From Mobula hypostoma (taxonomy: Eukaryota): 64,000 nucleotides of DNA. The position numbers and the translations under genes were made by a program. Below are positions 1 through 64,000 of this stretch, piece after piece. Location: positions 21,762,001 through 21,826,000 of the forward strand of contig NC_086106.1 in NCBI RefSeq assembly GCF_963921235.1, in the 5' to 3' direction. Each line of letters starts with the position of its first letter. Position 1 is the first letter of the stretch. Under the pieces are notes generated by a model. It had not been told where the DNA came from. It saw nothing but the letters and a program-made list of their open reading frames with translations, and did not search any database.

Positions 1-612
1 AGTGGAACAGAGGGATCTGGGAATACAGATACAAAATTCCCTAAAAGTGTCGTCACAGGTAGATAGGGTCGTAAAGAGAGATTTTGGTACATTGGCCTTT
101 ATTAAGCAAAGTATTGAGTATAAGAGCTGGAATGTGATGATGAGCTTGTATAAGGCATTGGTGAGGCCGAATCTGGAGTATTGTGTTCAGTTTTGGTCAC
201 CAAATTACAGGAAGGATATAAATAAGGTTGAAAGAGTGCAGAGAAGGTTTATACGGATGTTGCCGGGACTTGAGAAACTCAGTTACAGAGAAAGGTTAAA
301 TAGGCAAGGGGAGAAAAAAAAAACAGAGGACATGGGTTAAGGGTGAGTGCTGAAATGTTTAAAGGAACATTGGGGGGGGGGGCTTCTGCACGCAGAGAGT
401 GGTGGGAGTATGGAGTGAGCTGCCAGACGAGGTGGTAAATGCGGGTTGTTTTTTTTTAACATTTAAGAATAAATTGGACAGATACATAGATGGGAGGTGT
501 ATGGAGGGATATGGTACGGGTGCAGTTCAGTGGGACTAGGCAGAAAATGGTTCGGCACAGTCAAGCAGGGCCAAAAGGCCTGTTTCTGTGCTGTAGTTTC
601 TATGGTTCTATG
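1..612 (+). mobile_element. CR1 LINE, 3' end (RT C-terminus and 3'UTR)
   Basis: ORF 2..340 has LYKALVRPNLEYCVQFWSP, typical of CR1 ORF2 C-terminus; ends in TTTCTATGGTTCTATG tail; same family as 6637-7356. Confidence 0.9.
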
Positions 613-849
613 TATGCGTATTTCCAGGTAATACACACTTCTGTCCTGTTAAACCCACGCGGTTGAGACCGCTTTCCCACCCCACAACCAGTTTGCGTGG
701 AGCCTATGCAATTTTCTACCTTTTAAAAACTCATGGCCAAGAAATAACAGAGAGCTCACTGCATAGGATTAAAGGAATTACAGTTATGGAACTTTGATAA
801 AGAATTGGTAAAGAAAATAAATATAAAATTCATAAATAGCTCATTATAA

Positions 850-2520
850 TGTGAGAGAAAAACAAACAAACAAAAAAACAACTGGTGTTCAACTGTTTAC
901 AAAATTAATACTCACCGATCCTCAGTCGATCTCGGCGCCTTGCTATGTCCAGTCATGGCCTCCTACCAGCTCGAATAAGTGGAAACGTTTCCCAGTATGT
1001 TACATTCTACCCCTTCCAAAAAGATATTCATGTCCTCATGACGTTGAGATAATTTTCCACACCTTCATACAAAAGCCTCAACTAGTTCACAGGATTTTTT
1101 TCAGTTCCGCTCTCAGAAGAACACACACTTCAGAAAGTCCTAGTTCTTCACCGCACTTCCTAAAACAGAGGTCAAGGTGCAATCGCGCTTCGCTGCCAAA
1201 TATAACATAATTCGAGAACAGGGTGTCTTTATTCTGTGCATAATAGTAGCAGTTGACCAAATGCTCATTATGCTAACTCCGGGTATTCTTTTTTTACTGA
1301 TCTCCAAGGTTCCATGCACGTCGAGGAAGGTCCAAGTAAGCCTGTCGGGCCAAGAATCACCCTATGGATCATAATCCGTAGTGCTCGACTTCTCGACGCC
1401 AAATATGCTCAGTATCACACATAAAAGCCTACTCTTCAAATCCGTGCCTGATCACCATGTATCTGTCTAGTAAATCCGGAATAAACGGAATACTTCTCCC
1501 GTAACACGTTAGCCTCTCTGGCCGCCCTTTGATCTAGTGTAGGGAAGGTTTCCGCGTATTAACTGCAGTGGTCAGTAAAAACAGAGACATTCGCCATATT
1601 TTTGGTATCAGGCTATATTGGTTGGAAATTGATACACACCAGATCCTATCTGCTAGCGGGCAAACAGACCGGCCCACGCACGTAGCGTTTTTTTTCCACT
1701 GTATACATCGAGTGCACTGCTTCCGGTCCTCTTCAAAAATCCGGCTCACTCGTAGCCAGTAGAACCGATCCCTGAGCAATGCATAGGTCTCGTCAACCCG
1801 CAAGTGACCAGAAAGATCATTACGGACTTCCACATAATCCTATGATACTTTTCAGGGAGAACGGGCTGGCAATGTCGAGCCCAATATGGAGGCGATGTGA
1901 ACCAGAGTATAATATTTTTCCTCAACTCCAGTTTGATCTTTTCTCTCAAGAGCAGCCACACGGCAGAGTGTTTCATATTGACCGATTGGAGTACGTCCCT
2001 TTTCGCCACCGCTGACCAAACAGTTGCCATGCAAGGATCATCTTGCTGAACGGCTGCCACTTCTCCCGGGCACAATTCACGAAACTGCGTTGTCCTCAAA
2101 GCAGTCAGGTTGCTGGAAGTTTGTGGAATGGCGCCATCAGGATCTCCCAGATGGTCTACCAGTCGATTATTCCGTTGCCTTTCCTGTGTCTTCCTCCTGA
2201 TGGAACATTGGCACTTGGCTTTGACTTCAGGGGTCGGAACTTTCCCTCACGCACTGTCCCTCTCCAGCACTTCATACGCACATCGTTACAAAATATCGGC
2301 ACCAACTTTCCACTTCCGTTGCTGCTATTTCAGGCTGAAATCATAGGCCGGCAACGCCTGCGTCCAGCAATAGGCGGTGCAATGCAATTTCCCGGAGGTC
2401 ACGGTATAAGTTACCGAGTTGTTGTCCGTTCTCACCCGAAACTTGACAGCATCGAGCTAATCACTTAGCATATCGACCACAGGCTACTTCAATGCCCGAA
2501 TGGCTAAGACAATCTTTACC
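850..2520 (-). mobile_element. Ty3/Gypsy pol remnant (RNase H then integrase), decayed
   Basis: Minus-strand peptides: VRTDNNSVTY (RNase H, cf. VRTDNNPLTY) near 2400-2440; GHLRVDETYALLRDRFYW (integrase zinc-binding region, ORF 1534..1833); YVIFGSEARLHLDLCF near 1160-1210; RNH-before-INT order. Confidence 0.8.
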
Positions 2521-2559
2521 AGACTCTCTTTTCGTCCTCTCCCTTGCTTCCCCAAGGGA

Positions 2560-3545
2560 GGGTATTTGCATAGAAATAGATTTAAAGAACAACTCATTTT
2601 GGTGTCGTGCTTCACGTAGCTGTAACGTTTCAGAATGTTGCCGACTAATCTATATATAAAGGTTGAAGTAGAAGAGCCATTGTAGAGTAGAAGAGCAAAC
2701 AAAGCCTTACAAGCTCCGGCGTTGCAGTGCAAGTTATCTGCCCTTACAATCCTGCTATATGCTATTACAGGTGTATTGTTATCTAAGTGTACATGTGTAA
2801 AACGAAACGAAGCAGCAACGTTTCTCCGGACTACGTTGAACCGCCTAAAAGTTGTCACACACAAAACATAACATAAAAAAAATAAACGAATAAGTTCATT
2901 AGAAAAATTGAAAGTACATGTAGTTAGCAGCATAGGAAAGCAGTAAACAGTATACCGATCTCTGTCCCATTGACGAGTCCTCAATGGTGGCAGAGTGTCC
3001 ATTAGTCTCACAACCTGAGTGGGGAAGCGATTTCTCAGCCTGGCAATCCTTGTCCTGATAATCGCACCCCTACTTCCAACCGATCGTGATCCAAAGCGAT
3101 TATTTGCGTCTTGGACCCCTTCCCTCGACATTTTTTTAGAAAAAAATATACAATGCTCCCGGTTAATGAAATACCTAGTGGAGATGGGGAAATCGTCCTC
3201 GTCACTGTGGCTTTTGTTAAACTCAGCAGGGGCCTGCTGTCCAACGTTTTAGAGCTTTCGTTTCAGAAATGATACAGCCCGACAGGACACTTAAGATGTT
3301 GCTCTTACGGAAAGTTGTAGAATGGGGGGGGGGGGGCGAGTGGGTGGAGTCTTCCACGACTCACACTGGTCAGGCAGTGTAGACGCGGTTAAGCCTTATT
3401 GTGGGTTCAGATTACATTGTCCGTCATGTGCATAACAAGGGAAACTGTGTTCTTCACTATGTCATTCCGGGGCCATTGATTTTCCACATAGAGTGGTAGA
3501 CATATGCCTTCCTGAAGTCCACAACTAACCCTTTACTTTCACACG
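2560..3545 (-). mobile_element. Rex1/Babar-type (L2-group) LINE 3' remnant
   Basis: IRTRIARLRNRFPTQVVRLM in ORF 2484..3131 resembles the RTRTTRLKNSFFPQAVRLLN C-terminus; heavily decayed. Confidence 0.55.
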
Positions 3546-5306
3546 ATGAAAGTAAGCTTGTTCTGATAGCCAAATTGCAAACCCAGCTCCCGAATGCCCT
3601 CATTACCATCTTGGGTGACTTCAACCATGTTACCATGGGAAGAACACTGCACAACTTCACGCCGTATGTGAGCTGTACAACCAGAGGGGAGAGGACTCTG
3701 GATTTTATGTACGCTAAAGTTAAGGACGCACAAACTCCACTCCCCTCTCCCCATTTGGAAGGTCAGATCACAACCTGGTGCGTCTAAAACGTTGTTACAT
3801 GCCTCTGGTGCAGATTAAACCTGCAACTTCAGGACAATGAAAAAAAAAATGGTCGCAGGAGGCTTATAAGGTGTTCCAGGGTTGTTTTGAGGTTACAGAA
3901 TGGCAGGCACTCCGCGAGCCACATGGAGAGGATATTGTTGGGCTCACAGAGTGCATCACTTGTTACATCAACTTCTGTGTGGAGTGCAATGTTCCGACAA
4001 GAACTGCCCTTTGTTATTCAAATAACAAGCCATGGGTAACAAAGGACATTAAGGACACCCTGACCGCTAAAAAGAGGGCGTTTAAATATGGAAATAGGGA
4101 GGAGCAGAGGGAAATACAGAGGGACCTGAAAGCCAGGATCAGGGAGGCTAAATGCAGGTACAGGAGGAAGCTTGAGTGGAAACTCCAGCATAACAATATG
4201 GGAGAGGTCTGGAGGGGAATGAGGACCATCACTGGGTCCGGCAAACTGGCAACAGAGAAGCTGAAGGCAGTATGGACAGGGCCAATGAACTTAACCTGTT
4301 ATTTAACAGATTTGACATTGTGGCCACTGCCCATCCCCCACATGAGCCATCTGTTGTCGTTCACAATCAACACATATTACACTCTCCCCTCCTTCCCCTC
4401 CTTCCCCTCCTCACAGTCCCCCACCCTGCTCTCATGACTATACCCCTTCCCCACACGAAACCACCACGGTGGGCTTCACAGCTGAACAGGTGAGAAGACA
4501 GCTGAAACGTTTCAACCCAAGCAAGTCTGCAGGACCGTGTGGTGTCAGTAACCAGGGTGCTCAATGCCTGTGTCCCTCAGTTATGTGGAGTACTCCGTCA
4601 TGTATTCAACCTGTGTCTGAGTTTCCGGAGGATTTCTGTGCTGAGGAAGACGTCCTGCCTCGTCCCTGTGCTGAAGACGCCGCGCCGCAGCGGACTCAAT
4701 GACTACAGACGGGTGACATTGACTTCCTACATCATGAAGACCCAGGAGACACTGTTCTAGAGCTGCTCCGGCCTATGGTCAGGGCACACTTAGATCCCCT
4801 CCAGTTAGCCTACTAGCCCCGACTAAGAGTTGTGTATGCCATCGTCTACCTGCTGAACCGTGTCTACGCCCACCTGGACAAGCAACCAAGCACTGTGAGG
4901 GTAATGTTTTTTGATATCTCCAGTGCGTTCAACATCATCCGTCCTTTTCTGCTAGGGGAGAAGCTGACAGCGATGCAGGTGGATGCTCCCTGGTGTCATG
5001 GATTCTTGATTACCTGACTGGCAGACCACGGTACGTGCACTTGCCACACTGTGTGTCCGACAGAGTGATCAGCAGCACTGGGGCTCCACAGGGGGCTGTC
5101 TTGTCTCCCTTTCTCTTCACCATTTGCACCTCGGACTTCAACTACTGCACAGAGTCTTGTCATGTTTAGAAGTTTTCTGATGATTCGGCCATAGTTGGAT
5201 GCATCGGCAAGGGAGATGAGGCTGAATACAGGGCTACGGAAGGAAACATTGTCACATGGTGTGAGCAGGATTATCTGCAGCTTAATGTGAAAAAGTCTAA
5301 GGAGCT
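3546..5306 (+). mobile_element. Rex1/Babar-type LINE, endonuclease to RT portion (5' piece of an interrupted copy)
   Basis: GDFNH and TRGERTLD (APE endonuclease), KSAGPCGV, NDYRRVTLTS, VMFFDISSAFN, GAPQGAVLSP, KFSDD; frameshifted. Confidence 0.85.
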
Positions 5307-7356
5307 CAGGATTAAAGGGAAATTGAATAGGAATAAGGAATCTTGGTTCTCAAGGGATATTGCAACTGTAAAAAAGAAGAAGAGGGAGTTGTATGAAATT
5401 TAGAGGAAACAGGGAGTTACTCAGGTGCTTGAGGAGTAAAAAAAAACTGCAAAAAAATACTTAAGAAAGTAATCAGGAGGGCTAAAAGAAGACATGAGGT
5501 TGCCTTGCAGTCAAAGTGAAGGATAATCCAAAGAGTTTTTACAGGTATATTAAGAGCAAAAGGATTGTAGGGCATACAATTGGAACTCTTGAAGATCAGC
5601 GTGGTCGGCTATGTGCGGTACCAAAGGAAATGGGGGAATTCTTATATATATTTTTTTTGCCTCTGTATTTACTAAGGAAACTGGAGTGAAGTCTATGGAA
5701 TTGAGGGAATCAAGTAGTGAGGTAATGGAAACTGTACAGATGGAAAAGGAGGAGGTGCTTGCTGTCTTGAGGAAAATTAATGTGGATAAATCCCCGGGAC
5801 CTGACAGAATTTACCCTCGGACCTTGAAGGACACTAGTGAAGCAATTGCGGGGGCCCTAGCAGAAATATTTCAAATTTCGCTGTCTACGGGTGAGGTGCT
5901 GGAGGATTGGAGAGTGGCTCATGTTGTTCCGTTGTTTAAAAAAAAGGATCGAAAAGTAATCCGGGAAAGTATAGGCCGGTGAGTTTAACGTCGGTAGTAG
6001 GTAATTTTTGGAGGGAGTACTAAGAGACAGAATCTACAAGCATTTGGATAGACATGGACTATTTAGTGAGAGTCAACATGGCTTTGTGAATGGTAGGTCA
6101 TGTTTGTCCAATCTATTGGAGTTTTTCGAGGAGGTTACCAGGAAAGTGGATGAAGGGAAGGCAGTGGATATTGTCTACATGGATTTCAGTAAGGCCTTTG
6201 AGAAGGTCCCGCATGGGAGGTTAGTTAGGAAAATTCAGTCGCTAGGTATACATGGAGAGGTGGTAAATTGGGTTAGACATTGGCTCAATGGAAGAAGCCA
6301 AAAGTGGTGGTAGAAAATAGCTTCTCCGAGTGGAATCCTGTGACTAGTGGTGTGCCACAGGGATCAGTGCTGGGTCCATTGTTATTTGTCATCTATATCA
6401 ATGATCTGGATGATAATGCGGCAAATTGGATGAGCAATTTTCTGATGATGCAAAGATTGAAGGTGTAGTAGACAGTTAGGAAGGTTTTCAGAGCCTGCAG
6501 AGGATCTTGGACCAGTTGGAAAAATGGACTGAAAAATGGCAGATGGAGTTTAATACAGACACGTGTGAGGTTTTCCATGTTGGAAGGACAAACCAAGGTA
6601 GAACATATAGGGTTAATGATAAGGCACTGAGGAGTGCAGTAGAACAGAGGGACCTAGGAATACAGATACAAAATTCCCTAAAAGTGCGGCACAGGTAGGT
6701 AGGGTCGTAAAGAGAGCTTTTGGTACATTGGCCTTTATTAATCCAAGTATTGGGTATAAGAGCTGGAATGTTATGATGAGGTTGTATAAGGCATTGGTGA
6801 GGCCGAAACTGGAGTATTCTGTTCAGTTGTGATCACCAAATTATATGAAGGATATAAATAAGTTTGATGGAGTGCAAAGAATGTTTACAAGGATGTTGCC
6901 AGGACCTGAGAAACTCAGTTACAAAGAAAGGTTGAATAGGTTTGGACTTTACTTCCTGGAGCGTAGAAGAATGAGGGGAGATTTGATAGAGGCATATAAA
7001 ATTATGATGGGTATAGATGGAATGAATCCAAGTAGGCTTTTTCCACTGAGGCAAGGGGAGAAAAAAAACAGAAGACGTGAGTTAAGGGTGAGGCGGGTGG
7101 GGGGGGGGAGGGTTTAAAGGGAACATTGGTGGGGGCTTCTTCACACAGAGAGTGGTGGGAGTATGGAAAGAGCTGCCAGATGAGGTGGTAAATGCGCGTT
7201 CTTTATTAACTTTTAAGAATAAATTGGAAAGATACATGGATGTGAGGTGCATGGAGGGATATGGTCCGTGTGCAGGTCAGTGGGACTAGGCAGAAAATGG
7301 TTCGGCGCAGCCAAGAAGAGCCAAGAGGCCTGTTTCTGTGCTGTAGTTTCTATGGT
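5307..7356 (+). mobile_element. 5'-truncated CR1 LINE inserted into the Rex1/Babar copy
   Basis: [49 protein letters not shown]; ends CTGTAGTTTCTATGGT; host RT text resumes immediately after. Confidence 0.92.
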
Positions 7357-8030
7357 GGTAGACAGGTGACCCCAATTTCCATCCAGGGTCAGTGTGGACA
7401 TGGTGGATGATTACAGATAGCTGGGGATACGAATTGACAATAAGCTGGACTGGTCTAAGAACACTGAGGCCGTCTACAAGAAGGGTCAGAACCGTCTTTA
7501 TTTCCTGAGATCCTTTAACATCTGCCGGACGATACTGAGGATGTTCCACCAGTCTGTGGTGGCCAGTGCCACCATGTTTGCTGTTGTGTGTCGGGGTAGC
7601 AGGCTGAGGGTAGAAGACACCAAATGAATCAGCAAACTCATTCGTAAGGTCAGTGGTGTTGTGGGCAAGGAACTGCATTCTCTGACGGTAGTGTCTGAAA
7701 AGAAGATGTTCTCCAAGTTGCATGCCATCTTGGATAATGCCTCCCATCTACTACATAATGTACTGGGTAGGCACAGGAGTACACTCAGCCAGTGACTCTT
7801 TGCAACGAGATACGACACAGAGCATCATGGGAAGTCATTCCTGCCTGTGGCCATCAAACTTTATAACTCCTTTCTTAGAGGGTCAGACACCCTGAGCCAA
7901 TAGGTTGGTCCTGTACTTATTTCCTGGCATAATTTACATATTACTATTTAACTATTTATGGTTTCATTACTATTTATTATTTATCGACAGCTGCAACGAA
8001 ATTAATTTTCCCCGGGATCAATAAAGTATG
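7354..8030 (+). mobile_element. Rex1/Babar-type LINE, 3' piece with AATAAAG tail
   Basis: Continues host RT C-terminus (DNKLDWSKNTEAVYKKGQ); ends GATCAATAAAGTATGACT followed by microsatellite. Confidence 0.85.

Positions 8031-8066
<36 letters not shown>
8031..8066. repeat. (ACT)12 microsatellite at the LINE tail
   Basis: Direct reading; explains poly-Thr ORF 8028..8210. Confidence 0.95.
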
Positions 8067-8214
8067 GTACGACTACTGCTAACAACAACATTTGGCATCC
8101 TTCTCTACCTCCTCTCGGTACTCCGAATCATCATTTTTATACATTATTTCATCCGCTGCATTATCATGGGGCGATCTGCTGATGTAGTTTCACCTGGATT
8201 TGGTTTTTAATAGT

Positions 8215-8490
8215 GAATAATCAGCGTGAACAACAGCGGGCTGAGTACAGTTGCTCAGTGAGATGGAACATGAAATAGTGCTGCCTCCGAGGACTGACTG
8301 GCAACTACTGTCAAAAAGTCCAAAATCCAGTTACAGAAAATGATGTTGAATCCCAACAAGGCAGTTTACCTAAAAGCCTCTACAGGAAGTTTATATTAAA
8401 CACAGAGCTAAATTCGGTGAAAAGCCATTTGACATAGATACATCATTTTCAATGTGGGGCAGAGCGGAGTGTAGAGCAGAGGCAATAGCT
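8215..8490 (-). mobile_element. Old Rex1/L2-type RT fragment
   Basis: Minus strand encodes VLSPLLFTL near 8225-8255. Confidence 0.55.
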
Positions 8491-10119
8491 TAATCAGTGT
8501 TGTAGTATGAGCTACACAGAAACTAGATGGGGAAACTGTTGCCGAAAGGCGTGGTTTTATATGATCTGTACCCAACAGCTCAAAACATTCGTGACTGTTG
8601 ACATTAGTGCCACTAGCCTGTCGTATTTTAACGCAGTTACCATCGCGCTCTTAGGCATAGGATTAAAAGCCAATGCCCTGAAGCCTGCACCGAGAGTGAA
8701 TTTCTGCAAAGAAATAGCAAATATATCCGTAAAGACCTTTGTTACCTAGAAATGGCAGCATTAAGGCAGTTCTGCTCTCCAGCACTGCATATTTGCGTGG
8801 GTTTACCCTGACTAGGATTCTCTTCACATCGGCTGCATCCTAACAGGGTAGACGCTCAGGGTATATGCTTCTCAAGGGGAGTGGGGGCGCTGTTCGTTCC
8901 TTGGTCATTGATTGTAAAAAAAAAGAAAAAAAAAACTACAACAACAACTTTCATAGCTCACAAGGGAGGGGGCTTCGATGTAGTTGATGTGTTTTGTGGA
9001 CAATCTGTTATGGAGTGTTTACCTTGACCCATGCGCCACTACCCCCTGGTGACACAAAGATGTCTATGAATTCTCTGTGTTTACTCTCCCATTGCCTTCC
9101 TGATGGCATAGCACAGCGCTACTCCAATTGACCTCAGAGTCGTTCTATCCCACGATCTGCAGTCAACGTCCCAATATCCGCGTCTGTAACGAATCTCTAT
9201 ACTTTCATGGCTTCTGATTTGTCCTGGACTGTAAGACGATATCACTACAACGATTTCGATTTTTTTTTCAATGTAGCCATTCACTGATATTTACCTGATG
9301 ATCGTAGATAGACCCTCACTGAATATAATCCAGACCGTGATTTCGAAACAGTCCTGCAGCACTGCTCTGGCAACTTTTTGCAAGGTTTGGATCTTCCTCT
9401 AAACTGATTTGCCTTGTTTGACCGGTGGCCTTTATGCACGGATTAGCATGTGGTCTGAGTACTCGAGGTCAGGCACGGGAGACTTTAGGTTGAACGGATG
9501 ATATGATGGACAAAGTCTTATGTTGTACGATTTCGCAAATTAAATAGAAGATTCAAATGTTCAATGAAACGTGCAACACATTTTATTCAATTCAACAACC
9601 AAATTACTAAGTGTCCCAGAACACTTTACGTGAATTCGTCATCATGTCAGACCAGCTCCTTAAAGTCAGATCCAAACTCGATGCCAGTGATTCTGATAAT
9701 GGAAGTGTCTCTCAATTACGTCAGCTTCCAGCATGTTTTCTCCCAAGATACCTCCGCACATTTGTTCATGAGTCTCGTTTCGTTTACTGTAAGAATTTAC
9801 GATACATTTGATCTCCAAATAAATAATGTTTATGAATTAAAGTGACAAACGGTTTCTAACCGAACAGCAAGAGCTCCTTAAGATATCACCGTAGCTGCTG
9901 CCTCACAGTGATGCAATTATGGTATTTCCCCACATGATGAATTCACTACTATTTGACGTAAGGACTTCGATATATAGGCAGATAAAATGAGTACTAATAT
10001 CTGTAACGGAAATGAAATTTGATGCCAAATTCACATTCCTGCCAGGCTCATTCAGAAAGAAATGTGGCATTGTACCCAAGGAAAACTTCATTTGTGCATC
10101 CAAAATGGGCTTGAACACC

Positions 10120-11170
10120 GAAGGCAAAGGGTGGTTTTGGATGGTTCATATTCTGCACGGAGGAAGTGAGCAGTGGTATTCTGAAGAGATCTGTTCTGGG
10201 ACCCTTCTTCTTTGTGATTTTTAAAAATGACCTGGATGAGGATGTAGAATGATAGGTTAATAAGAGTGCTGATGGTACAAACGTTTGTGGTGCTGTGGAA
10301 AGTCTGGAAGGTTGTCAGAGGTTAAAGCGGGACATCGACAGGATGCAGAACTGGGCAGAGAAGTGGCAGATGGAGTTCAACCTAGATAAATATGAAGTGT
10401 TTCCTCGCAGTATGACAAATTTGCAGACAGAATATAATATTAATGGTAAGAATTTTGACAGTCTGGAGGATTAGCGAGACCTTGGATTCGATGTCTACTC
10501 AAAACTGCTGCGCAATTTGCCAGTGTTGTTAAGAAGCGTATGGTCTGCTGTCTTTCATCAGTCGTGGGAGTGAGTTTAAGAGCCGAGAGGTAATGTTAAA
10601 TCTATGAAAGATTTTAGTGAGACCTCACTTGCATTATTGCGTTCAGTTCTGATCACCTCATCGTAGAATGGATTTCGATATTATAGATATAGTGCAGAGA
10701 AGATGTTTAAGGATGTTGCCTTGATTGGAGAGTATGCCTTATGAGAATAGATTTAGTGAAGAACGTTCCTACTTGGACTAACGGAGGGTGAGAGGTGACC
10801 TAATAGCAGAGTAAAGTTGAAGAGAGGGCTTGATCTTGTGGATACAAAGATACTTGTACCAGGGCTAAAGTGGTTAACACGATCGGGAATGTTTTAAACT
10901 GCTTGGAAGTAGGTACAATGGGGATGAGAGAGGGAATTTTTTTCACACCGACCGTGGTGGGTGCCAGGAATGCACTACCGGCGAAGGTGGGAAAGGCGGA
11001 TACAACACGGTCTTTTGAGAAAAAAAAAAAACAACTTAGATAGGTACATGCAGCTCAGAAAAAAAAGGGCTATGCAGTAGGAAAATTCTAGGCATTTCTA
11101 GAGTGGATTACATGGTCAACACAACAGTCGGTCGAACGGGTTTGTAATGACCTGTGGTTTTCTATGTATC
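10120..11170 (+). mobile_element. Decayed CR1 3' fragment
   Basis: GSVLGPLL-like DNA at ~10190, WAEKWQMEFN at ~10350, CR1-like 3'UTR. Confidence 0.8.
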
Positions 11171-11199
11171 GATGCTTCTCGATCATGCATCAGGAAGAT

Positions 11200-11335
11200 N
11201 NNNNNNNNNNNNNNNNNNNNNNNNNNNNNNNNNNNNNNNNNNNNNNNNNNNNNNNNNNNNNNNNNNNNNNNNNNNNNNNNNNNNNNNNNNNNNNNNNNNN
11301 NNNNNNNNNNNNNNNNNNNNNNNNNNNNNNNNNNN
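11200..11335. other. Assembly gap (136 N)
   Basis: Direct reading. Confidence 1.
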
Positions 11336-11595
11336 CGTTTCTCTATTTCTCTCAATCGCTGTTTTTACTCTCTTACATACTTTCTCTTTTCTACCTTATT
11401 TTTCCTTCTGTCTCCCGGTTTATCTTCTTTTCCTCGCTGTGTCTCTCTCTATCTCCCTCTTTCCCTCCTTCTCTCTAGCTGTCTCTTTCTCTCTCTTTCT
11501 GCCTCCCTCGCCCTCTCCTCTCTCTTTCTCTCCCCTCCCTCTCCCAGTTTCACTCTTTCCCTCTCTCTCTCCAACTCTCATTCTCTTTGTCTTAA

Positions 11596-11659
<64 letters not shown>

Positions 11660-11660
11660 T
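11336..11660. repeat. Pyrimidine-rich tract ending in (CT)n microsatellite
   Basis: Direct reading; explains Leu/Ser ORFs 11147..11686 and 11154..11768. Confidence 0.95.
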
Positions 11661-14374
11661 CCTTCGGAATTTGGAGACTATTGTGAGTCAATCCTATCGT
11701 TACAAGGGTATCAGCTGCTTAGGTTGTTTGATAAACGTCTTTCCTTACATTTTTCTTGTTTATCTTGAACAAGTCTATGTTGCTGATGACATGCTGTGGT
11801 CCTGCACCACAAAAAAAATAAATAAATAAAAAGGACAATTAACTTTTGGAGGATGGAGAGTTTATGAATGGACACCGTGCATGCTAACCTCACGCATTTC
11901 CTTTCTATTGATACTGTTCTTCAATGTTCTTAGGATCAGGCTCACTTTATTGGTAACTAGAGTCCTTAAGAATCTCCAAGCCCATGGCACTGACACAATA
12001 TAGAACGACACAGAGATGGTAAGCAAGAGAAGGTCAAAATTCTTCTCATGACAGTCTCGTTAATTTCATCGCACTCTGTGTAATATATCTTTTTTTTTTG
12101 TTGTTTGAGCATTTCAGTGAACAATTATCTTAATAGTTCGAACAGCAGACACCAAGACTCATTACGAAAGAAAGCGGGTCCATGCTGGCAGTTCTCAGTT
12201 TCTGCACTAATTACATTATGAAAAGAAAACAGTTAAAACATTTCATCAATTCATCAGGAAATCCTTCCCTTAGAAGGCATAACAATGGGAATAACTGGCA
12301 AACATCATGTATGATGAAAAAGTAATAAGAAATATGCTTGCATGATGTTTTGTATTTGATTTAGATTTTTTTTTTATATTTCGATGATGTTGGCGATTAA
12401 AATGCGTGATCACGTGTTCTACTATGTATGTGTTTCAGAAGTTAATTGAGAATCCACTGTAGAGACGACTCAATTGTCCCACTGTTGAATTCAATTGATT
12501 GATCAAAATGGATCGACAATGGAAAGTTTATGCAGATCTGAAGGTTATTGATGTTGCTCCTCGATAAACTGGAATACGAAGGCAGTAGTATTCCCTGGCG
12601 TATGACATCCTGTTCCTGCACCCAAAATCAGTACTGAGTCTCGAAATCCCGGCAGTTAACTATGAATTAATGGTGAGATGCAATTCAATTCCGGCTCCTC
12701 ATCCAGGTTGATGCATATTCAGAGATCCAATGTATCAGAAAAAAAAAATGTCTTTTTTTTGTAGGATCATAATTATTTCTTTACTGGATGCACATTTTGA
12801 GCGAAGTTTTAAATTTTCAGTAAAACAGAAGCAATTGTGTCATTTTCGATTCATAAATAATACTAAAATGAGCTATGAATTGACCTTGTATTTTAGTGGC
12901 ATTGACGTGGCTCATCATCCGAAACATTTTAACAGTGCTTTTAAAGGAAAAAAAAAATCGTACAAGATCTCTGAGATTCAAAGGGTATAGCATGATGGTT
13001 ATTTGCATTGGGAATGGTTCATATCTATAACATGCTACTGGACATTGATGAGTTAGGTGCAAACAAACTGTCCAAAGTCAATTAGAGAAATAGTAATTGA
13101 AGCTGCGGAGGCGTTTAACAATACCGACTTGATTCGAAAATTGTTAATCCTTAGATCGGAAAATTTTGAATATATGACTCAGTAGTAGATATTTCTAAAT
13201 ATACTTCAACCCTATGTATTCAGGGACTAGAACACAATTTTGTAGCTGAATTGCAACTATTCTATCACAAATAGTCCAGTAAGTCAATTTGAACAATACA
13301 AATAGCAGCGAGGCTGTAGGGTCCTACCGGTCTGCCAGTGCTTTTCATAAAATAGCAATATTTGCTGGAGACTAACGTCGATTATTACCATCTCGTACCC
13401 AACAATATAACTCTAGCCCTCCATGGTTCACAAATCCATCGACTACGACTTTCCGAATCCAAGAATATGATTCCAAGAGTTGCCTATCCAATTATAAATT
13501 TATCACTTAATAGCTGCAATGCAAGTGAGGCACATTCCTGAGCAGAGCATACGGAGGTGAGGCCACGCACAAGATGAACAATGGTAACGAGATGCCCATC
13601 TAAATACAGTAAGTGTAGAGGGAAAAAAAAAACAAAACAAAACAAAACAAAACGAAAAAAAAAACAACAACAACTAAACTCAATATTGGCCTTAAAATAA
13701 ATTCAGAGTATACCTCGGCTAAATATTCCGTAATCAGTTAAACGACGGATTGTTCACAGCAAAACAGGTTTTCCAAGCCTGACGTCGGCAGTTCAATAGC
13801 ATCAAATTACATTTATTATAATAGACGTTGGGACTCTAAGGCGACGTTAATCCTTTATGATGAATGCTGTTGGTTTCATCTCTTTTTTTTTCTATTTTAA
13901 CAGCCCTGTTTTGAGTACAGCCATTGGGGGTGAGATGCGGGAGTGACGTCTCCGTTGCTCATTGGGCAGAGTGAATTAATTCACAGTTGTTGTTGCTTTT
14001 TTTTCATTATTGCTCGATTGCAACGCTGTAACATACCATGTTGCAATTGTTGGGATTCTTTCAAAAGTACTTACTGGAAAATAAAATTAGAGTGTTAATT
14101 GAGATGTTGAATCTCCTTAATGTACCGATAAAGTCAAGACAAGAGAGTGTTTTTGGTGTAATTAAATCTATGTGCTGGGCCTTGAAGCTCATCCGTTATG
14201 TTAATAATAAGGAGTGAAAACTGATAACTCTGCTCATCGCTGATTCCTCAATGTAAGCTGACGCATGTGCGCTCCAGCTTCCCTTCCTGAATCAACGAGC
14301 AGATTTCAGTTTCCTGAGATTGAGAGAGACATTATTTATTGCGACAGCCGTTCAGCAGTTTAACGCTCTCGTTC

Positions 14375-14500
14375 CAGCAAGTGTCGAAAATAAAACGGCA
14401 GGAATACTCCAATATTCGGTCTACATCTGAGAGAAGAGAAGCAGACTGAAGAACCGGGATCTCATCATCAGAACCAGGAAGGAGTAGGCGTGGTTGTTTC
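14375..14500 (-). mobile_element. Degenerate Penelope-type terminal repeat with hammerhead remnant
   Basis: Resembles 15688-15784 family layout; CTGATGA core on minus at 14465-14471 but GAAA absent. Confidence 0.4.
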
Positions 14501-15332
14501 TTCTAGAGTATAACTCAGCTGACCATGGGAATGAGGTGCAAACAAGGTTACTACACAATGCGTGAACAGGAACAATTAGAGAGTGAGAACAATGAAGACT
14601 AATTGAAACCTTGTGAAATGTAGACTATGGAGCCGCATTGTCCGGTTAATTCTATTCACGGAGAATACAAACAGACAATACTAAAAATAAATAAACACTC
14701 CTATACGATATTAGAAATGAACAATTGAAATGGAGCAAGCAAGCAATCTGCAGATTGTTTTTGTGGGAGGGCGAGGAATTTGATGTTGAATCCTGCCATT
14801 TGAAAGCTACGCGACGGAGACGAGATTCAGTTCCTCGGGCATGCGTTGGTATTCAGGATGCTAATTACTAGAAGCTAAGCCTAGATGGAAGAGGGACAGA
14901 GAATTTCCGTTCCGTTCCGTTGTTTTGAATTAAAATCGGCTGTTCTACCAGGAGGTCACCTTATCTGCGTTTGATGCCTCCAATCTTTAGGAGACCACAT
15001 AAATAATATCAAATTCAGTGCATTAAATCAGAAGAAGGACAAATGCTTTGTCCAGACATATTGAATGCGTTCTTTGATAGTGGGTGTAATATGTCAATAA
15101 CTTGGAAGCATTTCTTAATGAAATGATAGTAATGTTTTTGTTAAGTACAATTCCGTTTTCTTTTCTCCCTCAAGCTCTCCGTAAATCTATCAAAGCATTG
15201 TACGTCTAAGATCCTGTTTACAATAAAAGAAAGGAAAACCACACCAACATCACTCGAAATAATATGTTACGAATATTCTGACGTTAGGCGAATTACAGCG
15301 CAATAACTTGTTAAAGAGGAAAGCCAATTAAC

Positions 15333-15404
15333 GGGCACGGACGGGATTTGAACCCGCGATCTTCGGTTTACGAGACCGACGCCTTTCCACTTGGCCACCG
15401 CGCC
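15333..15404 (-). tRNA. TRT-CGT: tRNA-Thr, anticodon CGT
   Basis: Minus strand GGCGCGGTGGCCAAGTGGAAAGGCGTCGGTCTCGTAAACCGAAGATCGCGGGTTCAAATCCCGTCCGTGCCC, 72 nt; acceptor stem GGCGCGG/CCGTGCC; anticodon arm TCGGT-CT-CGT-AA-ACCGA; A and B boxes intact; near-identical to vertebrate Thr-CGT as recalled. Confidence 0.95.
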
Positions 15405-15687
15405 TCAGTAATTGATCATCTATTTAGAACTATAGCAGCATGATTAAAATCGTATACGCTTCATAATATCACGATCTCTGTTTCAGTGATATTGATGTGC
15501 AATTTTACGGTGATGTAACTTTGTAAGAATTGATGTATAGGTCTTCCTCTATGCTGGTTATGTCAGTGACAAATAAGTTTCAGTAATTAGTTGCTAAGTA
15601 TTAGTGGTTACCAGAGGTTTCTTAATTAAATCGAATATCGTTCTATCCATTGCACGACTTGCTGCCAATCCTAAATTACAACGAACA

Positions 15688-15784
15688 ACATACATCAAAG
15701 TTGCTGGTGAACGCAGCAGGCCAAGCAGCATCTATAGGAAGAGGCGCAGTCGACGTTTCGGGCCGAGACCCTTCGTCAGGACTA
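15688..15784 (-). mobile_element. 97-bp Penelope-derived mini-retroposon with 17-bp TSD
   Basis: Perfect direct repeat CTAAATTACAACGAACA at 15671-15687 and 15785-15801; body closely matches the 3' end (51284-51380) of the GIY-YIG-bearing copy. Confidence 0.88.
15748..15783 (-). ncRNA. Minimal type-I hammerhead ribozyme motif, core intact
   Basis: AGUC-CUGACGA-A-GGGU(CUCG)GCCC-GAAAC-GUC-GACU: helix I AGUC/GACU, CUGANGA and GAAA boxes, GUC triplet, palindromic ACGU helix III. Confidence 0.8.
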
Positions 15785-16734
15785 CTAAATTACAACGAAC
15801 AGTTCTCATGCGTAAGAAATTCTGAATCAGAACCACAGAAGAGGGGGCAGGCCAGTCCCTGACGGCATGAGTTTTATCGCGATCCATTATTTGGAAAAAT
15901 TAAAAAAAAAGATCAAAAAATGTACAACTTGAAGAAAATGAAATTCTCTGTTCTCTAGCTTGGTAAGTAATTTGTTATATAATAAACTATGAAGAACTTG
16001 ACGAACATGAAAAAAAAAATGTTACCAATAACAACTTTGGAAACAAACAAGAAAAAAAAAACGAGACATCGTCCAGATACCCGAAGACAGACCAGTTTAA
16101 CAACTCCATCAGTGCACCTTAATGAAGACCTAAACACCTGCTGGTGTGTTACTAGCAGGTGTTCATTATGCCTACTGGGGATATCGATGGTCGGGTTCTA
16201 TTCATCGGCATGGCGAATCAGACTTAAAGTGCCAGCAATTACTGTGATCTAATTTGCTGAAGGCAAAGTCTGAGACCATTAACTCAAAAGGGTATTTTTT
16301 TGTGGTCATTCTGGTAAACTTCAAATAATTAACACAGGTTCTCAGGCTCTCGTCCTTCGTCATAGAGCAAAATCCTGCTGCCACCGACTTTTTTGTATTA
16401 GTCGTACTAGTCAGGTTCAGGCATTGAGAACATTCAGCATCACAATGTCCAGTAGCGAGGCAATAATTTAATGGCGCAATCATAATTACGATGGATTGTC
16501 TGCGACGTGTTGTTTTTTTTTGCCATAAACTGCTAGAGATCTGAGTATTCAGGAAGGTTTCTCTCAATCTCATTCATAGCTTGTCAGAAAGGAAGGTCGG
16601 ACCCAGGTACACATATCTTTATTTTGATCTCGGCTGTCAAGAGAAATGCCTGCTAGTTCTGGGAAACCGATTAAAAACAGACATTCATGCAGTTTCACGA
16701 CCAACTAGAATTATCTTGCTGAAATGAGTCCATC

Positions 16735-17760
16735 ACAGAGGCATATAATGGCGCTCTACCGGGGGTCAGTGTTGGGACCACTTCTTTTTATGCTGTATAT
16801 AAATGATTTAGATGACGAAATAAGTGGCTTCTTGTCAAGTATGCAGATAATATGGAGGTTGGTAGAAGGGCGGGTAGAGTTCAGGAAAGAGGTAGGATGT
16901 ACAAGGATCAGACAGATTAGGAGAATGGACAAAAAGTGGCAAATGTAATATAGTGTTGGAGGTGGCATGGTCATGCACTTTGGTAGTAGAAATGAATGTG
17001 CGGACTATTTTCTAAGCAGGTAGAAAATCCAAAAAATCTGTGAGGAAAGGTTCTTGTGACTCCCTATACACGATTAGCTAAAGGGAAACTTACAGGTAAT
17101 GTCGGTAGTGAGTAAAGCAAACGCCATTTTAACATACATTTTGTGAGGTCCAGAAGGCAAGAGCAGGGATGTTATGCTGAGGTTTTATAAGGCACTGGTG
17201 AGGCCTTACCTCGAGTATTGAGTACCTTTTCTGCCCTTCATGTTAGGAAAGATGTGTTGGCATTGGAGAGGGTGAAGAGAAGGTTTACAACAAAGTTTCC
17301 AGGAATGAAAGGATTATCATACGAGGAAAGTTTAATGGCTCTGGATCTCTACTCGCTGGAATTCTGAAGGATGAGTGGGGATCTCACTGAAACATCTCAA
17401 ATGCAGCAAGGCATGGAGAGAGTCAACGTGGAAAGGTTAATTTCATTGGTTGAATAGTGTACTTTGAAAGGGCACAGCCTCAGGATAGAGGAACGTCATT
17501 TCAAATGACAGATGGGGAGAAATATCTTGAGCCAGAGAGTGGTGAATCTATATAATTTGTTGCCGCATGCATCTGTGGAGGTCTGCTCGCTCGGGATGTT
17601 TAAGGCTGAGATCGATGGGGTTTTGATTAGACGCATCAATGCTTACGGGAAGAAGTCCGAGAAATGGGGTTGAGGAGAAGATCGATAAAAAGTATCAGCC
17701 CTGATTGAATAGAAGAGAAAACTCTAGGGGCCAGATGGCCAAATTCTGCTCCTGTATCGG
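16735..17760 (+). mobile_element. Decayed CR1 3' fragment
   Basis: [18 protein letters not shown] in ORF 16724..16948; downstream CR1 C-terminus and 3'UTR. Confidence 0.85.
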
Positions 17761-17761
17761 C

Positions 17762-18590
17762 TGGCGGAGAGAAGATGAGATGGGGCTAAACAGCGACTCT
17801 TTTGCTTGCATCTCCGGAAACAACTCTATTTCCATCTTTAATATGTTTATTTTTTCCCTATCAGGGTTTTGTTGAAGACCCTGGCTTGGAGTTGGACGCT
17901 GATCTATTCTCTTCGGGAATGGGAACCGTTCTCGGTGTGTGGTTGTTTTATGGCGCGCAAAGTTTTGTTCGGCTTGAGAGTCCGCCTTAAATTCCGAAGC
18001 CTACGATCTCTGTGTTTCGGATACGGGCGAACCGAGGATCAGTGCCATGGCAGGAGACAGGTGTGTCATCGGGGGAGTCGGGATATCTGCTGTGGGCCCG
18101 AAGACCTGGGATCTTCGCGATCTTCAGGGACATAGCTCGAAAAAAAGCGATTTAACGGAATTTCAACATCGTAAATCAGCGAATTGTTTATTATGCATTC
18201 CCGCTCGCTTGGGAGAAAACGGAGACAGCTCGTTAACCGTAATTAGGGAGATAAAGTATCTGCCGTATTTTCAATGCCCGCTGAGATGCAAAGACTTTGG
18301 GGTAATTTTAAGTCTGTGTCTTTGCTATTGTTTTTCTCATGCTGAGTGCTCGGTGGTGATACCCTTACAAGCTTTTTGCTGTTTGAGAGGTAGGGGGATT
18401 GTTGCTTGCTGTCGCTTAGGCGCAGGAGGGAGGGGAACTTAGAGGACGGTGTTTGGTGTTCTTGCGCATATCTGTCGTTCATTCTTCGGGGCACTCCTCT
18501 GTTTGCGTGGATGCTTGTGAAGAAAAAAACAATCATTTCGAAATGAAAATTGTGCACACTTTCTGACATTAAATTGGAACTTTGACCCTA
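17762..18590 (+). mobile_element. Putative non-autonomous retroposon with an L2/Rex-like 3' tail
   Basis: No coding signal; ends TTCTGACATTAAATTGGAACTTTGA, resembling Rex/L2-type tails; assignment from recall. Confidence 0.4.
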
Positions 18591-18699
18591 TGGATATCTT
18601 ATGATCTTCTCGACTTAAGTAATGCCGTACCTGTTTCACTGTAAATGGATTAGGTCACTCTGTACCTGCCTGGACTTTACTAGGGTCTATTTCAATACT

Positions 18700-20870
18700 T
18701 AATGGTGTAAGAGTCTCGCCCAAAAACGATACTTTATAATAACGGAACTGACATAAATATCTATATATATATTTTTTGTTTGTTTGTTTGTTTTTTCGGC
18801 CTTGGCGTACAGCATATTTTCAAGAAGCTGTCTGAGAACTCTCCGGACATGCTGGATGTGTTCACAATGAGAGCGCGAATAGATAAGGATTTTAGCTAAA
18901 TGCACAAACACTAACCAATTCTACATAACCCTGAGTGCAACGTTAAACGAACGGCATCTCCAGGTTCACTTTGCGGCCCTTAGAGGTGTTGAAAACTGAC
19001 CTCTAATTATCTTCCTTCCTTATGCGAGGTAGCCATGTTGTCAAGAGCCGATTATCAATGCCGGGACGGTACTTGACATCTTTTCTTCTCACAGAAAAGT
19101 AATCCTGCGCCTGTCGGAGATATTGGCGGAAGATAAACTCCATGGCCAATGTCTCCATGGCCACCGTTTCAGGACAAGAGAGCGAAAACTGCCGATCCCG
19201 GGGAGGACTACTGCCAAGTAGTACTTTTTATGGCACAACGGCATCCCCTGTATGAGGTCAGCATTCTGGTCTTTATTTAACTTAAGTCCTCAAGGGGATC
19301 TGCATATTCAACCGGAATCCGGATCAGGTCTACATCGTTAGATGATGCAGGAGAGGATTCATGGAGCCCAGCTGAACAGGTAGACAGGCAGACAAACATG
19401 CCGGTCCCCGCTTTTGGAGTGCTTTTAGAGAGCAATACATCTGTGGCTTATGTCGGGAAAATCAGGGGAGGCCAGGTACATGTTCAGCCGAATAAACTAG
19501 ATCCAAAGAGAGTTCTACATCATAGTTGCCTTCGAGGGGTTGTTTGGAAAGAAATCGACAGTCAAGCGGCTTGACTTTGCTCCTTTCTTTCGTTTCCTGT
19601 TTCGTAATTCCACATGAATGAGCTAGAGAGATGTTCATGAAATACCCAGGGGCACTGGAGTTTATATAAGCCTTAAGTTCATTGATCTTATACCTCCACT
19701 ACAGGGAAGTTGGGAGCATTAAATATTTCGTGAAAACTGGCTGAAGAAAGAAACGACCGGTCAGGAACTTTCTCCCTGCTAACGGGTATACTACATCGCC
19801 ACAACAGAGGCAGTAACATCTCCCCGGCGCCGTTTTTGTTGCTCCCGAGACAGACGCTTGAGCACCACTTATATAGCCTCCTCCCGGTGCTCATGTGCGG
19901 GTTGGTGATGGGTAGGAGAGAGGGAGTGGAATAACGGTGATCATAAAAAGCTTGAAACATTATTTTTCTGTGTCACTCTGCTGACGGTCCTCAACCATTA
20001 TTATTCCATTATTAGAGAAGGCAGTAATTAAAGATCTCTTATTCCAAACGTCTTTACTACAGGCGTCCGGAATTCGACTATATTGCCGTTTCTCCAGCTT
20101 GGCATGGGTCCATATGTCGGTGGGCAGCCTGCTTACCCCTTACTGCAAACTCAAAGCCATCCTTAACACTTTCACGGCATCTCTGAACGACTGGACAGTG
20201 CGATAACCTTGCTCCTGTAAAGCGTTGAAGAGGATGAGTGGTAATCTATCCAGAAGTTTTACCATGGCTGACAGTGTTCGTGAATCATTACCAAAACGAT
20301 CAGGTTGGGTTTGAGTTTTCTGTTCGCCTGGGATATGAACATTTCTGCAACCACATATATCACCAGAATATCAGCCTTGTGGTGCTATACTCATTTCCTG
20401 TTCGTAATCTGGAGTCCCTGGCGGACCGAAAGCGGCAATCTGTTGTTGCCCGGGTGTGGTAGAAGGAACAGGAGCATTAGTAGCTGATAGTAGTGCTGGG
20501 AGTCAGACGGGGGCGGCAGAGGTTGCTGTGCTGAGCAAGAGAGCAACCCACAGACACACGAGTCCGGTTGGCTGCCGTGAGCTGTGCAACAGTTGCAGCG
20601 AGGGATAATACCAGTTCCTTCAGACAAAATTCGTTAGCACAAGATTATCTGACTCATTGCTTCCATAACTTCAGTCAGAACAGAATCCAGTGCCTGCAGA
20701 TTGTCCCGAACCTCTCCAATGAATCTTAGGAAACAAGAAAGCTGTTCTTTCGCTCTACTGGGTCGATAGTTCACAGACTTTATTGCGAACAGATATGGGG
20801 GGGGGGGAACAAACAAACATTAGGAGCTTGCTGAAGCAGGACCGTTAAATTAAACTATGCAGTGGAAAAC
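18700..20870 (-). mobile_element. Ty3/Gypsy gag-pol remnant
   Basis: [31 protein letters not shown] (cf. FVYLDDILIFS..HVRQVLQRLLEN); RPGIDNR and EMPF upstream in RT; gag-like region 20000-20500. Confidence 0.8.
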
Positions 20871-21639
20871 GAAATCAACACTACGGCTAAATGCAATAAC
20901 TAATCATAAAACGTATGCCGTTAGTGTTCAGAGTCAGTTGACTGTACAATCCATTCCTCAAGCAAGATCGAATGCAAGCAAGCAACGAAAGGTTATAGTA
21001 ATTTTCTCAAGACTAGACGAGTAGCAAGATAAAAAAGAATGGAGGTAAACACCATCACAGTAAAAAGATAAAAATGAGCAGACACGTGCATATTCGCGAG
21101 CACAATTGCCGTATATGCGCTGCAGAATCCGTGGTTGTTACAGACGTATTATGGGACTGAGCATACGGTCTATAAATAGGTAATTCATGGGTCCTACCGG
21201 GACTACCAAAGAGGAAGGTCTTACGACCTTAGTAATAGAGTCAATTAACAGTAAAACACAGAAAAAGGGCCGTTCTGTTAATCTAGTCGGTGCCGAGCAT
21301 TTAAATTGCCTACAAACATCTACCTACATCAGGGCCATTGATCTCGAAACATGCACTTAGCTAAACTTTTCTCAAAAGTTGTGATAGAGCCTGCATCTAC
21401 CACATATGATCGCAGCTCGTCACACACTCTCAGGAGAGTCTGAATGAAGTAGTTTCTTCCCTTGTTCCCAATAAAGTTTTCAGCTGTTACCCTGATACAC
21501 ATGACATCTCGTCATGGTACCACACAACTTCAATGCAGAAAGCAAGGAGGAGTTCCGTTCACTCTACCTGCTGTGCCTGTGGCTTAACTGCCTTAACAGA
21601 ACGAGATAGGTACAGAGATAGACATACAGAGATACAGAT

Positions 21640-21658
21640 AGAGAAAGATATATATATT

Positions 21659-21714
<56 letters not shown>

Positions 21715-21715
21715 T
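21640..21715. repeat. Compound (TA)n(GA)n microsatellite plus G run
   Basis: Direct reading. Confidence 0.95.
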
Positions 21716-21787
21716 CGGGGTAATATCACTCCGCACAAAAGTCTAAGGGAAATAATTAATTGAAAATAAATATTACTCTAAAACAAC

Positions 21788-22610
21788 CTGACCCTCAACG
21801 TCAGTAAGGCAAAAGAGCTGATTGCGGATTTCAGGTAGGGTAAGACGAAGGAACACTTACCAATCCTCATAGAGGGATCAAAAGAGGAGAGTGTGAGCAT
21901 CTACAAGCTCCTGGGTGTCGCTGGGCATCTAACCAAGTTCCAACACATTGATGCAGTTATAAAGAAGGAAAGGTAGCGCCTATACTCTATTATAGATTTG
22001 AAACGGTTTGGAATGTCAACAAATACTCTGGAAAACTTCTATAGTTGTACCGTGGAGAACATTCTGATAGGCTGCATTACTGTCTGCTGTGGAGGGACTA
22101 CTACACAAAGACTGAATGGAGCTGCAGAAGGTTCTAACTCTAGTCAGCTCCATCTTCGGCACTAGCCAACATGTATGCATGAGTTCTTTAGGCAGCGGTG
22201 TTTCAGAAAGGCAGCGTCCATTATTAAGGACCTCCAGCACACAGAGCTTTCCCTTTCTCACTGTTACCATCAGGTAGGGGATACAAAAGCCTGAAAGCAC
22301 ACACTATGCGATTGCGGATTAGCTTCATATCCTCTTCCATCCGATTGCTGAATGGAATTTGAAGCTTTGGAGACTGCTTCACTTTTATTAATATACAGTG
22401 CTTCTGTTTTTGCACATTTTTAATAATCTATTCAATATACGTAATAGTTTTACGCGTTTACTTATTATTATGCTTCATTTGAATTGTTATTTTTTTCCTC
22501 ACTTCTAGATTATGTAGTGCACTAAACTGCTGCAGCTAAGTGAACACATTTCACGTCACATGCCTGTGATAAGAAACCTTTTTCAGATTCAGAATCTGGA
22601 TTCCAATTCT
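21788..22610 (+). mobile_element. Rex1/L2-type LINE 3' end
   Basis: LNVSKAKELIADFR and NFYSCTVENILIGCI peptides; tail GATAAGAAACC followed by (GATTCA)-like repeats. Confidence 0.8.
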
Positions 22611-22647
22611 AAATTAGATTCATGCATTATACTCAAATTCCTCTAAC

Positions 22648-23240
22648 CGTCACAATGGGGTGCGGGGAACGGACACAAATACGACACGCAGACACAGAAG
22701 GACATGGAAACGGTCCTGACTAGAGTAGTGACGTGACAGAATTCAGACCAGGAGCAGGGACAAGAACACAAACTTGGGCTAGGGAAAGCGGGAGCAGGAC
22801 TAGAAACCATGGACGAGGATACAAGGCTTCGACTCCAGGCCCGAGACTAGACAAGGACCCAAGACATGGGTTTGCCACGAGCTCGGACCCCAGAACATGG
22901 CAAGGACATGACATGGCTTCAGGACAGGACATGGCAGGGATCTAGAGGCCTTAAGTTGGAGACTGGCTGGTGTCTTGCTCTTGGGGCTTGAAGCTGGACT
23001 CTTGGGTCTTGAGCTTGTCTCCAGGCAGGGGTCTTGGGCCTTGAGCTTGTCTGCAGGCTGGGGCCTTGGGTGGTGAGCTCGGAGGCTGGGGACTTCAGGG
23101 TTGTATTCTTGGATCTTGGCTTGGGATCCTCAATGCTAGCGTTCTCGGAGCTTGGCTTGCGATCTTGAGCTTTTCTGCCGGCTGGGGTCTGGGATCTTGA
23201 GCTTGGCTGCCGGCTGGGGTCTGGGATCTTCAGTTTGACT
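22648..23240 (-). mobile_element. Partial copy (3' half) of the TG..CA solo-LTR-like minisatellite family
   Basis: Minus strand ends GTGTCCGTTCCCCGCACCCCATTGTGAC like other copies; internal AAGCCTCAAG-type repeats. Confidence 0.7.
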
Positions 23241-23249
23241 CGATATTGT

Positions 23250-23645
23250 TTCTCCTCATCTCCGTCCTAAATCTCCTCGCCAGAATCTTGAATGTCCCCT
23301 AGTTGTATTCTCACCTACCAATAAAAACAGCTTTTCTACTTCTATATATTCTATCCGTTTCAAAATTTTGTATGTTTCTATAAGAACCCTTCTGATTCTT
23401 AGGAACTCCAGAGAGTATAGTCCGAGAGGAGTCAATCTCTGCTCATAGGTTAACCTCTTCATCCCTGGAATCAAACTGGTGAACCTCCTCTGCACTGCCT
23501 TCAAAATCAGTACATCTTTCCTCCAGTATGGAGACCAGAACTGCACACAGGACTCCAGCTGCGGCGTCACCAGTACCCTGTGTAGTTGTAGCATCACGTC
23601 CCTGCTCTTGAATTTAATCCCTCTAGCAATGAAGGCCAACATTCT
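23250..23645 (-). mobile_element. CR1 RT C-terminal fragment
   Basis: ORF 23256..23672: MLAFIARGI..CVQFWSPYWRKDVL..LGLYSLEF. Confidence 0.88.
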
Positions 23646-24215
23646 GTTAGAGTTAGGGTATGTGGAACCCATATCTCAGAAAAGGTGTGTTTCACTGGAG
23701 AGAACCCAGAGTTTGTTCAAGAATATGATTTCGGGAATGAAGGGGTTAAGGTATGAGGAGCGTCTTCCAGTATTGGGGATCTACTCCTGCGCTGACCAAT
23801 GTTTAATAAATGCGGGTAGTGGGACTGTTAAATCTCACTGAAGCCCACTGAATGTGGAAAGGTCTATGTGGGGTGGATGAGTAGAGGACTTTTCGTATGG
23901 CGGTGGTAGCCAGAACAGAGGCCACGGCCTCAAAACTGAGGAGTGATCTTTTAGAATATTTAAGAAGGATTTTTTTTTTTCAGAGAACAGTAAATCTGTG
24001 GAAATTTTTGACACAGACGTCGGTGCGGGCAAAGTCCGTGGTTACATTTAAGGCAGAAGCTAATAGCTTGCTGATCAGTCAGGACATAACAGGATATGAC
24101 GAGGAGGGAGGTGCACAGGGTTGACTGAGAACCGGGATCAGCCATGATAGAACGGCGGAGCAGAATTGATGATGCTGAACGGCCTAATTGTGCTCCCATG
24201 TCTTCTATTGCTCGT
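23646..24215 (+). mobile_element. CR1 3' end
   Basis: MISGMKGLRYEERL; 3'UTR TCAGCCATGATAGAACGGCGGAGCAG. Confidence 0.8.
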
Positions 24216-24401
24216 GTCTCACACAGTGATGATTGAAACAAAATAATCATTACATTCGGCTGTTATTTCTTTGCTCTATTCCTAACTCGCCAGCATCATC
24301 TTCCAGCCGTACAATGTCAACTCTTGTCCGTCTTTTACTCTTTATATATCTGAGCAACATTTCATTCGTGATTCTTTTCGCTCACTTACCATCTTGTCTC
24401 T

Positions 24402-24403
<2 letters not shown>

Positions 24404-24438
<35 letters not shown>
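24404..24438. repeat. (GT)n microsatellite
   Basis: Direct reading. Confidence 0.97.
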
Positions 24439-24441
<3 letters not shown>

Positions 24442-24552
24442 TGTCACCTGTTAGTTATGTAAGAGCTTTCCAATCCTCTCATTCCCACTATTTTCTTGCA
24501 ATATTACATGGCCCCGCTTTTTCGTTTATCAAAAACAGTATAAAGTCTGTGT

Positions 24553-24760
24553 ATGCTGGAAATCCAAGCAACACATACACAAAATGCTGGCGGAATCTAG
24601 GAGTCCAGGCAGTATATATGAGAAATAGTAAACAGTCGCCGTGTCGTGCTGAGACCCTTCGTCAGGACTGGGAAAACAGATTAGACGCCAGTGGAATACG
24701 TGTGGGGATGAGAGTGGTGGGAAAAGTGGGAGGTGATAAGTGAAACTGGGAGAGGGGGAA
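24553..24760 (-). mobile_element. Penelope-type 3' end with inactivated hammerhead motif (24633-24670)
   Basis: Minus strand CAGTC-CTGACGA-AGGGTCTCAGCAC-GACA-C-GGC-GACTG: helix I and CUGANGA kept, GAAA and GUC mutated. Confidence 0.75.
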
Positions 24761-24947
24761 TAGTCAAGAAAAATAAAAACTTCTTAGGATATAACTTCCA
24801 TAACGATTCTCGAAAGAACATTGTCAATGCCTCCACACCTCTTCAGCCACCGCCTTCAGATCTCTGGGCCGTACATCATCCGGTCCAGGTGACCTATCCA
24901 TCCTCATACCATGTCTGTTTCACAAGATCCTTCTCCCGAGTAACATA

Positions 24948-25810
24948 CAGTGACATGCAAGTGTGAGCACTGCTGGTGATAATTTCTATAACTGTGAATA
25001 GCTAAGCGAGTAAAAGATGAACTAATTTCCAAAAGGCTTAAAGTTAAACATGACACAATTATATAATATTTAGCAAGAAAACCTTTTTTTTTTATTTCCA
25101 TGTTTTACTGTTTCAAAATAAGAAAAAAACAAAAATGATAAGCGCCTGAAGCAAAAGTGTGGGCACCCTGCATGGCCAGTACTTAGTAACAACCACTTTG
25201 TAAGTGTTACAGCATGTAAACGCTCATTGTTGCCAGATAAGAGTCTTTCAGTTTTTGTTTTAGGGATTTTCGGCCATTCTTCCTTGCAAAAGGCTTCTAG
25301 TTCTCTGAGATTCTTGGGCCGCCTTGTATGCACTGCTCTTTTGAGGTCTATCCACAGTCCAATGACTATCCACAGTCAAGGGACTGTGAGGGCCACTTCA
25401 AAACCTTCATCCTGCACCTCTTGAGGTAGTCCATTGTGGATTTTGAGGTATGTTTAGGTTCATATCCTGTTGTAGAAGCCACCCTCTTTTCAGTTTTGGC
25501 TTTTTAAAAGACGGTGTGATGTTTGCTTCCAGAATTTGCTGGCTTTTAATTGAATTCATTCTTCCCTCTACAAGTAAATGTTCCCCATGCCACTGGCTGC
25601 AACAGAAACCCAAAGTTTGATCGCTCCACCTCGTGCTTAACAGTTGGAGAGGGGTTCTTTTCATGAAATTCTGCACTCTCTTTTCTCCAAACGTAACTTC
25701 GCTCATTGGGGTCAAAAATTTCTATTCAAAAGGTTCAAAGGAAAATCTAAACAAACCTGATGCACTTTGTAAGCAGGTCCTATGGACTGATGAAGTTAAA
25801 ATAGAACTGG
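24948..25810 (-). mobile_element. Tc1/mariner DNA transposon remnant (transposase C-terminal half and one IR/DR end)
   Basis: TA-CAGTG end at 24946-24952, inner repeat AAAAGTGTGGGCACC ~25152; VEGRMNSIKSQQILEAN, WLLQQD, RRPKNLRELEAFCKEEW, VLWTDEVKIEL. Confidence 0.9.
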
Positions 25811-25859
25811 AGGATAACGTGGTTAACTAAGGGGAAACAAATCGAAGAAGATGAAATAC

Positions 25860-26215
25860 AAAAAAAAACAACAGTAATTGCAGAAAATGCCAAAAGAAAC
25901 GAGACACAGTCCAACACATTCCAGGCTCCTGCAGGAGTTTAACTCAATCTGATTACTCATGAAGGGACAAACAAATGGCAAATATCATTCACTAAAATCC
26001 TGCTTTAAAATTCAGACTCATAATTGCCCTGCATCACTTCATAAAGGCACCATAAATTTAAGCGGACCAGTTTTAGAGTCAAAATCTTACAGATTATCTG
26101 ATAATCAATGCATTATTTCAGATAGGACAATCCATAATACTCATCCGGATATAATATTGCAGGATAAACAAGAAGGAACAACTCAATCAATAGATAAAAC
26201 CATACTCAACACACA
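25860..26215 (+). mobile_element. R4/Dong-type (RLE) non-LTR retrotransposon C-terminal fragment
   Basis: From 25879 CRKCQKKRDTVQHIPGSC (CCHC knuckle); then DRTIHNTHPDIILQDKQ (PD..D restriction-like nuclease region) in ORF 25959..26231. Confidence 0.72.
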
Positions 26216-26269
26216 GTTGCTCGACCAGTGAAGCACATTACCACGGGTATTGATTGTGTCATCATTGTT

Positions 26270-26359
26270 CTTGTCCCAGCTCTCTAGTCAAGTCCTGTTC
26301 CTAGTACTTCAGTGACTGTGTCTTGCATTTGTGTCCGCTCCTGGCGCCCTCTTATGACA
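26270..26359 (+). mobile_element. 3'-terminal fragment of the TG..CA solo-LTR-like family
   Basis: GTGTCTTGCATTTGTGTCCGCTCCTGGCGCCCTCTTATGACA matches the ends of copies at 30522 and 49323. Confidence 0.7.
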
Positions 26360-26619
26360 GTATAATGTTTGAATTAGTATACAGTATGCAACAAACAGCT
26401 GTAAAATGCCTAAATTCTAATAATGCTTCCTTCGCAATTAAATTGAGAGATATATGCTTAGGTTATTAACGCATTCACAAGATTGCAGTAGAGTGCATCA
26501 TAGTTACACGTAATAACAATCAAATCGTAACTTGCTTTGATGATCATGGCTAAATTATGTTTCATGTGACTTCGTCTATTTTATATGTAATAGTTTGCAC
26601 AGAGGATTGTGGGTGTTTG

Positions 26620-27290
26620 GAATGTACTACCAGAATTGAACACAGTACCCTAAGTGGGGTCTGACCAGGGTCCAATATAGCTGCAACATTATCTCTCGGC
26701 TCTTGAACTCAATCCCACGATTGATAAAGCCAATGCACTGTATGTCTTCTTAACCACAGAGACAACTTGTGCAGCAGCATTGAACGACCTATGGACTTGG
26801 ACACAAATATCCTCCTAATCCTCCACGCTGCCAGGAGTCTTACCATTAATGCTATATTCTGCCATCGTATTTGACCTACCAAAAATGTAGCACCTCACAC
26901 CGATCTGTGTTGAACTCCATCTGCCACTTCACAGCCCAGTTATGAATCCTATCAATGTCTCTGTGTTATCCTTTGACATCCCTCTGCACTGTTCACAACA
27001 CGCCCAACCTTTGTGTCATGAGCAAATTTACTAAACCACCCCTCTACTGCCTCATCCAGGTCATGTAAAAAAAATCACAAAGAGCAGGTGTCCCAGAACA
27101 GATGTTTGAGCCACATCCCTGATCACCGGTTTCCATGCAGAATATGACCTGTCTACAACCACTTTTTTTGCCTTCTGTGGGCAAGCTAGTTCTCGATCCA
27201 CAAAGTAATGTCCCTTGGATACCATGCCCCCTAACTTTCTCCATAAGCCTTCCATGGAGTACCTTATCGAATCCTTGCTAAAATACAAGG
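26620..27290 (-). mobile_element. CR1 RT fragment
   Basis: DFSKDSIRY, KVRGHGIQG, QTSVLGHLLFVIF on minus strand. Confidence 0.8.
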
Positions 27291-28559
27291 GTCGGTGGCA
27301 ATCACTTCGAATATTAACAGTACATACGATGAACGGGCAGTAAAGGACAGCGTTATAAATCTGAATTGTTACAAGCTATGCCGATCATATTTAGGTTCAC
27401 ATCCAACAAACGGATTTTTTTTACTAGAATATTTAACTTAATCTTTCCTGAAAGAATTAATGAACCTGATTCACTATAAAGACGTACGTCTTAAATATCC
27501 TAAAACATCTTTATTATAAATTATCATTAATCATTGTGCGGGAGGTGTTCTTTAAGTAATATTGATTCGTTAAATCGACAACATACAGACTGATTCGTGT
27601 TTAAATAAAAGTAACTTCACATTAAATTTGGTAATAGTGCAAAAATTGCTGGAAGTTGACACGTCACTGTTTGATCTGACACCTGGTTTAATCTGGTCGT
27701 ACTCTCTAAACACATTTTGATTCTCTTGTTACCGACAGATCCATGGGAAATTCCTGGCGAACAGTTCTCTCATTGGCAAACTTATAAGTACCTTTAAGCT
27801 CTTCCTGGCCAGAGAGCCGTTCCTTGTTTGTTTGTTGTTGTTCTGTGTTTTTTTTTTCTTTTTTTTAATTTTAGAGCAGCGGGCTCAGCCATGGATTTGA
27901 GGTGCGCGAATGTTGCTTTGCAGCGAGAAGGAAAATTGTTGCCCATCAGGACAGTCTTGAATACAATTTAAGCGGTTGATTGCCTATTTACAGAGGGAGA
28001 TACAAAGGCCCAGCTCTTCAGACCTTGTTCATTTGATACTGAGTGTATGATTGTGTTCCCTTCTCAACTGCAATCAATTGATATTAACAACTATTAATGC
28101 CCACGTGATTCAAGTTGTTGTGGACAGCCAGTGTTATTGCATCCGCTGCATACCAAGTGTGTCGATAGGAAAAGAGCAGCGGGTCTACGTCCACTATTAA
28201 GTAGGAGATTATTTAGCCACCAGCGACCTCCCAGAGCACTTCATCACATTATCTGTAACTGTTAACGGACAAAAGTTGTTGAGTTAAAGTATTAGACACA
28301 TGTAGGTACTGGGTGAGACCTCAATCGGTATATTTTTAACTATTAAAATAGCCTGCTCCATGTTGAACCTGGGCTTTCTAGTTCTGGATCACTGGTTTTG
28401 GATTCAACAAATTTAGCGTTCAACAGACTCCTGAATCTTTTGGTTGCTTAGTTCGGCTACAGCTGAAAATCATCAACCGAGGAGCCAATCGGCTTGTCGT
28501 CACTCTGTCTTGTCCCACCAGGAAAATAGATTCTCATATGCCACACTGATGGTTATAGT

Positions 28560-30780
28560 CTTCCATACCGCGTTCAACACCATCATAACTTGTGTTGGGG
28601 AAACTGTTTTTTTTTTTTTGGTTCGCCACCCATCCTTCCGCAACTGGATAGTGGTCTTCCTAACAGTAAGACCACACACTGCCGTGTGTGAAGAAAATAC
28701 TCTCTTCCAATTATGCTGAGCACTTGTGCTCCAATTTTGTGGATGTGGTAAGCCTTAACAAGAATGATTAAGACACCGAGTAGAGAGCGCAAGGGGATCG
28801 ACTGGTGGAATAGGGTGTGATGAATTTCTTTACTAGAATACGTAGAAAAAAAACACTAAAATACTGCAGTTTTACAATATCACCATGAGGAGTCACTTGA
28901 CAGATTACATCTGTATCCACCAAGGAATCAGGCGAGCATCGCAACGAAATAAAAATTCCTGCAGAAGACAAGAACTGTTGATATGATGATAGAGGTCTGC
29001 TTACTATCCATCGGGAACATTTATGAGGAACGCCGCATCCGCAGGACCCAGCACTTCCATTAAGCATTCGCTTTAGCTTTATACCATCAGACAGGAGAAT
29101 GCAATGCATTAAAACAAAAACATTTAGAATGTTAGAAAAATACACTATCATGGTCCGGTCCGTGAATTTCGTATTCCGGTTCACCATCCCGTCCATCGAC
29201 TCTTGCTCCAGGTTTTCCTGTCTACCCTGTTTCTGGCTTGTTGAGCTCTAAATGAGCCAGCTGATGCTCGTTGGGGCTAGCTGCATAAATACCATCAGAA
29301 ACCAGGGTGTGGCGGCTCGATTGTCCTTGTACTTACTCCTTGTATCTCTTCCTCTACCTTCTATTTCCTCGCCTGAAGCCCTGTCTTGTAATACCGGTAA
29401 CTCTCGCCTCGCCTGAATTTCTCGTCTCGCCTTGCTTTGCCAGAAGCCTTGCCTTGTCTTGCCGGTACCTCTCGCCTCTCCTGAAGTTGTCGTCTCGCTT
29501 TCCCTTGCCTGAAGCCTTGCCTTGTCTTGCTGGTAACTTGCGACTCGTCTCGCCTGCACTCTTGTCCTGGAGCCACACCGCACCTAGCGAACCTTCTGTC
29601 CCTTGCCTCCGTCGGGTGAGCCAGGCCGTCTCGCCGTTACCTGAGCTTGGTTCTGTCCCTTCCTGTCCCTTGCCTCCGTCGGGTAAGCCAGGCCATCTCG
29701 CCGTTACCTGCGGTTGCTTCTATCACTTCCTGTCCCATGCCTCCGTCGGGTGGTGAACAACGGCCTGCCCAGGATTACCGCACGCTGCCAAGGAATACGG
29801 CGCCCTGCCCAGGAGATGCGCGCCATGCCCAAGTGAACCGCGCCCTGCCCCAAAGGAGCCTGCCTAGCCTGAGGACTCTAGCCTCTCGCCTCTGGCCTCT
29901 TGCCACAACAAGCCAAGTCTCTAGCCTCTAGCCTCTTACCAAGCCAAGCCAAGACCCCACCCTCTAGCCTCTTGCCAAGACAAGCAAAGACTCTGGCCTC
30001 TAGCCTATTGCCAAGCCAAGCCGAGTCTCTAGCCTCTAGCCACAAGTCTGAAGACTCCAGCCTCCTACCTCCTGCCAAGCCAAGTCTCTAATCTCTAGCC
30101 TTAAGCCTGGGGACTCCAGCCTCATCCTTGCCTAGTTCTGGGGTCCGAGCCAGAGGCAAGACCCAGGTACTTGGTCCTTGTCCTGTCTCTGGCTCGGAGT
30201 CCATCCTGCCTCCTGCCCAGCCTCGCCTCTGGCCTCAAGCCTCAAGCCTGAAGACTCCAGCCTCTTTCTGCCTGCCTGCCAAGTTTCATCCTTGTCTGGT
30301 TCTGGGGTCGGCGCCAGAGGCAAGACCCAGGTACTGGGTCCTTTTCCAGTCTCTGGCTCGGAGTCCAAACCCGGGCTCCTAGCTCTCTTGTCGAATCCTG
30401 TTCCAGGTTCCTGGTTTTCGTATCCATGTCCTTGCCCTCAGCCTGTATCCTAGTCCTGTCCCTAGTACTTTAGTGTATGTGTCTTGAAGATTGGTCCGTT
30501 TCCCAGCCACCACCTTATCACATAAACAGTTTTTCCCCATGGCATTTATGCTTCTGAACACCCTGCAGCATACCGGTTATGAATGCCACTGGTTAATCTG
30601 TTCCATACATTACACAATTTAAAATTAGTGCACGTTAGTTTATTTATTTATTTTTGTTTTGTTTTGTTTGTTTGTGATTCACCTGTAGATTTCTGTCCTT
30701 ACCCTTCATAAGTTATTGCATGCAAAGTGTTCAATTGTGTTTTGTACCCTGTTTCTTCGAACATTAAACTGTTATGGCAT
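28560..30780 (+). mobile_element. Old Rex1/L2-type LINE 3' part interrupted by the element at 29146-30522
   Basis: SIGNIYEERRIRR near 29010; NSFSP-like AAACAGTTTTTCCCC resumes at 30524. Confidence 0.55.
29146..30522 (+). mobile_element. Solo-LTR-like element copy A (1377 bp) with internal minisatellites
   Basis: Begins TATCATGGTCCGGTCCGTGAA, ends TTATCACA (decayed TGTCA..TGACA); flanks TACAC/TAAAC (4/5 TSD). Confidence 0.75.
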
Positions 30781-30788
30781 ATTGATAG

Positions 30789-32124
30789 TGTCATGGTCCG
30801 GACCGTGAAGTCCGTGTTCCAGCTCACGGTTCCGTCCATGGTTCCTTGTTTTCTGCTTTTCCCCAGTTTGTGCTGTGGCACATGATTCTCGTTTTGGGTC
30901 TGAGAGATGAAAAACTCTGTAAACCAAGATTCCATGCTGAACTGTTCTGTGCTCCTCCTTGCCTCCACCACCTGCACCCACACTCCTCCCACACCACCCC
31001 CCCCACGCCACCACGCCGCCTGACTCTCTGCCTAGATACCTCGCCTGACTCTCTGCCCAGATACCTCGCCTGGATATCCCGTCTGTATACCCCGCCCGTA
31101 TGGCTGAAGTTTTACCACCGGAGCAAGAACGGAGTCTTGTTAGGTCAAGATAAGGAACTGTTTTGCGCTGTGTGGAATTGTCTCTCTGTGTCCACGCCTT
31201 CGCTATTATGTCCGGCCGTTTGCTGCTACCTGGTATTGGGAACTATCTCTGGGCCTTCGCCTTCGCTATGGGTGTCCGGCCTTTTGCCGCCATCATGTGT
31301 TGGGATCCTTCTCTTCAGGTTCAACATTCTGTGTATGATTCCAGGCCCTACGTCATGTTCAAAATGTGTTATCCCCGTCTATGTTATGGGTATGAGTCTA
31401 GGTCCTACGTCCTGTTCCAAAGGAGGCGTCCCGGCTCTGTCTTCCGTGCTCCCGCCTCTTCTCGTCCAAGGCTCCGTGCTCCTGAAGACCCGCTTGCAGT
31501 CCGTGCCTAGTCAAGTCCTTGTGACTCGCCCTACCCAGGGGTTCCTCTCCCAGGCCATGTCCAGTCCTGTAGCCTTGTTTTGTACTCGCCTACTTTTGGA
31601 GTCCGAGCCGGAATCAGGTTCCAGATTCTGGGTCGTTTACCAGCACGGAGTCCATATCTATGCCTCGGAATACCCTAGACTCAGGACCAAGAACCCACCC
31701 TCAGGCCTCCAGAGCATGACCCCAGCCTCAAGCCTCCACACCAAGACCCCAACCTCAAGCCTCCAGACCAGGACCACAGCCACAAACCTCCAGACCATGA
31801 CCCCACCCGCAATCATCCAGACCAAGTCACAGCCTCAAGCCTCCAGACCAATACCCCTGCCTCAAGCCTCCAACTAACACCACAAGCCTGTCTCCAAGCT
31901 CAAGCCTCAAGATCCCAAGCCTGTCTCCACGCTCAAGCCTCTAGACCCCAAGCCAGGCACCAAGTTCAAGGCACAAGACCCCAAACCTGTCTACAAGCTC
32001 AAGACTCCAAGCCTGTCTCCAAGCTCAAGCCTCAGGACCCGACGCCTGTCTCCAAGCCTCAAGCCTCAGGACCCAAAGCCTGTCTCGAAACTCAAGCCTC
32101 AAGGCACCGAGCTCAAGCCTCAAG
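30789..32124 (+). mobile_element. Solo-LTR-like element copy B, 3'-truncated by copy C
   Basis: Begins TGTCATGGTCCGGACCGTGAAG; colinear with copy D; stops inside the CAAGCCTCAAG array. Confidence 0.78.
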
Positions 32125-33566
32125 TGTCACATTGGCGGGGACTTTGGGAGCAAGGGTGGACCCAAATGCAAAACACATCTCGTGAGGTTAATTAAATTTA
32201 GTTTATTGTTTGATATCAGCAGAGCTAGGCAGGAGCACGAGTAGCGACCTGGACAAGGACTGAGGGCTACAACTAGCCTGGGACCAAGGGTCTGGACTAG
32301 GACTCGGAGTCGGCTCCCAGAACTAGATGAGGCATGAAGAGCTATGGTATGGACTCCGATCCCAATTCTGGGCAAGGCCCCAGTACCTGGGACTTGCCTC
32401 GGGCTCGGACCCCAGAACCAGGCCGCGCATGACATGGGTTAGGGAGACGAGGAACGTGGGAACACAGAGCCTCCGTCCCGGGAGAACAGGTACATGGAAC
32501 CATGGACACATACACAGAACAGAGAGCCGGGATACCTCCTTGGGTACGGGACATAGAGCCGGGATTCATGACTCTCCGCGGGGCAACGGCAAGACGGCCA
32601 GACTAACCCCACGGAGGCAAGGACAAGACAAGACAAGAACAATACGACTGAACACCAGCCAGTACCTATCCGGCTCCGGTGAGTACCTATCCAGCTCCGA
32701 TGATGGAACTAGACGGAAGTGCAGGCGGTGGCTGCAGACGAGGGCTAGAGGCGAGAGGGGCAGAGAAGGGATTCACACAAGGGGGTAGGACAGAAATCAC
32801 AGACCGCCAGGGCAAAGACTAGACTCAGAACTGGGAAGCCACCAGGGATAGGACTTGACATGATACTTGAACGCCACCAGGGCCAGGACTTGACATGGTA
32901 TTTGAACGCCGGCGGGTCCAGGAATTGACATGTACTTGAAACACCACCAGGGCCAGGACTTGGCATTGTACTTGAAACGCCACCAGGATCAGGACTTGTA
33001 CGTGGTACTTTGATGCCGCGGGAGACAGGGCGTGGACGTGGTACTTGGATGCCGCCAGAGCCAGGACGTTGACGTGTTACTTGGATGCCACCGGAACCAG
33101 GAAGTGGACGTGGTACTTGGAAGCCGCCGGAGCCAGGACCTGGTGCTTGAGCCTCCGGGTATTGCCGAGCTCCCGCCTCGGCACGGGAACAGTGGAGAGC
33201 GTTTCTTTATTCTCTCCGGCGAGTTAACTGACGGACCCACGTTGATGAGGAATCTTTGCAGGCTAGCTTCGGCGGGGTACATTGACAAGGTTGCTCCGGT
33301 GAGGAAAGGCGAATTACGGGCACTCGCTTCGGGCAGAGACTAGGCTTGCTCCGGCCAGATGACACTGGCAAGCCGTGACTTTCCAGACTTTGCAGACGCT
33401 CCCGCACCGAACGGCTTAAAACTGGAGACTATAAACTACCGGTTCAGCCGAGCGTTAATTGCCTCTAATCACGAACGTCGATGGACACGGGAAAACAGGG
33501 AATCAACGGTCCGGGTCGTAACGTAAACAAGGTAAATTTAACGGGGTCCCGATCCGGACCATGACA
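32125..33566 (-). mobile_element. Solo-LTR-like element copy C (1442 bp), inverted
   Basis: Minus strand begins TGTCATGGTCCGGATC, ends GCCAATGTGACA; ~36-bp minisatellite at 32860-33150. Confidence 0.78.
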
Positions 33567-34450
33567 GGCTCAGCTTCTCAAATTATTTCTTAACACTCAG
33601 TGATCTGCCTTCAGGACCTTTTCCTCTTTCTTACCTAAATCGTTGGTACCAATTTGTATCACGACCTCTGGCTGTTCTCCTTCCCACTTCAAGAACAAGT
33701 GTAAGCGATCAGAAACATCGCGGACCCTGGCGCCTGGATGACAATCGAACAATCGATTTTCTTTCCTGCGTCTACAGAATCGCCTGTCTGACCTTCTAAC
33801 TATAGAGTCCCCTCTCTATGCTACCATCCTCTTCCTTTACCTACCGTTCTGAGCCACAGGGACAGAATCTGTGCCAGAGGCGCGAACATTTGCTGCTTGT
33901 TCCAGGTTGGCCACTCCCACAATAGTACTCAAATAAGTGTACTCATTGTTAAACGTGACAGCCACTAGTGCGCTCGCTAGCATCTACCTCTTACCCTTCC
34001 CTCTCCTGACTGCTACCCACTTACCTAGCTCTCCAGGCCCCGGAGTGACTATCTGCCTATAGCTTCTCTCTGCAATCTCCTCACTCTCGTTGACCAGACG
34101 AAGGTCATCGAGCTGCATATTCAGTTCCCTAACGTGGTCCCGAAGGAGCTGCAGCTGGACGCGCGTGGTGCAAATGTGGCCCTCCGGAACTCTGGGAGTC
34201 TCCATGAACTCCCACATCTGACACCGAGCACAGAAAACCGGCCTCCCACTCATACTTTCTATCTGTATTCTTCACAGATATCCTATCTCACCTCGACCCG
34301 TTATCGATGAAGCCCCCTTGAGCTAAGGCCTTTCTACTCTGTCGTCCTCTATTCCAACACCCGTTTCTCCGACGCCCGCTCTATAAATTTGTCTTTTTTT
34401 CAGCTCTTCTCGTTGTTTGTACTGGCTAACCTGTACGCGCTTGAGCAGTC
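33567..34450 (-). mobile_element. CR1 5' end: 5'UTR and ORF1 (Cys-rich/coiled-coil region plus SGNH esterase)
   Basis: ORF 33984..34253 CARCQMWE..LRDHVRELNMQLDDLR; DSIVRRSDRRFC near 33780-33815 and IGTND near 33645. Confidence 0.8.
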
Positions 34451-34589
34451 GTGCCCCTTTCAAACAGCTGAAGAAATAACCGTCCGGGAAATATCTGGGA
34501 AATCTTCGACATATCGAACGATACACATTATTCCGAAAAGAGAGGTAGGAAGTCAGAGTGAGCCACGGTGCTCTGTTTGAAAATATAAA

Positions 34590-36200
34590 AGTGAAATCAG
34601 ATCAATGGAAAGGGATAATATATGGTCGGAAAGTATTTAATGTGGCTTGAACTAAGGAACTGCAATCCTTGTGTTTAATACAAGTTCCCAAACAGCAGTA
34701 AGGATACGACCGAGAAACGACAAAGGAAGGTCGAAAGTACGTGCCAAAGTGGCAACTTTTCAACAGTGATGGTAGATTTCAATCTGCAATTAGACTGAGA
34801 AATTCGGGTTTCTACTGGGAATTCTAGAGTTCCAAAGAAAAAAAATATATAATGTATATATATGTTAAGATCTGCTCGTGGATGAGCCCAGTAGAGAATT
34901 AGCTATATTCGATTGGTTGCTGTGAAATGAAACAAAATTGTATTTGAACCTATGGTAAGAAATAATTATTACTGAAGTATCACAATAGAATCGAATTTAG
35001 ACGGAATTTTTGTATGACAAAGTCAGATGTATCAGTATTTCAGGCATGACAGAGAATTTGGCAGGAAATGATTGGAAAATAACACTGGGCGGAATGACAG
35101 CAGAGTAGCATTGACTGGAAAACCTGGAAACAATTGGAAAGCGCAGGGTATATCCAGACTAAAGAGCAAGAAATATTCTAAATGAAAAGTTGACATAACT
35201 GTGGATAGCAAGAGATGTCAAAGCAAACATAGCAGACAAAGCAATGCCATGTAACTGAAAAAAAATATGGATTGGGTTTGGATAACTGGGAAAAACTTTA
35301 AAAAGCCAATAAAAGGACAATTAAAACCAATATGATGGTAAGGATGAAAATAAACTAGCCGAGCATGTTAAAGATCATACCACACATTTCTTCAGATGCA
35401 CGTAAAAGAGAGGCGGGAGTCGATATTGAATCGCTGGGAAATGATGCTGCACTTGTAGTACTGCGGGAAACGAATTTAGCGGACGAACTGAAAAGTGTTT
35501 TGCATCAGTCTTCTCTGTGGAATACACTAACAGTATGGTGAAATTTCCAGGGGGTCATAGATTATGAAGTGTATGGAGTTACCATAAATTGAAATAAGGT
35601 TATTTTGAAACTGAACGATCTGAAAGCCGGTAGATTATCTTGACGAGAAGGCGTACAGCCCGAAGTTCTGAAGGTTTTCGCTGAAGACCTCGTGGAGTTA
35701 TTAGCGTTGGTCTTTCAAGAATCACTCGATTTTGTCAAGGTTGAAGAAGACTTGAAATTTGCAAATGCACTCCACTATTCAAATAGGCACAGATGCAAAG
35801 TAAAGAAAACTATGACCAGTGAAACTGACCGGAGTGACTGAGAAAATTTTCGAGGCCATTATTAAGTATGAGGTCTCATGATTCTTGACACAGCATAATG
35901 AAGTAAATGGTATTCTTGGTGGTTTATTCAACGGCAAATCTCGCCTGCGACATCTGCTGAAATTATTTGAAGACATAAAAAGCAGAATAGACAAAGGATA
36001 ATGATGTGCTTCGATAAAAGAATGCAATGGAAAAGGTGCCATTCATGAGGCTACTAACTAGGGACGAGCGTATAGTGTTATCGGAAAGTTTGCAGCATGG
36101 ATAAAACAGTGTCTGATTGGCAGCAGGCAATGCATGGGAGTATTGGGAGCCGGTAACCCGTAGTGTTCAACAGTGGTTAATTTTGGTGTCAATTCCTTTT
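34590..36200 (+). mobile_element. Highly decayed CR1 ORF2 (endonuclease end, linker, RT start)
   Basis: GDFN-like at ~34770; ANALHYS..ENYDQ (cf. ANVTPLF..GNYRPVSLT) at ~35760-35830; HGF..GKSCL-like at ~35910. Confidence 0.65.
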
Positions 36201-36309
36201 TCGTTATATGTCAAGGATATTATTAAGAAGGAGAGTAATAAGAGGTGTTGTAATTTTCATGGATTTATTTTCCATTCATAAATCTGATGGCAGGACGGAA
36301 TAATGTATT

Positions 36310-36850
36310 CATCAATCTTTTAGTGTTTGCCTTCAAGCACCGTTACCTCCTACCTGATGGCAATGTTTTCATTTTCTGTGCGATGCCGATACTCAATGAT
36401 GGAAGCTGCCTTTTTGAGGCATCAGTCCTGAAGATGTCCTGGCTAATATAGAGGTCAGTGCCCGCGATGGAACTGTGTGGCTTTGCAACAGTCTGCAGCT
36501 TATTTCGATCATTTGCAGTGCCACTTCCATTATAAGGGATGTTGATATATTCAGCTAGAATGCGTCCCCGATACACCTGTAGAAATTAGCGGGTATCTTT
36601 GAAAGAGTACACAATCTCATCGAACTGCATCGAGATCTTAAGTCAGGATAGATCCTCAGAGATAATGATAGAGAGCAGCTTGCGATTACTCCACATTTTC
36701 CAGTTCTGATCCGTTAATGATGACGTCTTTGTGTTTACTCATCTTACATATTCCGAAGTCCACGTTCAATTCTTTGATCTTACTGACGATGTGTGTAATG
36801 TTGCTGGTGCAACACCACTCAACTAGCTGATATAGTGTTTGAGCCCACTG
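36310..36850 (-). mobile_element. Rex1/L2-type LINE 3' remnant
   Basis: ORF 36343..36576: WYGxGTA..LQTVAK..LPSGRR pattern. Confidence 0.65.
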
Positions 36851-37049
36851 GGGGTTCACTTATATGGATTATGTTTCGTGCAATTAGACAGACTAGATCA
36901 GACAAATTGCAGTAATATATTCTTTCGGGAAAAGTCATCATAATATGAACAAATTCACCCGGATGCCTAAGACAGCAAAACAAAAGTCATAAATATCAGT
37001 ATCACGGTTGAATAAAGAGAATTACAGAGCGATGAGAGACGGTAAAAGC

Positions 37050-38890
37050 GCAATATTGAAATAAACTAGACAAGTAATATTGCAGAATTTAATCTATGTT
37101 TCTCAGGATTTAAGAATTTTAAACGAAAGGCGAGAATGGATACTGGGCCGATGGAAAACGATGTGAGATATGTTGTAATGGGTTACAGTGACATGGCGAG
37201 CGAACTGAATAAATCGTTTGCAGCAGTCTATACGCAGAAGGTACGAGCAGTATGTTGGACTTTTTTGCTCTCAGTGGTCATGAGCTGTGTGAGGCTACCA
37301 TTACCTGAGATGGAATTTGGGGAACTGAAATGTCTAATGGTACGTGTCACCGGACCAAATTCTGTGCACACAAGGGTTATGAAAAAAAAATAAATAAAAA
37401 AAACATCTCTTAAGATATTGTTTCGGCATTGGCAATGATATTTCACGAATCACTAGGCTCTGGAAAGTTCTGGAAGACGGTGATATAGCAAATATCACCG
37501 CGGTCCTCAGGGATGGAGATAGGGAAAACGAAAGGAAACAATAGGACAGTTTATTTGATCTCAGCTCGGACCTTTTGAAGAAGATGTTGCAGAAGATTAT
37601 TAAGGATGTGATCTAAAGATTTTTTCAGGCACTTGAATAAGTAGGCCTTAGTCATTTTGCCTGACAAATATGGCTTTACAAGCTAGGAGCGCAAGTTATT
37701 TCGGAATATTCTGCGATGCAAAAACACAATAGGAAATAAGCAGAAGGCAAAGAGTCGGAATAAGTGGAGCCTTTTCTGGGTGATGATTGTCACTTACTGT
37801 GGTGTTTCTCAGGGTCTGTGTTGGGCCCTTTCTTTTTACTTTGTATGCCAATGAATTAGATGACAAATTTGAGGGATTTCTTACAAAAATTACAGACGAC
37901 TAGAAGAAATGCGAAGGGCAGTTATATTTGAGAAGGAATTGGACATATATGCAGAAAGGACAACATATGCAAATAGAAACCATTGTGGGGATGAGTACGA
38001 TAATGCAATTTGTTAGAAGAAATGAAAGGTTTGACTGTTTTTAAAATGTAAAAAAATAGAAATCCTGAGCCACAAATAGATTTGACAGTTCATGTACAGC
38101 TTACCTTCAGGTTAATTTTGAGGTTGAGTCTGTGGTGAGGAAGGCAATTGTGATGCTGGCATTCATTTCAACAGGGCTGAAATAGGAAGGCAAGCATCGA
38201 ATGTTGAGAAACACAAGAAAATCTGCAGATGCTGGAAACCAAAGCAGCACACACAAAATATTTGGCGAACTAAGCGGGTCAGGCAGCAACTTTGAAAAAA
38301 AAAAAAATATATATAGCAGTTTCTGGCAGGAGGAGTGGTCTCAGCCCGAAACGTCGAAAGTATTTTTTTTTCAAAGTTGGCCCCTAGCTTACTACGATCA
38401 TCCAGCATTTTGAATGTGCTGTATGTTATGCTGAGAATTAACAAAGCACTGCTTTGGCCTCAAATGGAACACCGTGAGATGTTGTGGACCCCTCACCTGG
38501 AGGGATCTCGCATGTATTCAAAAACATTATGAAGAATGAGGTGTGGCATTGCAATTTATCGACGGGTAATAGAATGAATATTGAGAGGACGTATCCAATG
38601 GTGGGAAAGTATAAAATGGGAGGATAGAGCCTACAAATAGATTGAGGAAATGATGAGATATCTCTTTATCCACAGAGTGCTAAGTCTGAAGAATTGTTTC
38701 CCACAGGCAGTTGTGAGGCCAGGTTTTCATGTGCATTGAAGACAGAGGTTGACATATTTCTGTCTGTTTGGGGAGTGAAGGGATGCAGAGAGCAAGCAAC
38801 AGATTAGCGCTTAGGGGAAAAATAGTTAAACGATGATGAAATGAAAGGCCAGACTCCAAGAGCCAAATAGCCATACTGTCCTGATAATCG
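37050..38890 (+). mobile_element. Highly decayed CR1 ORF2 3' portion, interrupted at 38200-38420
   Basis: MASELNKSFAAVYT, QGLCWALSF-type DNA at 37810-37860, C-terminal motifs and 3'UTR to ~38890. Confidence 0.7.
38200..38420. mobile_element. Inverted (head-to-head) dimer of the Penelope-type terminal repeat
   Basis: Left arm antisense, right arm sense; 17-bp inverted repeat CAACTTTGAAAAAAAAA / TTTTTTTTTCAAAGTTG; hammerhead 3' half GGTCTCAGCCC-GAAAC-GTC-GA at ~38337-38357. Confidence 0.7.
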
Positions 38891-39129
38891 TATTACCTTA
38901 TTGTCGACTTCTCGCTCTTGTACACTTTCTCGTCAACTTGTGAAATTTTGCAAACAATAGTTGTGTCGTCAGAACATTTTTGATAACATTTAAGATATTC
39001 CGAGTAATACCGTTATTGTGGAGGGGTGGGGGGCGGGCGGCAGAGAGGCGGAGCAGTGCTCTAAGCGCAAATCCCTTATGTGTACCAGCGTTGCTTGTGA
39101 ACAAGGTAAATAATTTACATCCGATTGGC

Positions 39130-39480
39130 AAACACTATGGTCTTCCAGTGTGAATGTGGAGAATCCTATTGCAGAGGGAGGTGCAGCAGCACAGGTTTTG
39201 GAACTTTTTGATAGACCTCTAGGAATAATTGTTCTAAAGCAGAGCTGTAGTGAATATACTGCAGGATAGCATAAGTATTGGTATTATCCAGGTGATCCAA
39301 GGCCGCATGTATAGCCCGAGAGATGGCATCCGCTGTAGGCAAATTGTGGCGATAGACAGTCCTCAGAACACGAAGACGGAAATGTTCTGCATGCCATGGA
39401 TGTCGGGAGCGGGGAATTATATACTTAATATCAGAGTTTATATTAAAATTAGCAGACACACTAAACACATCTAAAGCTCA
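39130..39480 (-). mobile_element. Rex1/L2-type RT fragment
   Basis: ORF 39166..39468: YRHNLPTADAISRAIHAALDHLDNTNTY. Confidence 0.75.
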
Positions 39481-39499
39481 TATTGCATTAAAAGAAGCG

Positions 39500-41410
39500 T
39501 CGTTAGTTGTCAACTGATTTTTTTTTTAATGATGGAGCAGCGACATCGATGTAAACTTCGGAGAGCAATTAGCAGATTGCTCCTCGGTGTGCCTGTCACG
39601 ATTGGGTGATCTACAAGAATACCTAGTTAGGTTGTTGACCCCTTTATCAGTCCTAACCTCGAACGACAGAGTCTCTGTAGATAATCCTTCCATAACTTCC
39701 AATTTTTCGGCCGCCGAGACACTATCTCTGATTGTCACGCAGGTGAGAAACTGCTAGAAAGTTCAGCAGTCTAATGAACAAGGAAGCAATTGAAAGAGAG
39801 AGAGAGAGTACGACGCGAGCTGACACACGAGCCGGGAAGTCACTCTGGTAACAGTTCAGAGCAGTTAAGCTAACGGACGATGGAATTTTGGATGGATTCT
39901 AAAATGTTGATCCTGCGGTCTGATAACGGCAGTGGAAACACGGCAGGAGAGAACTGCGGAAGCTACCGAGAAACCACTGCTGGAGTTTAAGACCACCACG
40001 AAGGTGGAGGCGACGGAGCGATTAATTTAGACCCCTGTTTAACAGTGCGGTTAAGAGCTTGCGTGTCGGGGTCTGCTGGTGGTGAACCCGTGCCGTGGGT
40101 TAGTAGACTAGACGTTCCAAAGAAGGGGTTTTGTCCATCTGTTTCTGTGTGGGAGTCACACGAAGTGATTCTGAAGACTTCGGAAACAAGAACAACTAAA
40201 GCTGCCAACTTGAACATCAACTCAATTAAATCTCTCTCTCTCATCAATTCAGCCGAACGCAACAGAAAGTGAACTGAGCTGCTTAAACTTACCTGACATC
40301 GTAAGACTGATATCTACCTCCTGGACTATTATATTTATATACACGCACACTTTACGGAAATATATGTACGGGGTTCGTTACATCATCAACAGTACAACGC
40401 CCCAACCATTTTTTTCCCTCCCTCCTTGTCCTTTCTAAAACATCTAAAACCTGGCATTCGGAAAATCATTCCTGTCCCTGAGCCATTAAAGTCTCTGTAA
40501 TGGCCATAAACATCATGTCTGCATTACTGATCCACACTCTGCGCTCATTCACTTTGTCCATTATATTCCTTCCACTAAAATAGACACATCTCAGACAATC
40601 TATCTGAGCACCATCCGTTCTCTGTCTCCTGCCTACCCTCCCTCTCGCACTGTCTCAAACCTTCTTCTATTTGTGAGTCAACCGGCTCTTCCTCCATTAC
40701 TTCAGTTCGCTTCCCACTCCCCAGAAATTTTAGTTTAAACTCTCCCCAATATGTTTGCAAACCTCCAGGATACTGGTCCCCTTGGTATTCAAGCGCAACC
40801 CGCCCCCTTTTTACATGTCACAACTGCCCCAAAGGAGGTTCCAAGTATTCATAAATCTGAATCCCTGCACTCTGCTGCAATCCCTAAGCCATGCATTAAT
40901 CCTGCACCTCATGCTATCGTATGCTTACTCTCATATGGCACAGGCAGTAATCGGGAGATTACAATTTTTGAGGTCCTGCTTCTCAACGTCCTTCCTAACT
41001 GCCTGTCGTCTGTTTTAAGGCCCTCTTCCCTTGTTCCTACCTATGTCGTTGATACTAATGTGTACTATGACCTATATAGCTTTTCTCCTTCCCATTTCAG
41101 GATAACGTGGACGCGATGAGAAACATCTCGATCCCTGCACCTTGGAGGCAAACTACTATCCGTGTTTCTTTCCTGCGACACAGAATCGCCTGCCTGACCC
41201 CATAACTATAGAGCCACTGTCACTGCTGCCCATCTCTTCCTTTCCCTACCTTTCTGAACTGTAGGCCCAAACTCTATGCCAGAGGCGCGGCCACTGTTAC
41301 TTCCCCTAAGTTTGCTGTCTCATCTAACAGTACTGAAACGTGAGTACTTATTTTTTTAAGGGGGACGGCCAGTGGGGTATTCTCTAGCATCTGCTACTCC
41401 CCTTGCATGG
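39500..41410 (-). mobile_element. CR1 ORF1 esterase and endonuclease region, interrupted by a solo LTR
   Basis: Esterase region homologous to 33600-33900; endonuclease text ..CTCTGAT / CAACAG.. continuous across the insertion. Confidence 0.75.
39733..40382. mobile_element. Solo LTR (650 bp)
   Basis: TGTCAC..GTTACA termini; flanks TGAT/TCAT (3/4 TSD); splits a CR1. Confidence 0.7.
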
Positions 41411-42803
41411 GAACTTACACATGTTCCGGCATTTAAAAAATCAAGAAAAAAACAAAATAAACCGCGATGAATATAGATCACAAACTTCATTTTAAAACTC
41501 GAACTCCTGCACGGATCAGCAAGCAATACGTGTGGGGTGGGCAGTAGATGTAGAGAGCTTCTAAATTGTTTGTGATTATAGTTTTCCTTTATTCATCAAA
41601 ATAATCACAATCCGTTACTGCAGCAAATATCTTAAGACAACCCGTAATATGAAGATAAAATCACTCTCACTCCATCATATGAATAGTAATTTGTGAACTA
41701 ACTTGTATAAAATGGAATAAAATCCAATGCAGAGATGTCTAGATATTAGCGTTAGTTTTTTTTTGTTTTTTTGTTTTTTTTTTAGATCTATTGAGTTCCA
41801 ATACCGGACTGGAAACAAAAGGAAGGGGAGAAAGAAGCCTGAAAAAAAGGGGGCGATGCCTCACTGTTGCTGCTATTGGATTTTAAAATGATTGTTAAAA
41901 GTCATTTGTAAATACAAATCAAGACAATCATTGAGAATATTTTTGAGAGTTCAGTGGCACTAAAATGTACCCAACACCAAATTTCCTACAATGTCGACAA
42001 ACAGCTTCAAGATTAATAAAAAAATGAAGTCTTAACTCAATCTATAGGTGTCATAGTCCGGTCCGTGAAGTCTGTATTCCGGATCACGGTCGGGTCCATG
42101 GTTCATTATTGCAGGGTTTCTGGTTTTCCGCAGTTTCTGTTGCAGGCACATGATTCTCGTTTTAGTGCTGATACATAAATACCCCAGCGATTCCCGGCAG
42201 GGCTGTCCTGTTCGCCTCCCTGTCTTCTCCCCCACCAACCCCGCCTGACTTTCTGCCTGGAGACCTCGCCTGACTCTCTGCCTGGATGTCTCGCCTTAAA
42301 CTCTGCCTGCTCACCTAACCCGGATACCCGGCCTGTATCGCTGAAGATTTACCACCGGAACAAGACAGGAGCCTTGTTAGGTAAAGATAAGGAACTGTCT
42401 TTAGTTGTGTGGAATTGTTTCTCTGTGCCCACACCTTCACTAGGTAGATCCGACATTTGCCGCTACCTAGTATGAGAAACTTCTTCTGTGTCCTCGACTT
42501 CGTTAGGTGGGTCTGGCCGTTTGACGCCACGTGTGTTGGAATCGGTCTCTTCATGTTCAGCGTTCTGTGTATGAGTCCCGGCCCTACGTCCTGTTCCCAA
42601 GGAGGGGTGCCGGCTCTGTGTTGGGTGTATGAGTCCTGGGACTTCCGGTAGAGCTCATGGAGTGAAGTCCTGCTCTTGACTCGCTCGATTACCTCTTTCT
42701 TCTTATGATCAGCTATATTTTAATTAACCATTAAGGCATCGACTTTTACAATATTTTGAAATAAATTGGGCTCTTTGATAATCCGATGCTTTTAAGGTCT
42801 GCT

Positions 42804-43650
42804 ATGTCTAAGAATGGAAAAAAAACGGGAAGGACGGCAAACCTCTGGTTAGACCGAAAGGTACCGATTTTCCTCCAACTGAACCACCGCTGACTTTGAA
42901 AGCTATATCGGAGCTAATTCAAAGGGAAATTTTAACCTCTGTTACGGAGCTGATTCGTGCGGAAATTTCAATTAATTTCCAGAAATTGCAGATTCAATCG
43001 ATAAGATACAAACATCTATTACGGAACATCAGTCGGCTGTATCTGATCTTCAAAAATCCACGCAACAAAGTGAGCTCAAGATGAAGAAAATCGAAGAAAC
43101 AATTAATGTAATGAAGAAGAAACTTGACTTTCTGACCTTTAAAAACTCTGACTTAGAATCCAGAATGCGACGGCAGAATCTTCGAATGATTGGGGTGCGT
43201 AAAGCTGTTGAATCTGATAACCCTATGAAGTATTTTTCTCAACTTTTAAAAGATACATTTCCTACTGTATTTCCTTACCAACCACCGTTATTGGATCGTG
43301 CTCACAGAGTTCCATCATACTCGTCTGAGTCAGATAAATCTCGACATGTTATATTACGTTTTCATTACTTTCAAGATAAGGAGAAACTCTTTCGTTTCGT
43401 TCGAACTAAAGGTTACATTGATTTTTTGGATCTTAAGTTCCGATTCGTGGAGGATTTTAGTAAACCAATTCGGGATCAACGGGTTCGTTACAGATCTGTG
43501 ATGTCGGAACTCTACAAGATGGATTTAAAACCAACGCTGCTTTACCCTGCACGTCTAAGGATTCGTACGTCGGATGGAGCTCTCCGTTATTTTGAATCTC
43601 CATCGGATGCCCAGAGCTATCTGGATCAATTTTCACCTTCAACATCTTAA
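42804..43650 (+). pseudogene. L1 ORF1p (coiled coil, RRM, CTD), frameshifted
   Basis: DLESRMRRQNLRMIGV, LDRAHRV, ILRFHYFQDKE, LLYPARLRI. Confidence 0.88.
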
Positions 43651-44359
43651 TCGTAATTTTTAACTATCTCCGTTTGATCGGAGGTTGTGAATGTGTCTGT
43701 TTTATATATTTTTTTGCCTTATATGGACAGAAAAGTTTATTTTTGATTAATTAATATGGTTGCTAAACTTTCTTTCTATCTGCGTCATACCTTTCTTTTT
43801 CCCAGGGGGTTCTGGGTGGTTATTCCCTCACCGTCATTCTACTTAGTTCCTTTGAGGCCTTAAATTTTGTAGTTTTTAAAACTACTTCTTTTTGTAGGTT
43901 TTCATAACTAGTTTATGTTAATAATCTCATTTCATTTTTTGGTTACTCATAGGGTCTGGGGTTTGTTGCGTTTTTTTTATATTTTCAGGCTTTTTCTCTG
44001 TTATATTAAGTGTTTGTTTTAATTGATTTACCTTTTTTTTAATTTTTTTACTGTTTTATAACTAGTTGATCTTTTTTATATTTACACTTTTTTTAGGGAG
44101 CGTATACCGGAAGTCATGGGGGTAGTTTTAGTGCTTGCTTCTTTCTGGCTGGTCTGTGTTAGATTTAGCCTTGGCGCATGGGGTGGGTGGTGGTGGGAGG
44201 GACTTCACGTTTTAGTTTCTTTCTTCTTGGGCTATGTACACTATTGAGGTATTGGTTGCGTTCTCCTTCCCGGTATCTCTTATTTGTTCTCTTCCCTTTC
44301 CGGGTTCATGGGTCGAGCCTATCGTCAATCCTCCTTGTTGCGGGTTGACTTTAGGGTTT

Positions 44360-47300
44360 ATGGAGTCTATTATTAATTTTGTCTCCTGGAATACTAATGG
44401 TCTTAATCATCCTATTAAAAGGGAAAAAAAAAAAGTTTTTAAAGTGTTCCGGAGACTTAAAGCACAAATTTAATTTTTACAAGAGACCCATGTGCGGAGG
44501 GGGGACAGACTACGTTTTTTTTTTTAATTCTGGAAGGGTAAACTGTTTCATTCGAACTCCAACGCTAGGATTCGAGGCGTCTCTATTTTTATAGACTCCT
44601 CAGTTACTTTTATATAACATGATATTATTTCTGATCCGAATGGTAGATTTCTACTGGTTAGTGGTCTACTATTTAATAAAAAGGTAGTTTTGGTTAATGT
44701 TTATGCTCCTAATATGGACTGTCCGGAATTTTATAAATCATTATTTAATCAGTTCCCGAATTTGAATGAGTTTTCATTGATCTGGGGCGGAGATCTTAAT
44801 ACCTGTTTATCTCCAGCTTTGGACCGTTCGGCTCCTCTACGGACCTTACCTAATAAATCTGCAACTTTGATTAATTCATTCCTCTCTGATTCTGGGTCGA
44901 CGGACATTTGGCGTTCTTTGCCTCCTCAAGAAAAATATTTTTATTTGTTTTCACATGTTCACCATTACTATTCAAGAATTGATTATTTCTTTATTGACTC
45001 TCGTCTTATTTCTTCAGTGATTATATGTGATTATGACTCTATAACCATTTCGGATCATGCTCCACTTAAGCTTTCTATTAAAATTCAGGCCTATACACAA
45101 AATAAAAAACAATGCTGTTTTAATTCGCTGTTGCTTCAGGACTCAGACTTTGTTAACTTTATGAATGTACAGATTGATCTTTTTTTTTTACAATCAACTA
45201 TACAGAGGATATTTCTGTGAACATTCTTTGGGATACTTTTAAAGCTTATATTCGTGGTCAGATTATCTCGTATTCTGCTGCTTTGAGGAAGAAGCTGAAG
45301 CAGGAGGAGTTGGCACTTGTGGACAAGTTTAAGGAAATTGATAAGAAATATGTTACAGCTCCCTCTGAGGAGTTATATAAACAAAGAACTGAACTTGAAA
45401 TGGAACACAGTGTATTACTTTCGTCCTCGATTGTAAACCAATTAAATAAAACAAGAAGTGAATTTTATGTACACAGTGACAAAATTCGCAAACTGCTGGC
45501 TAATCAATTGAAGTCTAATTATGCTAAATCTCAAATTAATCAGATTTATAACCAAAATGACCGACTGATACTTGATCATGCGGGGATTAATCAAACCTTC
45601 TGTGATTTTTATTCTTCCTTATATCAATCAGAGTCTCCTCGAGACTCTAAATATATTAATGAATTTTTAGATAACCTAGATTTCCCTGAGATTTCACAGG
45701 ATATGTCTTCTATGTTAGACACTCCCATTACCACTGATGAGATTAAGAATGTTATTTCCTCTATGAACTTGGGGAAAGCTCCTGGCCCTGATGGATTTAC
45801 CGTAGAATTTTATAAATGTTTTGCACCTTCATTAATCCCTTGGTTCTGTAGGGTTTTTGAGGCTCCATTAAAACTTGGTAAACTTCCCGAACAGATTTTT
45901 CTAATCTGACAAACAGATTAGAAAAAGTACTTCCTTTTATTATTTCGGAAGACCAAACGGATTTTATTAAAGGTCGTTACTCTTTTTATAACATTCGCAC
46001 ACTGTTAAGTATTGTTTATTCCCATTCACAAAATGTTCCTGAATGTGTTATCTCTTTAGATGCTGAGAAAGCTTTTGATAGAGTAGAATGGCCTTACTTA
46101 TTTAAGGTGCTTGAAATGTTTTATTTTAGCTCGAAATTTATATCCTGGACCAAACTGTTATATCATTCTCCCGTAGCCTCCGTCCGTACTAACTCTCTAA
46201 GCTCACCTTTTTTCACCCTTTTTCGAGGTACTCGACAAGGTTGTCCTCTTCGTCCTTTATTATTTGATATTGCATTAGAACCTGTTGCAATTGCCATTCG
46301 AGAATCTCCAAATATTACTGGGATAACTCGGGGCTTAAAGTCCCATAAAATATCACTCTATGCTGATGACTTACTTTTATATATTTCTAATCCTCAAAAA
46401 TCCATCCCTGCTGTTTTAGAGTTATTAGCACAATTTAGTCTCTTTTCAGGTTATAAATTAAGTCTTAGTAAGAGTGAACTTTTCCCGATTAATAAACAAC
46501 TTCCCTTATATCATAACTTTCCATTTAATTTGATTATTAATTATTTTTCATATCTTGGGATTAAAATTACTTGTAAATACAAAGATTTATTTAAGATTAA
46601 CTTCTTACCCTTAATTGACCATATTATTCAACTTTCATCTAAATGGTTTCCTTTATATTTAACTTTGATTGGTCGTATTAATGCAGTTAAGATGTTTTTT
46701 TTTTTGCCAAAATTTCTATATATATTTCAGGCATTACCAATCTTTGTCCCAAAATCTTTTTTTTAATAAAGTTGACTCAAAAATCTCTTCATTTGTTTGG
46801 CAAAATAAAAACCCGAGGCTGGGTAAAATACATTTACAGAAAGCTAAGAGTGATGGAGGTTTAGCATTACCTAACTTTAGGTTTTATTATTGGGCAATTA
46901 ATATTCGACATATGAAATTTTGGTTACTTGACCAGGATATACTATCTATTCCTAAATGGGTAGCATTGGAGTTACAATCTGTTCAGGGATATACACTTGG
47001 CTCTATTTTAGGTTCCTCTCTTCCTTTTGATTTGAAACGCGTCAAACAGGTATCTAACCCAATAGTTAAATATACCTTACGTATTTGGTTTCAATGCGGA
47101 ATTTTTTTTGATCTTAACCAATTTGGGCTAGCGATTCCTATTTTAGGTAATATATATTTTCCTCCCTCTTTTACGGATCGTGTTTTTCAAATTTGGAAGA
47201 CTAAGGGTGTTTCACAGTTTTTTGGATTTATTTTTAAATGGTTCCCTTATGTCTTTTGAACAATTATCTAATAAATATAATTTATCAAGAACACATTTTT

Positions 47301-48050
47301 TTTTAGATATCTACAAGTTAGAAATTTCCTAAGTACTATACTTTCTTCTTTTCCTATGCTTCCTCCTACATACATTTTAGATACTATAATTAACCTTAAT
47401 CCATGTCAGAAAGGTGCATCGGCTATGATTTATAATATTATTATGAAACTGAGGAAAGCTCCATTTGATAAGATTAGGGTAGATTGGGAACAGGAATCGG
47501 GGTCTATCATTTCCGTGGATGACTGGGGGAAGATTTTACAATTAGTCAATACTTCCTCTATATGTGTTAAACATTCCCTAATTCAATTTAATGTTGTTCA
47601 TAGAGCACATATGTCCAAAGATAAATTAGCTCGCTTTTATTCTCATATTAATCCTTTTTGTGATCGATGTCCGGGGCAGATAGCCTCTTTAACTCATATG
47701 TTTTGGTCCTGTCCTACTCTGGAAACTTTTTGGAGAGACATTTTTAATATTATCTTCAAGGTATTGAATATAGATATCTCTCCTCACCCTATTACTGCTA
47801 TCTTCGGACTACCTCCAATTTCCAGTAATTTTTCTCCTTCAGCCCGTAGAATGATTGCAGTTCTTACTTTAATGGCGAAAAGACCTATCTTACAACATTG
47901 GAAAGAGCTTAATGTTCCAACTACCTTTTTTTGGTTTTCTCAGACGGTATTATGCTTGAATTTGGAGAAAATTAGAAGCAAACTTTATGATTCTTCACTT
48001 AAATTTGAAAAGACCTGGAGATCTTTTATTCAATATTTTCATTTAATGTA
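44360..48050 (+). pseudogene. L1 ORF2p (APE endonuclease, RT, Cys-rich C-terminus), frameshifts, stops and an internal deletion
   Basis: SWNTNGLN, NVYAPN, GGDLN, SRIDYF, SDHAP, KAPGPDGF, RGTRQGCPL, LYADD, YLGI, CDRC..HMFWSC. Confidence 0.92.
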
Positions 48051-48764
48051 TTTTTTTTTCTCCTCTTGTTTTTGCTCCATATTTATATACCCTTCTTGTG
48101 TTTTTTTTTTTCTGTTTTTAATGGAGGTCGGGATTGAGGACGTGATTTTAAGTTTTTTTTTTTTTTTTTAACTCTGCTTGGTTCCAAGTCAGCCCATTGC
48201 TTTGCTTTGCTCCCAGTTAGTTGCACGGTGATTTTTTTTTTTTTGGGGGGGGTTCTTTTTATATATATAATTAGTATACTATGGGATGTTACTTTAGTAT
48301 GTTATGTTTAAATTACATTGTTTGTATCTTTTTTTTTGTATTACTATCTCCTGTAATTTTATTATATTTTAACAGTGTATTAGTGCTTATCTGGCTTACC
48401 TTTTTGTATACTTATTCAATAAAAAAGATTTAAAAAGAAAGAAAGGTGTAGAGTCCCGGCCCTACGTCCTGTTCCGAAGGAGGGCTCTGTCTTCCATGTT
48501 CCCGACTCTTCTAGTCCAAGGCTCCGTGCTCCTGAAGGCCCTTGTTCAGTCCGTGCCAAGTCCAATCCTAACCGAGTCATGTCCATGTTACTTTACCTGT
48601 CCTTCTGTCTCGCTATACCCAGGAGTTCCTCACCTAAGCCATGTCCAGTCCTGTAGCCTCGTCTTGTCTTTAGCTAGTTCTGTATTCCGAACCCAAGTCA
48701 AGTCTCAGGTTTTGAGTCCTGGCCCAGTCTCTGGTTCAGAATCCATACCCAGGCCTCGAAGGAC

Positions 48765-49025
48765 CCTAGACCCAAGCCTCAAGACCCCAAGCCTGTATCC
48801 AAGCCTCAAGTCTCAAGAGCTTAAGCCTGTCTCCAAGCCTCAAGCCTCTAGACCCCAAGCCTGTCTCCAAGCCTCAAGCCTCTAGACCCCAAGCCTGTCT
48901 CCAAGCCTCAAGCCTCAAGACCCCTAGCCTCTCTCCAAGCCTCAAGCCTCAAGACCCCTAGCCTGTCTCCAAGCCTCAAGTCTCAAGACCCCTAGCCTGT
49001 CTCCAAGCCTCAAGCCTCAAGACCA
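48765..49025 (+). repeat. 34-bp minisatellite (CCAAGCCTCAAGCCTCTAGACCCCAAGCCTGTCT), about 7 units
   Basis: Unit starts at 48833, 48867, 48901; related array at 31880-32124. Confidence 0.9.
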
Positions 49026-49429
49026 CAACCTCCAGTTCTGCAGTCATGACTTGCCTTTGCCTGCATCTGGGACCCGAGCCTGCAGCAAGACACACGTTCT
49101 GTGTGCTTGTCCAGTCTCAAGCTCGGGGTTCATACCCAGGCTCCTAGTTCATACTTTTTTCGCCGAGTTTCCTGTGTAGTCCATGTCCTAGCCAAAGTCT
49201 GCGGTCCTGTCCCTGCTCCGTGTCTACATCCTGTCACGCCCCTACTCTAGTTAAGTCCTGTTTCTTGTGCTTCAGTCTTTGTGTGTTGAATTTGGGTCCG
49301 CTACCAGCGGTCTATTTGTGACAATAGATACATTACTTGAACCGAGGCAGGTTAAAGTGTATAAACACAGGATCGAAAGCAGTACATGGACCCATCTGTT
49401 AATATGAATACGATAGTCAGACATAAGTC

Positions 49430-50330
49430 GTACAGTCATGGAACTGTACAGCACAGAAACAGGCACTTTAGACCATCTGGTCAATTTTAAGCTTATTTAA
49501 ACGGCCTACTCCAGTTGAACTGCAACGGGACCATTGCCTCAATGCCACTCCCATACACGTACCTGTCCAAGCTATGATTAAACATTGAAATAGCGTCACA
49601 TGCACCAGCTGATCCACATTCCCTAGAACTTCGAAGGGAAGAAGATTCCCCTTATGTTCCATTTACACTTTTCGACATTTTCTTTAGTCCCACGTAAAGT
49701 AATTGGGAAAAAATACTGTTGCATTTACCCTTTGCACGCACCTCATAAATCTGTGTACCTCCATGGAATCTCCTGTGTTTTGTTTTTCTACGTTTCAACG
49801 AAAAAGAGTCCTGAAATACTTAATCATTCCTTATAACTGGGATCCTCCAGAAGCGGCATGACGTTATATATACATATATATATTTGTTTTTTTTTGTTTT
49901 GTTTTTAACTCTCTTTCAAATTTATGTACTCTTCTTTTTTTTTTCTTTTCCGGCAAATAAGTGAACAAAATTTCAGACAATAATCCAGATTAGGGCCCAC
50001 CAGTGTTTTATCGAACTTTCACATAACATCCTATCTGTTACACAGTATTTTAATTTATCAGGGCCAATGAACCAGAAGCTTTATTTGCGATCAAATCTAC
50101 CTTCGACGTCACTGTTTTTTTTTCATTTATTCTATCGTACTAATCGACACGCTGACATTTTTTTTCCAGCCAAGGACACAATTTTTTTTTTTTTTTTTGA
50201 AAATCAAATCTCTCTACACCTGGTATCTTTATATTCTGACATTATCATAGAAGCATCGATATCTCAATATTTCAGTTCTGAAGGCCTGCATTTGCAAGTA
50301 GACATTGGCCAGTAAATAATCTGTCCCAAT
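49430..50330 (-). mobile_element. Decayed CR1 3' end
   Basis: CR1-type 3'UTR (CAGCACAGAAACAGGC) and C-terminal remnants. Confidence 0.6.
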
Positions 50331-50784
50331 TCAAACGTGCTTGATCCTTTGAAATACCATCTCAGCTGGCCTTTCTCAAATTTAGAATCTCGATATGCGG
50401 CCCAGACATATATATATATATATATATTTTCCCGCTGCTGCCGTGCCTCAGAACGGAGCGATGTCCACGTAGAACAGAGAGAAGTAGGATTTTCTTCATC
50501 AAAGTGGAGGGGATTCTGTTGAATTCAGTGCTAAAAGATTGCTGCGGAAGCGAAGTGACACAATACATTTAAGTGGTGCTTGATGTGTTTTAGATTAGTT
50601 AGGGCGGCAAGTTTAAGGGAAAAAAAGACAGTGGTATGGGGTTTTAAGGGTTAATAAATCAGCTCTGATAGAATTGAAGGGAAGAATCGATGAGACGCAT
50701 GATCTTATTCTGCTCCAATGTTTTACAGTCATATGATTTAATTGCTGGAGCATTCGTAAGGGCCACAGAATTCCCAAGACCAAC

Positions 50785-51380
50785 ATCGTCCGCCAGAATA
50801 GGCAGGATCCTCCAGTGCCACACATTATAATTCTACGTCCCATTCCCATTAGGATATCACTGTCCTGGACCTCCTCTACTGTACAGATGATGCCACACTC
50901 AGGTTAGAGCAACAGCACCTTATATTCCGTCTGGGTAGCCTCCAACCTGATGGCATGAACACTGACTTCTCAAACTTCCACTAATGCCCCACCTCCCCCT
51001 CGTACCACATCCGTTATGTATTTATATACATACATTATTTTTCTCTCTCCCCTTTTTCTCCTTCTGCCCCCCTCACTTTACTCCTTGCCCATCCTCTGGT
51101 TCTTTCCACCCTCCCCCTTTTCTTTCTCCCAAGGCCTCCTGTCCATGATCCTATCATATCCCTTTTTTCAATCAACTGTCCAGCTCTTGGCTCCATCCTT
51201 CCTCCTCCTGTCTTCTCCTATCATTTTAGATCTCCTTCTTTCCCTCCTACTTTCAAATCTCTTACTAGCTCTTTTTTTCAGTTAGTCTTGACGAAGGGTC
51301 TCGGCCCGAAAAGTCGACGGTACCTCTTTCTAGAGATGCTGCCTGGCCTGCTGCGTTCACCAGCAACTTTTATGTGTGAT
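50785..51380 (+). mobile_element. Penelope-like element 3' end (GIY-YIG C-terminus, pyrimidine-rich UTR, hammerhead-bearing tail)
   Basis: DITVLDLLYCTDDATLRLEQQHLIFRLGSLQPDGMNTDFSNF resembles the vertebrate PLE endonuclease C-terminus. Confidence 0.82.
51284..51318 (+). ncRNA. Minimal hammerhead motif with two substitutions
   Basis: AGTC-TTGACGA-AGGGTCTCGGCCC-GAAAA-GTC-GAC; C3 to U and C15.2 to A relative to 15748-15783. Confidence 0.6.
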
Positions 51381-51399
51381 GCTTACTATGTCATTCTTT

Positions 51400-52360
51400 A
51401 GAATGTGAAATAAATCAACATTCCCGACGAAAACGAAGTGGCCACGTGGAGAACGTACAAGATCAGAACAGGCGACATCGAGAATGGACCCCCTAACGTA
51501 GAATTATCGCTTTAATGGGTTCTGCTAACTTGTGCGGTCCCATGTCATTGCAGCAGATTGAACGTTGTGTCACCTGATGTGCTATTATGCAATATCAGCA
51601 TAATAGGCCAGCTTTAATTGAAACTATACTAAGAAACACGAAATCGGCACGGAAGAGTGAGAAAAGAACTAGCATTATATCGCTCAGCTATTGTCCGGTT
51701 ATCATCATTTTGCCATGCAACTTTTGTCATGCGTATGGAATTCATTAATATATATATATATGAATATATACACCATTCCCGTCTACGTGCCTTTTCTATG
51801 CATATGTTGAGCATTTTCTTTTCACGAATTATGAACAAATGTCCGACACTACAGAATAGCTCAAGTCTGCGCTACACTGCAGAATTTGCACACTAAAAAT
51901 ACCACCTTGATTCAGTTGGTTGCAAGTGGTAGATTGCAATATTTGTAAATATTGATGTGAGTGCAGAAGCTAATTATAATCATTCAAATGCGAACTTTCT
52001 GGTTAGTTGTTGGAAAATTTTAGTCAGGTTATTAATGTGCTTATATCTGTGGTGATGACAGATGGACTCGAGCTAACGCTGATATAAATAATCTCAGAAA
52101 TGTAAGTCCCAGATTAAAATGCAGAGCGCCTAAACGGAACACATTTGTCCCCACCAACGCATAAAATATTTTCAGCAAGTGAGATGCAAATATTCAAAGG
52201 ATCCATCAGTAATGGTTAATCTATCAGGTATCCTTCTGTCAGCTGGAGGATGTTAAAACAGAGATATTATTCAGGATCATTCTGGGTCTTTTTTTTTCAT
52301 CGTAATCGCAGGGAATTGGAACATACCGATTACGGGTCCAGTGCAATTGCTGTAATCTAT
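51400..52360 (+). repeat. Old duplicated non-coding module, copy 1
   Basis: Colinear blocks shared with 57630-59270, e.g. TATCCTTCTGTCAGCTG (52229-52245), CCCCACCAACGCA, ATGCAAAT (52184-52191). Confidence 0.75.
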
Positions 52361-52847
52361 GTGCAGTTATCGCCCTAATTGTTCTTTCTTTTTTTTTTAC
52401 TCAGAACTAATTTTATACAGAGATACTGAACAAAAAAAGTCAATGAAATATTCATAATAATCATCATCAGCATAAAAAAAATAAATCGTGTTCTGAATGG
52501 TTGATCTGCGCAGTGTCTGTTGGAGTTGTAGTCGTCAATCTTTAATGTATTTCCCACGATCAAAAGATGTTCCTAGGCAGAAACCGAAGGAGCTGGAATT
52601 GGTATTGATCGTGCTAAAGCTCAGTGTGAAGGCCTCTACCACAACGCCAAACAGTGCATTACGGGCAATGTACTCACGAAGCTATATGTAATTAAACATA
52701 AAAAATTACTCAGTCTCACATTAAATGCATGCCCTCTGATATTAGATATATAAAAAAACACTACGAAACAAACAAACAAACAAAAAACAAACAAAATGAC
52801 AACAACTGAGGATAAGGTGCTATGCGCCGATATTTTTCCAAACATCT

Positions 52848-53547
52848 TGCAGCCCCCCTAGCCAGCCTCAGGGTCGCTCGGCTCGCTGTCGTTTAGGGAG
52901 TCAGTCCTCGGCCCTGCCAAACAGGGTAATCAGTTTGTGTGGATGCTGTGTGATATACCACACTCCACCCAAATAACAAACAATGCAACAGATACGATTA
53001 AATAATTTAGAGTTTATAGATTACTGCAACTGTATAAATAATAGAGAAAAAAATATATAACAAGGGAAAATAAAAGGCTCCACACTTATCAAAGTTCAAT
53101 ATCTTCGTGCCAAACAGCTGGAGCTCAGGATCCTTCTTGTTCACACTGCCACCCCTCGGACCACCTCGACCGGCTCTGGGACTAACAACGGTGGTCGACC
53201 AGACGCTTCACACGAGTCGGTCTCCGTCTCCTCCCTTCGCCGAACGCCCCGCTCGGGGTCGGACCTTGTTAGCGGACATCACAGCACCTGGTCCATCTTC
53301 TGACTCTTTCTCTCGCCTTCTGTCCTAAAACCCCGCTATACAATATCTTACAGGCACACCAAAAGCATAACAACTATCCCAATTGGTTCCTAACATGTTC
53401 TTATCCGTAACGTGATCCAAACAACTGCTAGCGGGAGGACTTTCTCAGCAGTTAACATAACAAAAAAGCCCTTTCAATTATAACATAACAAAGAAGCCAT
53501 TTTAATTAGACTACGCAGTGACATAAAAAAAAAATAAACCGCTTGCA
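52848..53547 (-). repeat. 3' LTR
   Basis: Plus strand TGCAGCC..GCTTGCA; colinear with 56335-57034, roughly 80-85 percent identical by eye. Confidence 0.92.
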
Positions 53548-53560
53548 CTCTCTCCCCACC
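53548..53560 (-). other. Polypurine tract GGTGGGGAGAGAG
   Basis: Abuts the 3' LTR on the minus strand. Confidence 0.85.
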
Positions 53561-56313
53561 AAATAATGTCATTTCCTCATGACTTCTCAATAACTCGCCA
53601 ACCAGTCCTACAGACACAGAAACCACATCCAGGTACACACAGTGACATGCTCCCCAAACAGTGGACCTTCCGCCCGTCATGGGTGCTACAAAGGCCAACC
53701 TATCTGTGAGCTTCCTAATCCTCCGCAACCCCGTACCCCCTCACCTAAACTCTAAAGGCTCAGACACTACTAGGAATACCTCGGGCCTGATTGACAACTC
53801 CACTCTCAGTCAGGCCACCATTACAACTTGCAGCCCCCTGTCCCGTGCCCGGCGCCCCACTTCTTTTCCTTCCTGGTCCTGCCGTAACTCAGACTTCCCA
53901 CATCTAGCACTCCCCACTACACCTGACTCAGTGAGAAAAGGGCCGAAGGTCTCTTCCTGAATCACGGGGAATTTAGCGAAAGGCAGCATGTAGCACATGT
54001 CCAGCATGACATCCTTCGAATTCGAGTTCTTCCTTATTCCCTCGATCAGTAGCTGCTGTTTGAGTTTATCCACCTTGAAACATTTAGCCGGGGCTACCCC
54101 TTCAGCCTCCTGTAGTCGAGACGTCAGCTTCTTCGGGGATTCTTTCAACACTCTCCACAATCTCAGCAGTTCTTCCTCACGGTTCTCGGTCATCTCAATC
54201 TGGGATGCAGTTTCCACACCAACTTCTTCCTCCCTGACCTGAAAAGCAGCAGTTAAAGTATACTCACCCTCCAGTTTTTTTTTTTTTTTTCTTTTTCTTC
54301 TTCTTGCTGATGACGTCTTCCAGGTCAACTTTCAGTTTTTCCACTTCATTTAAACTGTCGATAGTGATATTCAGGATGCTTTCAGGCATCCGCTTCCCTT
54401 TTCCGAGATCTGTCCTCCATTTCTTCAGCTCCTCAGGAGTGTCGTCAAACTCCCGTCCCTGGGCTTTCGGTTTTCTGTTGACCTTAGTCAGAAACTTCCT
54501 TGATCTTCCCCAAATTGTAATTCTTCCAATCTTTTTCTGGATCAACGTCTTGAGTTTCTGCTAATCCCTTCGAGGGTAGGTCATTGTTCCTCCTCGCTGG
54601 ATTAATTCATCAGTACATGAGCGCATTGTCGGCTCGGACTTCCGTTGCTCCTTCTCCACGTTGACGAGCGTGAATTCCAAGTCTGCAATGCTCTTCCCAC
54701 AAGTGTGGCACACAGTCTCCGGCCGACATTTCTGAACACTATGTTCAGCGGTGCAAATCCCCTCTCTCCCCTCTGTCTCATTCAGATTGACGGCCTGGAT
54801 TTCCAGCCCCAGGTCCACAACCGTCTGTTCCAACACCAGGAAGTTCAACTGGTAAGTCGGCTCATTTTTCTCATATCGCACCAAACTCCTCTGGCCAAAA
54901 CTCCTCCACATTTGACAGTTCGCTTCTGTCGCCCGGGCTCAGCCACTCACCTCACCTCATTATCCCCCCAGGCGAATCCAATTTCTAGGCGGTCATCACA
55001 TACGCCAAAACTCCACGCAGCTTCGCTTCCCACGTGGTCTTTTTCATGCCCCGCGGGAAGGATGCAGGGGTTCCGGTATGCCCTTGGACATCTTTTTGGA
55101 TCCGAAGAATCGTAGGGAACTAATGACGGCCCTCTTCGGCTCGACAGCCGCACTCGTCGGGATCTGGCAACAACCACTCCTCAGATCCAGCACATTAAAC
55201 CACGGTGCCAGGGTCAAATGCCGCGACGTACTCTCATTGAGGTGTCTTCAGCGGTCAACACCCCTCCTTCGTGGTAGATCGGAGCGTCTACTAAGAGGGT
55301 CTCACCCTCAGCTACTTTCCCCCAGGCTGTACCACAGCTGGGTCTCGTTTAAAGTACCAGCTCAAGGCTGCTACACACGTCCTCAGAAGCAACTCGACAC
55401 GCTGGGTGCCCAGATAATGCCCCCGTGAACTCCAGGGTCATTAACCAATCATCGTCTTCTGGATAGTTACTGGCACTAGTACCCAAAATCTCCGGTGCCC
55501 TTGCAGTTGTCAAGGGTAAATGCTTCAGACACCGGTTGTAAAACGAACTTGACAACAACTTGACCTGCGCCCTGGGTTCGAGGATTACTGTAGCATCGCT
55601 TCCCTCTGTCCGTAACGACACCGTGGGGCGTGGTCCCTCTAAGCCTTCAGGAATAGTGTCTTTCCTTTCGGAAGTTCATTGATACATTGCTGGGAACGTG
55701 CTTTCCCAGAGTCCACAAGCCGTACCCCCACTGGGCCACGACTGAGTTTCCCGACACCTCTCTGATCTGCTGAGCAACTGAAGGAGAGGCTGATCGCCTG
55801 AAATGAACCTCCTGAAACTGCAAGCAATTTACCCGTCCTCTTAGCCAGAGAAGACACACTGAAAACTTTCCCCCCTCTTTCAAATAACTGACAGCTGTCA
55901 CTACGGTGTAAGTGAACCTGCCTGCTCTAACACCGTCACCAGCCCGCCTACTTAAACATTCAACAAATCTCTGTCGTTGTCTCTCTACCGAGTCATCTAA
56001 CAACTGAGAGATTCTCTCCACCCACGTCTCTCACGCCTCCGCCCCTCTTGGGGTGGACATTACACCAAACGCCAGGCAGAGCTTGCCAGAGCTAGAACAT
56101 TTATTCGCAGACACTATCTCCAAATCAGAGAACTACTTCCTCTCTCACCCAACAGCATTGACAGCCCCGAGTTCCACCTCCAACTCATCAATGCTAGTCT
56201 GAACTCGAACAAAGACATCAACCACCACGCAAGCAGCAATAACCAGCAAATAACCCATAGAACAGACATTAATGATTTAAACAGGGCAACCACACATCAT
56301 ACCAGTAGATCCA

Positions 56314-56331
56314 ATCCCGGACGAGCCCCCA
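56314..56331 (-). other. Primer binding site for tRNA-Pro
   Basis: Plus strand ATCCCGGACGAGCCCCCA equals the 3' 18 nt of vertebrate tRNA-Pro including CCA; 3 nt from the 5' LTR. Confidence 0.92.
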
Positions 56332-56334
56332 CAA

Positions 56335-57034
56335 TGTAGCCCCCTGGCCAGCCTCAGGGTCGCACGGATCGCTGTCGTCTGGGGAAACAGCCCTCGGCCC
56401 CGCCAAACTGGGACATTAGTTTGTGTGGATGTAGTGTGATGTACCCTACCCCGCCCAAATAACAAACAATACACCAGATACGATTAAATGATTTACAGTT
56501 TGTATATATTTCTGGAACTATATAATCACTAGAGAATAAAATATAACAAGAACATAAAAGGCGTCACTCTTATCAAACTTCAATCTCTTCATGCACATGC
56601 AGTTGGAGCTCAGGAGCCTTCTTCTTCACACTGCAACCCCTCGAACTACCTCGACCGGCCGACTGGGACCAACAATTGTGGTCGACCAGACGCTCCACAC
56701 GAGTCCGGCTCCGTCTCCTCTCCTCTCCAAACGCCCCGCTCGGGGTCCGACCCAGTAAGCGGGCATCACAGCACCCGGTCCATTCTCTGTCTCTCTCTCT
56801 CTCGCCTTCTGCCTCAAAACCCCGCTCATACAATATCTTACCTGCACACCAAAAGCATTTCAACTATCCCAATTGGTTCAGGACATCTTCTTATCAGTAA
56901 CGTGATCCAAACAAACTGCTTAGCGGGAAGACTTTCTCAGCAGTTAACATAAGAAATAAGGCCATTCAATTGTAACATAACGAATAAGCCATTTTAATTA
57001 GACTGCACAGAGATATTATTAAAAAAAACTTACA
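56335..57034 (-). repeat. 5' LTR
   Basis: Plus strand TGTAGCC..ACTTACA. Confidence 0.92.
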
Positions 57035-57629
57035 TTCTCATAATTTCATAAATTTCTGCACATCTCCCCGCGTCATCTGTCAGTCCAGAGAGAATAACCG
57101 GAACGTATGGAAACTCTTGTTGTATCATTTGCCTTCAAATCCAGGCAGCTTCCTTGCGAAACCTTCTGCACCACCCTAAATCAGCGACGTATTTACCATA
57201 TTGCGGTGACCAGAAATTTTACAACATTCCAACTGCTCGTAATCAGAGATGAGTAAGCTAGCAAAATGGTTTCCTGACTTTAGAATGTCATGCAACGATT
57301 AATAACTGCAAGCGTGCCAGGTGTCTTCTTAACCACACTATCAACCTATGTAGCTACTTCCAGGTAGCTATAACCCTGCACTGCAAGATCCTTCTGCTCA
57401 GTAGCACTATTCAATGTATCGAATTTAACAGTGTATTGTATCTTTAAGTTTGCCTTACCAAGCTGAATCAGTACACCGTTGGCAGAGAGAAATACAATCG
57501 TCATTTTACCGCCCATATCTGCAAGAGTTTCCACTAAGTTTTCGGCGAGTCGTCTACGCTCTCCACAACATCACCAAGTCTCGCCAAATTTCGAGCGCCA
57601 ACGTAGTATGTTTATGCTGTACGTCTCTG

Positions 57630-59270
57630 TGATATGAAATAAATAGATTTCACTAGAAAAATGCTACGTTGTCACGGAATGAAGGTTGAAAGTCATCAAA
57701 TGTTTCAGCAGAAATGTGTCACCTAACTTAGGTCTTGCGATGCAATGAGTTGTGCTATCTTGTGCGTTTCCATGTTATTGCAGCATATTGAACGTTGCAC
57801 AGCCTGGTGCGCTGGTATGCCATATTAGCAGGTGACGACAGGCTTAACTTAAATGATAACTGGAAACGAAATGTGTACGTAAATTAAGAAGCAAAAATAT
57901 ATCGTTCAAATATTTATATTGTGCCAGGTTATGGCCTTGATTGACACCCTATATTTCCTCATCTGTCTCCTCCTGCTTACGACCGTTCGCTGCATACACG
58001 CTGAGTGTTTGCTGTTTTCAAATTACGAAAATGTTTCAGGCACTGCATGATAGCTCAAGATTGCGCTGGTCTGAGGAATTAGCAGAACTGAAATGGTATC
58101 TGGCATCCAGTCAGTTGCAAGTGATAGATTGTATAACCATATAACCATATAGCAATTATATTCCGGAAACAGGCCATCTCGGCCCTTCTAGTCCTTGCCG
58201 AACTCTTACTCTCACCTAGTCCCACCGACCTGCCCTCTACCCATAAGCCTCCATTCCTTTCCTGTCCATATAGCTATCCAATTTAACTTTAAACGACAGC
58301 ATCCAACCTGCCTCAACCACTTTGGTGGAAGCTCGTTCCACACAGCTACTACTCTCTGAGTAAAGAAGTCCCCCCTCACGTTACCCTTAAACTTTTGCCC
58401 TTTAACTCTCATCTCATGTCCTCTTGTTTGAATCTCCCACATTCTCAATGGAAAAAAAAAAGCCTATCCACGTCAACTCTATCAAAACCCCTCATAATTT
58501 TTAACACCTCCATCAAATCCCCCCTCAACCTTCTACGTTCCAAATAATAAAGAGGCATCTTGTTCAACCTTACTCTTAACTTAGGCCATTAAACCCAAGT
58601 AACATTCCAGTAAAGCTTCTCTGTACTCTCTCTAATTTTTTGACATCTTTCCTATAATCCGTTGACCAAAACTGAACAAATTTGGCCTCACCAATGCCTT
58701 GTAAAATTTCAACATCACATCCCAAATCTTATACTCAATGCTTTGATCTATAAAGCCCAGCATACCAACAGCTTATTTCACCACCCTGTACACATGAGAG
58801 TCCACCTTTAGAATTCCCCATTGTGATGGTTGCCAAGACTCATGCTGATCCCCGTGAAATCTCACTGCATGATGCATAAGTATTCTCTAAAAAAAAAACA
58901 CAAACGAACACGTAAATTAATGCTCTGCTGTGGGTAAATATTATCAGCTTATTTAATGTTCTATAATCAATATTGATCGCAGATGTACTCGCGGTTGGCG
59001 CTGATATAAATACTCTCAGAAATACAAGTCGCAGGTTAGAATGTGGAGGAACAGAAATGGAACAAAATTTTCCCCACCAACGCAGAGCTTATTTAGAGGG
59101 AGAAATATGCAAATAATCAAAAGATGTTGCAGTAATAAATCAACTTTTAAATATCCTTCTGTCAGCTGCAGTGTATTGAAATAGGCATTAATCAATATCG
59201 TTCAAGATATTTTTTTCCCATACCCTCAGGGAAACATAACATACCGAGCGCAGATCGAATGAGATTTAAT
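57630..59270 (+). repeat. Old duplicated non-coding module, copy 2 (contains a CR1 insertion)
   Basis: ATGCAAAT 59107-59114; TATCCTTCTGTCAGCTG 59152-59168; CATGTTATTGCAGCATATTGAACGTTG matches 51541 block. Confidence 0.75.
58125..58810 (-). mobile_element. CR1 3' end, relatively young
   Basis: ORF 58212..58448: TRGHEMRVKGQKFKGNVRGDFFTQRVVAVWNELP; (ATAACCAT)2 tail. Confidence 0.88.
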
Positions 59271-59329
59271 GATTTACTTGATCTCTTCATACACGTCCTC
59301 TTATTGGCCTAGAAGTTCTTTCTCCCATA

Positions 59330-59850
59330 TATGGTTTTATGCACTAGTATCCTTCTGTTAATCTGTACTCTTCAGGGTAGCGAACTCAATAGTGTGTTTT
59401 AGCTTTACGGTTAACTTATCAACCGGCAGTACTACACAATTGACAGGGCTGAATGTGATTTTCATTTTACCAACCATATCTGCAACAGTTTCATTTTCCA
59501 CAGAGTTTTTGATGAATTCTCTACGCTATTCACAACACCATAAAACTTTATATCGTCACAAAGCATGCTAACCACCCATTAATATGTTAATTTTATCATG
59601 TATCTTTATCACAATTAACAGAGATCCCAGCATTTCTCCCTGCGAAACAATATTAAAAAGAGAACTCCTGTTAAAATAAGGCCCTTCGATGTCATTCTCT
59701 CTTTCCTGGACAAGCCAGTTATGGATGCAAAATGGGGATTTGAACATTCAACTTATGCATCTTAATTTTTTGATGAGGTCCCTTAATGATCCTGACGAAT
59801 GTTTGACTAAAATTCATCTAGACAATATTCACAACTCTATCTTGCTCAAT
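59330..59850 (-). mobile_element. Decayed CR1 RT fragment
   Basis: Similar to 57330-57600; GEMLGSLL-type DNA at ~59620. Confidence 0.55.
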
Positions 59851-62465
59851 TACCATCGGCACCTTTACAAAAGGAAAACAAAAAAAAACAAAAAAACAAA
59901 AAAAAAACGGTTATTAGCAGGACATGATGGGCCTGCACAGACTACAGCAGGATTTTATTAATCAGGAAACCGGTATGTAGATGTTCTTAAATCATCTCCA
60001 TATTAATTATCGTCTGTACCTTTTTCAGGAAAAGTGTCTGGATACATTGACATCAAACCTCTTCAAGATACCCAACACAACATTCTCATTTACTTCGAAA
60101 TGTAATTAATTATCTCAGTACTATCATTCATATTCTCTACATTGTTCTCCTTAATCAGACGCAAGAACAGAGAAAACAAAACCTCTGAAATCTGATTCAC
60201 GTTGTAGTTCTCTGAAATCTTTTGAAGTGATTATATAAAGGAAAGGGTTTTTTGCAAACATGGGGATAATTCACGCAACAGGAAGTGGGGCTTTCCACTG
60301 GCGACGTTCCAAAAATATACTTTCGAGACGTTTTGGAAGGGCAGATTTACATGATACAATGTGATCTCACATTTTTTGGAGATCTTATTCTAATAATCTC
60401 AACCTGAATGGATTGTGTTTTCCGTTGGTCGGTCGCATTTAAATGGAGAGTTTTGGAATTTTAGTGTGCTTGATAAATGTTATTTTATGACCCTGCGACA
60501 TTTCTTGGACATGGTCAAATGATTTTGACATTGTATTCAGACATATCCATTACGGACACATTCCATGGAAAGATGTTGTGGAATTTTCATCTTAAGAATC
60601 AATGGTTCTGATTCTTCTGGCGTGCTTAAGGGAGGGGTGCAGTATTGGTGTCACTTTCTATTCCATCATCAATGTCACTTTTTTCCAGCTGACCCAATCG
60701 GCTATTCCAAGAACGACAATCAAATGAGTAAATGGGCACGCATTTTGTAGTAAAAAAAAATGGTCTACCCAGGCGTTAAAATGATAGTGGGGGTCGATTT
60801 TAGAACAGTTTCTACGTACACGCTGAGTCTGTTATCAGAGGTGATGAAGCGATAGCTGGGATATATCATTTCAATAGTCTTATCTCAATATTCTCCTGTT
60901 AATCGAACCCTCCATATTTTCTTAACGAGGAATGGTCGCTGCAGGGAAGTATCCTGTCCGGTTCTGCCTGACAATTTGAAAATAAATACAGACCACTGCA
61001 TTCAGACAGTTATTTTCGGGGATATGAATTTACCATATTGCCAGCGGGTCAGTATGCGAGTTGCGAGCTATTGTGAGAACTTGAGACTTCGATTAGAACG
61101 AAGAACAGTTAATGTTTCATGTCTGAATCCCAGTTTGTTTGTTTTTTTTTCCCAGCTCCCTGGTAATTCTGTGAAAGATAAACCTAAATTTGTAATTAAT
61201 CTCGATGCTGCACCCCCTGATCAGTAAGACCATTTTCTGGCAGTATGTCAGACATGTTGCTGGGAAGATGTTGATCTCATCGTGCTCTTCTTCATAACCA
61301 GTTATTTTCTGTCTATGTGCAGTCGACCGGAAACAGTTTGTTTTTTCGTTCCTTGGGACACACAGGTGTTTCCTTTCAGTTGTTTCAGTAAAGTCAAATG
61401 TTGGACTCCGTCCACAGAAATTGAATAACAGATGCAGATTACATGTGGACGGGAAAAGAAATTAAATGCAAAGTTCCAATAAGCGTCAATCCTTCCATGA
61501 TGCATTTCGCCTGTAATCGCATTAAACATGTGCAAGATTGGTGAAAGTATTAAACGATCAGTTTAAGTTGCATGGATGAATACAATATATGAAAAACTAG
61601 TTTATCTTTAACATTGTGTTGCTTTTCAAACTTAAAGGAAAGTCTTTCAAGCACATGTTGCACTACTGCCATGACTGAGGAAATGGAACACAGGATTAAA
61701 ACTGCGGGCAGATTAATCGTCTCTTTAAACTATTCTATCAGTCAATTGATACCATCCAATTTAATTTGAGGTATCTTCCAAAATAAGTTGCCTATGTTGA
61801 TTCCACACGCTGTATCACACAACCATTCTGACCTTCTCTCATATAGATTATATAATTGCTTTACAAATGAACTTAGATTAATGGGTAAACAACGTTTATT
61901 TTCAATTCTGTCTCACTCCCCTTTTTACCGGTTTTCTGTCACAAGGATACAATATTTCACAGTCCGGCACAAATAGACGTTGACAATGTAACTGAACGGA
62001 AACAGCTGTGCATTCTGTGCTTAAAAAAGTTGTTTCCAGCACAACCATCAGTGGAAGAATGCCTGCCAAGGAAATTCCTAACCAAAGTCTTCAAAATCTG
62101 CCCCGATAATCACACATTGCACTAGAATGAAATGTGTATGATCAGCCATGATTACATTTTAGGCTGGGGCAGCTGCGAAATGCAGTATGGTCTTCCTACT
62201 TTATTCTCCCTGGTTCGATGAATTCCCATTTAAACATTTATTAAATCATTAAACATGCATATCACCGCATTTAAATCATGAATGTCGCCACACCGTGTGA
62301 GTAACGATATGGAACCATGTCATCAGGGAGAAAATTCCGGATATTATTTGTAAAAATGACGCAATGATTTTATTTTATTTCATCTTAGGTGATTTCAATT
62401 TCTTGAGAAGGCAGTGCAAGAATGGTACCATATCTGCATGGTACGTTATCTTGCAAGAACAGAAA

Positions 62466-64000
62466 AATATAGAAGTAGAAACATAGAAAATAGGTGCAGG
62501 AGTAGGCCATTCGGCCCTTCGAGCCTGCACCGCCATTTATTATGATCATGGCTGATCATCCAACTCAGAACCCCGCCCCAGCCTTCCCTCCATACCCCCC
62601 GATCCCGGTAGCCACAAGGGCCATATCTAACTCCCTCTTAAATATAGCCAATGAACTGGCCTCAACTGTTTCCTGCGGCAGAGAATTCCACAGATTCACC
62701 ACTCTCTGTGTGAAGAAGTTTTTCCTAATCTCAGTCCTAAAAGGCTTCCCCTTTATCCTCAAACTGTGACCCTTTGTTCTCGACTTTCCCAACATCGGGA
62801 ACAATCTTCCTGCATCTAGTCTGTCCAATCCCTTTAGGATTTTATACGTTTCAATCAGATCCCCCCTCAATCTTCTAAATTCCAACGAGTACAAGCCCAG
62901 TTCATCCAGTCTTTCTTCATATGAAAGTCCTGCCATCCCAGGAATCAATCAGGTCAACCTTCTTTGTACTCCCTCTATGGCAAGGATGTCTTTCCTCAGA
63001 TTAGAGGACCAAAACTGCACACAATACTCCAGGTGTGGTCTCACCAAGGCCTTGTACAACTGCAGTAGTACCTCCCTGCTCCTGTACTCGAACCCTCTCG
63101 CTATAAATGCCAGCATACCATTCGCCTTCTTCACCGCCTGCTGTACCTGCATGCTCACTTTCAATGACTGGTGTATAATTACACGCAGGTCTCGTTGCAC
63201 CTCCCCTTTTCCTAATCGGCCACCATGCAGATAATAATCTGCTTTCGTATTTTTGCCACCAAAGTGGATAACTTCACATTTATCCACATTAAATTGCATC
63301 TGCCATGAATTTGCCCACTCACCCAACCTATCCAATTCACTCTGCATCCTCTTAGCATCCTCCTCACAGCTAACACTGCCACCCAGCTTCGTGGCATCCG
63401 CAAACTTGGAGATGCTGCATTTAATTCCCTCATCCAAGTCATTAATATATATTGAAAACAAATGGGGTCCCAGCACTGAGCCTTGTGGTACCCCACTAGT
63501 CACCGCCTGCCATTATGAAAAGGTCCCGTTTATTCCTACTCCTTGCTTCCTGTCTGCTAACCAATTCTCCATCCACATCAATGCCATACCCCCAATACCG
63601 TGTGCTTTAAGTTTGCACACTAATCTCCTGTGTGGGAACTTGTCAAAAGCCTTTTGAAAATCCAAATATACCACATCCACTGGTTATCTCCTATCCACTC
63701 TACGAGTTACATCCTCAAAAAATTCTATGAGATTCGTCAGACATGATTTTCCTTTCACAAATCCATGCTGACTTTGTCCGATGATTTCAACGCTTTCCAA
63801 ATTTGCTGTTATCACATCATTGATAACTGACTCCAGCAGTTTCTCCACCACCGACGTTAGGCTAACCGGTCTATAATTCCCCGGTTTCTCTCTCCCTCCT
63901 TTTTTAAACAGTGGGGTTACACTAGCCACCCTCCAATCCTCAGGAACTAGTCCAGAATCTAACGAGTTTTGAAAAGTTATCACTAATGCATCCATTATTT
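62466..64000 (-). mobile_element. CR1 LINE ORF2 RT and 3'UTR, among the youngest copies, runs off the window
   Basis: [57 protein letters not shown]; in-frame TGA at 62949-62951; TTTCTATG tail. Confidence 0.95.

Follow-up and report, generated by a model that had tools for sequence, protein, structure and literature searches.

The minus strand of a 64-kb stretch of ray DNA, hereafter the window, carries a minimal type-I hammerhead motif in which the conserved core and two helices are intact and the third helix is replaced by a short palindrome. The motif lies at the 5' end of a 97-nt insert that is flanked by a perfect target-site duplication and belongs to a very abundant family of dispersed repeats. 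We consider it probable that the motif is a genuine minimal hammerhead (min-HHR) of the type found in Penelope-like elements (PLEs), and that the insert is a retroposed copy of the module at the 3' end of either a PLE or a non-autonomous derivative dependent on PLEs. A motif of this kind in a dispersed repeat had been proposed in a first-pass annotation of the DNA, and the hallmarks published for PLE min-HHRs are all found in it. The motif class is already known from PLEs; notable here are the copy number and the clean mini-unit.

Sequence and fold of the motif

Read 5' to 3', the minus strand is gu-AGUC CUGACGA A GGGU CUCG GCCC GAAA CG UC GACU-gc. The parts of the motif, in Hertel numbering, occupy the following positions.

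15746-15785, minus strand: the whole minimal type-I hammerhead motif, read directly from the letters and the sole descriptor match in the window
15780-15785, minus strand: helix I, 5' strand
15773-15779, minus strand: CUGACGA box, C3 to A9 (C3 at 15779, G8 at 15774, A9 at 15773)
15772, minus strand: bulged extra A between A9 and G10.1
15760-15771, minus strand: helix II with its CUCG loop (G10.1 at 15771, C11.1 at 15760)
15756-15759, minus strand: GAAA (G12 to A14 at 15759-15757, A15.1 at 15756)
15753-15756, minus strand: palindrome ACGU in place of helix III (C15.2 at 15755, G16.2 at 15754, U16.1 at 15753)
15752 and 15751, minus strand: C17 and G1.1, with the predicted cut between them
15746-15751, minus strand: helix I, 3' strand

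All 13 conserved core nucleotides are present and in register with helices I and II: the boxes C3-U4-G5-A6-N7-G8-A9 and G12-A13-A14, and H17, which is C and not G. Helix I (AGUC/GACU) has 4 bp and is extendable to 6 through a U.G and a G-C pair; since the outermost G (15785) is part of the target-site duplication beside the insert, 5 bp of helix I belong to the family itself. Helix II consists of 4 bp with a tetraloop and has G10.1-C11.1 as its closing pair. The earlier reading of a minus-strand hammerhead with boxes, helices and GUC triplet in register was confirmed in every letter and position; its coordinates for the predicted cut agree with ours, and its loopless helix III, the palindrome ACGU, is there in the sequence. 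The extra A that it had remarked on is likewise present. However, this nucleotide is no oddity, since it is a conserved defining trait of PLE min-HHRs.

With a loopless ACGU, a single molecule of the motif does not contain three helices, and the A15.1-U16.1 pair is possible only between two molecules. The predicted minimum free energy structure of the monomer is a rod of -15.9 kcal/mol that pairs GACG (G5-G8) with CGUC (C15.2-C17), compared with -11.9 kcal/mol for the hammerhead fold. For two copies, a plain extended duplex is predicted at -40.1 versus -22.7 for a double hammerhead, the latter value being that of the domain-swapped dimer, as the classical double hammerhead with both helices I in cis is pseudoknotted for RNAcofold. 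The 4-bp ACGU contact is weak.

We assessed the rarity of the motif with a min-HHR descriptor based on the description in PMC4209133 (Cervera & De la Pena 2014). In order, it demands a helix I with no fewer than 4 bp, CUGANGA, 0-1 bulged nucleotides, a G-C-closed helix II whose length is 4-8 bp, GAAA, a 15.2/16.2 pair, U and H. The descriptor matches once in the window and not at all in 600 dinucleotide-preserving shuffles (76.6 Mb, both strands). The expectation based on composition is ~8e-11 per position, corresponding to ~1e-5 per window and ~0.6 per 3.5-Gb genome, and a particular 100-nt consensus would contain the full descriptor with a chance of ~1e-8. A looser pattern, CTGANGA...CGAAAC, occurs in 10 of 100 shuffles and is therefore not rare; the significance of the match comes from the helices and their register.

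The search with Rfam hammerhead models that the first-pass annotation had proposed as a check found no match: Rfam 15 reports no hammerhead at the gathering score in the whole window, nor at E<=10 in 15650-15850 or in 50500-51420, the region of a second copy. We attribute this silence to the curated models, which expect a helix III hairpin that is absent here. The lesson for annotation is that Rfam-based screens miss the whole min-HHR class.

The 97-nt insert and its relatives in the window

The motif takes up the 5' third of the insert and is followed by a pyrimidine-rich linker and a 3' tail. A search with blastn and nhmmer recovered four more copies in the window, giving a total of five in 64 kb. 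The insert, its duplications and the other copies are located as follows.

15688-15784, minus strand: 97-nt retroposed insert in its short-tail form, delimited by the perfect duplication on both sides and by the edges of the contig pile-up
15671-15687: target-site duplication, 3'-side copy, 17 bp, CTAAATTACAACGAACA on the plus strand
15785-15801: target-site duplication, 5'-side copy, 17 bp, identical to the other copy
24545-24668, minus strand: older long-tail copy, its hammerhead broken by A13->C, U16.1->G and one helix II mismatch
38211-38427: inverted head-to-head pair of copies, with a candidate 10-bp duplication ATGYTGAGAA at 38201-38210 and 38428-38437
~38211-38301, minus strand: left arm of the pair, 5'-truncated, without the hammerhead and with a 34-nt tail extension
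~38322-38427, plus strand: right arm of the pair, with a decayed hammerhead (CUGANGA box rewritten) and a short tail
51284-51383, plus strand: second copy, 89% identical, its hammerhead mutated by C3->U and C15.2->A

The edges of the 15.7 kb insert are sharp in the public data: the pile-up of contigs ends at 15686 on one side and at 15782-15784 on the other. One contig of run X1 spans 15758-15900 with 0 mismatches, showing that the insert junction is no assembly artefact; among the contigs listed for the related species, none bridges it. The core is intact in one of the five window copies, that at 15.7 kb, which is solitary: it lacks a partner in cis, and the closest other copy, a decayed one, lies at a distance of 9 kb. 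The insert offers a clean and datable example of an intact core inside a perfect 17-bp duplication.

The inverted pair at 38.2-38.4 kb gives the orientation of the unit. Its minus-strand arm lacks the motif and retains the tail, which identifies the tail as the 3' end and the hammerhead strand as the sense strand of the element. A variant linker is common to both arms, and the candidate duplication around the pair (ATGTTGAGAA/ATGCTGAGAA) is 10 bp long with 1 mismatch (p ~0.03). The 51.3 kb copy runs on upstream into family sequence that recurs as a loose-end consensus of many other copies. Duplications of 8 bp around the 24.6 kb and 51.3 kb copies were considered and rejected as not significant; that at 51.3 kb is also contradicted by the family sequence continuing upstream.

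Two short reading frames run through copies of the unit. On the minus strand of 15688-15784, a short frame (MLPGLL...) begins with an AUG ~25 nt past the predicted cut and reads through the tail, and at 51288-51398 on the plus strand a frame of 37 codons passes through the motif and tail of the 51.3 kb copy. By analogy with the anole PLE described below, the short frame might be the start of the source element's ORF. The 37-aa ORF has no matches in a HMMER search against 1.84 billion protein representatives.

Several other features are found in the window. An intact tRNA-Thr gene (anticodon CGT; 15333-15404, minus strand; 67.5 bits in Rfam and confirmed by ARAGORN) is located ~280 nt downstream of the 97-nt unit and shares its strand. 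ORF pieces at 25070-25715 on the minus strand, which lie upstream of the 24.6 kb copy, resemble, in translation and by eye, the C-terminal part of a Tc1/mariner transposase. A peptide at 18400-18900 on the minus strand resembles the post-YxDD region of an LTR-retrotransposon reverse transcriptase in its regex context.

Copy number, conservation and ends of the family

To describe the family beyond the window, we used a pile-up of public contigs on 15600-15900 at 80% likeness, drawn from two DNA runs of two related species and two probable RNA runs. Contigs restricted to 15686-15784 number 45,671 in run X1 and 25,843 in run X5. Summed word depth on the unit is ~1e7 versus ~11-40 on the unique flanks, a depth that is not itself a copy number. 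Together with the density in the window (5 in 64 kb), this depth points to approximately 10^5-10^6 copies in the ray genome and in a related one. Exact 31-mers of the unit are also present in runs under two further organism labels.

The motif is more conserved than the rest of the unit. In the pile-up, variants of at least 5% within the motif are limited to C>T/G>A changes at the CpGs C15.2/G16.2 and C17/G1.1, at 6-9% each, and none is seen in CUGACGA, the bulged A, helix II or GAAA, whereas variant sites in the linker and tail reach 10%, 26%, 38%, 65% and 71%. Among the diverged copies of the window, the motif is 68-92% identical compared with 53-88% for the linker and tail, and is the higher of the two in 6/6 pairs. 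The motif is also common to subfamilies with differing linkers and differing upstream sequence, as seen in the loose-end consensuses. The first-pass annotation had held that core boxes no more conserved than the flanking repeat would speak against a ribozyme; the core proved the more conserved in both comparisons, of which the pile-up is anchored on the 15.7 kb copy, and a young family may be uniform for reasons besides selection. Compensatory changes in helices I and II were not seen in this family, which is too uniform for them, nor among the four window copies, which are too few. The sole helix position to vary by at least 5% is G1.1, an uncompensated instance of CpG decay.

The ends of the copies fall into discrete classes. 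At the 3' side, the pile-up resolves a short and a long class, ending ~64 and ~98 nt past the predicted cut. At the 5' side, a class of copies begins exactly at the 5' edge of helix I, including the 15.7 kb copy with its perfect duplication, and the sequence upstream of the loose-end classes at 15782-15784 is near-random. A start at the helix I edge is predicted neither by random 5' truncation nor by cleavage at the ribozyme site.

A few contigs contain direct motif-to-motif tandems (spacer of 1-4 nt, period of ~38 nt) and head-to-tail joints of whole units; each of these joints has a depth of 15-67, corresponding to roughly 1-6 loci. Rare as they are, the tandem joints are the arrangement that dimeric cleavage would need. 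In the motif region, 15740-15783, the unit is also joined to an inverted copy of itself in some contigs, and one such RNA-type contig from the second species reaches a depth of 1673. Fold-back and tandem forms of the module therefore exist elsewhere in these genomes.

Relation to Penelope-like elements and alternative readings

Cervera & De la Pena 2014 (PMC4209133) define the min-HHR of PLEs as a hammerhead without helix III, and describe traits that emerged beyond those of their own descriptor: an unpaired nucleotide between A9 and 10.1, the G10.1-C11.1 pair, palindromic 15.2-16.2 and a large consensus family. All four are present in the ray. Like metazoan PLE min-HHRs in general, the ray motif is of type I and has a short open helix I, and its copies are mostly solitary and dispersed, with some pairs on opposite strands. 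The ray motif differs in its 4-bp helix II, where the families of Schistosoma and Drosophila typically have 6-8 bp, in a separate class of copies whose start coincides with the 5' edge of helix I, and in a copy number apparently 10-100 times the largest in PMC4209133 (~9,000, Xenopus tropicalis), i.e. a suggested excess of 1-2 orders of magnitude over published counts. If this is so, the ray genome would be well suited to studying the purpose of these weak ribozymes, which depend on dimers.

The mode of insertion points to the same elements. PLE insertions are described by Craig et al. 2021 (PMC8557442) as strongly 5'-truncated, with partial tandems or an abutting inverted 5'-truncated copy, with a tail of 30-40 bp that is frequently present at one end only and with the HHR near the 3' end. 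The window copies display this architecture in their 5' truncation, their inverted pair, the 34-nt extension of one arm and duplications of 17 bp and, as a candidate, 10 bp, and for this reason the repeat is not the ordinary-looking one that the first-pass annotation had described. Pfam searches of 30 ORFs (100 aa or longer) and a GIY-YIG regex run in six frames detected no reverse transcriptase (RT) or GIY-YIG ORF beside any of the five window copies; the RTs that Pfam does find in the window are of the L1 and CR1 types. With no coding partner in the window, the link of the ray module to an RT/GIY-YIG element is drawn from the insertion signatures, in which respect it differs from metazoan PLE min-HHRs. 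The exact motif pattern has no matches in metagenome and viral contigs, and full-text literature searches for strings of the repeat return unrelated primer matches only. PLEs have been reported as expanded in the introns of the whale shark, and the present motif would add cartilaginous fishes to the hosts of PLE-type minimal hammerheads.

A close parallel with biochemical data is PAc, a PLE of the Poseidon type from the anole Anolis carolinensis (Frangieh et al. 2024, PMC11167929). Its reverse transcription begins internally, at either of two sites, and the sequence between these sites makes up the tail. In PAc, as in our reading of the ray module, the HHR is near the junction of terminal repeat and ORF. 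The two RT starts are 30-40 nt apart, ~60-90 nt past the cut, and produce copies with or without the tail; they lie 111-118 nt into the ORF with the cut site at +26, and the distances from motif to 3' end in the ray (~64 and ~98 nt) resemble this arrangement. The ORF start of PAc overlaps the HHR, whereas in the ray N7 is C, so that the core contains no AUG and the first one follows ~25 nt downstream of the cut. The ray element is known here from sequence alone.

The published PLE model, applied to the ray, would begin with multimeric source transcripts in which two motifs pair through ACGU and thereby build the missing helix III. Each paired motif would then cut, weakly, after GUC (C17). The element's RT would start internally, at ~64 nt past the cut for the short form and ~98 nt for the long one, and a staggered cut by the endonuclease would leave a duplication of 10-17 bp. 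Dimer cleavage of min-HHRs is reported by Lunse et al. 2017, as cited in PMC6765202. Short, abundant, non-coding repeats that carry a hammerhead with a helix III too short for the monomer are also known, namely newt satellite 2 with its dimeric type-I hammerheads and the SINE-like Sm-alpha elements of Schistosoma; however, these have a helix III of 1-2 bp with a loop, contacts between loops 1 and 2 and fast cleavage, and the ray motif has neither such a helix III nor such contacts.

The copies themselves indicate what becomes of the motif during insertion. Retroposed copies retain 32 nt of sequence preceding the cut site, and the best-supported loose ends include no class at 15751/15752. The RNA templates were therefore uncleaved at the motif. 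This agrees with the anole work, where catalytic mutants of the HHR insert normally in vitro and no RNA-seq ends are found at the cut site (PMC11167929), and with the very low rates of PLE min-HHRs in vitro (PMC4209133). Copies that keep the pre-cut sequence provide genomic evidence, independent of the anole in vitro work, for uncleaved RNA as the usual template. The first-pass annotation had read the repeat as a self-cleaving module that is active only when two copies pair; the missing partner in cis, the predicted rod and the uncleaved templates leave such activity unsupported for the 15.7 kb copy, which is most likely an inert passenger.

Uncleaved templates also fit a reading in which the motif is a hammerhead-derived RNA shape and not a catalyst: its 40 nt would fold into a 14-bp imperfect hairpin serving template recognition by the RT, stability or priming, and cleavage would have no role in the life cycle. 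We regard this as rather unlikely. The predicted rod is 4 kcal/mol better than the hammerhead fold, the normal insertion of the anole mutants and the lack of RNA-seq ends at the anole cut site agree with dispensable cleavage, and PLE clades without HHRs proliferate well (PMC8557442). However, C3, U4, A9, the bulged A and G12-A15.1, all unpaired in such a hairpin, should vary, and none does so at 5% or above, although the youth of the family could also explain this. An anole template truncated to +20, with most of the HHR gone, still inserts, which makes the motif dispensable for recognition by the RT in that element (PMC11167929), and PLE clades ranging from protists to vertebrates retain the hammerhead core exactly (PMC4209133).

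It is quite improbable, in our judgement, that the hammerhead and tail, 97-131 nt long, constitute a mini-retroposon in its own right, discrete and self-sufficient, with the ribozyme fold itself determining where the 5' end falls. If they did, no smaller PLE parasite would be known, and with 10^5-10^6 copies no hammerhead family of any genome would come near it in size. Pairs of copies in sense orientation within introns, including the rare motif-to-motif tandems, would then cut host pre-mRNAs.

Propagation as a non-LTR retrozyme is very unlikely. The 90-97-nt unit (lengths approximate) would in this case multiply as self-cleaving tandem arrays giving small circular RNAs, with the dispersed copies as dead offspring. 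Animal non-LTR retrozymes (Cervera & De la Pena 2020, PMC7229834; Li et al. 2026) are likewise non-autonomous, HHR-bearing and probably PLE-derived; the preprint of Li et al. 2026 argues for their descent from PLE terminal repeats and reports them from a chondrichthyan, and the few head-to-tail unit joints and ~38-nt-period motif joints in the DNA contigs would suit such a cycle. Retrozymes are defined, however, by tandem arrays and circular RNAs, whereas the ray family consists overwhelmingly of dispersed single copies with target-site duplications: the joints account for roughly 1-6 loci each against 1e5-1e6 dispersed copies, these copies are not circularly permuted at the cut site, and the motif lacks the loop-loop contacts of canonical type-I retrozyme hammerheads.

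A chance look-alike is equally remote. The repeat would then belong to an ordinary LINE/SINE pair as its 3' tail, with CUGANGA and GAAA standing by accident on either side of a GC-rich tail hairpin. Such an origin would accommodate the absence of a PLE ORF from the window, the silence of Rfam and the SINE-like character of the unit (short, very abundant, one 3' module behind varied 5' continuations), but the full descriptor has a chance of only ~1e-8 per 100-nt consensus and no occurrence in shuffles, the module bears no relation to the tails of the two LINEs compared, those of the window (CR1 at 62.2-62.6 kb, L1 at ~48.2 kb), no tRNA-like head precedes the longer copy at 51.3 kb, and three features are specific to PLEs, namely the inverted pair, the tail extension of 34 nt on one arm and the bulged nucleotide.

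The L1-type LINE of the window extends over 43081-48171 on the plus strand. Its ORF1 encodes an L1 RBD-like domain, and pieces of RT and zf-RVT come after ORF1 in broken frames. The tail of this LINE (near 48.1-48.4 kb) is T/A-rich and shows no relation to the hammerhead module. Just downstream of this element, at 48773-49028, is a 34-bp minisatellite of 7.5 copies with 91% matches. A run of 136 Ns, an assembly gap or masked sequence, occupies 11200-11335. The CR1-type LINE RT, with a typical C-terminal domain, is encoded on the minus strand at 62565-63995 and runs off the end of the window; its 3' UTR (~62480-62565) is also unrelated to the hammerhead module.
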